Source: Eubacteriales bacterium (GTDB taxonomy: Bacteria > Bacillota > Clostridia > Oscillospirales > CAG-272). From it: a DNA stretch of 58,071 bases. Shown piece after piece: positions 1 through 58,071 of the stretch. The stretch is from contig JAZQCR010000031.1 of assembly GCA_045546375.1 (NCBI GenBank), forward strand, positions 1-58,071, written 5' to 3'. The notes under the pieces were generated by a model that was given only the letters and a program-made list of their open reading frames with translations, did no database searches and was not told the origin of the DNA. Made by a program: the position numbers and the translations under genes. Each line of letters opens with the position of its first letter. Within the stretch, counting starts at the first letter, position 1.

Positions 1-90
1 CCGAGGCACCCACCGAGGCACCCACCGAGGCACCTACCGAGGCGCCTACCGAGGCACCCACCGAGGCGCCCACCGAGGCACCTACAGAGG
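1..90 (+). repeat. 12-bp coding tandem repeat (ACCGAGGCRCCY) encoding a (T-E-A-P)n linker
   Basis: About 7 copies of acc gag gca/gcg ccc/cct, in frame with the ORF at 120; variation is at third codon positions. Confidence 0.9.
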
Positions 91-671
91 TACTTGGCAC
101 AGATCCCGCCGCGTGGAATATGATACTTGTAAACCCTTGGAATTTCATTCCCGAGGACTATTCAGTTGATCTTGCGGAGTTAGGCGGCGGACACTATATA
201 GACGTTCGCGCCTACGACGAGCTGCAGGATATGCTCACTGCGGCGCAGGCCGCAGGCGTATACCCTAAGGTGATCTCCTCCTATCGATTCCACGGTACTC
301 AGGAGTACTTATACTGGAATAAGGTAGAGGAGTGGCGCAATAAGGTGGATGACGAGGCAGAGGCACAGCGACAGGCCGGTATGTGGGTAGCGTATCCGGG
401 TACCAGCGAGCATCAGCTGGGTCTTGCCCTCGATATAGTGGATACCAATTACCGTGAACTTGACTGGTCTCAGGAGAATACCGAAGCACAGAAATGGCTT
501 ATGGCGAACTCTTATAAATACGGCTTTATTCTCCGTTATCCTTCTGATAAGTCAGAGATAACCGGTATCAATTACGAGCCGTGGCACTACCGCTACGTAG
601 GTAAAGCGGCGGCAAAGGAGATCTATGATCTCGGCATTTGTCTTGAGGAATATCTGGAGCTGAAAAAGTGA
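3..671 (+). CDS. M15B family D-alanyl-D-alanine carboxypeptidase (VanY-like), 5' end outside window, with TEAP linker
   Basis: SSYR, SEHQLGLALD (SxHxxGxAxD) and YEPWHYRYVG motifs; frame open from position 3. Confidence 0.88.
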   Translation, partial: EAPTEAPTEAPTEAPTEAPTEAPTEAPTEVLGTDPAAWNMILVNPWNFIPEDYSVDLAELGGGHYIDVRAYDELQDMLTAAQAAGVYPKVISSYRFHGTQEYLYWNKVEEWRNKVDDEAEAQRQAGMWVAYPGTSEHQLGLALDIVDTNYRELDWSQENTEAQKWLMANSYKYGFILRYPSDKSEITGINYEPWHYRYVGKAAAKEIYDLGICLEEYLELKK

Positions 672-1363
672 AGGTAAAGCTCACCGAGTATACAATACAA
701 GCGAATATTCCGAAGGAGATCACTTTCGCCTACGTTTCCGACCTGCACGGGTGTGATAATACGCCCGTAATTGAGCTGATAAACAGTATACAGCCCGACG
801 GAGTCCTCGTTGGCGGCGATTTTATCCACAATAACACCGTATGGCGAGAGGGAAAAGAGTTTTTGCGCCTGTCGGCTGAGCGGTATCCTACCTTTTGCGT
901 GAAGGGTAATCACGAGCTGCGTTATCGGGGCGACCTTTATACTCTTGTGAAGGAGAGCGGCGCCGTCCTTCTTGATAATTCTTCTGCAGAATTTATGGGT
1001 ATCCATATCGGCGGGCTTACCTCCGTTTGCTATGATCCGAATGCCATACCGAATACAGAGTGGTTGGCCGAATTTTCAGTCAAAGAAGGATACAAGCTGC
1101 TTCTTTGCCATCATCCCGAGTATTTTGATAAGTATATTAAGGATACAACCATAGACCTGACCCTTTCGGGTCACGCCCACGGCGGACAGTGGCGCGCCTT
1201 CGGACGAGGTCTGTACTCTCCCGGGCAGGGAATATTCCCGAAATACACCTCGGGGCTATACCACGGACGCCTTTTGGTAGGCAGAGGCCTCGGTAACCCT
1301 CATCCTGTCCCGAGGATAAATAATTCATTTGAAGTAATAGCCGTGAGGCTGAGACGCTCATGA
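668..1363 (+). CDS. Calcineurin-like metallophosphoesterase
   Basis: SDLH, GGDF, GNHE, CHHP and SGHAHGGQ motifs. Confidence 0.88.
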   Translation: MKVKLTEYTIQANIPKEITFAYVSDLHGCDNTPVIELINSIQPDGVLVGGDFIHNNTVWREGKEFLRLSAERYPTFCVKGNHELRYRGDLYTLVKESGAVLLDNSSAEFMGIHIGGLTSVCYDPNAIPNTEWLAEFSVKEGYKLLLCHHPEYFDKYIKDTTIDLTLSGHAHGGQWRAFGRGLYSPGQGIFPKYTSGLYHGRLLVGRGLGNPHPVPRINNSFEVIAVRLRRS

Positions 1364-2007
1364 TAAGAGATGTTTTGATAAATATAATGGAGTGGATAGG
1401 CACCGTGGCGTTCTCGGTTTCGGGGGCGCTGGTGGCGGTGGGCTGTTCCCTTGACCTTTTCGGGGTGATCATCGTCGGATGCATCACGGCTGTAGGCGGC
1501 GGTATGATACGCGACCTGCTTCTCGGGCGCACACCACCACAGGTGTTTTACAATCCTCTGATACTGACGGTGGCCGTGGTCACCACCCTCGCAGTATTCG
1601 TGGTGGCTTACATAAGACACAGCAAATTCACGGTTATGCGCGAGAGGGTAGAGAGGATAAATAACCTTTTTGATGCTCTCGGACTTGCCGCCTTTTCGGT
1701 GACGGGTGTAGGCGTGGCGCTGAACGGCGGCCATAACAGCGCTCTGATCGCCATCACCATGGGCGTGCTCACGGGTGTTGGCGGAGGAGTGCTCCGCGAC
1801 GTGCTGGTAAATGAGAAGCCCTATATCTTCACCAAGCATATATACGCCGTGGCGTCCATCATCGGCAGCAGCATATACTACCTGTGCGCTACTTATACCG
1901 ATCACGAGCTGGCGGGCACCTTCGCCTCTGTGGGCGTCACCATACTGATAAGACTGCTTGCGGCGAAATACCGCTGGGAGCTGCCCAAAATAGACTTGAA
2001 TAAATAA
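1360..2007 (+). CDS. Trimeric intracellular cation channel family (UPF0126/YadS-like) membrane protein
   Basis: Two repeats ending GGGMIRDLL and GGGVLRDVL; DALGLAAF motif. Confidence 0.85.
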   Translation: MIRDVLINIMEWIGTVAFSVSGALVAVGCSLDLFGVIIVGCITAVGGGMIRDLLLGRTPPQVFYNPLILTVAVVTTLAVFVVAYIRHSKFTVMRERVERINNLFDALGLAAFSVTGVGVALNGGHNSALIAITMGVLTGVGGGVLRDVLVNEKPYIFTKHIYAVASIIGSSIYYLCATYTDHELAGTFASVGVTILIRLLAAKYRWELPKIDLNK

Positions 2008-2038
2008 AATGCTGTGACCTTCACAGCATTTTATTTTT
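2002..2038 (+). terminator. Intrinsic terminator
   Basis: aaataaaatgctgtga-cct-tcacagcattttattt hairpin with T-rich tail. Confidence 0.75.
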
Positions 2039-2067
2039 GTCATTCTTCGGCTTACAATTGTTATGCA

Positions 2068-2129
2068 AATATAAATTTATCGTGTTACGATAAATTTATA
2101 TTGACTTACGTTAATATATGTGCTATACT
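2068..2129 (+). promoter_or_regulatory. Perfect 16-bp inverted repeat operator overlapping a sigma-A promoter
   Basis: aatataaatttatcgt-gtt-acgataaatttatatt (2068-2102); TTGACT(2101)-17-TATACT(2124) with TG extension. Confidence 0.8.
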
Positions 2130-2160
2130 GCAGACAGAAAAAGGAAAAGGAGATAGCATA

Positions 2161-2640
2161 ATGAATCAAAAAAGTCTCTCGATATGGATGAAGGTAATAC
2201 TCGCTGCTATGGGCATCTTCGGTATAGCCTTATTCGGCCTTGCCGTGCCCGCCAAGGCCATGGAGTTTATGGGTAGGAGCGCCGCCTTCGAGCCCTATTA
2301 TATCCCATGGATAGCTCTTATATGGCTGACGGCTATCCCCTGCTATGCAGTGCTGATCTTAGGCTGGCGTATAGCGGGCAACATAGGCAGAGACCGCTCC
2401 TTCTGTCATGAGAACGCATCCTACCTCAAGTGGGTATCCTACCTGGCGGCGGGGGATTCTGCACTGTTATTCACAGGCAGTATGCTCATGCTGCTCTTCG
2501 GACTTGACAGGCTCTGGATGCTCTTCACCTGCTTCGTAGCGGTGTTTGCGGGTATCGCCATCTCGGCGGCCGCCGCCATCCTCTCGCATCTGGTGGCGAA
2601 GGCGGCGCTCCTGCAGGAAGAAAGCGATCTGACTATATAG
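2161..2640 (+). CDS. DUF2975 family membrane protein
   Basis: RBS aggag before ATG 2161; 4 TM segments; C-terminal 'KAALLQEESDLTI'; followed by an XRE gene. Confidence 0.8.
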   Translation: MNQKSLSIWMKVILAAMGIFGIALFGLAVPAKAMEFMGRSAAFEPYYIPWIALIWLTAIPCYAVLILGWRIAGNIGRDRSFCHENASYLKWVSYLAAGDSALLFTGSMLMLLFGLDRLWMLFTCFVAVFAGIAISAAAAILSHLVAKAALLQEESDLTI

Positions 2641-2649
2641 GAGGCAGAG

Positions 2650-2862
2650 ATGGAAGGCGAAATCATTTTCAATATAGACGTAATGCTTGCCAAAAGAAAG
2701 ATGAGCGTCACCGAGCTTGCGGATAAGGTGGGCATCACCCTTGCCAATATGTCCGTCTTAAAGAACGGCAAGGCAAAGGCGCTGAAGCTCTCTACCCTGG
2801 TGAAGCTCTGCGAGGCTCTCGATTGCCAGCCCGGGGATATCCTCGAGTATAGAAAGGAATAG
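2650..2862 (+). CDS. XRE/YozG-like helix-turn-helix transcriptional regulator
   Basis: LAKRKMSVTELADKVGITLANMSVLKNGKAK...LDCQPGDILEY signature. Confidence 0.9.
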   Translation: MEGEIIFNIDVMLAKRKMSVTELADKVGITLANMSVLKNGKAKALKLSTLVKLCEALDCQPGDILEYRKE

Positions 2863-2864
2863 AT

Positions 2865-3539
2865 ATGTCCAAACGTGAACAAAAGAGTCTTTCGGCTGTG
2901 TTTTCATCCCCTCTTGCGTTGTGTAAGTGTATTTATGCCACTCTTTGCTGTGTTTATTATCCGTTGTGTCTTTTGACCGACTCGGCTGTCGGTGAATTTC
3001 AAAACGTGATCTTACTTGTCTTTTTTGTTATGCCGCTGTGTCTTTTGCCCGCGGTTATGATAGTGATAGGCGGATGGATCACTTATTTTGCCAAAAAGCG
3101 GGAAAACGCCTTCAGAGTCGGATTATCTATGGATATACTCGGCAGGATAGCGGGGTGTCTTATGATGGCTTACATAGTAGCCGGCATCATATTCGCGTGC
3201 TTTACCGAGTTATTCTATTTATGCATACCGCTGGCGGTGGTGGGAATATCGGTCATAGTCTGCAATATCGCCGTGTGCGTATTGGAGTACAGATTACGCG
3301 CTCTCACAACCGGATGGGAAGAGATAAACTATTCGGCTAAGTGGCTGACGGCCACCCGCGTGTGCTCCGTCATATCGGCGGTGTTTTACTTGGGGATTTC
3401 CTTTATATTTAAAGGCGACGGTTCACCCCTATGGTGCTTCGCCGCCTGCCTTACCGCACTTCAGTTTTGCGGTATAGAGCCTTTTACACCCTTTTTGCTT
3501 GGGAGATATAAAAGTACGTCTGACTTGAGAAAGGCATGA
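2865..3539 (+). CDS. Hypothetical multi-pass membrane protein
   Basis: RBS aagga; about 6 hydrophobic segments; no recognised motif. Confidence 0.65.
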   Translation: MSKREQKSLSAVFSSPLALCKCIYATLCCVYYPLCLLTDSAVGEFQNVILLVFFVMPLCLLPAVMIVIGGWITYFAKKRENAFRVGLSMDILGRIAGCLMMAYIVAGIIFACFTELFYLCIPLAVVGISVIVCNIAVCVLEYRLRALTTGWEEINYSAKWLTATRVCSVISAVFYLGISFIFKGDGSPLWCFAACLTALQFCGIEPFTPFLLGRYKSTSDLRKA

Positions 3540-3546
3540 TGAGAAA

Positions 3547-4257
3547 ATGTTAGCGATGAAACGTATTTTGGAAACAGTAAAAAGCAAATTCACGTTAATA
3601 TATGCATTAGTGTTAATGGTATTTGCGGTTATCTTTGGCGGCAATCAAAGTAACTCGGACTTTGCTTTTAGAACCTGGTGGGTTGCCTTCGGCGAGGTAG
3701 AATATGTCATACAGCTCGTATTAATTGTTTTTAACGTCGTTTTGCTATATCTGTCGGAGGTAAGCGTGGCAAGAGGTCTTTTACTTTTTGATGTAGTTTT
3801 CATCTCCATTTTTCAGCAAAATGTGTGGATGACCCTTGCGGTATTGCTTGTTGTGGGTATTGCTTTTGCCGTGATGAAGCGCATACCGGTCAGCCGTGTG
3901 CGTTCAGCCATTGCGGTCCAGCTCGTCGCGTGTCTGATGATTACGGCATTGGTAAGCGTCATTTGTAATGAACTGACCGTAGGCAAAGAGTTTTTCCGCA
4001 GTTATTCCAGCCCTGACGGAGAATACGTCATCATCACAAACGAGTGGAATGGTATAGCGGGCGAGGATTCGTCGTATTTTGTGTGCAGTAGCGGTGACGA
4101 TGTATATTTACTCTATTTCCGTTTGCAAAAAAACGAGGTGGAGAAATATTATTTCGATATCGGCGATGACGTGCGGGTGGAGTGGCTGAGCAATACACAG
4201 TTTAAGGTGGGCGATACCGTCTATCAGGTGCCATCAGAGATAAAAGAAAAGCCGTAG
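3547..4257 (+). CDS. Membrane protein with C-terminal DUF5412-like domain
   Basis: N-terminal TM helices; C-terminal SPDGEY...VEWLSNT resembles the 4708 protein. Confidence 0.6.
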   Translation: MLAMKRILETVKSKFTLIYALVLMVFAVIFGGNQSNSDFAFRTWWVAFGEVEYVIQLVLIVFNVVLLYLSEVSVARGLLLFDVVFISIFQQNVWMTLAVLLVVGIAFAVMKRIPVSRVRSAIAVQLVACLMITALVSVICNELTVGKEFFRSYSSPDGEYVIITNEWNGIAGEDSSYFVCSSGDDVYLLYFRLQKNEVEKYYFDIGDDVRVEWLSNTQFKVGDTVYQVPSEIKEKP

Positions 4258-4320
4258 GCGAAATCATCACTATATTGAACGTATGAATTCCGTGATATTA
4301 TGAACGGCAATATCAAACCC

Positions 4321-4633
4321 GTAGGGGAGGGGTCTCCCCCTTTCGTATCAAAGGATAAAGTAGTAACAGTATAACTATCGAAAAGCTTCATCCACTATTT
4401 TGCTGCGCAAAACGGTCCCCCTCGTCCAACAGAGAAGGTGCGCGCTCCCGCGATATTTCTGTGATAATCCAATCGGCAAGCGCTATCCCGCACCTCCCCC
4501 GAAGAGCGGTGGGAGGGGGACCAACCGTCAGGTTGGTGGAAGGGGCTGATACAAACATCCGTAATTATTTGAGCAGTTTCTCTCCTTCCGTCATTCACTG
4601 TATTCGTGCCACCTTCCTCATCAGAGGAAGGCA
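4321..4633. repeat. Cluster of REP-like palindromic elements
   Basis: gtaggggaggggtctccccc (4321); inverted units 4386-4438 and 4493-4546 sharing GAGGGGGACC; gccaccttcctcatcagaggaaggc (~4608-4632). Confidence 0.6.
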
Positions 4634-4707
4634 GCGTATTTTTCCTTATCCAAATAGAGAGGGAATCGTGGCAGGAGGAGCGAGTCAAATAATAAGGAGT
4701 GTAACTG

Positions 4708-5067
4708 ATGAAAAAAACAATCGTTCTAATATTGATCATACTGTGTTTTGCCTTTTTACAGGGGTGTATCGGCCGTAACGTGCCTCTGTCAGAGTATAGC
4801 GGTGGCGAGTTTTTATCCTCGTCGGATTCCCCCGACGGAAAATATACCGTGAACGCATACATCTACCGCGGCAGTGCCACAGAGGCAGAAACAGTCCGTG
4901 CTGAGTTGGTTGACAATGATAGCGGTACGCAGAAGAATATATATTTGAAATACCGTGAGCAAAGTGCTCGCTGCGAATGGCTTGATAATACTACGGTGGC
5001 AATAAACGGTATAGAGCTCGACGTTAGGAGTGATACTTATGACTGGCGCCGGGATAAAACCGATTGA
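4708..5067 (+). CDS. DUF5412-like lipoprotein
   Basis: RBS aaggag; lipobox LQGC; SPDGKYTVNAY...VRAEL...NIY...WLDNTTVAING. Confidence 0.7.
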   Translation: MKKTIVLILIILCFAFLQGCIGRNVPLSEYSGGEFLSSSDSPDGKYTVNAYIYRGSATEAETVRAELVDNDSGTQKNIYLKYREQSARCEWLDNTTVAINGIELDVRSDTYDWRRDKTD

Positions 5068-5083
5068 CTCATATCCCCAAAAA

Positions 5084-5110
5084 AAGGAACCGTGCTTTGC
5101 ACGGTTCTTT
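5084..5110. terminator. Probable bidirectional terminator
   Basis: aaggaaccgtgc-ttt-gcacggttcttt with A-run upstream. Confidence 0.6.
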
Positions 5111-5117
5111 CGGTAAT

Positions 5118-5264
5118 CTATTCAACTTTTACAGTATCTAACATAGGCAGTGATATCTGCACGCAGAAGTATTCGCCCTCCTCGTAGAAGTCGAGCAGTC
5201 CCGAGTACTTCTCGAGGATCTGCCGCATCCTATTTATACCGAGGCCGTGACCGCCTTCCTTCCG
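5118..5264 (-). pseudogene. C-terminal remnant of a GHKL (AgrC/VirS-like) sensor histidine kinase
   Basis: Minus strand reads RKEGGHGLGINRMRQILEKYSGLLDFYEEGEYFCVQISLP...stop; in-frame stop just upstream, no N-terminal part. Confidence 0.7.
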
Positions 5265-5272
5265 ATATATAG

Positions 5273-5301
5273 ATTATATCATTTGTTGGAGCTTTAAGCA
5301 A
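5273..5301 (-). promoter_or_regulatory. Sigma-A promoter directly upstream of the kinase remnant
   Basis: Minus strand TTGCTT-17 bp-TATAAT with TG extension. Confidence 0.6.
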
Positions 5302-5318
5302 CCTTGCAGGGGACACCA

Positions 5319-5347
5319 TGCACCATAAAATACGCATTTTGCACCAC
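5319..5347 (+). promoter_or_regulatory. TGCACCA direct repeats at 21-bp period (LytTR-type site candidate)
   Basis: tgcacca at 5319 and 5340, just upstream of TGATATACT (5371-5379). Confidence 0.4.
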
Positions 5348-5427
5348 TTTTGGTTTTGCTTTCATTTATGTGATATACTTTTGATAACAAGGAGTCAAAA
5401 TACATAAAAAGTCACGGTGGTGCATCC

Positions 5428-5643
5428 CTATTTCGTGTTTTCTTCGTCGGTGATACCTATGATGTAGTCGGCGGAAAGGTCGTAAAAGGCGCAGAGCTTG
5501 GCGAGATCCTCTATCTTCAGCTCCGCTCTGCCCATCTCGATGTGGTTGTACCCCTGCTGTGATTTCTGCAGGACCTTTGCCACCTCCGCTTGAGTCAGAT
5601 CGCGGTCTTCTCTTATATTTCGCAGCCTTTTTCTGTAGTCCAT
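5428..5643 (-). CDS. XRE family HTH regulator (repressor-like)
   Basis: RBS aggag; RLRNIREDRDLTQAEVAKVL...LSADYIIG. Confidence 0.85.
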   Translation of the reverse strand: MDYRKRLRNIREDRDLTQAEVAKVLQKSQQGYNHIEMGRAELKIEDLAKLCAFYDLSADYIIGITDEENTK

Positions 5644-5687
5644 AGTCACACTCCTTTGACGTTCATATTTATGTGTTAATTGTACTT

Positions 5688-5733
5688 TACTCATAGTGTG
5701 AGTATTGACAAATACTCAAAGATTGAGTATAAT
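5688..5733 (+). promoter_or_regulatory. Consensus promoter with two TACTCA-N5-TGAGTA operators
   Basis: Palindromes 5688-5704 and 5713-5729; TTGACA(5705)-17-TATAAT(5728). Confidence 0.85.
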
Positions 5734-5821
5734 TGGCGTAATGGAGAAAATTTTCTCGAAAGCCAAACCTTTTAGGCGTTTTTGCTGTCTATAGTATAGA
5801 GCGGATGTGATCGGGTGATAT

Positions 5822-6040
5822 ATGAAGGACTTAAGCATAGTTTTAGGAGAAAATATACAGCTTTACCGCAAGCGTTCGGGGCTGACCCAGCGCAGCTTGG
5901 CAAGGGAATTAGGCGTTACCTATCAAGCCATCTCCAAGTGGGAGAGGGGTAGGAGCACGCCGGATATATCCTTGCTTCCAGAGCTGGCGCGTATTTTCGG
6001 GTGCAGTATAGACGAGCTTTTCGCTTGTGAATACTCTTAG
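5822..6040 (+). CDS. XRE family HTH regulator
   Basis: RKRSGLTQRSLARELGVTYQAISKWERGRSTPDISLLPELARIF. Confidence 0.88.
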   Translation: MKDLSIVLGENIQLYRKRSGLTQRSLARELGVTYQAISKWERGRSTPDISLLPELARIFGCSIDELFACEYS

Positions 6041-6272
6041 AAATAATTAACGTAATGATAAAATCTGTAGGGGTGACCGTCGGTCTTAATACGTTATAAC
6101 AAATCTCTATTTTTCTCTCTTTTTGGCCCCTCGCCCCTGCAGTTTTTTCTTATTAAAGCGGAGCACTGCGTGTTCGAGTTAATTGGAAATGCTCTGCTTT
6201 AGCGGATTTTTTCGTTGCAATTCGTAAGAATTGATGATATAATTATATAACCAAACAGAAAGGAAGAAAGAA

Positions 6273-8045
6273 ATGAAGAATTTATGCAAGAGTCTGTTAG
6301 CCATACTGCTTGCCTGCGCCATGCTGATACCCGGTGTGGTAGTCATGGCAGACGAGGAGAGGCTGCCAGTGGACTTCACTGACGTGGATACGGACGACTG
6401 GTTCGCCTTTTACGTTGACTATTGCAGTAAGAACGGTCTGGTGAACGGAATGACCGAGACCACCTTTGAGCCGAACACCGCTCTATCCCGCGCTATGTTC
6501 GTCACCCTCCTATATCGCTTCCAGGAGGCGAAGGCTACCGAGGGGGCGCAGATGCCCTTTACCGACGTGACAGATGGCCACTGGGGAAGGGACGCTATCC
6601 TATGGGCTTATGAGAACGAGATAGTCAACGGCATGACTCCCACCACCTTCCAGCCCGATGCTAAGATCACTCGTGAGCAGATGTGCACCATACTCTGCCG
6701 CTTTGCTGACGGTATGGGGTACGCTATGCCTGAGGCGGATCATACCTCACCCTTTATTGACGAGGATGAGATCGCAGAGTTTGCCTACGACTACGTGTAT
6801 ATATGCTACGCCGCAGGCATCGTAAACGGTATCACCGAGGATAGCTTCGGCCCGAGGCAGAATGCGACCAGAGCTCAGGCGTGCACCATCCTAAAAAGAT
6901 TTATCAACTTCGCTACCTCTGAGTATACCGAGTGGGAGGAAGAGAACGGTAAGGTGAGCTTCGAGTACACCGATAAGTACGGTGTATACGCGGAGGGCTA
7001 TACCTTAAGCGATGAGGACGGAAACGTCACGGAGTACTATTACGGTGACTATGAGGGCTTCTGGTGTCAGTCCCGTTATCAGTATGACGCTAACGGGAAT
7101 ATGACTCGAGACAGCTACGTAGAGTGCCGTGTGGATGACGTGTTCAAATACACTGAGAATTATACCTATGACGAGGACGGTAACCTCCTGAAGACCGAGT
7201 ATTCCGACTCGGACGGATACGAGTATACCGAAGCTCGCAGCTATGACGAGAAGGGCGAGCTGATCAAGCGTGAATATGAGGACGGCTACGGTTATACGGA
7301 GACTGAAAAATGGACGTATAATGATGACGGTAAGCTGACCGAGTATATAAACGAGTTGGGATACGGTGAGTACTCCGAGGTAGTACGCAGACTGAGAAAC
7401 TCCTACGATTCCTTCGGCAACCCCGTGCAGTCGGTGGTCGAGGAGGACGGCCTGGAGGTTCTGTCTGTTGACTACGGCTTCAGCAGGGATGCGCAGACCG
7501 GCATCTCCCATATGGCCAGCGCATACATCACCGTCGAAGGTACGAACATCATACAGGTACTGACGGGCGGACATGACGAGGACGGCAGAATAACCAAGTA
7601 TTCTATTATCGAGGAAGGTAACGTCATCTCGGTGGAGCAGGGCTTCGTCGACGGCGCGCTGAGAGAGGTCAAGTATACTGTGGGAAGCGAGGACGGAGAC
7701 TTGACCATGGTCTTCGGCTATGACGAGCTCGGCGCGGTATCAGACATGTGCTTGAATCAGGGGGATAATACCCTGTCCGTACCCGAGGGCACCTTCACCG
7801 GTCCCGACGGTGTGCCCGAGAGCTTCACTATGGCTTCGGACGGTGTAGAGTACACTGCCACCGTGGACTATGGGGCAGGCACCGTCACCGTTAGCGACGG
7901 CACGACTACCGAACAGTTAGACGAGGAGGCGGCGGGAGCTATCATGTTTTCACTGGTACTGCTTCACGGCGTGTGCTCAGAGTATGAGGAGTTTACCTCC
8001 TACTCCATCATCGACGCTATATCGGAATATCCGATAGTATTGTAA
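6273..8045 (+). CDS. S-layer homology (SLH x3) protein with YD-like repeats, paralog 1
   Basis: Signal peptide; FTDV...GLVNG...F.PN..SRA SLH motifs; YDANGN/YDEDGN/YDEKG repeats. Confidence 0.85.
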   Translation: MKNLCKSLLAILLACAMLIPGVVVMADEERLPVDFTDVDTDDWFAFYVDYCSKNGLVNGMTETTFEPNTALSRAMFVTLLYRFQEAKATEGAQMPFTDVTDGHWGRDAILWAYENEIVNGMTPTTFQPDAKITREQMCTILCRFADGMGYAMPEADHTSPFIDEDEIAEFAYDYVYICYAAGIVNGITEDSFGPRQNATRAQACTILKRFINFATSEYTEWEEENGKVSFEYTDKYGVYAEGYTLSDEDGNVTEYYYGDYEGFWCQSRYQYDANGNMTRDSYVECRVDDVFKYTENYTYDEDGNLLKTEYSDSDGYEYTEARSYDEKGELIKREYEDGYGYTETEKWTYNDDGKLTEYINELGYGEYSEVVRRLRNSYDSFGNPVQSVVEEDGLEVLSVDYGFSRDAQTGISHMASAYITVEGTNIIQVLTGGHDEDGRITKYSIIEEGNVISVEQGFVDGALREVKYTVGSEDGDLTMVFGYDELGAVSDMCLNQGDNTLSVPEGTFTGPDGVPESFTMASDGVEYTATVDYGAGTVTVSDGTTTEQLDEEAAGAIMFSLVLLHGVCSEYEEFTSYSIIDAISEYPIVL

Positions 8046-8047
8046 AG

Positions 8048-8074
8048 AAAAACTCCGCCTTGGCGGAGTTTTTT
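8048..8074 (+). terminator. Intrinsic terminator
   Basis: aaaaactccgcc-tt-ggcggagtttttt. Confidence 0.8.
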
Positions 8075-8134
8075 CGTTGCAATCCGTGAGAATTGATGAT
8101 ATAATTATCTCACCAAGCAGAAAGGAAAAAAGAA

Positions 8135-9952
8135 ATGAAGAGTTTATTTAAGAGTATGTTAGCTGTGCTGCTGGCGTTGGCTATGCTTATCCCCGGCGGC
8201 TTTGTCTTTGCCAAGGAGCCGGTGGACTTTACCGACGTGGACGCAGACGACTGGTTTGCGCCCTACGTTGACTATTGCTCGGTGAACGGTCTCGTTAACG
8301 GTATGACCGCCACTACCTTTGAGCCGAATACGTCACTTTCACGTGCCATGTTCGTGACCATTCTTTGCCGTTCTATGAAAGCGTATGCGCCGGAGGGCGC
8401 AGAGATGCCATTTACCGACGTTCCCGAAAAGCACTGGGCAAAGGACGCTATACTCTGGGCGTATAATTCGGGTATAGTCAACGGTATGACCCCCACCACC
8501 TTCCGGCCCGACGGGCTTATCACCCGTGAACAGATGTGCACCATCATCTGCCGCTTTGCGGATGCTGCGGGCTATGATATTCCTATGGCTGAGAGCTACG
8601 GTATCTTTGCGGACGAGGATGAGATATCCGACTGGGCGTATGACAGTGTATTCGTATGCTACGCCGCAGGCATCGTAAACGGTATCACTGAGGATAGCTT
8701 CGGCCCGAAGCAGAATGCTACAAGGGCTCAGGCCTGCGCCATCCTCCAGCGCTTCTACCGCATTGCCACCCACGAGTATAACGAGAGTGAGGAGCAGGAC
8801 GGCAAGGTCACCTTCACCGAGGCCGATAAGTTCGGTGTGTACGCTACCGGCTACTATTTATACGATGAGAACGGCAATCAGCTCGAGTATTACTACGAGG
8901 AGGCCGGCTTTAATAAGAAGGTCGAATACAAGTATAACGAGCTTGACTTACTCATAGAGATAAAGTACGTCGACTCGGACGGATACGAGACCCTTAGCGT
9001 CAATACCTATGACGAGAACGGATCACTTCTTACTAACAAGTATACCACCTCCGACGGATACTCCGACGAGACGACCCATAAATACGATGAGAGCGGCAGA
9101 ATGACGGAGAGTACCTACTCCGATTCCGACGGCTACTCTAACACCGAGAATTATGCCTATGACGAGATGGATAATATCATCGGATACAGGTTTGCTAATT
9201 CCGAGGGAGAATGGTATGACGAGGAATTTGAGTATGACGGTAAGGGCAACCTGCTGAAGCATAAGTACGTGGATTCCGACGGGTATGAGTATACCGAGAC
9301 CTATGCATATAACGAGGACGAGGAAAAGACCGAGTATAGTTTCGTCGATTCCGACGGATATACCGAAAGCGAAAAGTATACCTACGAGGGAGGCCGCCTT
9401 GTAAAGGCTGTAAAGAAGAACAGTGACGGGGTAGACGTCGAGATAGATATGGAGTATAAGGGCGGTAACCTCGTCAGCGCCAAGAAGAAGGACGGCGGCC
9501 AGCCGGTCATCGACATCACCCAGAAGTTTAACGAGGACGACTATATCAGTGAGTTCGTCATTAAGGAGTACACCGACGGCAGAGACGACTATATGATCAT
9601 CCGTTTTGGTGAGAGCGGTGAGTATTCCTCGGCAGAGTACTTTGACAGCAAGTATAATGAGGAGACCGGAGTAGGTGCTACCTATTACTTTGATGAGAAT
9701 TCCTTTAACGGCCCGGATGGTGCGCCTTCGCACTTTAAGCACAAGATAGATCTCGAGGATTACGCTATGCAGAACGTCACCTTCGACTATGACGAGGGTA
9801 CGGTCTCTGTGACGGATGCTTACGGCGGCAATTTCGATACCATCGACAGCAACTTAGGACAGAGCATGCTGCTTCCCGCTTTGGCTGTGCAGGGCTACGC
9901 TCAGTATATTGCACCCATGTACGATACCGACGTTATGTTTTATTTCTTTTAA
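8135..9952 (+). CDS. S-layer homology (SLH x3) protein with ~25-aa YD-like repeats, paralog 2
   Basis: Same architecture as 6273; repeated DSDGY...YDE.G units; duplicated upstream promoter/RBS. Confidence 0.85.
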   Translation: MKSLFKSMLAVLLALAMLIPGGFVFAKEPVDFTDVDADDWFAPYVDYCSVNGLVNGMTATTFEPNTSLSRAMFVTILCRSMKAYAPEGAEMPFTDVPEKHWAKDAILWAYNSGIVNGMTPTTFRPDGLITREQMCTIICRFADAAGYDIPMAESYGIFADEDEISDWAYDSVFVCYAAGIVNGITEDSFGPKQNATRAQACAILQRFYRIATHEYNESEEQDGKVTFTEADKFGVYATGYYLYDENGNQLEYYYEEAGFNKKVEYKYNELDLLIEIKYVDSDGYETLSVNTYDENGSLLTNKYTTSDGYSDETTHKYDESGRMTESTYSDSDGYSNTENYAYDEMDNIIGYRFANSEGEWYDEEFEYDGKGNLLKHKYVDSDGYEYTETYAYNEDEEKTEYSFVDSDGYTESEKYTYEGGRLVKAVKKNSDGVDVEIDMEYKGGNLVSAKKKDGGQPVIDITQKFNEDDYISEFVIKEYTDGRDDYMIIRFGESGEYSSAEYFDSKYNEETGVGATYYFDENSFNGPDGAPSHFKHKIDLEDYAMQNVTFDYDEGTVSVTDAYGGNFDTIDSNLGQSMLLPALAVQGYAQYIAPMYDTDVMFYFF

Positions 9953-9959
9953 TCAGACG

Positions 9960-9993
9960 GAAAACTCCGCATTTTTTGCGGAGTTTTCTTTTT
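9960..9993 (+). terminator. Intrinsic terminator
   Basis: gaaaactccgca-ttttt-tgcggagttttc followed by T-run. Confidence 0.75.
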
Positions 9994-10054
9994 AGTTATT
10001 GTTTTAGCTTTTTATTTATGGTATACTATTCCTTGTTAAAAAGGAAGGTATAAA

Positions 10055-11431
10055 ATGAAGTTATTAAAATCCTCCGTCACGGATATGACACAAGGCTCCG
10101 TGTGGAAAAACATCGTGTATTTCACTATCCCTATGCTGATAGGCAATATCGCCCAACAGCTTTACAGCACCGTTGACAGCGTTGTGGTCGGTAAATACGT
10201 AGGTGATAACGCTCTTGCGGCGGTAGGCAGCGCTATGCCTATCTTAAATATGCTCCTGGTGCTTTTTATCGGCATCTCGGCAGGTGCGGGTATAATGGTA
10301 TCCCAGTATTTCGGCGCGAAGAACAGAAAGGCGCTGTCCTACACCATAGGTAACTGTATCACCGCTACAGCCATCGCCTGCGTCGGACTGATACTCGCTA
10401 TGACCTTCGTCATCGACCCTATGCTACGTGTGCTGAATACCCCGGCGTCCATTCACGAGTGGTGCGCCGATTACCTGAAGATATCCCTGTGGGGCGTTGC
10501 CGGTATGGCGTACTATAATATCCTTTCGGGTATTATACGCGGAATGGGCGATTCCGTTTCCGCTCTGATCTATCTTTTGGTCGCTACCGTCATCAATATC
10601 GTGCTTGATATATATTTCGTTGCGGGACTCGGTATGGAGGTAGCGGGCGTTGCCCTGGCTACCGTTATCGCCCAGGGGATCTCCTCTGCACTCTGTCTTG
10701 TGAAGCTCTCCCGTATGGGCGTTCACTTCGATTTCGGACTAAAGTATATGGTGCCAAAGTCACAGTACATACTGACTCTCGTGCGCCTGGGCATACCCTC
10801 CGGTCTCACCCAGGCTATCTTTTCTTCCGCTATGATAATCGTTCAGTCACTGACCAATCAGTTTGGTGAGCAGTTTATCGCCGCAAACGTGATCATAATG
10901 CGTGTGGACGGCTTCGCTATGATGCCTAACTTCTCATTTGGCACGGCGCTGACCACCTTTGCGGGACAGAACGTAGGTGCGGGGCTCTACGACCGCGTTA
11001 AGAAGGGCGCTAAGCAGGGTACTCTCATCGCTGTGGGCTGTTCTACCGCCATTACTCTTATCATCCTTCTTTTCGGTAAGAATCTTATGGGACTTTTCAC
11101 CGAGACCGAGGCGCTGGTGAATGAGAGCTATCGGCTCATGATGATACTGGCGGTGGGATACATCGCCGTTGCCGTGACCCAGAGCCTCTCGGGCATTATG
11201 AGAGGTGCGGGCGATACTATGACGCCTATGTGGATATCCCTTATAACCACCGTTGCCTTCCGCGTTCCCGTGGCGTACGGCATTTCCTTTTTAACGAGAA
11301 GTGAAGAGCTGCCCCACGGTATCAAGGAATGTATACAGATATCTCTGCTTTGCTCCTGGGTAATGGGTGCTGTGATCACCGCTATATTCTACGCACGCGG
11401 TAAGTGGAAGAGCAAGGCTATAAAGGATTAA
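10055..11431 (+). CDS. MATE family efflux transporter
   Basis: DMTQGS...QQLYSTVDSVVVG...GQNVGAG; 12-TM pattern. Confidence 0.9.
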   Translation: MKLLKSSVTDMTQGSVWKNIVYFTIPMLIGNIAQQLYSTVDSVVVGKYVGDNALAAVGSAMPILNMLLVLFIGISAGAGIMVSQYFGAKNRKALSYTIGNCITATAIACVGLILAMTFVIDPMLRVLNTPASIHEWCADYLKISLWGVAGMAYYNILSGIIRGMGDSVSALIYLLVATVINIVLDIYFVAGLGMEVAGVALATVIAQGISSALCLVKLSRMGVHFDFGLKYMVPKSQYILTLVRLGIPSGLTQAIFSSAMIIVQSLTNQFGEQFIAANVIIMRVDGFAMMPNFSFGTALTTFAGQNVGAGLYDRVKKGAKQGTLIAVGCSTAITLIILLFGKNLMGLFTETEALVNESYRLMMILAVGYIAVAVTQSLSGIMRGAGDTMTPMWISLITTVAFRVPVAYGISFLTRSEELPHGIKECIQISLLCSWVMGAVITAIFYARGKWKSKAIKD

Positions 11432-11434
11432 GTT

Positions 11435-12460
11435 ATGGAAAGACTTGAAAAACTGTACGAGGGGCGCTCCCCCTTTCACGGCGAGATGCACGATCACTCG
11501 GCGAGCGGAGGCACCAGCGACGGCAAGAGACCGCTGTCCCATTGGCTGGGCGCTATGGAGGCGCTGGAGCTTGACTTCGCCGCTATCCTTGACCATAGAC
11601 AAGTGCGTCATATGTTCGAGCCCGAGTGGGAGGACGGAGTATTCATCGGGGGCACAGAGCCTGCCGTGCTTATCTCCGACAGTACCGCCGAAAAGGCGTG
11701 GATGCACTATCTTATGATATTCGAGGGACCCGAGCCGGTAATGGAGCTGCTCTCTCATTTCCCCGAATACGGATATACGGGAGGTGTGGAGGGTCATTTC
11801 GACTATCCTGCCTTTACCCGTGAGCATTTCTGCGAGCTTATCGACTACGTGAAGGAGCATGGCGGCTTCTTCGTCCATCCTCACCCGAAGCAGTGTATGA
11901 TAAGCGACGAGCCCCTTGATTATTGGTTCCGTGACGGGACGGGCATAGAGGTCTTTTACGGTCATTACGAGACCCGTTGGACTGAGGAAAACTACGCCCT
12001 GTGGTGCGAGCTTCTTCGCCTCGGAAAGCGTGTATGGGCGTGTGCGGGAGGCGACTGGCACGCCTGCGCCTCTGACGGTGCTATCACCACCTTTTACGCC
12101 ACCGAAAAGAAGAATTCCGCATATCTTGAGCCCCTTCGCCGCGGCGACTTCGTCTGCGGCGGCGTCGGCATAAGGATGGCTATAGGGAATACCCTTATGG
12201 GCGGCAGCTGCTCCTTTGAGGGAGAAAAACTGCTCGTGGGTATCTCTGATTTTCATAAGAGCGTGCGGCATAGCGAGCATACCTACCGCGCGGACGTTAT
12301 CACCGATCGTGGCGTGGTGTACTCTACGTCCATCACCTGCACGGAGCCTGCGTTTATCTGCCTTGATACCGAGGACTGCGCCTTCTACCGCGTGGAGATC
12401 TTCGATACCTTGAGGGATAAGCGCATAGCTATCGGCAATCCTATTTGGAATGATAGATAA
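11435..12460 (+). CDS. PHP-like metallohydrolase (CehA/McbA-type)
   Basis: GEMHDHS...SDG, LDH, HPHP, GGDWH motifs; C-terminal FYRVE...GNPIW. Confidence 0.65.
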   Translation: MERLEKLYEGRSPFHGEMHDHSASGGTSDGKRPLSHWLGAMEALELDFAAILDHRQVRHMFEPEWEDGVFIGGTEPAVLISDSTAEKAWMHYLMIFEGPEPVMELLSHFPEYGYTGGVEGHFDYPAFTREHFCELIDYVKEHGGFFVHPHPKQCMISDEPLDYWFRDGTGIEVFYGHYETRWTEENYALWCELLRLGKRVWACAGGDWHACASDGAITTFYATEKKNSAYLEPLRRGDFVCGGVGIRMAIGNTLMGGSCSFEGEKLLVGISDFHKSVRHSEHTYRADVITDRGVVYSTSITCTEPAFICLDTEDCAFYRVEIFDTLRDKRIAIGNPIWNDR

Positions 12461-12473
12461 TTTGGAGTGAGAA

Positions 12474-14150
12474 ATGAAAAAGTTTGATGTACACACACAT
12501 CTCGGATACAGCAAAAGCGAATCCGATCTGCTTACGCACTTAGAGGAAGCGGGGCTGTACGGCGCCTGCGTTTTCTCTTATCCGCCGACAGAGCACAATT
12601 CTGCGATCGGAAAGGATTTTGATGCGAGACTTGAGCACGTGCTCGGCTTTGTGTCAAAGGACAGAGAGCGCCTTTACCCCGTGCTGTGGGTCCATCCCGA
12701 TGAGCTAAGTATCATCGATAATATCGACAAGGCCGTAGAGGCGGGCGTTGCGGCATTCAAGATGATCTGCAATAATTATTATGTCTATGAGGAGAAGAGC
12801 ATGGCCCTTGTCCGCAAGATCGCGGCCGGCGGCAAGCCTATCTTCTTCCATACGGGCATCCTGTGGGATGGGACGGTCTCTTCCGACTATAACCGCCCCT
12901 TGCACTTTGAGCATCTTATCGGAGTGGAGGGACTGCGCTTCTCCATGGGGCATTGCTCCTGGCCGTGGATAGACGAGTGCATCGCACTGTACGGTAAGTT
13001 CTTAAATACCCGTTCCAGATGCAACACGGCGGATATGTATTTCGACCTGACACCGGGCACTCCCGAGATCTACAGAGAGGAGCTTATCACTAAGCTTTTC
13101 ACCGTGGGCTATGACGTTTCGGCTCATATGATGTTCGGTACGGACTGCAATGCCGAGGACTACAACAGCGCCTGGTCTAAGAAGTGGCTGGATACCGACC
13201 GCAGGCTGATGGATAAGCTGGGCGTTTCCAAGGCGTGCAGAGAAAACCTCTATTATAATAACCTTATGGAATTTTTGGGTATATCCGAGAGTGGAAAAGA
13301 GATGGCGATCCCCGAGTGCGACGACGCTAATGCGTGGAGCCCTGTAAACGAAAACGTAAGGGAGATCATTGAGGGATGGTATAAGAAGCTTGGCTTTGAC
13401 CGCTGTTATGACAGGGATTTCTACCGTGCTCTTGAGGAAATAAAGGTATCCGACGCGGTGAATATCCGCGAGTACGACAAGGGGTGCGAGGACGGACTTC
13501 GTAATCTGCTCTCCTTCCTATATATGTGTGAGGACGTGGCGGAAAAGTATCGCGAGATGGGCATTTCCGACGAGATACTCGTTGACACCCTGTACGATAT
13601 CGTTTTGTGGACGAGAAACTGGAGCAAGGTTAAGGGCCGCACCTACTTAGGTGAGCTTGGATGGCTTACAAACCACATGACGGGACGACTGCATAAGATA
13701 GGCAGACTTCAGTTCTGCCGCGGCAGATGCGATATGGATATCCCCGAGCTCGGCATTAAAGAGGGTGAGCCTATTTTAGAGATACATATCCCTGCCCGTG
13801 GGCCTCTCACAAGGGAAGAGTGCGAAGAGTCTATTGCCATGGCGAAGGAGTTTTACGCAAAATACTATCCCGACTACGATTATAAGTGCTTCACCTGCTC
13901 CTCCTGGCTTATGGACGGTACTCTTAAGGAGCTGTTGTCAGACGAGAGTAACATCATCCGTTTTCAGGATATGTTTACCGTTATCGGGCGGCACGAATCC
14001 TATTCGCTCTTGAAGTATCTTTTCGGTTGGGATACAAGACGGGAGAATCTTTCGGAGCGCGAGCCTACCTCCTCCTTTGCAAGGAAGGTCAAGGAGAGGG
14101 TGATGCAGGGGGGCAAGTTCTACTCTGCATTCGGTTATATGAAGAAATAA
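12474..14150 (+). CDS. Amidohydrolase_2 domain fused to DUF5596/GNAT-like acyltransferase domain
   Basis: N-half DVHTH, FFHTG, MGH, MFGTD; C-half IGRLQF, LEIHIP..GPL, CSSWLMD, SNIIRFQ. Confidence 0.7.
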   Translation: MKKFDVHTHLGYSKSESDLLTHLEEAGLYGACVFSYPPTEHNSAIGKDFDARLEHVLGFVSKDRERLYPVLWVHPDELSIIDNIDKAVEAGVAAFKMICNNYYVYEEKSMALVRKIAAGGKPIFFHTGILWDGTVSSDYNRPLHFEHLIGVEGLRFSMGHCSWPWIDECIALYGKFLNTRSRCNTADMYFDLTPGTPEIYREELITKLFTVGYDVSAHMMFGTDCNAEDYNSAWSKKWLDTDRRLMDKLGVSKACRENLYYNNLMEFLGISESGKEMAIPECDDANAWSPVNENVREIIEGWYKKLGFDRCYDRDFYRALEEIKVSDAVNIREYDKGCEDGLRNLLSFLYMCEDVAEKYREMGISDEILVDTLYDIVLWTRNWSKVKGRTYLGELGWLTNHMTGRLHKIGRLQFCRGRCDMDIPELGIKEGEPILEIHIPARGPLTREECEESIAMAKEFYAKYYPDYDYKCFTCSSWLMDGTLKELLSDESNIIRFQDMFTVIGRHESYSLLKYLFGWDTRRENLSEREPTSSFARKVKERVMQGGKFYSAFGYMKK

Positions 14151-14187
14151 GATCATGTCGGATGAGCCGTTTTTGTCTCAACCGTTG

Positions 14188-14196
14188 TGATATAAT
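14188..14196 (+). promoter_or_regulatory. Extended -10 promoter of the retron unit
   Basis: TGATATAAT ending 4 nt before the 5' inverted repeat at 14201. Confidence 0.65.
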
Positions 14197-14200
14197 TTTA

Positions 14201-14377
14201 GCGGAACATCAGAGCAAGTCAATTTACGTTGGCACCGTGGGCGGGTCGCCCTCGGGAAGCATACAGAAGATCTCGGGCTCACTTCGTTCGTACGAAGCGG
14301 CTATGCAGTATGAAAATGCCCACCTTGTGGGCCCGAATACTGCACCGCGCTCCGTGATTCACATTGTTTTGTTCCGT
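14201..14377 (+). ncRNA. Putative retron msr-msd non-coding RNA
   Basis: Terminal IR gcggaaca(14201-08)/tgttccgt(14370-77), extendable with G-U pairs; hairpins gggcg-ggt-cgccc (14239-51) and cttcgt-tcgt-acgaag (14282-97); long stem 14297-14348; lies immediately upstream of a retron RT. Confidence 0.7.
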
Positions 14378-14396
14378 GCAGGAGGGGAGAAAAGTA

Positions 14397-15326
14397 ATGG
14401 ATATAATAGTATATAAGGAGCTTTCCTCCCTTGCCTGCGACCTTGGCGTATCGGGGCATACCCTCTACGCCTTATCGAATCATATCGGTGCCCATTATAA
14501 AAAGGTGCTTATCCCCAAGGGCGGCGGAGAGTGCCGCGAGCTTCACGTGCCCGATAAGCTGCTTAAGACGGTACAAAAGCGCATAGCGGAAAGGTTGCTG
14601 ACCCTTGAGAGGGTATCACCGTACGCTACCGCCTACAGACCCGGTTGCTCGCCTATGGCCAATGCCGGTCACCATATGGGCGCTCCCGTGCTCCTTAAGA
14701 TGGATATAAGACGTTTTTTCGATCACGTGATCTACCCCGTGGTAAAGGAAAAGGTCTTTCGAGGGGAGCGGTATTCCGAGAGCAACAGAATACTTTTGAC
14801 ACTTCTTTGTATGTATAAGGACACCTTACCCCAGGGAGCACCCACCTCACCCGCCATCTCCAATATCGTAATGCGGGATTTCGACGACAGGGTAGGCGCC
14901 TGGTGTGCCGAGCGCGGTATACGGTATACCAGATACTGTGACGACCTTACCTTTTCGGGTGATTTCGACCCCGCGCCAGTTAAGGCCTTCGTTCGCGAAG
15001 AGCTGATAAAAATGGGCTTTTACCCTAATGATAGAAAGACGGTAGTCCTTCGTAACGGACAGAGAAAGACGGTTACGGGCATCGTCGTAAATGAAAAGCT
15101 GAATACCGCCTCCGACTACCGCAGGAGTCTGCGTCAGGAGATACGCTTTTGCAAAAGGTACGGCGTCGCAGATCATTTAAAGCACGTGGGTAAGGAAACA
15201 GTCAGCGTGCGCTCCTACCTTTCACAGCTTTTGGGCAGGGCGAACTACATCCTGCAGGTGGATAAGGATAACGCCGAGGTCAAGGGCTATAAAAGATGGA
15301 TAATCGAACAGTTCCGCGAGGTTTAA
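14397..15326 (+). CDS. Retron-type reverse transcriptase (309 aa)
   Basis: RBS ggagggg; IPK...R.L..P, NAGHH (region X NAxxH), KMDIRRFF, LPQGAPTSPAISN, RYCDDLTFS, TVTGIVVN (region Y VTG). Confidence 0.9.
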   Translation: MDIIVYKELSSLACDLGVSGHTLYALSNHIGAHYKKVLIPKGGGECRELHVPDKLLKTVQKRIAERLLTLERVSPYATAYRPGCSPMANAGHHMGAPVLLKMDIRRFFDHVIYPVVKEKVFRGERYSESNRILLTLLCMYKDTLPQGAPTSPAISNIVMRDFDDRVGAWCAERGIRYTRYCDDLTFSGDFDPAPVKAFVREELIKMGFYPNDRKTVVLRNGQRKTVTGIVVNEKLNTASDYRRSLRQEIRFCKRYGVADHLKHVGKETVSVRSYLSQLLGRANYILQVDKDNAEVKGYKRWIIEQFREV

Positions 15327-15351
15327 AAAGCGAGCATTTGCTCGCTTTTTT
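15325..15351 (+). terminator. Intrinsic terminator closing the retron unit
   Basis: aaaaagcgagca-tt-tgctcgctttttt overlapping the RT stop codon. Confidence 0.8.
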
Positions 15352-15469
15352 GCTTTTTGCGGTTGATAATGAAAAGTCAAAGTGCTATAATTATAGAAAA
15401 CGGTTGCTTTTTGTAACAAATTGAATTTTTTTGCGTCTTAATGAGTATAAAGACATTTTAGGAGAGAAG

Positions 15470-18400
15470 ATGCGTACCGACCGTATAAATATAAAGGTAA
15501 TTATGATCGCCCTGGTGCTCATAGGGGCGCTGCTCGGCGGCGTTTTTGCCGTTGATCTGATAGAAGACAGCGTGGGTATGCCCGTGTTCTATGAAGGAGA
15601 AATGCAGAATATCTGCGTGCGTGTCACCGAGGTCTGCTCCTCCAACAGAAGCATACTTATGACAGAGGATGTTCAGTACCCCGACTATATCGAGCTTTAT
15701 AACTACGGAGAGAGCTTTGACCTCTCCGAGCTTGGCCTTACTACCGATGCCGAGAACAAGGTGGAGTACGAATTTGAAGAGGGAGTCTTCGAGGCGGGCA
15801 GCTATATCGTGGTCTTCCTTGATGGCGTGGACGTCCCCTTCAGGCTTTCAAAGCAAGGCGGCGAGTATTTAGCGGTGGTATCGGGTGACGGTGTGGTTAT
15901 CGACAGCCTGACGACCCTTGCCATGGAGGGTGATGAAGTTATGCTCCGTGAAGAGGAGGGCTTTGTCGTTTCCCGCGAGGCTTCTCCCGGTTATCCCAAT
16001 ACCGAGGAGGGCGTGGCAGCATTTCTTGATTCTTCTGAAGGCAGGATGCCTCTTGTGATAAACGAGGTGTTTACGGCAAACAGTCACACTCTTCCCGACT
16101 CCTTCGGGGCTTTCAGCGACGTTATCGAGCTTAAGAATCTCGCCTCGGAGGAGGTGAGCACCGCGGGCTATTGTCTTTCCGATTCTGCCAAGGACCGCGC
16201 GCAGTACCCTCTGCCTGAGGTTACCCTTTTTCCGGGTGAGACCCTTCTCGTTTTCGCTTCGGGCGCCGACACCGTCACCGAGGACGGACAGATCCATGCT
16301 AATTTCCGCCTCTCCGAAGGGGAAGAGCTCATCCTTGCCACGTCGGGTAGATATAACTACCTGAAGATGGAGAAGTGCGAAACCGGATATTCTTTTTCCC
16401 GTAACTCCGAGGGAGGCTATGAGATAATGGCGGCCACCCCCGGCTTTGAAAACAGCGAAGCGGGATACGAGGAGTTTGCCGATAGCCGAATAAATAAGGA
16501 TAGTCCCATTATCATAAGTGAGTTGCTTTTCGCTCAGGATCAGACGCCCTATGGCGGCGCTCTGCGTGACGTTATTGAGATATATAACAGAAGCGATAAG
16601 CCCGTTTCCACCCGGGGCTATTACATCAGCGACGAGGAGGACGAGCCCTATAAGTTCCCGCTTCCCGTTATGACCCTTGAGGCAGGGCAGTGCACGGTGC
16701 TGTATGCTGAGGACGGAGAGGGGGATAACCTTTGCGGCTTTGCCCTTTCCACAGGTGAGTCATTATACCTTACCTGCCCTGACTATAGACGCACCGAGTT
16801 CGTTTCCTGCGCGCCTGCAGGCAGAGGGCTCTCCCGTAATTATCTTGAGGATAAGGGAGAGGCGGTGTACGTGTCCGCCCCCGTTTCCATAGGCTATCCC
16901 AATACACAGGCGGGTCAGCAGGCGTATATTTCCGCTATCCGACCGAATACGGTGGAGATAAGTGAGATAGTTTCCTCTAACAATATGTTATTCCCGGGCC
17001 CCTACGCCACCTACCACGATTTCATAGAACTGCATAACCGAGGGGACAAGGAGGTAACCCTCACGGGCTGGTACCTCTCCGACGACCCGAAGGAGCCGCG
17101 TAAGGGCTCTCTTGACGGAGTGGTCATACCGGGCGGAGGATACGTTGTTATAATTCTGTCAAGCGACGGTATCAACCTGCCCGACGGCTACCACACAGTG
17201 CCCTTCGCCATAAACGCATCGGGCGAGGAGCTCACCCTGTCAAAGGGTGATGAGATAATCGACAGCGTGTCTGTGCCCTCTTTGGCGCGGAATACCTCTT
17301 ACGGCAGAGCTTATGGGGCAGACGGCTTCTCTATCCTTTACGAGACAACGCCGAATCACCCTAATTCTGCAGGCAGAAGTGCGCCTACCCCGGAGCCCCT
17401 TGCCTCCAAGGCGCAGGGCGTCTACGGCGAAGGGCTCACCCTGGAGCTTTCGGGAGAAGGGGAGATATACTATACTCTGGACTGCACCGTCCCTACGGCC
17501 GATTCTATAAGGTATACCGAGCCCTTAAGGATAACGTCCACTACGGTGGTGCGCTGTATGGCCTTGGCCGAGGGCAAGGAACCCAGCAACGTGTGCGATC
17601 TTACGTATATAATAAACGAGGGGGACACCCTGGAGGCGGTGTCCCTGGTCACGGACCCCGATAACCTCTTTAATTACTATACGGGCATTTATGAGGAAGG
17701 CCCCAACGCCTCTCCGAATCATCCGCATTTCGGCGCTAACTATCATTTGAATACAGAGAAGCCTGCGTCGGTAGCCTTTTTTCCCGTTGAGGGCGAGGGC
17801 TTTTACGAGAATTGCGGAGTGAGGATGTTCGGCGGTTACTCAAGGGCTCAGCCCAAGAAGTCCTTTGCTTTGTTTTTCAGAAACGTGTACGGCGCCTCAT
17901 CCCTTGACTATCAGGTCTTCGAGGACGACCCTCTCGCTTCCTTTGAGGCGATAGTGCTTCGTAATACGGGTCAGGATTTCTACCGTTCATCCATGCGTGA
18001 CGCGATGATCACGGATATGGCAGGGGACTACCTGGGGCTGGATGTGCAGAAGAACCGTCCCGTGGTCCTTTATCTGAACGGCGAGTTCTGGGGCATCTAC
18101 TTTATAAGGGAAAAGGTAAGCGAGAACTACGTGGCGGGGCACTATAATGTGGATCCCGACGAGACCATCATCGCGGGTGGCAGCGGATGGAGCTCAGGCA
18201 CCTTCCGTCAGATACTCACATATTCTCAGCAGAATGATATGTCACAGCCCGAGCACTACGAATATATATGCTCTCAGATCGACGTAGATAATTACGTTGA
18301 CTACATCGCCGCCCAGATGATAATAGGTAATACGGATCTGGGCAACGTAAAGATGCTCTACTGTAATGGCAAATGGCGCTGGATAATGTACGACGTGGAC

Positions 18401-18790
18401 CAGTCCTTTTCGGGCTCGGGGGTCAACGTGATATATAAGTACCTTTATCTCTTCGGGCCGGATACAGGCGATATTACGGTGAATCTTGTGAATATGCTTG
18501 TGAAAAACGATCAGTTCAGGGCCTCGCTCTTAAAGGAATTTGCCTATCAGCTTGAGAACGTCTGGACACCCGAGAACGTCAACCGTTATATCGACGATTA
18601 CTTAGCGAAGATACTTCCCGATATGCATAGGGAATGCGAGCGCTGGATGAAGGATTACGGCTCCTGGGAGCGCTCGGTGCAGAGCTTGCGAAATTTCATA
18701 GCCGACCGTGAACACTTCATCATCCAACAGCTTAAGGAGCAGTTTATCTTAAGCGACGAGGAGATGAGGGGCTACGGCTTTAATATATGA
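15470..18790 (+). CDS. Membrane-anchored CotH kinase family protein with four lamin-tail-like domains and a chitobiase/FN3-like domain
   Basis: Repeated (I/V)xE...D.IEL.N...G..LSD units; IYYTLDCTVPT; PKKSF, LNGEFWGIYFIREK, D.GN, WRWIMYDVD; RBS ggag before ATG 15470. Confidence 0.85.
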   Translation: MRTDRINIKVIMIALVLIGALLGGVFAVDLIEDSVGMPVFYEGEMQNICVRVTEVCSSNRSILMTEDVQYPDYIELYNYGESFDLSELGLTTDAENKVEYEFEEGVFEAGSYIVVFLDGVDVPFRLSKQGGEYLAVVSGDGVVIDSLTTLAMEGDEVMLREEEGFVVSREASPGYPNTEEGVAAFLDSSEGRMPLVINEVFTANSHTLPDSFGAFSDVIELKNLASEEVSTAGYCLSDSAKDRAQYPLPEVTLFPGETLLVFASGADTVTEDGQIHANFRLSEGEELILATSGRYNYLKMEKCETGYSFSRNSEGGYEIMAATPGFENSEAGYEEFADSRINKDSPIIISELLFAQDQTPYGGALRDVIEIYNRSDKPVSTRGYYISDEEDEPYKFPLPVMTLEAGQCTVLYAEDGEGDNLCGFALSTGESLYLTCPDYRRTEFVSCAPAGRGLSRNYLEDKGEAVYVSAPVSIGYPNTQAGQQAYISAIRPNTVEISEIVSSNNMLFPGPYATYHDFIELHNRGDKEVTLTGWYLSDDPKEPRKGSLDGVVIPGGGYVVIILSSDGINLPDGYHTVPFAINASGEELTLSKGDEIIDSVSVPSLARNTSYGRAYGADGFSILYETTPNHPNSAGRSAPTPEPLASKAQGVYGEGLTLELSGEGEIYYTLDCTVPTADSIRYTEPLRITSTTVVRCMALAEGKEPSNVCDLTYIINEGDTLEAVSLVTDPDNLFNYYTGIYEEGPNASPNHPHFGANYHLNTEKPASVAFFPVEGEGFYENCGVRMFGGYSRAQPKKSFALFFRNVYGASSLDYQVFEDDPLASFEAIVLRNTGQDFYRSSMRDAMITDMAGDYLGLDVQKNRPVVLYLNGEFWGIYFIREKVSENYVAGHYNVDPDETIIAGGSGWSSGTFRQILTYSQQNDMSQPEHYEYICSQIDVDNYVDYIAAQMIIGNTDLGNVKMLYCNGKWRWIMYDVDQSFSGSGVNVIYKYLYLFGPDTGDITVNLVNMLVKNDQFRASLLKEFAYQLENVWTPENVNRYIDDYLAKILPDMHRECERWMKDYGSWERSVQSLRNFIADREHFIIQQLKEQFILSDEEMRGYGFNI

Positions 18791-18797
18791 GGACAGC

Positions 18798-19457
18798 ATG
18801 GCAGAAAGAACAGAAGAAAAATACCTTCTCGATATGGCGGAGTATTCCGCCATATCGGCGAGGATAAGAGCCGTGATGGCCGCCGACTCAAACGGAAAGG
18901 ACGGCGGCTACAGCATATCGTCACTTTACTTTGACGATCCTCACGACACCGCTCTGCGTGAAAAAGAGGACGGAGACGCGGTGCACGTTAAATACAGGGT
19001 GCGTACCTATAACGGCGAGGCGGGGTATATCCGCCTTGAGAGAAAAATAAAAAAAGGGCTAATTACCGAGAAAAAGTCCGCTAAAATAAGCGAAGGAGAG
19101 CTCGTCTCCATACTGTCGGGGGAGGGGCTGCCTGAGGGAAGCGTCGCCTTCGGTCTTTTCAGCGAGATGCGCTCAAGGCTGTTTTTGCCCGTAGTTACGG
19201 TGCGTTACGACAGAGAGGCGTACGTTTACCCGTCCCTCGGCGTGCGCGTCACCTTTGATAAAAACGTGGACAGACTGCCGCCCGACGCCCACTGCCTTTT
19301 CGGAAATAGTGACGGAGCCCTCCCCGCTATAGAGCGCGGTCAGGTCATAATGGAGATAAAGTATTCGGGACGGTGTCCCTCGTTTATCAGAAAATGTATG
19401 GGTGCGGGCTGTACACAGCTTTCGGTATCCAAATACGCTTTGGCAAGGAGAGTTTAA
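18798..19457 (+). CDS. VTC (polyphosphate polymerase-like) domain protein
   Basis: RTEEKY, ISSLYFD, KYRVRTY, LERKIK, YDREAY, RVTFD, MEIKY, SKY motifs. Confidence 0.85.
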   Translation: MAERTEEKYLLDMAEYSAISARIRAVMAADSNGKDGGYSISSLYFDDPHDTALREKEDGDAVHVKYRVRTYNGEAGYIRLERKIKKGLITEKKSAKISEGELVSILSGEGLPEGSVAFGLFSEMRSRLFLPVVTVRYDREAYVYPSLGVRVTFDKNVDRLPPDAHCLFGNSDGALPAIERGQVIMEIKYSGRCPSFIRKCMGAGCTQLSVSKYALARRV

Positions 19458-19458
19458 T

Positions 19459-20121
19459 ATGAGTATTTTTGACGCGATCAAGAAAAGCGTGCTGGAGGGC
19501 TTTTCCGCCCAGATGACGCTTGCCGACATTATTATTTCACTTGGTTCAGCCTTCTTGGCAGGGCTCTTTATACTGGCGATATACCGTCTTACACGCACGG
19601 GCGTTTCGAGAAACAGACAGATAGAGTCAACTCTTCTTTTGGTGACTCCTATCTCGGCGATGATAGTACTGACCATTACCTCTAACCTGGCGCTGTCCCT
19701 GGGTATGGTGGGTGCGCTGTCCATCGTGCGCTTCAGGACCGCCGTAAAGGACGCTTCGGATACCGCGTTTATGTTCTGGTCGGTGGCGTCCGGTATCACC
19801 GCAGGCGCGCACTTCTATAAGATAACGCTTATCGGCTGTATCTTCATCGGTCTGGTTGCCTTTTTGGTGTTAAAGCTTACCTCCGTAGGCGCTCGTCCCT
19901 ATCTTTTGGTCATTCGTATGAAGCCGGGGGCAAAAACGGACAAGGCGGAGAAGCACCTTGGCGAGAAAAGGATACCCTTCCGCCTTTCTTCCGTCGTCAG
20001 CTGTGACGCCTACGTGGAGGCTATCTACGAGGTGGCTGTATCCCGCTCGGGTGACGATTTGGTCGGTGTGATCACCGCTCTTCCCGAGACGGTCAGCGTA
20101 TCCCTTGTTGATTGCAAATAA
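19459..20121 (+). CDS. DUF4956 family membrane protein
   Basis: SNLALSLGMVGALSIVRFRTAVKD signature. Confidence 0.88.
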   Translation: MSIFDAIKKSVLEGFSAQMTLADIIISLGSAFLAGLFILAIYRLTRTGVSRNRQIESTLLLVTPISAMIVLTITSNLALSLGMVGALSIVRFRTAVKDASDTAFMFWSVASGITAGAHFYKITLIGCIFIGLVAFLVLKLTSVGARPYLLVIRMKPGAKTDKAEKHLGEKRIPFRLSSVVSCDAYVEAIYEVAVSRSGDDLVGVITALPETVSVSLVDCK

Positions 20122-20234
20122 AAACCGTAAAAAAGACAAAATAATCAAAAATTCTTCATTTTCTTATTGACTTTATTTTTAAGAGTGCTATAATATCCGT
20201 CGGACTGTTTTATTTGCACTAAAAGGAAGAGAAA

Positions 20235-21506
20235 ATGAAGGATTTTTATTTGAAGCCCGAACTTATCAATTCGCTTAAGGGCTATAACAAAAAACAGCTT
20301 GCAAACGACCTCATCGCGGGTGTTATCGTAGCGATAATCGCCCTGCCTCTGTCTATTGCCTTGGCACTGGCATCCGGCGTTGAGCCTGCCTGCGGCGTGT
20401 ATACCGCTATCGCGGCGGGCTTTATCGTGTCCCTTTTCGGCGGAAGCCGCGTGCAGATAGCGGGGCCCACCGCCGCCTTTGCCACTATAGTGGCAGGTGT
20501 CGTAGCTACACAGGGGATGGACGGACTGTTCCTTGCCACCGTTATGGCGGGTGTACTGCTTATCCTAATGGGTGTCTTTAAATTAGGCAGCTATATAAAG
20601 TATATGCCTCACACCATCACTGTGGGCTTTACGGGCGGTATCGCCGTGACCATCCTTTTAGGACAGATAAAGGATTTCCTCGGCATTACCTACGGAGAGG
20701 GCATCCGCCCTGTCGAGACCGTAGAGAAGATAGAGGCTAACCTTGAGTTTGCATCCACCTTCAGCCCTTGGGCGCTTCTTGTGGGCGGTATAAGCCTTGC
20801 GATACTTATTATATACCCTAAGCTCGAGAAGCGAGTGCCTCCGTCTCTCATCGCTGTGCTGGTCAGTTCACTTTTAGTTGGACTTATCCCCGCCTTGGGC
20901 GAGAACGTATATACCATAGGCGACCTCTACACCATCCCTGCAGGACTTCCCAAGGTGGACTTTGCGGGTATGGAGATAGATCTCGATAAGATCGTCGCCG
21001 TTATTCCCAATGCCTTTACCATCGCAATCTTAGCGGCTATCGAATCACTGCTCTCCTGCGTGGTGGCAGACGGAATGGTGGACGCAAAGCACAATTCCAA
21101 CTCTGAGCTGGTGGCTCAGGGCCTTGGCAATATCGCATCGGTATTCTTTGGCGGTATCCCCGCTACGGGTGCCATCGCAAGGACCTCGGCAAACGCCAAG
21201 AACGGAGGCAGGACCCCTATTGCGGGTATGACCCACGCAGTGGTGCTCCTCCTGGTGCTCTTGTTTTTGATGCCCTACGCCTCCCTTATCCCAATGCCCA
21301 CCATTGCCGCTATCCTTTTTATGGTGGCATATAATATGAGCGAGTGGAGAAAGTTCGTCAAGATATTTAAGGAAAAGCACCTTGACTACATAGCCGTGCT
21401 GCTGCTGACCTTTGCCCTCACCGTCATCTTTGACCTGGTGGTGGCCATCGCCGCAGGTGTGGCTCTGCAGATAGTATTCATTGTCATCAAAAAGATAAGG
21501 AAATAA
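20235..21506 (+). CDS. SulP family anion transporter (no STAS domain)
   Basis: DLIAGVIVAIIALPLSIALALASG, GGSRVQIAGPT, NSELVAQG, ATGAIART. Confidence 0.9.
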   Translation: MKDFYLKPELINSLKGYNKKQLANDLIAGVIVAIIALPLSIALALASGVEPACGVYTAIAAGFIVSLFGGSRVQIAGPTAAFATIVAGVVATQGMDGLFLATVMAGVLLILMGVFKLGSYIKYMPHTITVGFTGGIAVTILLGQIKDFLGITYGEGIRPVETVEKIEANLEFASTFSPWALLVGGISLAILIIYPKLEKRVPPSLIAVLVSSLLVGLIPALGENVYTIGDLYTIPAGLPKVDFAGMEIDLDKIVAVIPNAFTIAILAAIESLLSCVVADGMVDAKHNSNSELVAQGLGNIASVFFGGIPATGAIARTSANAKNGGRTPIAGMTHAVVLLLVLLFLMPYASLIPMPTIAAILFMVAYNMSEWRKFVKIFKEKHLDYIAVLLLTFALTVIFDLVVAIAAGVALQIVFIVIKKIRK

Positions 21507-21579
21507 GTCCCGGGTAGAGGACTTTTTTTCTTGCTATTATCATACTTTTGTGGTACAATTATCAAGAGGATGAAATATA

Positions 21580-22296
21580 ATGAAATATTTATGCGAATCA
21601 TATACCCATGTAGGCGGAAGGGAGAATAACGAGGATTCGTTTCTCGTTTTCGGCTCTCGGAACGGCATCCTGCTGGCGGTAGCAGACGGTCTGGGCGGTC
21701 ACGACTGCGGCGAGGTCGCCTCCGGCATTGCAACTCAAACGCTGAAGGAAGAGTTTGAGAAGGAGGATTTTGACCCCGTAAGTGCTATCCGCCTTGCCAA
21801 TTGCCGCATTATGCGGAAGCAGACGGAAAGCGGTCTTGCAATGAAGACTACGGTCTGCGTCGCCTGGATAAAGGATGGCTCGGCTCAGCTCTGCCACGTA
21901 GGCGACAGCAGGATATACGCCTTTTTTAAAGGCGGTATCGCCTATCAGTCTATAGACCACAGCGCTTCCCAAATGGCGGTAAGCGTAGGAGAGATAACCC
22001 CTGCGGAAATAAGGAATCATCCGGACCGCAATAAGCTCATCCGTGCCCTTGGGGTCGACGATGAGGTAAGGGTGGATTCCATTACCCTTGAGGGTGAGTG
22101 CTTCGACTCCTTGCTTCTCTGCTCAGACGGCTTTTGGGAATTCGTTTTAGAGGACGAGATGCTTGCCACCCGCACGGCTACTGCCGACCCTGCCGTATGG
22201 CTTTCCGAAATGCGCGGGATCATGACCCCCAGACTGCCCGAGGGGACGGATAACAACACTGCTATTGTATTAATTAAAGATGGAGATATAATATGA
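21580..22296 (+). CDS. PP2C-family Ser/Thr protein phosphatase
   Basis: GGRENNED, VADGLGGH, HVGDSRIY, DHS, LLCSDG, DNNT motifs. Confidence 0.9.
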   Translation: MKYLCESYTHVGGRENNEDSFLVFGSRNGILLAVADGLGGHDCGEVASGIATQTLKEEFEKEDFDPVSAIRLANCRIMRKQTESGLAMKTTVCVAWIKDGSAQLCHVGDSRIYAFFKGGIAYQSIDHSASQMAVSVGEITPAEIRNHPDRNKLIRALGVDDEVRVDSITLEGECFDSLLLCSDGFWEFVLEDEMLATRTATADPAVWLSEMRGIMTPRLPEGTDNNTAIVLIKDGDII

Positions 22297-24695
22297 CGTA
22301 CTGTTCTTTTTGTATGGAGCCTATTGAACCCACGTATAAGGTCTGCCCTCATTGCGGTAAGCCTACCGCCTCCGAGATCCCTGCGCACCATCTGCTTCCG
22401 GGAACCGTCCTTAACGGCAAGTTCTTAGTAGGTGCTGCCCTTGGCGAAGGCGGATTCGGCATTACTTACATAGGCCGTGACCTGACCCTGGATATCAAGG
22501 TCGCGATCAAGGAGTTCTTCCCCAGCGGCTACGTAAACCGTACGGGTAACGCCTCCCCCAATGTGACCTGCAGTGTTACAGACGAGCGAAAGGACGTATT
22601 CGACAAGGGAAGGGAACGCTTCTTACGTGAGGCACGCATTTTAGCGAAGTTTTCCTCCGAGCCCGGTGTCGTTGAGGTTCGTGATTTCTTCGAGGCGAAT
22701 AATACCGCTTATATCATAATGGAGTACTTAGACGGAGCGGACTTAAAGCAGATGCTTCGCAGCGGCGGCAGGATGGCGCCGGGTCGCGTGATCGAGCTTA
22801 TGATGCCCGTCATGAAGACCCTTACCAAGATACACGCCCAGGGACTTATCCACCGTGATATAAGCCCCGATAATATCCGCATGTGCAGAGGAACTGCGAA
22901 GCTTCTCGACTTCGGCGCGGCCCGTGACGTTTCCGCTGCGGCAAACAAGAGCCTTTCTGTGATGCTGAAGCCCGGCTTTGCCCCCGAGGAGCAGTACCGC
23001 AGCCGCGGTGATCAGGGCGCGTGGACCGATGTTTACGCCCTCTGCGCCACTATGTACGTGTGCATCACGGGCGTTACCCCCGACGATGCTACTCAGCGTG
23101 TATTCAAGGACGAGGTCAAGGCTCCTTCCGCCATGGGCATAGTAATAGCGCCTAATATCGAGTATGCTATTATGAAGGGTATGGCTATCAAGCAGGAGGA
23201 CAGATTCCAGACGGTTGACGAACTGATCAACGCCCTTACGGGCACGGCGGCACCTATGGGAGGTGCCAATGACGGCCGCACCGTTGCCGTAAACCACGCC
23301 GCACCTGCGGCACAGGGCCCCGCTTATCAGCCTTCGCGTCCTCAGCCTCAGCCCCAGCCTCAGTACAGCGCCCCTGCGCCTGCATATAACTCACCCGCAC
23401 CAAAGAAAAAGGGCGGAAAGGGCATACTGATAGCGCTCGTTCTGATCATACTTGCGGCGGCGATAGCAGTCGGCGCATACTTTGTGATCAATAACGACGA
23501 CGGCGGCAAAGACCGCAAGAAGGACAGCGGTACCACGGAGGCCACCGGCGGCGCCTCGGAGCCCGGCGATGAAGTGAGGATCAGGTTCTCTATGGACGGT
23601 GTTGAATACGGACTGCCCTGCAGCTTCTCCGACTTCACCGACAACGGATGGACTATCTACCGTTATTCCGATATAGACACCAATACCATCATACCTGCCA
23701 ACTCCTATTCCTTCTGCTTCTTCGAGAAGAACGAGGAGGACGTAAACGTTCTTGTATTCAACGATTCCGACGAGGCGAAGCCTGCAAAGGAATGCAAGGT
23801 AGGTAATATCAACTTCACCCTCTCTGAATTTGACGTTGTTCTTCCCGAGGGTGTCAGCGGTGTCCCCACAAAGGATCAGCTCATAGAGGCATACGGTGAG
23901 CCCTACTATATATACGAGGCTGAGGATTACGTTTCTCTTGATTTCGTTTTAGATGAGAAATACAACGTGTATATGACCTTCATGTGCTATCTCAATGAGG
24001 AGGACATGAAGTATTCCACCGCGACCTTAAACGGTATGAATACCATAGATCTTGAGTACGTAGACCCCGAGACCTTGGAGGAAGGTGAGCCCACACCAGA
24101 CGATGAGCCCACCGAGACGCCCACCGAGGAACAGACCGAAGCGCCTACCGCCGCACCCACCGAGACACCCACCACTGCGCCTACCGAGACACCTACCGAG
24201 CCTTCAAAGCCTTTTGACGGTCAGATGTCCGACAACCTTTTCGACTTCACCTTCAAGCTGGAGGGGAAAGTATATCAGCTCCCCTGCGACTACGCGGAGC
24301 TCGCCGCTGACGGATGGTATATCTCCTACGGCGGCACTGAGGATACGCAGTTGGACGATAAGACCTATATGTATCTTTCCATGAAGAAGAACGATGCCAA
24401 GTTCACCGCGTACGTATACAATGTCAGCGGATCGGCAAAGTCGATTAAGGACTGTAGGATAGGCTTCATCGACTTCCATAACGACGCAGGCATCGAGCTT
24501 GCCAAGGGTATCACGCCTCTGTCCACAAGGGAAGAGGTCATAGCCGCATTCGGCGAGCCCGTCAAGGAGGCCACCTATGACAATTACTCTCGCCTTGAGT
24601 ATACGATAAACGGCGACGTATTCGTCAAGTTCTATTGCTATACCGAGCGCACCGAGCTGTTCTCACGTATTGAGATCAAGAATTTCATTTATTAA
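22293..24695 (+). CDS. Transmembrane Hanks-type Ser/Thr kinase with N-terminal Zn ribbon and duplicated extracellular domain
   Basis: CSFC..CPHC; LGEGGFG, VAIKE, HRDISPDN, DFG, APE; TM helix; two related extracellular repeats separated by a PT/E-rich linker. Confidence 0.9.
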   Translation: MTYCSFCMEPIEPTYKVCPHCGKPTASEIPAHHLLPGTVLNGKFLVGAALGEGGFGITYIGRDLTLDIKVAIKEFFPSGYVNRTGNASPNVTCSVTDERKDVFDKGRERFLREARILAKFSSEPGVVEVRDFFEANNTAYIIMEYLDGADLKQMLRSGGRMAPGRVIELMMPVMKTLTKIHAQGLIHRDISPDNIRMCRGTAKLLDFGAARDVSAAANKSLSVMLKPGFAPEEQYRSRGDQGAWTDVYALCATMYVCITGVTPDDATQRVFKDEVKAPSAMGIVIAPNIEYAIMKGMAIKQEDRFQTVDELINALTGTAAPMGGANDGRTVAVNHAAPAAQGPAYQPSRPQPQPQPQYSAPAPAYNSPAPKKKGGKGILIALVLIILAAAIAVGAYFVINNDDGGKDRKKDSGTTEATGGASEPGDEVRIRFSMDGVEYGLPCSFSDFTDNGWTIYRYSDIDTNTIIPANSYSFCFFEKNEEDVNVLVFNDSDEAKPAKECKVGNINFTLSEFDVVLPEGVSGVPTKDQLIEAYGEPYYIYEAEDYVSLDFVLDEKYNVYMTFMCYLNEEDMKYSTATLNGMNTIDLEYVDPETLEEGEPTPDDEPTETPTEEQTEAPTAAPTETPTTAPTETPTEPSKPFDGQMSDNLFDFTFKLEGKVYQLPCDYAELAADGWYISYGGTEDTQLDDKTYMYLSMKKNDAKFTAYVYNVSGSAKSIKDCRIGFIDFHNDAGIELAKGITPLSTREEVIAAFGEPVKEATYDNYSRLEYTINGDVFVKFYCYTERTELFSRIEIKNFIY

Positions 24696-24699
24696 CTTT

Positions 24700-24725
24700 A
24701 AAAGCCCCGAGTTGTCGGGGCTTTT
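24700..24725 (+). terminator. Intrinsic terminator
   Basis: aaaagccccga-gttg-tcggggctttt. Confidence 0.75.
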
Positions 24726-24891
24726 GGATTTTTTGGTATAATATATTTATGAATTTTATGCAAATTTATGCACGTTTAACAAAGTTTGAAAATCTGCGCA
24801 AACCCTATTGCACTGAACACAATGCTGTGCTAAAATTAGTTTTGATCGGGCATATAGATACCGAATTAATATTAAAAAGAGGAATGTAAAC

Positions 24892-26640
24892 ATGACAGTA
24901 TTTGACGTGCTAACCATGGTAGGCGGTCTGTGCCTTTTCCTGTTCGGTATGAACCTGATGGGGGAGGCGCTGGAGCGCCGAGCGGGCAGTAAGCTGGAGC
25001 TTATGCTCAGTAAGCTCACAGGTAATCAGTTTTTCGGATTTTTGACCGGTCTTGCGGTGACCTCTGTTATTCAGAGCTCGTCCGCTACCACAGTAATGGT
25101 GGTCGGCTTCGTAAACTCGGGTCTGATGACCCTGAGGCAGGCTATCGGCGTTATTATGGGTGCCAATATCGGTACCACCGTTACCGCCTGGGTCCTCAGC
25201 CTTGCGGGTATTGAAGGCGGAGGCTTCCTCGACCTTCTGAAGCCCTCATCCTTCACACCTATCCTTGCCGTTATCGGTATAGTTATGTATATGGGTAAGA
25301 ATGCCAAGCGTAAGGATATAGGAGTTATCCTCTTGGGCTTTGCTACCCTTATGTTCGGTATGGACACCATGAGCGACGCCGTTTCGGGACTTAGTGAAGC
25401 GGCTTGGTTCAAGGATATGTTCATTATGTTCACCAATCCTGTCTTAGGCGTGCTGGCAGGCGCTATCCTTACTGCTATCATTCAGTCCAGCTCTGCTTCC
25501 GTGGGTATCCTGCAGGGTCTGGCGGCAGAGACGGGGGCTATCTCATACGGCGCGGTTATACCCATTATCATGGGTCAGAATATCGGTACCTGTATCACCG
25601 CTATTCTTTCCTCCTTCGGTACAAATAAGAATGCGAAGCGCGCCGCTACGGTGCATCTTTTCTTCAATATAATCGGCACCGTGGTATGGCTTTCCGTTTT
25701 CACCCTGGTGACCAACCTCGTTACCATCCCCGTGGTATCCGAGGCGGCAAATATGTCGGGTATCGCTACCTGCCACTCCATATTCAACCTTCTGTCTACC
25801 GCGTTGTTATTCCCTATGGCGGGACTGCTTGAGAAGCTTGCGTATAAGCTGGTTCCCGATACCAAGTCTCCTGATACGGTAGCCGAGCTTGACGAGCGTC
25901 TGCTGGCGACCCCTGCCGTAGCACTTGAGAGATGCCGTATGCTGTCCCTCGATATGGCAAACCAGTCTGTCTTGGCTATGAAGGACGCGCTCTCCTGCTT
26001 TGATAACTATTCTGACGAACTTGCTGAGGCTATCCGTGAGCGTGAGGACAAGGCCGACCACTATGAGGACGTTATCGGATCTTATCTCGTTAAGCTTTCC
26101 GCACAGCGTATCAGTGAAGAGGCAAGCTCTGATGCCGCTAAGTATCTTAAGATAATCGGTGATTTCGAGCGTATCTCCGACCACGCGGTCAATGTGCTCA
26201 AGAGCGCGGAGGAGCTGCGTGAAAAGGGCCTTTCCTTCTCGGGGGATGCAGAGAGCGAGATAAAGAATATGGCCGAGGCGATCGAGGAGATCCTTGACCT
26301 CTCTCTGCTCGCCTTCAAGTATGACGACCTGGCTATCGCAGAGAAGGTGGAGCCCTTAGAGCAGGTGATCGACCGTATGAAGCGCCGTATGCGCTCGGGT
26401 CACATCAAGCGTCTGCAGCTTGGTAACTGCAGTATCGACGTGGGATTTGTCTGGAACGATCTCTTAACTAACCTTGAGCGTGTTTCAGACCATTGCTCCA
26501 ATATAGCGGGTCACGTCATAGACGCGAAAGACAATACCATGAATATTCACGAGGCTCTGCGCGCCGCAAAGTCGGACAGCCCTTTCTTCAAGGAGCAGTA
26601 TGAGCAGTACGCCGAGAAGTATCTTATCCCCAAGGCATAA
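24892..26640 (+). CDS. Na/Pi cotransporter family protein with PhoU-like C-terminus
   Basis: Two QSSS motifs, GANIGTT/GQNIGT, DFERISDHA, NLERVSDHC. Confidence 0.9.
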   Translation: MTVFDVLTMVGGLCLFLFGMNLMGEALERRAGSKLELMLSKLTGNQFFGFLTGLAVTSVIQSSSATTVMVVGFVNSGLMTLRQAIGVIMGANIGTTVTAWVLSLAGIEGGGFLDLLKPSSFTPILAVIGIVMYMGKNAKRKDIGVILLGFATLMFGMDTMSDAVSGLSEAAWFKDMFIMFTNPVLGVLAGAILTAIIQSSSASVGILQGLAAETGAISYGAVIPIIMGQNIGTCITAILSSFGTNKNAKRAATVHLFFNIIGTVVWLSVFTLVTNLVTIPVVSEAANMSGIATCHSIFNLLSTALLFPMAGLLEKLAYKLVPDTKSPDTVAELDERLLATPAVALERCRMLSLDMANQSVLAMKDALSCFDNYSDELAEAIREREDKADHYEDVIGSYLVKLSAQRISEEASSDAAKYLKIIGDFERISDHAVNVLKSAEELREKGLSFSGDAESEIKNMAEAIEEILDLSLLAFKYDDLAIAEKVEPLEQVIDRMKRRMRSGHIKRLQLGNCSIDVGFVWNDLLTNLERVSDHCSNIAGHVIDAKDNTMNIHEALRAAKSDSPFFKEQYEQYAEKYLIPKA

Positions 26641-26679
26641 CAAAAAGGCTCTTACGAGCCTTTTGTTTTTTGCTTATAT

Positions 26680-26874
26680 TCAGCAGTCGTTGCCGCGGCA
26701 GAAAAGCAGGATGAAAAGGATGATGATCGCGATGATAAGCAGGGTGTTGTCAGAGAAGCAGTTAAAGATACCGCAAGTGCCGCAGCCGTTACCGGTGGTA
26801 TTGTAGCAGCCGTTGTTTCTATCGGTCACGTTGTAGCCGCCGCAACCGCAGTTGTTCTGTTCGTATTCACACAT
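26680..26874 (-). CDS. Small Cys/Gly/Asn-rich protein with C-terminal hydrophobic helix (spore-associated candidate)
   Basis: RBS ggagg; CGCGG..GCGTCG then IIAIIILFILLFC; upstream CATATACT resembling a mother-cell sigma -10. Confidence 0.6.
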   Translation of the reverse strand: MCEYEQNNCGCGGYNVTDRNNGCYNTTGNGCGTCGIFNCFSDNTLLIIAIIILFILLFCRGNDC

Positions 26875-26990
26875 TTTAGTTTCCTCCGTTAAGTTGGCGA
26901 ATTTCCTTCGCCTATAACAGTATATGGAAAGGACGGCTGAATGTTAATATAAACGGATGGCAATAATCGTGGGTGAAAGGAGTTGTTACC

Positions 26991-27584
26991 ATGGATTTTA
27001 AATCAAGTAAAACAAGAGAAAACCTAATGCGCGCCTTCGCAGGGGAGAGCCAGGCGAGAAACCGCTATACCTTCGCCGCAGAGCAGGCAAAGAATGCTAA
27101 ATTACCCGTAATAGAGGCGGTATTTACCTTTACCGCAAACCAGGAGCTCGCACACGCCAAGATCTTTTACGACCATCTTTCAACCCTGGCGGGTGAGAAG
27201 ATAACCATCGACGGTTCATATCCCATAGACATTACCGATTCGATCTCAGAGCTTCTGCGAAAGGCGCAGAATAACGAGTTTGAGGAGCACGACCCCGTGT
27301 ATAAGGAGTTTGCAAGAGTGGCGAAGGAGGAGGGATTTACCGCTGTTGCCGCAAGCTTCGCTGCTATCGCCGAGATAGAAAAGACCCACGGAGAGCGTTT
27401 CGCTCACTTAGCGGAGCTTTTAGAGAGCGATAAGCTCTTCCTCTCGGACGCGGAGTGCGACTGGGTATGCCTAAACTGCGGTCATATCATTAATTCAAAG
27501 AGTGCGCCGCCCTCCTGTCCCGTTTGCCATCACGAGCAGGGCTACTTCGTGCGGCTGACCTTTGCCCCCTACGTGGGAAAATGA
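26991..27584 (+). CDS. rbr: Rubrerythrin
   Basis: NLMRAFAGESQARNRY, ExxH motifs, C-terminal CLNCG...CPVCHH. Confidence 0.9.
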   Translation: MDFKSSKTRENLMRAFAGESQARNRYTFAAEQAKNAKLPVIEAVFTFTANQELAHAKIFYDHLSTLAGEKITIDGSYPIDITDSISELLRKAQNNEFEEHDPVYKEFARVAKEEGFTAVAASFAAIAEIEKTHGERFAHLAELLESDKLFLSDAECDWVCLNCGHIINSKSAPPSCPVCHHEQGYFVRLTFAPYVGK

Positions 27585-27720
27585 TGAATTGAATGGTGAG
27601 TGCGCATGAATTGCGCTGACGCGCATTAAGGGCTAATGCCCTTACAAGAAAAATCAGGATAACAATACAACTGTCCGCAGACCCAAAAATAAAAACCCCT
27701 GTATAGGAGTTTTGGGAAGG

Positions 27721-27754
27721 TGCAGGAAACCTTTTTGCAAAAAGGTTTCCTGCA
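27721..27754. repeat. Perfect 34-bp palindrome (REP-like or bidirectional terminator)
   Basis: tgcaggaaacctttttgcaaaaaggtttcctgca between convergent genes. Confidence 0.75.
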
Positions 27755-27762
27755 TTATTATT

Positions 27763-28992
27763 TTACTTCTTCGCATTTGACAGCATCAGCTTGATGCGGT
27801 TTTCCTGGTTGATGCGGGTAGCGCCCGGGTCGTAGTCGATGGCGACTATATTCACGTCGGGGTGATCTTCCTTTATGGGTTTCATCACGCCCTTACCTGC
27901 GATGTGGTTCGGCAAGCACCCGAAGGGCTGTGTGCAGACGATGTTCTTGACACCCTGCTCACATAGCTCCAGCATCTCGCAGGTGAGCAGCCACCCTTCG
28001 CCCATTTTGGTGCCCAGCCCCACGTATTTTTCGCTTAGGGTCAGAGTGTGGTCAAAGGGGGTGGGCGGATCGAAGGAACCTTCCTCCTTTACGGCATCGA
28101 TGATGTCTCTCTGCTTTTTCAGAAGGAAGCTCATGATATACTTTGAACCAAGGCCCTTTACCTTGTTGACACCGTAGAGCTTGGTGTCCATAATGCCGTT
28201 ATAAACGCAGTACATACAGAAGTCGGCAAGGCCCGGGCAGACCACCTCTGCGCCCTCGCTTATAAGGAATTCCTCTAGGTCGTTGTTTCCGAGAGGTGAG
28301 TATTTTACAAATATCTCGCCAACTATGCCTACCCGTATCTTGCGTTCGCCTTCCCGCTTTATAGCGGCAAAGTCAGCGATAATGGCACGGTAATTCTCCT
28401 TTACCCTTTGGTAGTTTATACGCTTGCCGTCCATCTCGTCGGTGAGGAACTTCACCCACTTGTCGCATAGGGCGTCGGATTCACCCTTGTTTACCTCGTA
28501 GGGCTTCGTCTGATTGCGCAACAGCATCAAAAGGTCTCCGTAAAGGACGGCGTATACCAGACGGTGCAAAATCGGTAAAGTTATCTTAAAGGCAGAGTCC
28601 TTTTCCATTCCGGCCACGTTAAATGAGACTACGGGAATGTTATATCCGGCTTTTTTTACCGCCTTGCGTAAAAGATGTATGTAGTTGGAGGCTCGACAGC
28701 CGCCGCCCGTCTGGGTTATCAGGAGTGCCGTTTTATCGGGGTCGTATCCGCCGTTTTCCACGGCGTCAAGGAGCTGACCTATGACCAGCAGTGCAGGGTA
28801 GCAGGTGTCGTTATGGACGTATTTTTGGCCCATTTCCACCACGCGCCTTCCCGAGTTATAAAGGAGCTTGACCTTGTAGCCAAAGGAGGCGAATATCCTC
28901 TCAAAGAGCTTCTGATGCATAGGGAGCATTTGCGGCATGAGGATGGTGTGTGTCTTCTTCATTTCTTCTGTGAAGATGGGATATTCACTCAT
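27763..28992 (-). CDS. 2-hydroxyacyl-CoA dehydratase-like protein
   Basis: HNDTCYPA, TGGGCRASNY, GEGWLL, QPFGCLPNH; start ATG 28992 coupled to the upstream gene. Confidence 0.8.
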   Translation of the reverse strand: MSEYPIFTEEMKKTHTILMPQMLPMHQKLFERIFASFGYKVKLLYNSGRRVVEMGQKYVHNDTCYPALLVIGQLLDAVENGGYDPDKTALLITQTGGGCRASNYIHLLRKAVKKAGYNIPVVSFNVAGMEKDSAFKITLPILHRLVYAVLYGDLLMLLRNQTKPYEVNKGESDALCDKWVKFLTDEMDGKRINYQRVKENYRAIIADFAAIKREGERKIRVGIVGEIFVKYSPLGNNDLEEFLISEGAEVVCPGLADFCMYCVYNGIMDTKLYGVNKVKGLGSKYIMSFLLKKQRDIIDAVKEEGSFDPPTPFDHTLTLSEKYVGLGTKMGEGWLLTCEMLELCEQGVKNIVCTQPFGCLPNHIAGKGVMKPIKEDHPDVNIVAIDYDPGATRINQENRIKLMLSNAKK

Positions 28993-31931
28993 TTCTCTAA
29001 TGCTCCTATCAGCGAGCGCAGGCGTATCTTCACCGCGCCCAGGTTGGTTATCTCGTCTATTTTTATCTGGGTATACAGCTTGCCCTTTTCCTCTAAAATA
29101 GAGCGTACCTCGTCGGTGGTGACGGCGTCTATACCGCACCCGAAGGAGACGAGTTGCACGAGCTGTACGTCCTTGTTCTCTCTTGCAAAGTGAGCCGCGC
29201 GGTAGAGGCGCGAATGATAAGTCCATTGGTCGAGCACGTTTACCTTCACGGGCTCGTGCAGATGGAATACGCTGTCCTCGCTGACAGGGACGAAGCCAAG
29301 GGAGATAGCCAGCTTGTCTATGCCGTGGCTGATCTCCGCGTCGGTATGGTATGGTCTGCCCGCCAGGATCATTATCTGCCTGCCTTGCTCGCGCGCCCAT
29401 TCTATGGCGCGCTCGCCCTCACGTTTAATGGCGGCAAGGTAGTCGTTCAGAGCCTTGAAGCCTGCATTGACTGCCGCGCGAACTTCTTTTTTGCCGAATT
29501 TGCCGAAGGCGCGGGAGAGCTCTGTGTAAAGCTCCTTTGCCAGCTCCTTTTCGTTGTTGACGTTAAGGTATGGGTAGAGGAATTTCGTCTTTTTTAGGTC
29601 CTCCATGTTGCCCGAGAGCAGCTCGGAGTAGTAGGCTACCACAGGGCAGTTGTAGTGGTTCTTGCCCCCGTGCTCGTTTACGTTATAAGAAAGACGTGGA
29701 TAGAATATGGCATCGGGCTCGCTCTCAAGGAGCTCTATCATATGTCCGTGCATAAGCTTTGCAGGGTAGCAAACGGTGTCCGAGGGGATAGAGAACTGTC
29801 CCTTCTGATAGAGAGCCTTGTTAGACTGCCCGGTCAGCATTACGTCAAAGCCGAGGTGGGTGAATATGCCGTGCCATAGGGGAGCGAGCTCGTACATACC
29901 GAGGGCGAGGGGCAGACCTATCCTGCCTCGCTTGCCTTCGCTTCTCGGCAGACGGGAGAGGTAATTTCTCTTAAATTCGTAGAGGTTGGGTACATCCTCC
30001 GACGCCTTGATACCAAGGCCCTTGTCGCATTGATTTCCGGAGATAAAGCGCTTGCCTCCCGGAAAGATATTTACTGTCAGATGGCAGTTGTTGGTACAGC
30101 CCTTGCATACGGTGGACTTTGAATCGTGAGAAAAGGTCGCAAGTCCCTCGAGGGTGATGATGCCCGAGTGCTCGGTGCGGTTATTGCGTGCGTAAAGCGC
30201 GGCACCGTAAGCACCCATAAGTCCTGCGATAGCGGGACGTGTTACGTTCCTTCCTATCTCAAGCTCAAATGCGCGCAGTACCGCATCGTTATGGAAGGTG
30301 CCGCCCTGAACTACGATATTTTCGCCGAGCTCTTCTGCGCTGGTGGCGCGTATTACCTTGTAGATAGCGTTTTTAACTACGCTTATGGAAAGTCCCGCTG
30401 AAATGTCGGAAACGTCCGCTCCGTCCTTCTGCGCCTGCTTTACCGAGGAATTCATAAAGACGGTACAGCGGCTTCCCAAATCCACGGGGGCTCTGCCGCG
30501 AAGACCTATACGGGCAAATTCACTTATCTCATAGCCCATACTGCGGGCGAAGGTCTCGATAAATGAGCCGCACCCCGAGGAGCACGCCTCGTTTAAAAGG
30601 ATATTGTCGATAGCGCGGTTCTTTACTTTAAAGCATTTAATATCCTGACCGCCGATGTCAAGGATAAAGTCAACGTCGGGGTTGAAGTGCGCGGCGGCGG
30701 TGAAGTGAGCGATGGTCTCAACGATTCCGTGGTCAATACCGAAGGCGTGCTTGATAAGCTCCTCGCCGTAGCCTGTCACCGCGCTTCCTCGGATAACGGT
30801 ATCCTCGCCGCAGAGTGAGTAGATACGCTCCAGCTGTTCCTTCACTATGGCGGTGGGATTTCCTCTGTTAGAGTTATAGTATGTATAGAGTAGCCTGCCG
30901 TCTGAGGCCATCAGCACCAATTTAGTGGTGGTAGAGCCGCAGTCGATACCGAGGTATGCATCCCCCTTGTATTTGCCGATGTCAGCCTTTTCGGTGGATG
31001 CCCTGGCGTGGCGCTCCTTGAAGGCGTCGTAGTCCTCACGGCTCTCAAAAAGAGGGGGTAGCCTGCCCGTGTCGGTGCTTTCGTTTACGGCATCCTTCAG
31101 CGCCTTCATAAGGCTCTCGAAGGTGTGCTCGGTGCCGTTTTCGGCGGCGTAGATCGCCGCGCCCATAGCGACGCAAACTCTGCCGTATTCAGGGAATACC
31201 GCCTCATCTGCCGATAGTCCCAAAGTCTCTGTGAAGCGCTCTCGCAGTCCCTTACAGTAGTAGAGAGGACCGCCGAGAAAGAGTACCTTACCCTCTATCT
31301 TACGCCCTTGCGCAAGGCCTGCGATAGTCTGGTTTACCACCGCCTGGTATATGCTGGCGGCAACGTCCTCTTTTTTTGCCCCTTGGTTTAAGAGGGGCTG
31401 TATATCAGTCTTTGCAAAGACTCCGCATCTGGACGCGATTGGGTATATTCGCGTGTGGGATAGAGAGAGGGCGTCCAGTTCGTCTACGGTAAGGTCAAGC
31501 AGGGTCGCCATCTGATCGATGAATGCGCCTGTGCCACCTGCGCAGGTGCCGTTCATTCGCTCGTCGATGCCGCCCTTAAAGAAAAGGATCTTTGCGTCCT
31601 CTCCGCCCAGCTCTATAACAGCAGAGGTGTCGGGCTCAAGTGACTTTACTACTTCTCCCGTTGCAAAGACCTCCTGCACGAAGGAAAGCCCCGCCGCCTT
31701 TGCCATACCGAGACCTGCGCTTCCGCTGACAGCTACGGTAAAGGTCTTGCCGCACAGCAGTTCTGCCATCTCGGCTATCATCTCTTCGGTTTTTTTGCGC
31801 ACGAAAGAGAAGTGGCGTTCGTACTTCTCGTACACCACTTCTCCGTTTTCGATAAACGCCACCTTCGCCGTCGTGCTTCCAATGTCGATGCCCAAAGAGG
31901 GCAGTTTGCTGTCAAGCTCGATCTTTGCCAT
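28989..31931 (-). CDS. Acyl-CoA dehydratase activase (two BadF/BadG/BcrA/BcrD ATPase domains + DUF2229)
   Basis: GIDIGSTT and GIDCGSTT, GGEDAK/GGQDIK, CAGGTG, CSSGCG, CYPAKL. Confidence 0.88.
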   Translation of the reverse strand: MAKIELDSKLPSLGIDIGSTTAKVAFIENGEVVYEKYERHFSFVRKKTEEMIAEMAELLCGKTFTVAVSGSAGLGMAKAAGLSFVQEVFATGEVVKSLEPDTSAVIELGGEDAKILFFKGGIDERMNGTCAGGTGAFIDQMATLLDLTVDELDALSLSHTRIYPIASRCGVFAKTDIQPLLNQGAKKEDVAASIYQAVVNQTIAGLAQGRKIEGKVLFLGGPLYYCKGLRERFTETLGLSADEAVFPEYGRVCVAMGAAIYAAENGTEHTFESLMKALKDAVNESTDTGRLPPLFESREDYDAFKERHARASTEKADIGKYKGDAYLGIDCGSTTTKLVLMASDGRLLYTYYNSNRGNPTAIVKEQLERIYSLCGEDTVIRGSAVTGYGEELIKHAFGIDHGIVETIAHFTAAAHFNPDVDFILDIGGQDIKCFKVKNRAIDNILLNEACSSGCGSFIETFARSMGYEISEFARIGLRGRAPVDLGSRCTVFMNSSVKQAQKDGADVSDISAGLSISVVKNAIYKVIRATSAEELGENIVVQGGTFHNDAVLRAFELEIGRNVTRPAIAGLMGAYGAALYARNNRTEHSGIITLEGLATFSHDSKSTVCKGCTNNCHLTVNIFPGGKRFISGNQCDKGLGIKASEDVPNLYEFKRNYLSRLPRSEGKRGRIGLPLALGMYELAPLWHGIFTHLGFDVMLTGQSNKALYQKGQFSIPSDTVCYPAKLMHGHMIELLESEPDAIFYPRLSYNVNEHGGKNHYNCPVVAYYSELLSGNMEDLKKTKFLYPYLNVNNEKELAKELYTELSRAFGKFGKKEVRAAVNAGFKALNDYLAAIKREGERAIEWAREQGRQIMILAGRPYHTDAEISHGIDKLAISLGFVPVSEDSVFHLHEPVKVNVLDQWTYHSRLYRAAHFARENKDVQLVQLVSFGCGIDAVTTDEVRSILEEKGKLYTQIKIDEITNLGAVKIRLRSLIGALEK

Positions 31932-31947
31932 AGTGCTTCCTTTTGCT

Positions 31948-32886
31948 TTAGAAAAACGTTGCTACAGTATTCTCGGGGGCCACGGTTGGCTCACATTCAA
32001 GGGCTGTGAGCACGGGGCCGGGCCTGCCGTAAGCGGCATGAAATTCTATATCTATCCGTGCATGGAGCTTTGCCCAGGCACCGTTGGGGGGAACCTCCCC
32101 CTCAAAGCGGCATACCAGACCCGAGAAGGTTATGTCGTCCACACAGCAGGTCATTATCTGCCTGCCTGCGGCGCGCTCGCCCTCACCCAAGCTCTTTTCC
32201 TCCAGAATAAGAGCTGTGAAGGACACCTCACGGCCGTCATAGTGGGTCATATCCTCACTTAAGTCGCGATACCACAGAGCATAGTCCGCATCCGCCACCT
32301 CGAAGTGCTCTGCATCACGGTCAAAGGGCAGGGGATCTTCGATGTCGTCCTGGATAGCCTCGCCGTTAGGATACTCGTAGACTATCTGCGCTCCGCGGCT
32401 GCTGCCGCGAACTACCTTGTGGAAGTCCATCTTGTCGTATTTATCAAGATATCTGTTGAATACTACCAGGTCGGCAGTATTAAACTTGTCCACCACCAGG
32501 GAACGCATATTTTTATTGTACGTATCAAAGGTGGTGCAGTCTACGAAGCACATCTCCTGATAGAGCACCCAGTCCTCGGGCATAGCGTAAAAAAGATTTA
32601 CCGACTGCCACATACCGTTGTACTCGACCAGTACTCTCTTTGCCTTGTGCTTTTTCTGCAGGGAAGAGAGCTTTTCTACAGTCAGCTCGCTCTCGTCCTC
32701 GATGTATTCGATATGTACGCCTTTTGCAGGGTACTTGCTCTCGCAGTATTCCTCTACGCCTTCTTCGCACACCAACACTAAGGTGGAGGTGCCGTCGGTA
32801 AAGCGAGGATCCTCGAGAGTTTCTTGTATAAACTTGGTTTTGCCTGACTCTAAGAAGCCGGTGAAAAGATATACGGGTGTTTCCAT
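31948..32886 (-). CDS. CobW-like GTPase partner with C-terminal TCCxxD domain
   Basis: GFLESGKT, CEEG, VEYNG, MTCCVDD. Confidence 0.75.
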   Translation of the reverse strand: METPVYLFTGFLESGKTKFIQETLEDPRFTDGTSTLVLVCEEGVEEYCESKYPAKGVHIEYIEDESELTVEKLSSLQKKHKAKRVLVEYNGMWQSVNLFYAMPEDWVLYQEMCFVDCTTFDTYNKNMRSLVVDKFNTADLVVFNRYLDKYDKMDFHKVVRGSSRGAQIVYEYPNGEAIQDDIEDPLPFDRDAEHFEVADADYALWYRDLSEDMTHYDGREVSFTALILEEKSLGEGERAAGRQIMTCCVDDITFSGLVCRFEGEVPPNGAWAKLHARIDIEFHAAYGRPGPVLTALECEPTVAPENTVATFF

Positions 32887-32890
32887 GGTT

Positions 32891-33991
32891 TTAACCTACG
32901 AAAAGAGTCTTGAGTGCTTCTTCGTTAAGTCCGCTGCCTATAACGCAGAGGCGACCGGTAACTGCGGCGCCACCCTTACGCACGTCCGCCTCACCGGGTA
33001 CGTAATCGAAGTGTATCCAACCGCCGTCGGTGCAGGGCACGATACCCTTGGCACGTAAGACTATGCCGTAGACGGTCTCGTCCTCAAGGGCCTCAAGTAT
33101 GCTTGCGATCTCCTCTTCGGAGTATGCACGGGCACCTTCGGTACCCCAACTGCCGAAGACCTCGTCAGCGTGGTGGTGATGATGGTCGTGGCCGCATCCG
33201 CAGGAGCATTCCTCACCGTGCTCATGGTGGTGATGATGCTCATGGTCATGATGATGATCGTGGTCATGATGATGCTCGTGCTCGCATCCGCAGTCGCACT
33301 CCTCATCGTGATGGTGATGATGGTGGTCGTGATGATGACCGCACTCGGGACAGATGTCCGCGTCCTCAAGCAGCTCTGCCAGCTCGTGAGCAAGAGAAGC
33401 CTCGCCCTCAATGGCGGTAAGTAGCTGCTCGCCTGTCAGCTCATCCCAGTCGGTGGTGACTATGGTAGCCGCCTCGTTTAACTCACGTAGTGAGTGCACG
33501 CAGGCGTTTATCTTTTCTTCACTGAGGCCGCCCACGTGGCTGAGCACTACGGTCTTTGCATACTGCACCTGATTTGCGAAGAACTCGCCGAAGTTCTTTA
33601 GGTACATCTTGCACTTCTTGGCATCAACCACTGCGGTTATACCGCCCAGGGTAACGTCAGTAAGGCCCGCATCGGTCACCGCGCGGATAACGTCCGAGAG
33701 TTTACCTACGCCCGAGGGCTCGATAAGCACGCGGTCGGGGGTGTACTCGGCGATGACCTTCTTAAGTGCCTCGCTGAAGTCGCCTACCAGAGAGCAGCAG
33801 ATGCATCCCGAGTTCATTTCGGTGATATTCACGCCTGCCTCGGCTAAAAAGCCGCCGTCAACGCCGATCTCACCGAACTCGTTCTCTATAAGCACCAGCT
33901 TCTCACCCTTGTAGGCTTCGCTTATGAGCTTTTTGATAAGCGTTGTCTTTCCCGCTCCTAAAAAGCCGGAGAAAATATCGATCTTTGTCAT
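32891..33991 (-). CDS. CobW/COG0523 family metallochaperone GTPase with His/Cys-rich insert
   Basis: GFLGAGKTT, ENEFG, GCICC, IEPSG; long poly-His tract; RAKG. Confidence 0.9.
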   Translation of the reverse strand: MTKIDIFSGFLGAGKTTLIKKLISEAYKGEKLVLIENEFGEIGVDGGFLAEAGVNITEMNSGCICCSLVGDFSEALKKVIAEYTPDRVLIEPSGVGKLSDVIRAVTDAGLTDVTLGGITAVVDAKKCKMYLKNFGEFFANQVQYAKTVVLSHVGGLSEEKINACVHSLRELNEAATIVTTDWDELTGEQLLTAIEGEASLAHELAELLEDADICPECGHHHDHHHHHHDEECDCGCEHEHHHDHDHHHDHEHHHHHEHGEECSCGCGHDHHHHHADEVFGSWGTEGARAYSEEEIASILEALEDETVYGIVLRAKGIVPCTDGGWIHFDYVPGEADVRKGGAAVTGRLCVIGSGLNEEALKTLFVG

Positions 33992-34071
33992 AATGATTCT
34001 TCCTATTTATAATATATTTTTTCAATATATTATGATAGCACTTTTAGGTGGAAAAGTCAACTTTCCGGAGA

Positions 34072-34698
34072 TTACATAATTGTTAAAAAATGTAGAATGG
34101 CAACAGCCATACCGTATCCAATGAAGCAAACTCCGCTACCTAAGAGAAATTCCTTCAGGGTATGGCGCTTTATGCCCACCGAGCTTGCTAAGATAAGCAG
34201 GTAAGCGATAAGGCAAACGGGTATAAGTGCCTTTGCGGCGTAGAGAAGGGGGAAGATGAGGGCTCCCGTGATGCCCGCCGCGTGACCGCTGGCGTGCAGG
34301 GGAGTCACTTTGTTTATTAGGGTCAGAATTAGGCAGGAGATAAGGTAGGAGAGGAAGATCTCGCGAGTGATGGCGTGGCACTCGGCAAGGAAGGCACACA
34401 GAGAGCCTATAGCGTAGCCAAGTCCTGTGAAAACGAAGGCTAACTTCCGCTGTCCCTCGCGACCTTTACCCTTGAAGCCCGGGATGAAGGGCTGCAGAGG
34501 ATAGGCGAGGGCGGGGACTATCGAAAGGAAGCCTATTAATATAGCAAGGTCATGGGCGGGAAGGCCCACGCCGAGGAAAACGGATACCGACATGAAGAGC
34601 GCCAGCACGGGCGGGATACTGATGATACGCACTACCAGCGCGATGGCTGAGAGTATGGTGTTTATGGGGGTTCTGTCTGCCTTTACGGTTTTGGTCAT
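34072..34698 (-). CDS. PAP2-like membrane protein
   Basis: RBS aaggag; TM helices; ASGHAAG and KRHT motifs. Confidence 0.55.
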   Translation of the reverse strand: MTKTVKADRTPINTILSAIALVVRIISIPPVLALFMSVSVFLGVGLPAHDLAILIGFLSIVPALAYPLQPFIPGFKGKGREGQRKLAFVFTGLGYAIGSLCAFLAECHAITREIFLSYLISCLILTLINKVTPLHASGHAAGITGALIFPLLYAAKALIPVCLIAYLLILASSVGIKRHTLKEFLLGSGVCFIGYGMAVAILHFLTIM

Positions 34699-34835
34699 GG
34701 TATGCTCCTTTAATAACGTGTGGGCGGAGGGGCGTGCCCTTTCCGTCCCTGCCATTATATGTTATGCCCTGAAAAAAGGCAACCTACTCATACTCCCGTG
34801 GACTCTACCCGTAAAAAATAGACTCTACTCACAGT

Positions 34836-34874
34836 AGAAAACCCATTGAAACCAGGGGTTTCAATGGGTTTTCT
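34836..34874 (-). terminator. Intrinsic terminator
   Basis: agaaaacccattgaaacc...ggtttcaatgggttttct long hairpin after the DUF4091 stop. Confidence 0.75.
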
Positions 34875-36551
34875 TTATATCTTTGCTTTTATCGCCTTAT
34901 TTACCTTCTCACGAAGATTCAGGATATATTCCGCGCCGTGAGGGTAGCGCTTGAAGGTGATCTTTTCCTCTAAATCCCCTTCAATGAGATCAAGGACGTA
35001 GTCCTTGCCGTACAGGCTCTCGCACAGCTTCATAGCTCTCATATCCTCGAGACCGTGCTTGAATACCAAGAAGTGGATAGTGTCAAGTGCTGTACCGTCG
35101 GCGGCAGGGTAAACGCTGAAGGCGTCACCCGCAGGGACGAAGTAGTCGCCGCAAGCGTCCATATAGGGATTCAGAAGATTGCAGGAGTAGCGGTTGTAGT
35201 AGAAGTTGAAGCCCCACTGTAGGAATCCGTCCATATCATATTTATAGAACTGTGTTCCGATGATGCGGTTTCTGGCCGAGGGCATAGCAACGAAGCGGTT
35301 AGAGAGCTTCCATGTCTCGGAGCAGCAGTAGTAGCACCATCTCTCCGGCAGATTTTCTGCTTCGAGGAAGGTCTCTACGTGGTAGGTAGAGGGAACGGGA
35401 CACATAACTGCGCCGGTCTTATAAAATTCAAAATTAGACAGGGCATCCATAATGAGATAGCCGTCAAGAACCTCAGAAATAGCGTTCTTTGCGGAAAGAT
35501 AGTTGTCAAGGTGCTCCAGGTGCGGCTCGTCAGAGATGTGATAGCGGCACATCTTGTCAACGCCCTTTGACTTAAGGAATGCCAGCATATCGGTGAGCAT
35601 AGCCTTTAAGAAGGTAATGTATTCTTCGCCGCAGGCGTCGGTCTCCCAGCCGAAGATCTTCTTATATTCGCCGTCTACCGTGGCCATTACCTTGGGCGCG
35701 TGAGCGGCACCCCACTGGGTGAAGAGGTGGTTTATCTCGATGGCCTTTACATTGTGGCGCAGGAGCATATCTATCCAGCGGTCAAGCTTATCAAAGCCGA
35801 AGGAGTACTTGCCGTCGTTTAAGTAAACGTCCACAAGCTGGCAGGTGGGTCTCTCGCCGCCTACCTTTGTGTCAAGGGGTACGGTAAGCACGGGGGTCAA
35901 GATCATATTGAGTCCGCCGTCAACTGCCGCCGCTATGAAGTTCTCTATTATCTGCCAGTGCCGCTCTGAGAACATCTCCACGTTATAGTAGCTGGCGAGG
36001 CAGTCTGCGTAAAACCACTGGGTGTACAGGAAGTCACTCTCGGGCATTTCTGCGCCGATGACCTCCACCTGCAGGGTAGCGCTCTGCAAAAGCTCTTGTC
36101 CGTTTTCGGAGTAGAGTTCTATAGTCAAGGGGTATACGCCCGCCTCGTGCTTGCCGTCGGGACGGATGTCTATCCAGAGGGAGCGCAGTTCCTGACAGGC
36201 GCACAGAGCACTGCCGTCATATCGCAGAGGTGTCAGCAGGTCGGGATATAGACCCGGCTCCTTGTTTCGCAGGTAATTACTGTCGCCGATGCCCTTGCCT
36301 ACGGGCATAGACACGTTGATCTGCTCAACGTTACGGACGGTGACGCAGTCTGCCAAGGGGGAGACCACCTTGACAGGTGTTATAAGTCTTGTACAAACCC
36401 CCGGGTCTGCCTCGTATATGGCCAACTGTACGGAGAGGTGCTCGTTTTTCAGCATAGAGATCTCTTTAAGCTCCGGCTTATTCTCAATGCGCTCGTCGCG
36501 GAAGCATTTTTCCAGGGCGGAAATGAATCTTACTTGTAATGAATTTCTCAT
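34875..36551 (-). CDS. DUF4091 domain protein (GH123-like glycoside hydrolase), paralog 2
   Basis: PGLYPDLL, QWFYAD, HLFTQWGA, HISDEP, GFLQWGFN, GDAFSVYP. Confidence 0.75.
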   Translation of the reverse strand: MRNSLQVRFISALEKCFRDERIENKPELKEISMLKNEHLSVQLAIYEADPGVCTRLITPVKVVSPLADCVTVRNVEQINVSMPVGKGIGDSNYLRNKEPGLYPDLLTPLRYDGSALCACQELRSLWIDIRPDGKHEAGVYPLTIELYSENGQELLQSATLQVEVIGAEMPESDFLYTQWFYADCLASYYNVEMFSERHWQIIENFIAAAVDGGLNMILTPVLTVPLDTKVGGERPTCQLVDVYLNDGKYSFGFDKLDRWIDMLLRHNVKAIEINHLFTQWGAAHAPKVMATVDGEYKKIFGWETDACGEEYITFLKAMLTDMLAFLKSKGVDKMCRYHISDEPHLEHLDNYLSAKNAISEVLDGYLIMDALSNFEFYKTGAVMCPVPSTYHVETFLEAENLPERWCYYCCSETWKLSNRFVAMPSARNRIIGTQFYKYDMDGFLQWGFNFYYNRYSCNLLNPYMDACGDYFVPAGDAFSVYPAADGTALDTIHFLVFKHGLEDMRAMKLCESLYGKDYVLDLIEGDLEEKITFKRYPHGAEYILNLREKVNKAIKAKI

Positions 36552-36685
36552 AATTTTGATATCCTCCGGATATTGGGTACTTTGTGCATCTGCACAGCCT
36601 CATTGTACCATCCATACCATATAAAGTCAATCGAAAAGCAAAAATAAAAAACAGAATATTCCGTATGCGGAATATTCTGTTTTTT

Positions 36686-38362
36686 TTAGAGTTTTGCTTT
36701 GATGGCCGCATTTATCTTCTCGCGAAGGTTGAGGATGTACTCTGCTTCCTTGGGATAGCGCTTGAAGGTGATCTTCTCTTCAAGGTCGCCCTCCATAAGC
36801 TCCAGCACGTAGTCGCGGCCGTAGAGGCTCTCGCAGAGCTGTAGGGCTCTCATATCCTCGATGCCGTGCTTGAATACCAGATAGTGTATGGTGTCAAGGG
36901 CGGTTCCGTCCGCCTTGGGATAAACGCTGAAGGCGTCACCTGCGGGAACGAAAAAGTCGCCGCTTGCATCCTGATAGGGGTTCACAAGATCGCAGGAGAA
37001 GCGATTGTAGTAGAAGTTGAAGCCCCACTGTAAGAAGCCGTCGATGCGGTTCTTGTACATCTGGATACCCATGATGCGGTTACGGGCAGATGGCATGGCC
37101 ACGAATCGGTTGGAAACCTCGCTACTCTCACAGCAGCAGTAGTAGCACCATCTCTCGGGCAGCTCCTCTACTTCAAGGAAGGGCTCTGCGTGCAGAGTGG
37201 AAGGAACGGGACACATAACTGCGCCCGTCTTATAGAACTCGAAGTTGGAGAGGGCGTCCATTATGAAGTAGCCGTCAAGAACCTCGCAGATAGCGTTCTT
37301 CGCAGACAGATAGTTATCAAGGTGATCAAGGTGCGGCTCGTCCGAGATGTGATAGCGGCACATCTTATCAACGCCTTTTGCCTTAAGGAAGGCTAAAAGC
37401 TCGGTCAAGAATGCCTTTAAGAAGGAAATGTATTCCTCGCCGCAGGCGTCGGTCTCCCAGCCGAAGATCTTCTTGTACTCTCCGTCCACCGTAGCCATTA
37501 CCTTGGGCGCGTGCGCCGCACCCCACTGGGTAAAGAGGTGGCTGATCTCGATGACCTTAACCTTGTACTTAAGGAGCATATCTATCCAGTGGTCAAGATC
37601 ATCAAACTTAAATGAGTATTTGCCGCCGTCCTTGAATACCTTTACAAGCTGACAGGTGGGTCTCTCGCCGCCTACCATGGTGTCAAGGGGAACGGTGAAG
37701 ACGGGGGTCAGAATAGTATTGATACCGCCGTCCACTGCCGCCTTTATGTAGTTTTCGATGATCTGCCAGTGACGCTCGGAGAGCATCTCTACGTTATAGT
37801 AGCTGGCAAGGGTGTCAGCGTAGAACCACTGGGTGTATAAGAGGCTTTGCTCGGGCAGGGAAGCGCCGATGATCTCTACCTGCAGGGTAGCAGTCGCCGC
37901 CAGATCGGTCTTATTCTCCTCGTAGAGCTCGACGGTGACAGGATAAGTGCCTGCCGCGTACTTGCCCTCGGGACGGATGTCTATCCACAGGGCGCGCAGG
38001 TCGTTCAGTACGCACAGGGCGCTGCCGTCGTAGCGTAGGGGTGTCAGCAGGTCGGGATAAAGCCCCGGTTCTTTATTACGAAGATAGTTGTCGTCTCCGC
38101 CGCCCTTGGCGATGGGCATGGACACGTTCACCTGCTCTACGTTGCGAACGGTGATGCAGTCGGCGATGGGGGAGACCACCTTCACCTTGGAGACTACCTT
38201 GGTCCATACGTTCGGGTCGGACTCATAGATAGCGAGCTGAACGGAAAGGTGCTCGTTCTGCAACATGGATATTTCCTTCAGCTCGGGCTTGTCCTCTAAA
38301 TGCTCGTCGCGAAAGCACTTCTCAAGTGCGGAAATGAATTTGCAGCTTAATGATTCTCTCAT
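36686..38362 (-). CDS. DUF4091 domain protein (GH123-like glycoside hydrolase), paralog 1
   Basis: Same motifs and same 558-aa length as the neighbour; own terminator at 36645-36686. Confidence 0.75.
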   Translation of the reverse strand: MRESLSCKFISALEKCFRDEHLEDKPELKEISMLQNEHLSVQLAIYESDPNVWTKVVSKVKVVSPIADCITVRNVEQVNVSMPIAKGGGDDNYLRNKEPGLYPDLLTPLRYDGSALCVLNDLRALWIDIRPEGKYAAGTYPVTVELYEENKTDLAATATLQVEIIGASLPEQSLLYTQWFYADTLASYYNVEMLSERHWQIIENYIKAAVDGGINTILTPVFTVPLDTMVGGERPTCQLVKVFKDGGKYSFKFDDLDHWIDMLLKYKVKVIEISHLFTQWGAAHAPKVMATVDGEYKKIFGWETDACGEEYISFLKAFLTELLAFLKAKGVDKMCRYHISDEPHLDHLDNYLSAKNAICEVLDGYFIMDALSNFEFYKTGAVMCPVPSTLHAEPFLEVEELPERWCYYCCCESSEVSNRFVAMPSARNRIMGIQMYKNRIDGFLQWGFNFYYNRFSCDLVNPYQDASGDFFVPAGDAFSVYPKADGTALDTIHYLVFKHGIEDMRALQLCESLYGRDYVLELMEGDLEEKITFKRYPKEAEYILNLREKINAAIKAKL

Positions 38363-38385
38363 GATTTTTTACTTTTTATTTGTGA

Positions 38386-39426
38386 TCAATAACCCCAGGT
38401 GTAGTCTCCCAGAGGATGTCTTTGGATTATAGTGATCATATTGCTTTCACGAGTGATCGCACCCTCTTTAATTACCTTGCCGCGGAGTCTGACGACGGTG
38501 TTTTTGGAAAACTCCACACCTTCTGCGGCGGTAACGGTGATGGTTATCTGATAACCTCGGTGATTCATAAAGATAGTGGGCACGTTGGGGTCGTATTGGC
38601 ATAACCAGGAGTGAGAAATAGAGTAGCCGGCATTTTTAATGCTGTTAGTTGGCGTGTCGGGAGCATTACCGACGACGGGCTTTGCATAAGCTATATCAAT
38701 ACCTACAGAATCAAAGTATTTCTGCAGAACGGCTGATGCAGCAGGGGAAAGGTTAGCAGAGCTGTCTGCTAAAGCGGCGCAGGAAACGCCGTACGCGGTG
38801 CGGGTGTTTGCGCTCTTGTCAAAAGCACTGTAGAAGGTCTTCTCGCTTCCGTCGGCATAGGTTACGGTAACGTACGCACGGGCAGAGAAGTCACGGTTAT
38901 AGTTGTCCTCGTAAAGATTAGAGATAACACCGGTATAGGTGCGAACATCGTCGGTAAGACCCCAGAATATCTTGCAGGGGATCCTTAAGCAGTCCTTACC
39001 TGCGTCCTTAAGTGCGGCGTAGGTAAACTCACCGGTGATGTAATCGTTGGGAGCGATGATTGTTCCGAGCTCAAACTTAACGCCGGTTGCGACCAAAGCC
39101 TGATACTGAGGCTCGTTTATGTTGGTGGTGAAGCGAAGACCTGCGGGGGCCGCGGTACGGACCGAAGCACCGCTCACCATGGTCATATCAAGATACAAGG
39201 GTTCTAAGGTCACGTCGCTTTCTGCGGTAAAAGAAGCTCCGGGTGCTAAAACTACGGTGTTATCGCCGTCCTTATAGGTCCAGCCGATCAGCATGGAGCT
39301 TTCACTGCCTTCATCGGGAAGGGTAGTGGTACCGGCAGAAACGAAAAGCTCGCCTGCATCTACGCTGATGGCAGAAAAGGAACAAACTGCCATGAGTATG
39401 GCGAGAAATAATGCTGTTTTCTTCAT
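38386..39426 (-). CDS. Secreted hypothetical protein
   Basis: Signal peptide; GASVRT...GLRF and FSARAYV segments; RBS aaggag. Confidence 0.65.
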   Translation of the reverse strand: MKKTALFLAILMAVCSFSAISVDAGELFVSAGTTTLPDEGSESSMLIGWTYKDGDNTVVLAPGASFTAESDVTLEPLYLDMTMVSGASVRTAAPAGLRFTTNINEPQYQALVATGVKFELGTIIAPNDYITGEFTYAALKDAGKDCLRIPCKIFWGLTDDVRTYTGVISNLYEDNYNRDFSARAYVTVTYADGSEKTFYSAFDKSANTRTAYGVSCAALADSSANLSPAASAVLQKYFDSVGIDIAYAKPVVGNAPDTPTNSIKNAGYSISHSWLCQYDPNVPTIFMNHRGYQITITVTAAEGVEFSKNTVVRLRGKVIKEGAITRESNMITIIQRHPLGDYTWGY

Positions 39427-39545
39427 TGAATGATCTCCTTAATAAGTATATTCGGTTACATTATATCATTAATTCACTGTAAAGTCAACCAAAAAACTTG
39501 ACCTCGCGACCGAAAAATAATATAATAACTTGTGAGGTGATAAGA

Positions 39546-40124
39546 GTGAAGGTGAAAAAGCAAACGGGAAATCCTTTTCTCAATATGTACGAGACGGAAT
39601 TTACCGACAGAGAGGGGAGGGAACGCAGGTATTATTTTGCCTCCCGCGCTTCCTCCGAAGAGGAGCTGAAGTGTAATTCCTATGAGCGTGCCGACGGCGT
39701 TGACGTGGTGGCTCTTTACGAAGGAAAGCTGGTTTTGATAAAGCAGTACCGCATACCTATCGACAGGGAGATTTATGAGTGCCCCGCAGGGCTCATCGAC
39801 GAGGGTGAGGACGCCCGAAGCGCCGCTGTACGCGAGCTTAAGGAGGAAACGGGACTGACGCTGAAGCCGATAGATGCTCCCGAGGGCTGGGAGCGAGGCT
39901 TCTATACCTCGGTGGGGATGACGGACGAGGCGTGCGCCATCGTTTTCGGCCACGCCGAGGGCGAGGTTACCGATAAGTATCTGGAGCCCGGCGAGCGCAT
40001 AAGCGTGGTCCTTGCTGACAAGAAGGAGGCGCGGCGCATACTGCGGGAGGAGCCCCTCTCTATGCGCTGTGCAATGGTGCTTATGCAGTTCGTGGGATCA
40101 GAGTTTTTCGGCGAGCAGAGCTAA
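39546..40124 (+). CDS. NUDIX hydrolase (ADP-ribose pyrophosphatase-like)
   Basis: KQYR.P...ECPAGLIDEGE....AAVRELKEETG Nudix box; RBS gaggtg before GTG 39546. Confidence 0.88.
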   Translation: MKVKKQTGNPFLNMYETEFTDREGRERRYYFASRASSEEELKCNSYERADGVDVVALYEGKLVLIKQYRIPIDREIYECPAGLIDEGEDARSAAVRELKEETGLTLKPIDAPEGWERGFYTSVGMTDEACAIVFGHAEGEVTDKYLEPGERISVVLADKKEARRILREEPLSMRCAMVLMQFVGSEFFGEQS

Positions 40125-40994
40125 CTCCTCTTCAAAGGGAGCTTTGGCCGCGGGGTCCAGGAGTGCGTAAAGATCGGTCTCGGTCTTTACGTAAACGCTT
40201 ATTTCTATACCACCTTTTTCATCGGTTTCATAGAAAGCGGTGTATCCGCAGGTGTGAACGCACAGGTCAATAGCGAAGAGATCTGCCGAGTGCTCCGGGA
40301 AGAAATCGTAAAGGTCGGTAAGTGCTTCACCGGAGCTGTTCTCGAATCGAAGATCGGTGACGGCACTGACCGAGAGACGCAGGTCGTCGCCCACCCTGCT
40401 CACGTCGCCCTTCACACGGCCTTTGGTATGGGGTAACAATATGGAGAGAAGCGAGGTCAAGAGCACGGTGGCATTTCTTGTGTTCACAAGTCGGGATGAG
40501 CCGCCCGAGGTGGTCAGACTGATGCGCGGTGAATCAAGCACCTTTTCAAAACCGCGTAGCAGACTTGCTGTGGAGTGAACTCTTTGCGGGTCGGCAGGCG
40601 CGGAGAAGATAAAAGCGAATTTGTTATATAAAAGCTCCTGCAGTTTCGCAAGATGAGATCTGCTTTTGCTTGCCTTGAGCGCACCGTGAGCCGCTGTCGC
40701 TTTCAGAAGGTCTTCGCCTGACAGCATAAGCACTTCTCTCGCTGTAGGAAAGATGGCACCGTCAAACTCAAAGCGAAGAAAGTCGCAGAATAAGAGCCAT
40801 ACTTTGCCTTCAAAGGGTACGACGAAGCATCTGCCCTGAGGAAGTCGGCAGATAGGCGGCGTTATTTTTAATTTACTGCCCCTTCTCGGGCAAGGAGTCA
40901 GCCTTTTGGCGGCGGAGTTTTTGTCGAGCACCCTGCCATTTTGGTCACACAGTATGATGGGGGTGGCAGACCCCTCAAAATCTAAAATATCCAT
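40098..40994 (-). CDS. Hypothetical protein (PAS-like start, possibly degenerate kinase-like C-terminus)
   Basis: PIILCDQNGRVLDKNSAAKRL; no intact H-box or G-box. Confidence 0.5.
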   Translation of the reverse strand: MDILDFEGSATPIILCDQNGRVLDKNSAAKRLTPCPRRGSKLKITPPICRLPQGRCFVVPFEGKVWLLFCDFLRFEFDGAIFPTAREVLMLSGEDLLKATAAHGALKASKSRSHLAKLQELLYNKFAFIFSAPADPQRVHSTASLLRGFEKVLDSPRISLTTSGGSSRLVNTRNATVLLTSLLSILLPHTKGRVKGDVSRVGDDLRLSVSAVTDLRFENSSGEALTDLYDFFPEHSADLFAIDLCVHTCGYTAFYETDEKGGIEISVYVKTETDLYALLDPAAKAPFEEELALLAEKL

Positions 40995-41158
40995 ATATCA
41001 ATTTTACTACATAAACTGTCATTTGCCAAGGACATTGATACATTTTTAACAAATTTTAGAAAATTTCAAAAAAACTATTGAATAGTGCGAGGTTTTGGAG
41101 TAAAATATAGGATAGCAAATAAAAAATAAAATTCATTTATAAACGGAGGACAAAAAAC

Positions 41159-42178
41159 ATGTCAGTTAAAGTTGCTATTAACGGCTTCGGCCGTATCGGC
41201 CGTCTCGCATTCAGACAGATGTTCGACGCGCAGGGTTATGAGGTCGTTGCTATCAACGACTTAACCAAGCCCAGCATGCTCGCACACCTTCTTAAGTACG
41301 ACACCGCACAGGGTCGTTACGACGGTCACACCGTTACCTCTGATGACGAGGCAGGCACTATCACCGTAGACGGTAAGACCCTTAAGATCTACGCAGAGAA
41401 GGACGCTGTTAACTGCCCCTGGGGTGAGCTCGGCGTTGACGTAGTTCTCGAGTGCACCGGCTTCTACTGCTCCAAGGAGAAGAGCCAGGCACACATCGAC
41501 GCAGGCGCAAAGAAGGTCGTTATCTCTGCTCCCGCAGGCAACGATCTGCCCACCATCGTATTCAGCGTAAACGAGAATACTCTTACCAAGGATGACAAGA
41601 TCATCTCCGCTGCATCCTGCACCACCAACTGCCTTGCTCCCATGGCAAAGGCTCTTAACGACTACGCAGAGATCCAGAGCGGTATCATGACCACCGTTCA
41701 CGCATACACCGGCGACCAGATGATCTTAGACGGTCCTCACAGAAAGGGTGACCTCCGCCGTGCACGTGCAGGCGCACAGAACATCGTTCCTAACTCCACC
41801 GGCGCTGCTAAGGCTATCGGTCTTGTTATCCCTGAGCTGAACGGCAAGCTCATCGGCTCCGCTCAGAGAGTTCCTACCTGCACCGGTTCCACCACTATCC
41901 TGGTTGCAGTTGTTAAGGGTAAGGACGTAACCAAGGAAGGCATCAACGCTGCTATGGAGGCTGCTGCTTCCGCTTCCTACGGCTACAACACCGATCAGAT
42001 CGTTTCTTCCGACGTTATCGGTATGACCTACGGTTCTCTGTTCGATGCTACCCAGACCATGGTTGCTAAGATCGACGACGACACCTATCAGGTACAGGTT
42101 GTTTCTTGGTACGACAACGAGAACTCCTACACCAGCCAGATGGTTCGTACTATCAAGTACTTCGCAGAGCTCAACTGA
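41159..42178 (+). CDS. gap: Type I glyceraldehyde-3-phosphate dehydrogenase
   Basis: [26 protein letters not shown]; strongly biased codon usage. Confidence 0.97.
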
Positions 42179-42193
42179 TCATAAGTTAGACTC

Positions 42194-42224
42194 AAAACGC
42201 CACGACTTCGGTCGTGGCGTTTTT
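42194..42224 (+). terminator. Intrinsic terminator
   Basis: aaaacgccacgac-ttcg-gtcgtggcgttttt. Confidence 0.85.
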
Positions 42225-42336
42225 GCTTTCAGCTCAACTATGGGTTGAGTTGTGCTCTATTGACTTTTAACATCTGCGGTGCTATAATTCATTTGTAGGC
42301 GGTTGCCTATTACGAGTATGAAAGGAATGTGATAAA

Positions 42337-44457
42337 ATGAAAAAAGGTTTACTAAAGATAGTTGCCCTTGTGATGTCATTTATACTTTTGTTGTCGATGA
42401 CCACCTTTGCGGCCATTGCCGAGGATGACGGCGGTAAGCTGCCATTTGATGAGAGATTTTCCGACGCAAGTGATGTGCCTTTGTGGGCGCAGAACGGCTG
42501 TGAAGCCACCTATGACGCCGGCATTGTCGGCGGATTTGAGGACGGAACATACAGACCCACCGAAGAGGCCACCAGGGCGCAGATGTGGACATATCTGTAT
42601 AACTGCGCCAAGTATTTGGGCAAGGATGTGTCCGTTCCCTCAGATTACGAGGTTAGCTTCCCCGATGCAGTAGGGGGAGCGTGGTATGAGGATGCGCTTT
42701 GTTGGGCGGCATATAACGGCATAGTATGCGTCTCGGATGCGGGTACCGTTGCCCCCGACCGTGCTATTATGCGCTGGGAGCTGGCAGTCGAGTGTTACCG
42801 CTTTGCCACTTATGCAGGGTTAAAGTATAAGGAGACTGCGGCGAGCTATAACTTTTCGGATATTTATATGCTCCCCGAGTGGGCGGCAGAGCCTATATTA
42901 GGCGCGCTTAAGGCAGGTTTGCTGAGCAACTCGGGCAGTACTGAACTTTTACCCGAGCGGACGTGTAACCGAGCGCAGCTAGCGGTATATATCTACAGAA
43001 TATTCGATGCCTCATATAGCGCGGGATCAACCCTACTCCCAAAGGACAACGAGGCGGCCGATCTGCCTATTATGCACTGCGCTTTTTCCGTCAGGATGAA
43101 TACTGCCGATAAGCTCTTTTACGGCGATTGCAACGATCGCGTTTTAGGTCAGGTCATTTTTGAGGATGAGGGAGATACCGTTGACCTGCAGATAATAGTA
43201 AAGAATGCTCTTTGGGAGAATGGTGTTATCATATACAGACAAGAGGACTTGGATACAGATAACTCTATATTCCACTACAGTATCGACTTTGGCGGCACAG
43301 TGGAGGTTGCAGACGGCCGCGAGATAGAGCTGATTTCGGAATCACCCGACTGGTACGTGGCTGTTTTAGTCTGTGACGAAAGAGGCAATATTCTGACCAT
43401 TGACTATAAGGTCACCTGTCTCAGTATCACTGAGGGGCGCGAGCTTTTTGCGTACAGTGCAGAGGGGAACGATGCTTCCATCTACGCATATACAGGTAAG
43501 GATAGCGACGTGTTTATCCCCGAGATGATAGACGGATATTTTGTAGGTGAGCTACTTGACGGCGCATTCGCTGACCGTGGGGTAAAAACACTTCACATTC
43601 CCGAGAGCGTTTATTGGATAGGTGACATCATGGGTGAGAAGGACTTGTCCGTGAATGTGATCTTCAACGGCTCCGAGTGCGAGTATAATATGATCGCTAA
43701 GCACCCCGAGTTTGCAAATATGAGGAGATATACTTTTACAGAGGAAAATCCGCCTCATCTCTATACTGCCGAGCCTGAGGTGGTCATAGAGCCCAGCGCC
43801 ATTATGCAGGGACTAAAGGCTCGCTATTGTGTTTATTGTTATGATCTGCAGGATGAGGAGTGCCTGCCCGTGAAGGACGTAGAGCTTCCTTTCACCGACG
43901 TGGCGAAGGGCGCCTGGTATAGAAAGGCTGTTGAATTCGCCGTTGACGAGGGACTTTTCAACGGTATGTCTGAGACGACATTCTGTCCCGACACCCCAAT
44001 GACACGTGCTATGCTGGTGACCGTGCTTTATCGTATGAATGGCTCTCCCGAGGTCGAAGCAGACATACCCTTTACCGACGTGGCGGATTCATATTACAAA
44101 AAGGCGGTCGTATGGGCGAATGCCAACGGAATAGTTAACGGCGTAAGCCCCGACAGATTTGCACCCGATGATAATATTACCCGTGAGGCACTGGCTACCA
44201 TATTGTATCGCTATTGGGAGCAGGTGGGCTTCGGTGTGATTGGTGCTGCTGACCTCACGGTATATTCCGACGGAAAAACGGTTTCCGGTTGGGCGGAGCA
44301 GGCTATGAGCTGGGCAAACGGCGTGGGTATCATCGCCGGTAACAATGTTGGCGGTAAGATACTCTTGGACCCTCAGGGAAAGGCTACTCGTGCTCAGGTA
44401 GCTACCATGTTGGCGCGGTTCAGCCTATATAGTGAATACGGTATAATAATCAAATAG
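42337..44457 (+). CDS. Surface protein with SLH triads at both N- and C-termini
   Basis: Signal peptide; GIVGG..DGTYRP..ATRAQ near N-terminus; FTDV...FNG...TRA x3 at C-terminus. Confidence 0.8.
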   Translation: MKKGLLKIVALVMSFILLLSMTTFAAIAEDDGGKLPFDERFSDASDVPLWAQNGCEATYDAGIVGGFEDGTYRPTEEATRAQMWTYLYNCAKYLGKDVSVPSDYEVSFPDAVGGAWYEDALCWAAYNGIVCVSDAGTVAPDRAIMRWELAVECYRFATYAGLKYKETAASYNFSDIYMLPEWAAEPILGALKAGLLSNSGSTELLPERTCNRAQLAVYIYRIFDASYSAGSTLLPKDNEAADLPIMHCAFSVRMNTADKLFYGDCNDRVLGQVIFEDEGDTVDLQIIVKNALWENGVIIYRQEDLDTDNSIFHYSIDFGGTVEVADGREIELISESPDWYVAVLVCDERGNILTIDYKVTCLSITEGRELFAYSAEGNDASIYAYTGKDSDVFIPEMIDGYFVGELLDGAFADRGVKTLHIPESVYWIGDIMGEKDLSVNVIFNGSECEYNMIAKHPEFANMRRYTFTEENPPHLYTAEPEVVIEPSAIMQGLKARYCVYCYDLQDEECLPVKDVELPFTDVAKGAWYRKAVEFAVDEGLFNGMSETTFCPDTPMTRAMLVTVLYRMNGSPEVEADIPFTDVADSYYKKAVVWANANGIVNGVSPDRFAPDDNITREALATILYRYWEQVGFGVIGAADLTVYSDGKTVSGWAEQAMSWANGVGIIAGNNVGGKILLDPQGKATRAQVATMLARFSLYSEYGIIIK

Positions 44458-44522
44458 AATAAAAACCGAACCGTTGGTTCGGTTTTTATTCTGTAACGGT
44501 GAGTTTATACTGTCAAGTTGGG

Positions 44523-44690
44523 GTGAGTGTTCATATTAACCTAGAAGAGCGTTGTCTATGGGCATATTACAAAAAAGGAATAATTGCCGAAAAATGCGGA
44601 ATTGATAGGACGAAATGTTAGTACGGTATCAAGAGAACTAATGAGAAATAATAGTTTTATGAATGCAAAACCCGCGTACTATCCACATGA
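44523..44690 (+). pseudogene. IS30-family transposase N-terminal HTH remnant, frameshifted
   Basis: HINLEERC in one frame, then AELIGRNVSTVSRELMRN in another; no DDE domain follows. Confidence 0.7.
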
Positions 44691-44836
44691 AAGACCCGGC
44701 GAGAAGATAGATGTGGGACAAAGAATGAGAATGGAGGAGAAAACGCTGTGGCTCTCCACAGCGTTTTCTCTTGCTTTTTCTCGATAAATAATGTATAATT
44801 CTTTAGGTTTTATCTAAAATGACCTTGGAGGCAGAT

Positions 44837-46207
44837 ATGCAGAGAGAAAAGTTAGGCTCGCGTTTAGGTTTTATATTGCTGAGCGCGGGATGCGCTATAG
44901 GCATCGGCAACGTATGGAAGTTTCCCTACATTGCGGGTGAGAACGGCGGCGCCATATTCGTTCTTTTTTATTTTGCTTTTTTAGTTCTTATGGGCGTACC
45001 GATAATGACCATGGAATTTTCCCTCGGACGTGCGGCGCAGAAGAGTCCTGCGGTGATGTATCGCGAGCTGGAGCCGGGGGGCAGTAAATGGCACCTTCAC
45101 GGCTATGCGTCGGTTATAGGCAACTATCTGCTTATGATGTTTTATACCACCGTGTGCGGCTGGATGCTGCGTTATTTTGTCTCTACTGCCGGTGGGGCGC
45201 TGAACGGACTTTCGGCGGACGGTATCGAGGCTGACCTCAACGGTATGATGTCCAACCCCCTTGAGATGGGTGTATATATGGTCATCGCGGTCGCCATAGC
45301 AGTCCTTGTGTGCTCCATCGGAGTTCAGAAGGGCCTTGAGCGGGTCACCAAATATATGATGCTGGCTCTCATCGTCATTATGATAGGCCTCGGTGTGCGT
45401 AGCTTCTTCCTTGAGGGAGGGGAAGAGGGACTTAAATTTTATCTGCTCCCCAGCATCGACCGTATGAACGAGGTCGGTATAGGTAACGTGGTGGTCGCCG
45501 CTATGAACCAGGCGTTCTTTACCCTTAGTCTCGGCATAGGATCTATGGCTATTTTCGGCAGCTATATCGGTCGGGACAGAGCCCTTATGGGTGAGGCAGT
45601 CACCGTTGCTACTCTTGACACCTTCGTTGCCGTCTGCTCGGGCCTTATCATTTTCCCCGCCTGCTATGCATATAACATAAAGGTGGACAGCGGCCCCGAT
45701 CTTATCTTTAAGACCCTGCCAAACGTGTTTAACAATATGCCCTTCGGTCAACTCTTCGGCGCCCTTTTCTTCGTCTTTATGTCCTTTGCGGCGCTGTCTA
45801 CTGTGCTGGCGGTATTTGAGAATATCGTCGCCTGCACCTGTGAGCTTTTTGGCTGGGAGAGGAAAAGGTCCTGCGTTATCAACGGCATCGCCATTGTGGT
45901 ACTGTCTATGCCCTGCGTTCTCGGTTTTAATCTGCTATCCGGCATTATGCCCCTCGGTGCGGGGTCGAATATAATGGATATGGAGGACTTCGCGGTGAGC
46001 AACGTGCTCTTGCCGCTGGGCGCTCTTACCTACGTGCTCTTTTGCACCTCACGATACGGCTGGGGATTTGATAAGTTTATGGAGGCCGCAAACACCGGCA
46101 AGGGCTTAAAGGTGAAAAAGTGGATGAAGCCCTACTTCACCTACGTGCTCCCCGTGGCCATTCTTGCACTTTTCTGCGTGGGTATTTATACAAAATTTTT
46201 TGCATAA
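44837..46207 (+). CDS. Sodium-dependent transporter (SNF/NSS family)
   Basis: SRLGFILLSAGCAIGIGNVWKFPY..GENGG; QAFFTLSLG. Confidence 0.92.
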   Translation: MQREKLGSRLGFILLSAGCAIGIGNVWKFPYIAGENGGAIFVLFYFAFLVLMGVPIMTMEFSLGRAAQKSPAVMYRELEPGGSKWHLHGYASVIGNYLLMMFYTTVCGWMLRYFVSTAGGALNGLSADGIEADLNGMMSNPLEMGVYMVIAVAIAVLVCSIGVQKGLERVTKYMMLALIVIMIGLGVRSFFLEGGEEGLKFYLLPSIDRMNEVGIGNVVVAAMNQAFFTLSLGIGSMAIFGSYIGRDRALMGEAVTVATLDTFVAVCSGLIIFPACYAYNIKVDSGPDLIFKTLPNVFNNMPFGQLFGALFFVFMSFAALSTVLAVFENIVACTCELFGWERKRSCVINGIAIVVLSMPCVLGFNLLSGIMPLGAGSNIMDMEDFAVSNVLLPLGALTYVLFCTSRYGWGFDKFMEAANTGKGLKVKKWMKPYFTYVLPVAILALFCVGIYTKFFA

Positions 46208-46289
46208 CTTTTAAACGAATAAAGGAACGTCTGCGATCTGCAGGCGTTCCTTTGCTTTATTGGCTTCCGTCAGTAACGGAGGAGCTTTA

Positions 46290-46826
46290 CTATTTTTCAG
46301 GTACTATCAGTCCGTAGCCGCCGTCCTTGCGCTTATATACCACGCAGGTGTCCTCGGTACGGTCATCGATAAAGACGTAGAAGGAGTGACCCAAAAGGTT
46401 CATCTGAAGGATAGCCTCTTCCGGGGAGATGGGCTTAAGGTCAAAGGTCTTGACCCTGATCTCAAAGTCGTCCTCTTCGTCGTACTCGTAGTCCTCGGGT
46501 ACGGCGGCAAATTCCATCCCGAGTCCCGCGCCTTTGAATCTTTTTTCGAGGCGGGTCTTGTTCTTTCGTATCTGGCGCTCGATGGTCTCCACGGCACGGT
46601 CGAGAGCGTTGCGGAATGAGAGATCCTCTTCCTCTGCGCGGAAGAAGGTGCCGCCGAGAGAGATGGTCACCTCTGCGATCTGCACCGACTTTACTTCACG
46701 GAAGGTGACGGTGACTGTGGCGGAGGCATCCCCGAAGAATTTCTCCAGCTTTGCCAGCTTCTTTTCGGTGGCGTTTTGCAAAGCCTTGTCTACTGTTACG
46801 CCGCGTGCGTTGATAGTCAATTTCAT
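46290..46826 (-). CDS. hpf: Ribosome hibernation promoting factor (long HPF/RaiA)
   Basis: KKLAKLEKFF...ERQIRKNKTRL; EEAILQMNLLGHSFYVF...YKRKDGGYGLI. Confidence 0.92.
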   Translation of the reverse strand: MKLTINARGVTVDKALQNATEKKLAKLEKFFGDASATVTVTFREVKSVQIAEVTISLGGTFFRAEEEDLSFRNALDRAVETIERQIRKNKTRLEKRFKGAGLGMEFAAVPEDYEYDEEDDFEIRVKTFDLKPISPEEAILQMNLLGHSFYVFIDDRTEDTCVVYKRKDGGYGLIVPEK

Positions 46827-46911
46827 TTTTACACTCTCCTTTCTCTTGTATAATAATTATACACTATAAACGCGAAAAAATAAAGATATTTTTGTTAATA
46901 ATGTACAAAAA

Positions 46912-47403
46912 TTATGTGATATACTCACTTAACAGCTTTCGCACGGCATCGTTGTCGTCTGTGACCAGGAGGACCGCGTATTTACCCGCGCAGTAGCAAA
47001 GAGCCCTTTGCGTTCTCTCGGCCGTATCAAGGTTATACGTGGTGTTTTTTGGTTCTGCGAGCAGCTCCTTACGCCGGTTTAAGCATTTCATCAGGTCGGT
47101 CAGGTCACTGTGAGAGCGTGCCTTCAAAAGGTGTATCTCATAGGGCAGGTCACCGTTGCCTATAAGCACGGCGTAGCTCTCACACAGGGAGTCTATATCG
47201 TAGCCTGTGGAATAGAGCTTTTCCTTGATCTCGTCGGAAGGGAAGTGGGGACTGCCCTCACTTGCGTCCGAATAATAGATATGGTAGTTTTCGGGCGGAC
47301 GGTCAAGGGCGGTAAGCGTTGCCGCCATAGCGTCGGATGGGCGCATGGGCGATGAGCAGGCGGGAAGGAAAAGGCATAATAAGAGTAAAAGCAGTTTTTT
47401 CAT
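46912..47403 (-). CDS. DUF4358-like lipoprotein
   Basis: Lipobox LPAC; C-terminal GKYAVLLV. Confidence 0.55.
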   Translation of the reverse strand: MKKLLLLLLCLFLPACSSPMRPSDAMAATLTALDRPPENYHIYYSDASEGSPHFPSDEIKEKLYSTGYDIDSLCESYAVLIGNGDLPYEIHLLKARSHSDLTDLMKCLNRRKELLAEPKNTTYNLDTAERTQRALCYCAGKYAVLLVTDDNDAVRKLLSEYIT

Positions 47404-47431
47404 ACTAAAATGTATGAGAGGCGTGCTTCTC

Positions 47432-47650
47432 TTATTCTATCTCTTCTTCTATTGCGTCGTAAAAGTGCAAGGGTGAGAGCCCATAGCGGTTAAAACGCTC
47501 TACCGCGTTCTCGACAAGCTCCCTGTCGGTGGAGATATCGGGTACGTGCTCCTCGCCCAACTCACTTTTGCAGGTGATACCGTAGCTTACGTAGCTGCCG
47601 AGCTCGTCCTCGTGCATTGTGTCTTCTCTCAAAAGGTAAACTGTTTTCAT
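47432..47650 (-). CDS. DUF6514-like small protein
   Basis: YGI...PDISTDR......FNRYGLSPLHFYDAIE. Confidence 0.65.
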   Translation of the reverse strand: MKTVYLLREDTMHEDELGSYVSYGITCKSELGEEHVPDISTDRELVENAVERFNRYGLSPLHFYDAIEEEIE

Positions 47651-47889
47651 AGTGACAATAATAACCCTTTTATCCCTCGTTTGCAAGAGTAAAATAACGA
47701 CAAAATTCGACAAAACTCAAGCATTCGTTGCACCAACAGCGACTTTTGGCGGTATTTTGTGTCGTTTTTGTCGTAAAAAAGTACAGTTTTACCAAAAATA
47801 AAAAAGTGGATTTGGTTGCTTTACAAAGCAGGTAATGTGTGGTATTATATATACGTTAGTATTAAATTATATATAAAGAGGGCGAGAAA

Positions 47890-49569
47890 ATGGGATTTCC
47901 TACTGATATCGAGATAGCGCAGGCGGCGAAAATGCTGCCTATCACCGAGATAGCCAAGGCTATCGGCGCCGCGGAGGACGAGTTAGAGCCTTACGGCAGA
48001 TATAAGGCGAAGATAAACAATACCTTTATTGACAGAAGAGCGGATAAGGAGAACGGTAAGCTGATCCTTGTAACCGCCATCAATCCCACCCCTGCGGGAG
48101 AGGGTAAGACCACAACCTCTGTAGGTCTCGGTCAGGCAATGGCCAAGATAGGCAAGAATGCCGTAATAGCACTAAGAGAGCCTTCTCTCGGTCCTGTTTT
48201 CGGCGTTAAGGGCGGTGCCGCAGGCGGCGGTTACGCACAGGTGGTGCCTATGGAGGATATCAACCTGCATTTTACGGGTGACTTCCACGCCATCACCTCG
48301 GCAAATAACCTGCTTTGCGCGGCTCTTGACAATCATCTGCAGCAGGGCAACGAGCTGGGTATCGACCCCCGCCGTGTGCTCTTCCAGAGGGTTATGGATA
48401 TGAACGACCGCGCTCTGCGCAATATCGTTATCGGTATGGGCGGCAAGATGAGCGGTATTCCCCGTGAGGATCATTTTCAGATCACCGTTGCCAGCGAGAT
48501 AATGGCTATCCTCTGCCTTGCTGAGGACATTATAGACTTAAAGAAACGCTTAGGTGACATCCTTGTTGCGTACAAGTATGACGGCAGTGCAGTATTCTGC
48601 CGTGACTTGAAGGTAGCGGGCGCTATGGCGGCGCTCTTAAAGGACGCTTTAATGCCCAACCTGGTGCAGACCCTTGAGAATACCCCCGCCATCATTCACG
48701 GCGGCCCCTTCGCCAACATCGCTCACGGATGTAACTCCGTCCGCGCTACTAAGTTAGCGCTCAAGTGCGGCGATTACGCTATTACCGAGGCAGGCTTCGG
48801 CGCGGATCTCGGCGCACAGAAGTTCCTTGATATCAAGTGCCGTCTTACCGGTCTTTCACCCGACTGTATCGTTGTGGTGGCTACCGTCCGCGCTCTTAAG
48901 TACAACGGCGGAGTAGCAAAGACCGAGCTCAAGGCAGAGAACTGTGACGCACTCCGCGCAGGACTTTGCAATCTTGAAAAGCACGTTGAGAATATGAAGG
49001 GCTACGGTGTTCCCGTGGTGGTTGCCATCAACCGCTTTGATACCGACACCGAGGCAGAGCTTCAGATCATCCGCGATATGTGCACCGAGAAGGGTGTTGA
49101 CTTCGCTACCTCCGAGGTATTTGCACGGGGCGGTGAAGGCGGCGTAGAGTTAGCAGAGGCTGTTGTCGCCGCTTGTGAAAAGCCCAAGAGCTTTACCCTC
49201 ACCTATGAGGATGATGCCACCATTGAAGAGAAGATCGAGGCAATTGCCAAGAAGATATACGGCGCTGACGGCATAAACATCTCTCCTGCCGCAAAGAAGC
49301 AGATCGCGGAGATAGTTGCCATCAACCCCGACTACGCGCGCTTCCCTGTATGTATGGCGAAGACACAGTATTCCCTGTCCGACGACCCCACAAAGTTAGG
49401 ACGTCCCGAAGGCTTCACCCTTAACGTCCGTGAGGTGAAGGTCTCTGCGGGCGCGGGCTTTATCGTAGTCTTGACGGGTGACATCCTCACCATGCCCGGC
49501 CTTCCCAAGGTGCCTTCCGCAAATCATATCGACATTGACGAGAACGGCAACATCACGGGTCTTTCTTGA
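47890..49569 (+). CDS. fhs: Formate--tetrahydrofolate ligase
   Basis: [42 protein letters not shown]. Confidence 0.97.
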
Positions 49570-49988
49570 TGACAATTATTGATAGGATAACCGAGGGCGA
49601 GGGGCAGACCCTTGCCCTTGCAAAGGACTTTGCCCGTACTCTTAAGGGCGGTGAATTTATCGCTATGAAGGGGGACCTCGGCGCAGGAAAGACGGTGTTC
49701 GTCCGCGGACTTGCCTCTGTCCTCGCTCCCGAGGGTGCGGTCAGCAGTCCCAGCTATGCTATAGTCCACGAATACGGCGGTCCATATAACCTTTGCCACT
49801 TTGATATGTACCGTATAAACGGAGAGGACGACCTTTATTCCATCGGCTTTTTCGACTACGATGGCTGTATCATGGCGGTGGAGTGGAGCGAGAAGATAGA
49901 GGAGCTTTTGCCCTCACCTCGCTATGAGGTACAGATCCTTAAGGTGGACGATACAAAGCGCAGGATAATAATAGAAGAGATAAAATGA
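49569..49988 (+). CDS. tsaE: tRNA threonylcarbamoyladenosine biosynthesis ATPase
   Basis: GDLGAGKT, SSPSY, HFDMYR, VEW. Confidence 0.93.
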   Translation: MTIIDRITEGEGQTLALAKDFARTLKGGEFIAMKGDLGAGKTVFVRGLASVLAPEGAVSSPSYAIVHEYGGPYNLCHFDMYRINGEDDLYSIGFFDYDGCIMAVEWSEKIEELLPSPRYEVQILKVDDTKRRIIIEEIK

Positions 49989-50665
49989 AGATACTTGCTT
50001 TTGATGCGTCTGCCGCGGTGGGCGCCGTGGCGCTGGCCGAGGACGAAAAGGTCATATGCGCCTATAATACAGAGGGAAAGCATACCCACAGCGAGACCCT
50101 TTTGCCTTTAGCGGAGAGGGCACTTACGGAAAGCGGAGTGAGGCTCTCCGACATTGACCTTTTTGCCTGCACAGTGGGTCCCGGCTCTTTTACCGGCGTA
50201 CGTATAGCAGTCTCCCTTGTGAAGGGACTCGCCCTTCCGGAGGACAAGAGCTGTGTGGGGCTTTCCTCCCTTGAGGCGCTGGCCTATCCCCTAAGGGATA
50301 AGGACGCAGTTATCTGTCCTATGATAGACGCAAGGCGTGGGAACGTGTATAATGCGCTCTTTAAGGGGGGTAAACGTCTGTGCCCCGACAGGCTCATTTC
50401 CCTTGAGGCACTTGAGGCGGAGCTTGCCGAGCTGGGCGAGCCCGTGTTCCTTGCAGGTGATGCATACGAAACGGCAAAAGCACGCTTTACTTTTAAAACG
50501 GAAGAAACGCCCGAGGAGCGGCGTTTGATAAACGGAGGGGCTATTGCCTCTTACGCATACGAGATCTATAAGGCAGGCGGTGCCGTTAGGCACACAGACC
50601 TGCGACCCGAATATCTTCGCCCTTCTCAGGCGGAACGTGAAAGAGAGGAAAAGAACAATGAGTAA
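49985..50665 (+). CDS. tsaB: tRNA threonylcarbamoyladenosine biosynthesis protein
   Basis: HSETLLP, GPGSFTGVRI, IDARR, P.YLR.SQAER. Confidence 0.93.
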   Translation: MKILAFDASAAVGAVALAEDEKVICAYNTEGKHTHSETLLPLAERALTESGVRLSDIDLFACTVGPGSFTGVRIAVSLVKGLALPEDKSCVGLSSLEALAYPLRDKDAVICPMIDARRGNVYNALFKGGKRLCPDRLISLEALEAELAELGEPVFLAGDAYETAKARFTFKTEETPEERRLINGGAIASYAYEIYKAGGAVRHTDLRPEYLRPSQAEREREEKNNE

Positions 50666-51101
50666 GATCATAGCGATCGGATGTGACCACGGCGGATACG
50701 AGCTGAAGGAGCAGATCAAGGCGTACCTTATCGACCGTCAGATCAAGTATATCGACGTGGGATGCGACGGCCCTGCTTCAGTGGACTATCCCGAGTATGC
50801 GCACAAGCTGTGCAGAAAGATACAGAAGGGCGAGTGCTACCGCGGCATCCTCGTCTGCGGAACGGGTATCGGTATGAGCATGGCGGCAAATAAGCACGAG
50901 GGCATTCGCGCCGCCTGCTGCTCGGACACCTTCTCTGCACGTATGACCAGAATGCACAATGATGCAAACGTGCTTTGTCTGGGCGGACGCGTAGTCGGCA
51001 CCGGCCTTGCTCTTGATATGGTGGAGCTGTTTCTCAACACCGAATACGAGGGCGGACGCCACCAGAAGCGGGTGGATATGGTAAACGAATTCGATAAGTA
51101 A
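50658..51101 (+). CDS. rpiB: Ribose 5-phosphate isomerase B
   Basis: IGCDHGG, VDYP, CGTGIGMSMAANK, HNDANVLCLG, GGRH. Confidence 0.95.
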   Translation: MSKIIAIGCDHGGYELKEQIKAYLIDRQIKYIDVGCDGPASVDYPEYAHKLCRKIQKGECYRGILVCGTGIGMSMAANKHEGIRAACCSDTFSARMTRMHNDANVLCLGGRVVGTGLALDMVELFLNTEYEGGRHQKRVDMVNEFDK

Positions 51102-51151
51102 TTTAAGTTAAAACCACGGTGAAAACCGTGGTTTTAAAACGGAGGCGAAAA

Positions 51152-52507
51152 ATGAGAGGGAATACGGATTTAACAAGCGGCTCGGTCATGGGTAAACTGA
51201 TACTGTTTGCTCTGCCTATCTTTTTCAGCAACGTTTTCCAGCAGCTTTATAATACCGCCGATTCCCTGATAGTAGGTCAGTTCTTGGGGGACAAGGCGCT
51301 GGCGGCGGTGAGCTCGTCGGGAAACCTCATCTTTATGTTCGTCGGCTTCTTCAACGGTGTCGCCATGGGCGCAGGCGTGCTTATCGCAAGACACTACGGC
51401 GCAAAGGACTACAGAGCGGTAGAGCGTGCCATACATACGGATATAGCCTTCGGACTTGTGACGGGTGCGGCCCTCACGGTGCTTGGTATTGCCTTCACCC
51501 CCACTATCCTCGGTTGGATGGGCACCCCCACAGACGTGCTCCCTCAGTCTGTGAGTTACTTCCGCTTTTATTTTTGCGGAGCCATCTTCACGGTTATGTA
51601 CAATATATTGGTAGGTATCCTCCACGCTATGGGCGATTCCCGCCATCCGCTTTATTATCTTATTGCCGCCAGTATTTTAAACGTGATACTTGATATCATA
51701 CTGGTGGGCGTTTGCGGCTTCGGCGTGTGGAGCGCGGCGCTGGCGACCACCTTGTCCCAGGCTTTCAGCGCGGTGCTGTGCACCCTTCGACTGCTTCGCA
51801 CAAATGGCGAGGTACGCTTTCAGGTAAAGAAGATAGGCTTTCATCTGCCTACCCTTCGCGCCATTATCCGTTACGGACTGCCCTCGGGTGTGCAGAATTC
51901 GGTGATCGGCCTTGCCAACGTGGTGGTACAGTCAAATATCAACGCTTTTGGCTCGGCGGCTATGGCAGGCTGCGGCTCATACTCCAAGATAGAGGGCTTT
52001 GCATTTCTTCCCGTCACCTGCTTCGCCCAGGGACTTGCCACCTTTGTGGGACAGAATCTTGGTGCTAAAAGGTATGATCGCGTAAAGCGCGGCTCTATCT
52101 TCGGCGCCTTATGCTCGGTCACCTTGGCAGAGGTGGTGGGGCTTTGCTTCTACTTCGGTTGCCCATTTCTTCTCGGACTCTTTAAGCCGGGCGCGCAGGC
52201 CCTTGAGTTTGGTGTGATGCACTGCCGTACCGTTTGCCTTTTCTACTGTCTGCTTGCCTTTTCCCACTGCGCGGCGGGCATACTGAGGGGCGCAGGCAAG
52301 CCCAGCGTGCCTATGGTAGTGATGCTCTTATTTTGGTGTGTGCTCCGCGTCAGCTATATAACCGTTGCGGTAAGGTTCGTTCCCGTGCTTACCACCGTCT
52401 CTTGGGCGTACCCCCTCACCTGGAGCTGCAGCAGCATTGTATTTATTGTATATCTTTCAAAGGCGGATTGGCTTCACGCCTTTGAAGCGGAAAAAGCCTC
52501 TGCATAA
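51152..52507 (+). CDS. MATE family efflux transporter
   Basis: DLTSGS...QQLYNTADSLIVG...GQNLGA; RBS ggagg. Confidence 0.9.
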   Translation: MRGNTDLTSGSVMGKLILFALPIFFSNVFQQLYNTADSLIVGQFLGDKALAAVSSSGNLIFMFVGFFNGVAMGAGVLIARHYGAKDYRAVERAIHTDIAFGLVTGAALTVLGIAFTPTILGWMGTPTDVLPQSVSYFRFYFCGAIFTVMYNILVGILHAMGDSRHPLYYLIAASILNVILDIILVGVCGFGVWSAALATTLSQAFSAVLCTLRLLRTNGEVRFQVKKIGFHLPTLRAIIRYGLPSGVQNSVIGLANVVVQSNINAFGSAAMAGCGSYSKIEGFAFLPVTCFAQGLATFVGQNLGAKRYDRVKRGSIFGALCSVTLAEVVGLCFYFGCPFLLGLFKPGAQALEFGVMHCRTVCLFYCLLAFSHCAAGILRGAGKPSVPMVVMLLFWCVLRVSYITVAVRFVPVLTTVSWAYPLTWSCSSIVFIVYLSKADWLHAFEAEKASA

Positions 52508-52532
52508 GCAGAGGCTTTTCCTTTGGAGAGAA

Positions 52533-52808
52533 TTATTCGTTTTCCGCATTCTCAAGTGCGGCAAAGTAAGCGTCAAGCACCTTGCTCTCCACCTCTTCGC
52601 GGAAGGAGGCGTTGATTGGGTGTACTATATCACGGTAGGTGCCGTCCGCGTTCTTCTTTGACGGCATAACTATGAAGTACTTTTCCTTTGCGTATATGAC
52701 CTTTATGTCGTGCAGGGCAAGGCAGTCGTCGAAGGTGACCGATACCACCGCCTTCATGGGGCTCTCGTCGTCGAAGGTCTTTCTTACCTTAATGTCTGTT
52801 AAGTGCAT
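52533..52808 (-). CDS. spoVG: Septation/sporulation regulator SpoVG
   Basis: TDIKVRK...KAVVSVTFDD..ALHDIKV...MPSKK..DG.YRDIVHPIN. Confidence 0.93.
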   Translation of the reverse strand: MHLTDIKVRKTFDDESPMKAVVSVTFDDCLALHDIKVIYAKEKYFIVMPSKKNADGTYRDIVHPINASFREEVESKVLDAYFAALENAENE

Positions 52809-52959
52809 TTTGTCCTCCAAGTTGTGTTTTGTTGTCTATATTATACAGTAAGAATATGTAAAATATTCAAATCACATAAATCGTTTTTTTAAATTAACTA
52901 TTTACAATTTGTGAAAGGTGGAATATAATATACAGTGAATAACTATGTGCCGAGGTATC

Positions 52960-54324
52960 ATGGAAAAGGATATTCTGTTTAATATATTGGATAATGCGAA
53001 GAAGCTGTATTTTATCGGCATAGGCGGCATCAGTATGTCAGGCATCGCCGTCTTTGCACGTGAGATGGGCTACGAGGTAGCGGGCTCTGACCGAAGCGAG
53101 TCGGATCTCACCGCGCGCCTTCGTGAGAGCGGAGTACGCATCTATCTTTCGCACGAGGCAGAGCACGTAGTGGGCGCAGACGCTGTGGTGTTCACCGCGG
53201 CGGTAGGCACGGATAATCCTGAAATGGCTTATGCTGCAGAGCTCGGCATACCCACCGTGTCCCGTGCGCAGTTTTTAGGCTATATTATGTGCCGTTATGA
53301 AAACAAGATAGGCGTGTCGGGCACCCACGGAAAGAGCACGACCAGCTCTATGCTTTCTCACGTGTTTTTGGAGGCAGGTCTTGACCCCACGGTGGCGCTG
53401 GGCGCAGAGCTTTCCGAGCTCGGCGGTGCATACCGAATGGGAGGCGGCAGGGATTTTATCTACGAGTCCTGCGAGTACAAGGATTCCTTTCTTTCCTTCT
53501 ATCCCGATATAGCTATCATACTTAATATCGACCACGACCACGTGGATTATTTTCTCACCATGGAGCAGATGGTAGAGAGCTTCCGTAAGAGTATCCGGAC
53601 TGCTCACACGGTTATCGTGCCTGCGGATGACGAAAGGGTGGAAAGCGCCCTTGAGGGGTACTCCGGCAAAGTGATCCGTTTCGGACTTAACGGGGAATGC
53701 GATTTCTATCCCGCTGACCTTACTTATGAGAGAGGCAAAGCACGGTTTACCGTTATGGCATACGGTAAGGAGCTGTGCCGCGTATCTATGGCGGTGCCCG
53801 GTGAGCATAACGTGGTGGACGCTTTGGCTGCGGCAGCGGCGTCCTATATCTGCGGTGTTCCGGGGGATGCCATAGGCAAGGGCCTCGGCAACTTCGCAGG
53901 CGCGCGCAGACGCTTTGAGAGGAAGGGAAGCGTGCGCGGTGTCGACGTATACGACGACTACGCTCACCATCCAACCGAGATACGCGCTACCCTTTCGGGT
54001 ATCAGTAAGCTGGGTTATCGCAGAGTCATCTGTGTTTTCCAACCGCACACCTATTCGAGAACCGCCGAGCTCTTTGACGAATTTGCCGAGTCCTTCGGCG
54101 CGGTGGACGAGGTGGTCTTCGTGGACATCTTCTCGGCAAGAGAGACCGATACCCTCGGTGTCAGCAGTAAGATGCTTGCAGATCACGTGGAGAAAGCGAA
54201 ATATTTCCCCTCATTTGATGAAACTGTAGATTACTTGCGCGGTGCTTCCCACGCAGGAGATCTGATCCTCACCATGGGTGCAGGAGACGTATATAAGATC
54301 GGAGAAAGGTTTTTAAAGTTATGA
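52960..54324 (+). CDS. murC: UDP-N-acetylmuramate--L-alanine ligase
   Basis: FIGIGGISMSG, GTHGKSTT, DHDH.D, DDYAHHPTEI, FQPHTYSRT. Confidence 0.95.
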   Translation: MEKDILFNILDNAKKLYFIGIGGISMSGIAVFAREMGYEVAGSDRSESDLTARLRESGVRIYLSHEAEHVVGADAVVFTAAVGTDNPEMAYAAELGIPTVSRAQFLGYIMCRYENKIGVSGTHGKSTTSSMLSHVFLEAGLDPTVALGAELSELGGAYRMGGGRDFIYESCEYKDSFLSFYPDIAIILNIDHDHVDYFLTMEQMVESFRKSIRTAHTVIVPADDERVESALEGYSGKVIRFGLNGECDFYPADLTYERGKARFTVMAYGKELCRVSMAVPGEHNVVDALAAAAASYICGVPGDAIGKGLGNFAGARRRFERKGSVRGVDVYDDYAHHPTEIRATLSGISKLGYRRVICVFQPHTYSRTAELFDEFAESFGAVDEVVFVDIFSARETDTLGVSSKMLADHVEKAKYFPSFDETVDYLRGASHAGDLILTMGAGDVYKIGERFLKL

Positions 54325-55616
54325 TGAAGAGGTTTATCGTTCTGTTGATGTGCACTCTGACGTTAGTTATGTCGGGCTGTAATACTCCCAGTGAGCAGAT
54401 GGCAGAGGAAGACATCAGAAAGCAGATAATGGCGGATAATGCCACGGTCAGCGGCGCTGATGATGCGGCCGGGGCCGCTTGGCTTGAGCGTTATTTAAAC
54501 GTAAATAACGCGGAGATGACCGAGTGCTTCCGAACCGACGATATGTCAGAGGGCTTTGAGCTTTGCTTTTCGAGATGGGGCTCCGGTCAGCGCGAATATA
54601 TCGTGAGCGAGGTGGTATATCCCGAAGGCGAGCGCTATCTTTGCGACCTTTACGAGCTCACGGGAGAGACCAAGAAGCGTACTCTGTCTTACGCCTACGA
54701 CCGTATCAAGGGCGACGAGCGCTTTGAGGACGGAATGAAGGGTATCGGCGATAATACCTATTCCGAGGGAGTGACGGAGATAAACATCACTACCCAGATA
54801 CCTCAGGCGGCCAGCAATACTCTCCTTGTTAAGGAGAGCATCCGCGAGAGATCTCTTCTTTACGGTACGCCCTCTGACGGCTCCAGCTTTACCATCAAGG
54901 TTTTTGCTACCGTTGATAATAGCGGCATAAGAAAATACATTATGTGTAACGATGAGCGCCCCGCCTCCGATGTCGGTAAGGGTGAGCACCTGAAGAATAA
55001 GACCTATTATATCGGGTATAGTGAAAATACGGGTAATTTCGCTCTCGTGGACAGACAGTATAACGAGACCATCCTCTGTGAGAAGGTGGACACCGCGGAT
55101 GAGACCAGGCGTGTCCCCGAGGTGTACGGTACCTGGGGCGACAGATACGGTATCTATACCGTGTCAAATAACTTAGGCGTAGTGCAGGTGGGCATTTTAG
55201 ATGCAGAAACAAGGAAGCACACGGTGCTTGATACAAGCGGCGTTCCCGTCGGTATGTACGGTGACAGACTGTATCTTTCAAACACCAAGGAGGACGGCTC
55301 CTGTGCCGTTGCTTACATTCTTTTGGACGACCCTCAGGGAGAGGCTGTGGTTTTCGACGGCCCTGACGGAGTTATGGAGAACGTTGCCTTCTCCTCCGAC
55401 GGCCGCATGGCTGTAACATATGCACCCGTTGACGGTAAGACCAAGGTGGCTGTATTCAACGCTACCGACGGCGCCCTTATTCGCGAGGAGTACGTAGGCG
55501 GAGTATACTGCGATCCTAAGTACGTGGGATTTTTAGAGGACGGCTCTATTATGGTCCTTTGCGACAAAAAACTGCTTTGTGACGAGTACTTATTTATAAT
55601 AGGAGAAGAGGAATGA
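54321..55616 (+). CDS. Hypothetical lipoprotein, probable beta-propeller C-terminus
   Basis: Lipobox MSGC; AFSSDGR propeller-like segment. Confidence 0.6.
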   Translation: MMKRFIVLLMCTLTLVMSGCNTPSEQMAEEDIRKQIMADNATVSGADDAAGAAWLERYLNVNNAEMTECFRTDDMSEGFELCFSRWGSGQREYIVSEVVYPEGERYLCDLYELTGETKKRTLSYAYDRIKGDERFEDGMKGIGDNTYSEGVTEINITTQIPQAASNTLLVKESIRERSLLYGTPSDGSSFTIKVFATVDNSGIRKYIMCNDERPASDVGKGEHLKNKTYYIGYSENTGNFALVDRQYNETILCEKVDTADETRRVPEVYGTWGDRYGIYTVSNNLGVVQVGILDAETRKHTVLDTSGVPVGMYGDRLYLSNTKEDGSCAVAYILLDDPQGEAVVFDGPDGVMENVAFSSDGRMAVTYAPVDGKTKVAVFNATDGALIREEYVGGVYCDPKYVGFLEDGSIMVLCDKKLLCDEYLFIIGEEE

Positions 55617-55912
55617 AGGATAATTTCCAGGACGAGCGCATAGACAATCTCTTTAAGGCTATCCTCACACTTAAGAGTGTAGAGGAGTGCTACGACTTTT
55701 TTGAGGATCTTTGTACCGTGGCGGAGATAAGGGAGATGTCCCGCCGTCTGCACGCCGCAGTTATGCTTACCGAGGGACAGACCTACGCTCAGATAGCGGC
55801 GGAGACGGGTGTTTCCACCGCTACCATCAGCCGTGTAAAGCGTTCACTTCGTTACGGTAATAACGGCTATAAGGAGGCTATCGCCACCCTTACCTCCAAG
55901 GAGAGCAAGTGA
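55613..55912 (+). CDS. YerC/YecD family TrpR-related protein
   Basis: LFKAILTL...ECYDFFEDLCT...STATISRV. Confidence 0.9.
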   Translation: MKDNFQDERIDNLFKAILTLKSVEECYDFFEDLCTVAEIREMSRRLHAAVMLTEGQTYAQIAAETGVSTATISRVKRSLRYGNNGYKEAIATLTSKESK

Positions 55913-56649
55913 GTGAGGCTTATTCCGCCCTTGCACGTTGGTATGACGTGCTTGGCGACACCGTAGACTACGAGGGGTGGGCTGACAAGCTGACCTCTCT
56001 TTTCCCCGAGGGCGCAAGCCTTTTGGATATAGGCTGCGGCACTGGTAATATGACCCTGCCTTTAGCGCGCAGGGGCTACGATATGATAGGCGTAGACCTT
56101 TCCTGCGATATGCTGGCGGTTGCCCGCGAAAAGGCGATGGAGGCAGGACTGGATATCCTCTTTTTACAGCAGAATATGACCTGTCTTGACCTTTACGGCA
56201 CGGTGGACGGTGTTATCTGCGCCCTTGACGGTATAAATTATCTGCTGTCAGAGGACGAGCTGTACGCCTGCTTTGGCAGTGTGTATAAGTTTTTAAATCC
56301 CGACGGCAGGTTTGTCTTTGACGTGAATACACCCTATAAATTTCGTCATATTTACGGGGATAACCACTATATATTAGAGGATGAAGGGGTGTATCTCGGC
56401 TGGCGCAACGAGTACGACGAGGAAAGCGGCATATGCGACTTCTATCTCGATATGTTCTCGGAGGGGGAGGACGGCTCGTATGAGCGCACCTGCGAGGATC
56501 AGAGCGAGCGTTGCTACTCTGCAGATACACTTATTAAGATAGCGCAGGACTGCGGCTTTAAGGTAGAGGGCTATTACTCTACGCCCGACCGCAAAGAGCC
56601 TCGTGAGGACGACGAGCGCTGGTATTTCGTATTAAAAAAGGAAATTTAA
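55909..56649 (+). CDS. Class I SAM-dependent methyltransferase
   Basis: LLDIGCGTG, GVDLS, L.P.G.FVFD. Confidence 0.88.
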   Translation: MSEAYSALARWYDVLGDTVDYEGWADKLTSLFPEGASLLDIGCGTGNMTLPLARRGYDMIGVDLSCDMLAVAREKAMEAGLDILFLQQNMTCLDLYGTVDGVICALDGINYLLSEDELYACFGSVYKFLNPDGRFVFDVNTPYKFRHIYGDNHYILEDEGVYLGWRNEYDEESGICDFYLDMFSEGEDGSYERTCEDQSERCYSADTLIKIAQDCGFKVEGYYSTPDRKEPREDDERWYFVLKKEI

Positions 56650-57546
56650 ATGGCAAAATTACTTAGAGGCATGAGCCGTGACGGCAGTGCCAGGATACTT
56701 ATATTAAATTCTACCGATATAGTGAAGGAGGCGCACCGCCTCCACGGTACGGCACCTACCGCGACTGCCGCCCTCGGCAGGGTGCTGACGGGTGCATCCC
56801 TTATGGGCTGTATGTTAAAGGAGAAGAACGACACTCTGACCCTTAATTTCAAGGGTGACGGTATTGCAGGCGGCGTTATGGCTGTCTCCGACTACTACGG
56901 CAACGTAAAGGGCTTTATCGGCGAGCCTAAGGCGGATCTGCCCAATAAGCCTAACGGCAAGCTGGACGTTTCCGGCATTATAGGCGCAGGCTCCATGACG
57001 GTCATCCGCGATATGGGCGAGGGTGAGCCTCACGTGGGCGTCACCGAGATAGTCAGCGGGGAGATAGCCGAGGACATTACCTCTTATTTTGCTGAAAGTG
57101 AGCAGATACCCACCGTGTGTGCCCTTGGGGTTCTGGTGGATACCGACCACACCTGTCGTGCGGCGGGCGGTATAATGATCCAGCTTTTGCCCGGTGCAGA
57201 CGAGGAGACAATAGATATAATAGAGCGCAATCTGCCGAATATCGCAAACGTTTCAAAGCTCTTTGACTCGGGCTTATCCAATAAGGAGATCGCCAATATC
57301 GCTTTTGCGGATATTCCTTTCGACGTTTTCGACGAGCTTACCGTAGGCTATGAGTGCAACTGCTCAAGAGAAAGGATGGAGAAGGGTCTTATCACTCTCG
57401 GAAAGAAGACCCTTATGGACATTATCCGTGAGCAGCATAAGATAGAGACCCTGTGTCATTTCTGTAATAAGAAGTACCGCTTTGACGTAGACGATCTGGT
57501 GCGTTGGGCGGCGGCAGGAGCCTTCAAAAACGCAGAGAAAAAATAA
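56650..57546 (+). CDS. hslO: Hsp33 family redox-regulated chaperone
   Basis: TAALGR, GEIAED...SEQIP, CNC...CHFC zinc motif. Confidence 0.93.
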   Translation: MAKLLRGMSRDGSARILILNSTDIVKEAHRLHGTAPTATAALGRVLTGASLMGCMLKEKNDTLTLNFKGDGIAGGVMAVSDYYGNVKGFIGEPKADLPNKPNGKLDVSGIIGAGSMTVIRDMGEGEPHVGVTEIVSGEIAEDITSYFAESEQIPTVCALGVLVDTDHTCRAAGGIMIQLLPGADEETIDIIERNLPNIANVSKLFDSGLSNKEIANIAFADIPFDVFDELTVGYECNCSRERMEKGLITLGKKTLMDIIREQHKIETLCHFCNKKYRFDVDDLVRWAAAGAFKNAEKK

Positions 57547-57570
57547 TTTCAAAAAATTTGAAAAAAGGTG

Positions 57571-57599
57571 TTGACAAACTGAATGTGCTATGCTATAAT
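57571..57599 (+). promoter_or_regulatory. Consensus sigma-A promoter of the tRNA/5S cluster
   Basis: TTGACA-17-TATAAT with TG extension and AT-rich UP element. Confidence 0.85.
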
Positions 57600-57633
57600 A
57601 ACATCCGTCGCCGGCAAGAGCGGGTGACGAGAT

Positions 57634-57709
57634 GGGAGCATAGCTCAGCTGGGAGAGCATCTGCCTTACAAGCAGAGGGTCATAGGTTCGAGCCCTATTG
57701 TTCCCACCA
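57634..57709 (+). tRNA. tRNA-Val (TAC)
   Basis: Cloverleaf gggagca...tgttccca-CCA; anticodon arm ctgcc-TTACAA-gcag. Confidence 0.95.
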
Positions 57710-57713
57710 TTAT

Positions 57714-57790
57714 GGCCCGGTAGTTCAGTTGGTTAGAACGCTAGCCTGTCACGCTAGAGGTCAGGGGTTCGAGTCCCCTTCGGGTCGCCA
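57714..57790 (+). tRNA. tRNA-Asp (GTC)
   Basis: ggcccgg...tcgggtcg-CCA; anticodon arm ctagc-ctGTCac-gctag. Confidence 0.95.
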
Positions 57791-57822
57791 AATCCCCTTC
57801 GGCGGTAGACTGCCGGGGATAT

Positions 57823-57898
57823 GCCTCTGTAGCTCAGTTGGTAGAGCAGGGGACTGAAAATCCCCGTGTCGTTGGTTCGATTCCGACCGGAGGCACCA
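57823..57898 (+). tRNA. tRNA-Phe (GAA)
   Basis: gcctctg...cggaggca-CCA; anticodon arm gggga-ctGAAaa-tcccc. Confidence 0.95.
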
Positions 57899-57899
57899 C

Positions 57900-58017
<118 letters not shown>

Positions 58018-58023
58018 CAATAT

Positions 58024-58071
58024 GCGGATTTAGCTCATTTGGTAGAGCGCGACCTTGCCAAGGTCGAGGTG
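58024..58071 (+). tRNA. tRNA-Gly (GCC), truncated by window end
   Basis: gcggatttagctcatttggtagagcg-cgacc-ttGCCaa-ggtcg. Confidence 0.9.

Follow-up and report, generated by a model that had tools for sequence, protein, structure and literature searches.

A retron that consists of an RNA and a reverse transcriptase (RT), and that has no effector gene at its side, raises the question of whether it is an intact unit and, if so, how it might act. Such a locus lies within a 58,071-nt contig of an Eubacteriales bacterium (Oscillospirales, CAG-272; assembly GCA_045546375.1, contig JAZQCR010000031.1), the whole of which is referred to here as the window. An earlier note on this DNA had described an extended -10 element, a 177-nt region closed by inverted repeats, a ribosome binding site (RBS), a 309-aa RT and a terminator, all of which were recovered within one base. 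We are confident that the locus represents an intact stand-alone Ec107-like (RT clade 2) retron that makes msDNA, which is a joint claim and excludes the role of the element. The unit has the following parts:

14188-14196, + strand: extended -10 element TGATATAAT, read from the sequence, without a -35 box; predicted promoter
14201-14377, + strand: retron ncRNA (msr-msd), 177 nt, matched by covariance model R1 with 128.5 bits over 14197-14381
14201-14208, + strand: a1 arm of the closing inverted repeat, GCGGAACA, from repeat search and fold; the helix covaries
14211-14212, + strand: invariant AG after a1, with G14212 as candidate branching (priming) G
14218-14255, + strand: msr stem-loops SL1 (14218-14233) and SL2 (14235-14255), minimum free energy helices, with a conserved GxGUCG loop region
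14269-14359, + strand: msd hairpin from the fold, predicted msDNA template with putative limits
14370-14377, + strand: a2 arm of the closing inverted repeat, TGTTCCGT, from repeat search, fold and covariation
14380-14385, + strand: RBS AGGAGG, read from the sequence
14397-15326, + strand: retron RT P0001, 309 aa, open reading frame from the ATG at 14397 (NAGHH, YCDD, VTG)
15325-15350, + strand: intrinsic terminator with an 11-bp stem, 5 GC pairs and a 4-nt loop, followed by TGCTTTTTGC

The RT was compared with models of the different RT classes. The best PADLOC model for P0001 was PDLC03739 RT_Ec107-like (E 8.8e-122, 404 bits), followed by RT_III-A with 304 bits, 100 bits lower, and the best 25 PADLOC matches were all to retron RT models. 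Scores against the NCBIfam group II RT (54 bits, cut-off 300) and Drt2 (52 bits, cut-off 390) remained far below the cut-offs, and the nearest solved structures were retron RTs. Judged by its amino acid sequence, P0001 appears to group with the retron RTs and not with those of group II introns, DRT or Abi systems. Pfam identified RVT_1 only and the alignment to the PADLOC model extended over positions 7-305 of 307, confirming that the RT carries no fused domain. The retron signatures NAxxH and VTG, which had been noticed before, are present as NAGHH and VTG; among 34 homologues, N89, A90, H93 and T227 never vary, and conservation of G228 is at least 90%. The YCDD loop, which the earlier note had singled out, is indeed present, but it is not peculiar to this copy, as it occurs in 33 of the 34 homologues and also in the E. 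coli RT encoded between slmA and pyrE. In the protein search, the top 120 among the matches listed were full-length proteins. The RT is under strong purifying selection, with a dN/dS of 0.04-0.14 in 13 pairs (dS 0.9-2.7) and of 0.28 in one pair (dS 0.12).

P0001 shares 47% identity over 276 aa with the E. coli RT between slmA and pyrE (E 3e-88), and R1 also matched the region upstream of that gene (33.8 bits, E 8.8e-8). The identification of this E. coli locus as Ec107 relies on the published insertion position and on the YCDD motif, the RefSeq label being only 'reverse transcriptase family protein'. BL21(DE3) had been tried as a source of Ec107 and rejected, as the sole match there (at 879 kb, 197 bits) is a different retron RT, which we take to be Ec86. 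The BL21(DE3) locus served only as negative control for the RNA model, and R1 reached at most 10.9 bits on it. The YCDD motif of RT-Eco5 (Ec107) is noted in a 2019 review (PMC6868368), and Mestre et al. (2020; PMC7736814) reported stand-alone msr-msd-RT cassettes from one branch of RT clade 2. In a SPIRE survey (mSystems 2026; PMC13712802), 192 of 1,286 candidates were assigned to clade2_Ec107like, 93% of them in Bacillota, and this group was scored as having no recurrent accessory modules.

The region upstream of the RT gene is closed by an inverted repeat of 7 exact base pairs (14202-14208/14370-14376), which is extended to 8 bp by a G-U pair between G14201 and U14377, and all 7 of 7 pairs of this a1/a2 helix (helix 1) covary among homologues. 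The AG located 3-4 nt past a1 (A15 and G16 in the alignment numbering) is invariant in 35 of 35 ncRNAs, and from the general architecture of retrons G14212 would be the priming G. SL2 corresponds to a 9-bp consensus helix with 7 covarying pairs, and G47, G49, T50, C51 and G52 of the alignment are invariant. The msd hairpin is composed of a side hairpin (14283-14296) and an apical hairpin (14304-14344). Its consensus helices 3 and 4 (14304-14311/14337-14344 and 14318-14323/14327-14332) are 99% paired, with covariation at 10 of 10 pairs. The fold of the single 177-nt stretch (-71 kcal/mol, z = -2.1) is only modestly better than those of shuffled sequences, 3 of 200 of which folded equally well, and the real support for the structure is the covariation among homologues. 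Of the 26 pairs predicted by RNAalifold, 22 showed compensatory changes. In a further check, 24 of 26 pairs showed such changes and 96.4% of the cells were paired, which dropped to 29-54% when the partners were slid; none of 500 shuffles equalled the observed values. In 63 of 64 family sources, R1 had a match immediately before the RT gene; among sources left out of model building, this was so in 28 of 29. The comparison of upstream regions suggested in the earlier note yielded a conserved structure across homologues. In the genome, the ncRNA is single copy. An Rfam search with the retron RNA identified no retron family, and all matches were unrelated with E values of at least 0.26.

Expression of the unit probably starts at the extended -10 element. 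The TGATATAAT element was not listed by a scan for consensus promoters because it lacks a -35 box. In 24 of 55 homologous loci, a -10-like hexamer with at least 5 of 6 matches occurred in the 24-nt stretch that ends at a1; control windows taken from within the RT gene contained one in 5 of 55 cases. Most homologues in the alignment have a GGAGG-like run ahead of the start codon, and the stem of the terminator overlaps the TAA stop codon of the RT gene and is followed by a T-run. A single transcript, holding both the ncRNA and the RT message, would start near 14203, as suggested by the position of the -10 element, and end at the terminator at 15350. A single RNA-library contig of 214 nt (14120-14333) originates from a close relative; it begins upstream of the proposed promoter and could represent DNA carry-over or read-through. 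Three sequencing runs yielded DNA contigs that match the stretch in part, at 85-99% likeness, and extend across the boundary between upstream gene and ncRNA. No contig skipping the retron was found among them, the uncovered stretches being uninformative. No sequencing run searched contained half of the sampled words of the stretch; a sheep-gut run contains near-identical pieces of the retron locus.

According to the proposed mechanism, the RT would bind the msr stem-loops and prime from the 2'-OH of the invariant G14212, which is predicted to lie beside the a1/a2 duplex. The msd hairpin would then be copied from about 14369 back to about 14265, yielding a branched RNA-DNA molecule (msDNA) of about 100 nt, as has been shown experimentally for the E. 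coli relative Ec107. As a point against, the census indicates that high production within clade 2 is limited to certain subtypes.

To determine whether a partner protein is encoded nearby, the surroundings of the retron were analyzed. Pfam identified no integrase or defence gene near the retron among 20 ORFs between 120 and 27581, and PADLOC, run on 30 ORFs across the window, matched only the RT and one partial hit, with no effector beside the RT. The partial match is mad2-like and lies at 55909-56646. The upstream gene (12474-14150, same strand, 50 nt from the unit) encodes an amidohydrolase/N-acyltransferase fusion, and the downstream gene (15470-18790, same strand, 120 nt away) a CotH/LTD protein with its own strong promoter at 15363-15391, past the retron terminator. 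Among 253 flanking ORFs of 57 non-redundant loci there was no widely common neighbour, and the largest shared cluster comprised 6 loci. An effector adjacent or fused to the RT, as in a tripartite system, is therefore absent from this locus, and the description as a self-contained ncRNA-RT retron without adjacent effector, integrase or defence gene holds.

A minority of the relatives have possible partners. A pair of a MoxR-like ATPase and a DUF2201 protein adjoins the retron in 6 of the 57 loci, and 7 RT fusions carry extra C-terminal domains. Pfam identified nothing in these C-terminal domains except YjeF_N in P0124, PADLOC returned nothing below E 0.036, and PDB sequence searches gave nothing meaningful. 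In the ESM Atlas, one of the C-terminal domains had no usable match, and another had matches below 0.9, including a cluster annotated as UDG in 12% of its members, which is a lead only.

The genome, which is 83% complete, harbors one RT and one ncRNA of this type. Strong matches occurred in 3 of 40 relatives and in none of 6 same-genus genomes; within the order, 18 of 301 genomes, from 10 of 30 families, carry the retron. The element is patchy, and the idea of a 'domesticated' retron is not favoured by this distribution. In an empty-site comparison, a 5-kb region had no DNA match in 5 same-genus genomes. In addition, a search of 25 relatives found no orthologue of the upstream gene, the best match showing 41% identity over half its length and others 31-33% identity in the C-terminal part. 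Therefore, insertion can neither be demonstrated nor dated. A search for flanking direct repeats returned only short chance or T-rich repeats. As a best guess, which may just as well turn out wrong as right, we regard the retron as a horizontally moving accessory element that is most likely related to phages.

How an element of this kind would act has several possible answers. The least doubtful, and still a tentative one, is that a dedicated protein effector is encoded elsewhere in the genome, or that an unlinked or host factor serves in trans. For the orphan branch, Mestre et al. (2020; PMC7736814) put forward two options, effectors of unknown kind that act in trans and a mechanism of another sort; in type III-A1, the sister group, the effectors are PRTase-like. 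The rare relatives with adjacent or fused modules indicate that the RT-ncRNA core can pair with proteins, and genes may be missing from a genome that is incomplete. However, five PADLOC PRTase_III-A models gave, genome-wide, only motif-level matches of 16-21 bits on housekeeping PRTase motifs. Also, no DUF2201 and, apart from housekeeping YjeF_N, no relatives of the C-terminal domains of the RT fusions were found in this genome. According to Mestre et al. (2020; PMC7736814), homologues of the known retron-associated proteins are missing from the majority of genomes that carry orphan retrons. An effector from a family as yet undescribed may have escaped these searches.

Alternatively, though we consider this somewhat unlikely, the retron may be a complete two-part system that does without a dedicated protein effector. 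The msDNA or the RT-msDNA complex would then be active by itself, e.g., by serving as decoy or sponge of phage proteins or by way of altered (aberrant) cDNA synthesis upon infection. It would fit a class that is abundant and conserved without a recurrent neighbour, with an RT under purifying selection and an ncRNA that covaries. Outside the retrons, two-part defence systems of an RT plus an ncRNA exist in DRT2 and DRT9. Against this stands that all retrons whose mechanism has been solved, in the literature searched, use a protein effector, and that the published phage tests covered by these sources left out Ec107. No function, partner or phage or other defence phenotype is on record in the literature searched for the Ec107-like class.

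A role in physiology or regulation that does not involve phages, e.g., in starvation or stationary phase, is improbable. The expression of Retron-Eco5 (Ec107) strongly increases upon phosphate starvation or entry into stationary phase (Herzer 1996, as reported in PMC6868368), which would be in line with such a role. However, a patchy, single-copy and horizontally scattered occurrence is typical of accessory or defence genes and not of core regulators. Still far less credible is that the locus is the inert, decaying remnant of a type III-A-like tripartite retron after effector loss, even though loss of the associated protein was considered plausible for the branch (Mestre et al., 2020; PMC7736814). 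The ORF is uninterrupted and encodes every catalytic and retron motif, the family-wide dN/dS is low (0.04-0.14), compensatory changes maintain the ncRNA, and full-length proteins make up the top 120 among the matches listed. Finally, that one of the flanking genes is the effector can practically be dismissed: both are close by and on the same strand, and acetyltransferase toxins exist in other systems, but neither gene has a counterpart beside the other 56 retron loci or a PADLOC match, the downstream gene is preceded by its own promoter after the terminator, and the upstream gene lacks an orthologue in the relatives searched.

The locus alone adds little, being one further example of a catalogued lineage. 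YCDD, the absence of an effector and the absence of a mobile-element context are each already in print, and the effector-less state, which the earlier note had treated as unusual, is found in Mestre et al. (2020; PMC7736814) and in the 2026 survey (PMC13712802). According to the latter, Ec107-like retrons are among the most abundant groups in host-associated Bacillota. An account of how a retron can function when no effector is linked to it would broaden the tripartite model now in use. If the effector-free reading were true, Ec107-like retrons would form a mechanistically distinct class and not tripartite systems minus a gene, and the abundant radiation in gut Clostridia would be their main natural reservoir. 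Possible entry points are the neighbouring MoxR-like ATPase and DUF2201 pair and the rare RT fusions with C-terminal domains.

Among known systems, DRT2 and DRT9 resemble the locus in that they pair an RT with a structured ncRNA and have no separate gene for an effector. This is a functional analogy only; they belong to other RT clades and lack an msr-msd architecture closed by a1 and a2. Type III-A1 retrons, a sister group with a PRTase-like effector and a winged-helix protein, have an RT related to P0001, and both groups share a common node in Mestre et al. (2020; PMC7736814); unlike there, no PRTase-like or winged-helix partner is present beside the RT here, and none was detected in the genome. 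Retron-Eco5 (Ec107), located between slmA (ttk) and pyrE in E. coli, is likewise a stand-alone ncRNA-RT unit of about 1.2-1.3 kb, and neither it nor the present locus has an effector, an integrase or flanking repeats. Both RTs fall under the same PADLOC model, and the ncRNAs are homologous, with a common UAG after a1, GCGAGUCGC loop, UGUA/UACA msd helix and a2. The host is a gut Clostridia MAG here and a Proteobacterium in the case of Ec107, the genomic context differs, and the RT is 10 aa shorter than that of Ec107; msDNA has been demonstrated for Ec107 (PMC6868368), whereas this copy is known from its sequence alone. The clade2_Ec107like retrons of Bacillota have the same RT model and the same ncRNA type, likewise lack recurrent accessory genes and differ in nothing substantive; the homologous loci stem from gut and rumen MAGs and metagenomes, the same habitat signal as for this locus.

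The retron unit was found in the window as the earlier note had described it, from a -10 element to a terminator overlapping the stop codon of the reverse transcriptase (RT) gene:

14188-14196, + strand: -10 element TGATATAAT, read from the sequence
14202-14208 and 14370-14376, + strand: exact inverted repeat from a repeat search (arms a1 and a2 of the closing repeat)
14201 and 14377: G-U pair in the helix of the folded ncRNA, lengthening the closing repeat to 8 bp
14380-14385, + strand: RBS, AGGAGG
14397-15326, + strand: RT frame of 309 codons, beginning with ATG (product P0001)
15325-15350, + strand: terminator, an 11-bp stem followed by a T-run, overlapping the RT stop codon

The -10 element was not listed by the promoter scan because it lacks a -35 box; a -10-like hexamer occurred just 5' of a1 at 24 of 55 loci, compared to 5 of 55 control windows. 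The isolated 201-nt leader folded at -71.3 kcal/mol (z = -2.1; 3 of 200 shuffles equalled it), and as a sign of structure this single-sequence fold is suggestive, not decisive.

P0001 carries the motifs NAGHH, YCDD and VTG, and Pfam identified RVT_1 alone, in agreement with an RT without a fused domain. The best PADLOC model was RT_Ec107-like (E 8.8e-122, 404 bits, positions 7-305 of 307), followed by RT_III-A models with at most 304 bits and then by other retron RT types. The NCBIfam retron models matched P0001 under their cut-offs, those of group II introns and DRTs scored far lower, and the closest solved structures were the retron RTs Ec86, Kva2, Ec83 and Ec67. The best 120 protein matches listed had 302-332 aa and 58-87% identity, the named ones originating from Clostridia MAGs. 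In an alignment of 34 homologues drawn from these matches, N89, A90, H93, Y180, D182, D183 and T227 were invariant. YCDD was present in 33 of the 34, the protein P0049 having YSDD; therefore, YCDD is the normal catalytic box of the lineage and not an oddity of this RT.

Relatives were collected from species-representative genomes (6 family loci), from genomes related to that of the window, and from metagenomes (596 candidate stretches, of which 463 could be confirmed, with the best 80 retained). The 260 nt 5' of the RT formed 57 non-redundant groups and were visibly alignable, sharing the a1 and a2 arms, an invariant AG, a branched msd hairpin and a pair of msr hairpins with the GCGAGUCGC loop region. 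For 35 sequences of like length RNAalifold predicted 26 pairs, 22 of them with compensatory changes. The covariance model of the ncRNA (msr-msd) built from these sequences, R1, was run over 66 sources and matched directly 5' of the RT, either full-length or contig-truncated, in 63 of 64 family sources, and in 28 of the 29 that had been kept out of model building. The sole miss was the locus L060; outside the family, R1 had no match at L007 or L008, both distant loci from Proteobacteria. Three extra weak antisense matches fell on the near-palindromic msd hairpin. Within the R1-based alignment 96.4% of cells paired, compared to 29-54% once partners were slid; both-side changes occurred in 24 of the 26 pairs, and none of 500 shuffles reached the observed values. 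As this alignment was fitted to the model it is biased toward structure, and the independent RNAalifold result agrees. The structured upstream RNA proposed earlier is thus conserved among homologues, and with RT_Ec107-like as the top RT model the retron identity holds: the locus is real, was rightly described, and belongs to a lineage already known.

The RTs of L060 and L065 share 99% identity, yet that of L060 stands without ncRNA. When L060 1062-1392 was compared to L065 4700-5030, homology began only 17 nt 5' of the ATG and the DNA further upstream was unrelated; either the metagenome assembly is chimeric here or L060 is a copy naturally lacking the ncRNA.

To estimate selection, RT genes from 56 loci were compared in pairs whose proteins were 72% or more identical. 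The dN/dS was 0.04-0.14 in 13 pairs at dS 0.9-2.7, 0.28 in a single pair at dS 0.12, and 0.29-0.60 in three more near-identical pairs, based on a handful of changes; another seven pairs had a dS of zero or at saturation. Because of these RT values and the compensatory changes in the ncRNA, a decaying remnant is unlikely. Of 40 related genomes, 3 had a strong RT match (E < 1e-100), and the six of the same genus had none. At E <= 1e-80, 18 of the 301 genomes searched from the order had a match, one apiece, and these represent 10 of 30 families. The distribution is thus patchy and accessory, and 'possibly domesticated', as the earlier note had it, is therefore not the natural reading. No direct repeats flank the unit, and an empty site was not found in relatives because the flanking genes are themselves unconserved there. 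Public sequencing runs covered the stretch only in part. In three of them, DNA contigs (85-99% likeness) span the junction between upstream gene and ncRNA. A metatranscriptomic library (run X20) yielded a contig of 214 nt over 14120-14333, with 6 mismatches and 2 gaps, which reaches from the upstream gene end across the spacer and 130 nt into the ncRNA. This contig weakly hints that the DNA is transcribed in a close relative, perhaps by read-through, and is not proof, DNA carry-over being another possible source.

Pfam identified no integrase, recombinase or defence gene among 20 ORFs at 120-27581 of the window, and PADLOC, run on 30 ORFs across it, matched only the RT and, partially, a mad2-like ORF. 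This ORF (55909-56646, + strand, 246 aa; mad2 of mads_2, E 3.8e-17) matches model positions 272-404 of 492 and probably represents a shared domain, not a defence system. When up to three ORFs per side were clustered for 57 non-redundant loci (253 proteins), the window's immediate neighbours had a counterpart at none of the other loci, and the largest cluster was present in 6. Also in this respect no adjacent effector emerged, and a role for the flanking genes is unlikely. Directly 3' of the retron lies a three-gene run (15470-20121, + strand) with its own strong promoter at 15363-15391, encoding a CotH kinase-like protein (1106 aa, four lamin-tail domains) and two others, one with a VTC domain and one with DUF4956. 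Tandem paralogues of 590 and 605 aa, each with three S-layer homology domains and RHS-repeat matches, are located at 6273-9952 (+ strand).

The window's genome (83% complete) contains one RT and one ncRNA; neither a convincing PRTase_III-A nor DUF2201 was found in it. The lack of a linked partner agrees with published surveys. According to Mestre 2020 (PMC7736814), a branch of clade 2 has stand-alone cassettes, only 2 of 59 adjoin a PRTase, and most genomes hosting them are without known retron-associated proteins. The portion of the SPIRE survey 2026 covering clade2_Ec107like retrons (PMC13712802) lists 192 of them, 93% from Bacillota and 92% host-associated, and scores a recurrent accessory architecture as absent.

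A DUF2201_N+DUF2201 protein (metallopeptidase-like and VWA-like, ~450 aa) adjoins the retron in 6 of the 57 non-redundant loci, in 4 of them together with an adjoining MoxR-like AAA ATPase:

L027, 2333-4773
L037, 3380-4747
L043, 73-1215
L034, 458-814
L072, 4318-5658
L080

In four loci the DUF2201 stop codon lies 215-251 nt 5' of the RT start. An RT tree, whose basal split is weakly supported, was built from 56 rows, omitting redundant loci as well as the truncated L069. In it the six DUF2201 loci all lay in the window's half, which has 28 rows, and none among the 28 rows of the opposite half. Their positions within the window's half are dispersed, requiring six changes, at least three of which are forced by well-supported branches. 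Among genomes of the order, 6 of the 18 with the retron and 26 of the 283 without it encoded DUF2201 (Fisher p 0.007, related genomes not being independent). The genomes G127 and G225 also bear on this association. A literature search for 'retron' with 'DUF2201' returned no paper.

Seven proteins of 553-588 aa (P0121-P0127) match RT_Ec107-like across their first ~300 residues and carry ~250 additional C-terminal residues. These parts had no match in Pfam, PADLOC or PDB, except that P0124 carries a YjeF_N domain, perhaps a housekeeping gene reached by read-through. One architecture is kept in the diverged pair P0121/P0123 (extra part 52% identical) and a second in P0125/P0126 (72%); no relative of the extra domains was found in the window's genome or the collected loci. 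In a lineage otherwise without effectors, the long forms are possible fused effectors. Both they and the DUF2201 pair possibly offer a handle on the class, leaving the reading of the window's locus unchanged.

Judging from its homology to Ec107 and from what is general in retron biology, the unit would produce a branched msDNA of ~100 nt from a putative priming G and within predicted template limits. The published original phage-defence tests did not include Ec107. A literature phrase search on orphan, stand-alone and effector-less retrons returned Mestre 2020 alone, and a census preprint places top RT-DNA production in clades 2, 9 and 10, confined to certain subtypes. Among the readings of the unit's function, we rank first an accessory, probably phage-related module acting with an unlinked or host factor. 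An effector-free mode of action ranks second. A physiological role ranks third, in favour of which a review mentions starvation-induced Ec107 expression (PMC6868368). A remnant, or a role for the flanking genes, ranks last.

In E. coli BL21(DE3) the slmA-pyrE gap is 36 bp. Among 60 complete genomes sampled evenly from E. coli, 4 (H56-H59) have the two genes split by an insertion of ~1.27 kb, labelled in RefSeq only as 'reverse transcriptase family protein' and without an annotated ncRNA feature. In NZ_CP008697.1 (L143) the RT insertion occupies 1128-2384. Its RT has 319 aa and shares 47% identity with P0001 across 276 aa, with YCDD in both, and R1, made from Clostridial sequences only, matched the 190 nt directly 5' of it over the full model length (33.8 bits, E 8.8e-8). 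At the Ec86-type control locus of BL21, which we take to be Ec86, R1 reached at most 10.9 bits. Because Retron-Eco5 (Ec107) is described, in the relevant passages of PMC7736814 and PMC6868368, as replacing a 34-bp intergenic palindrome, and because of the position beside the orotate phosphoribosyltransferase gene and the YCDD box, we equate the E. coli element, not named as such in its record, with Ec107. The features behind the interest of the earlier note are already in print for the Ec107-like lineage.
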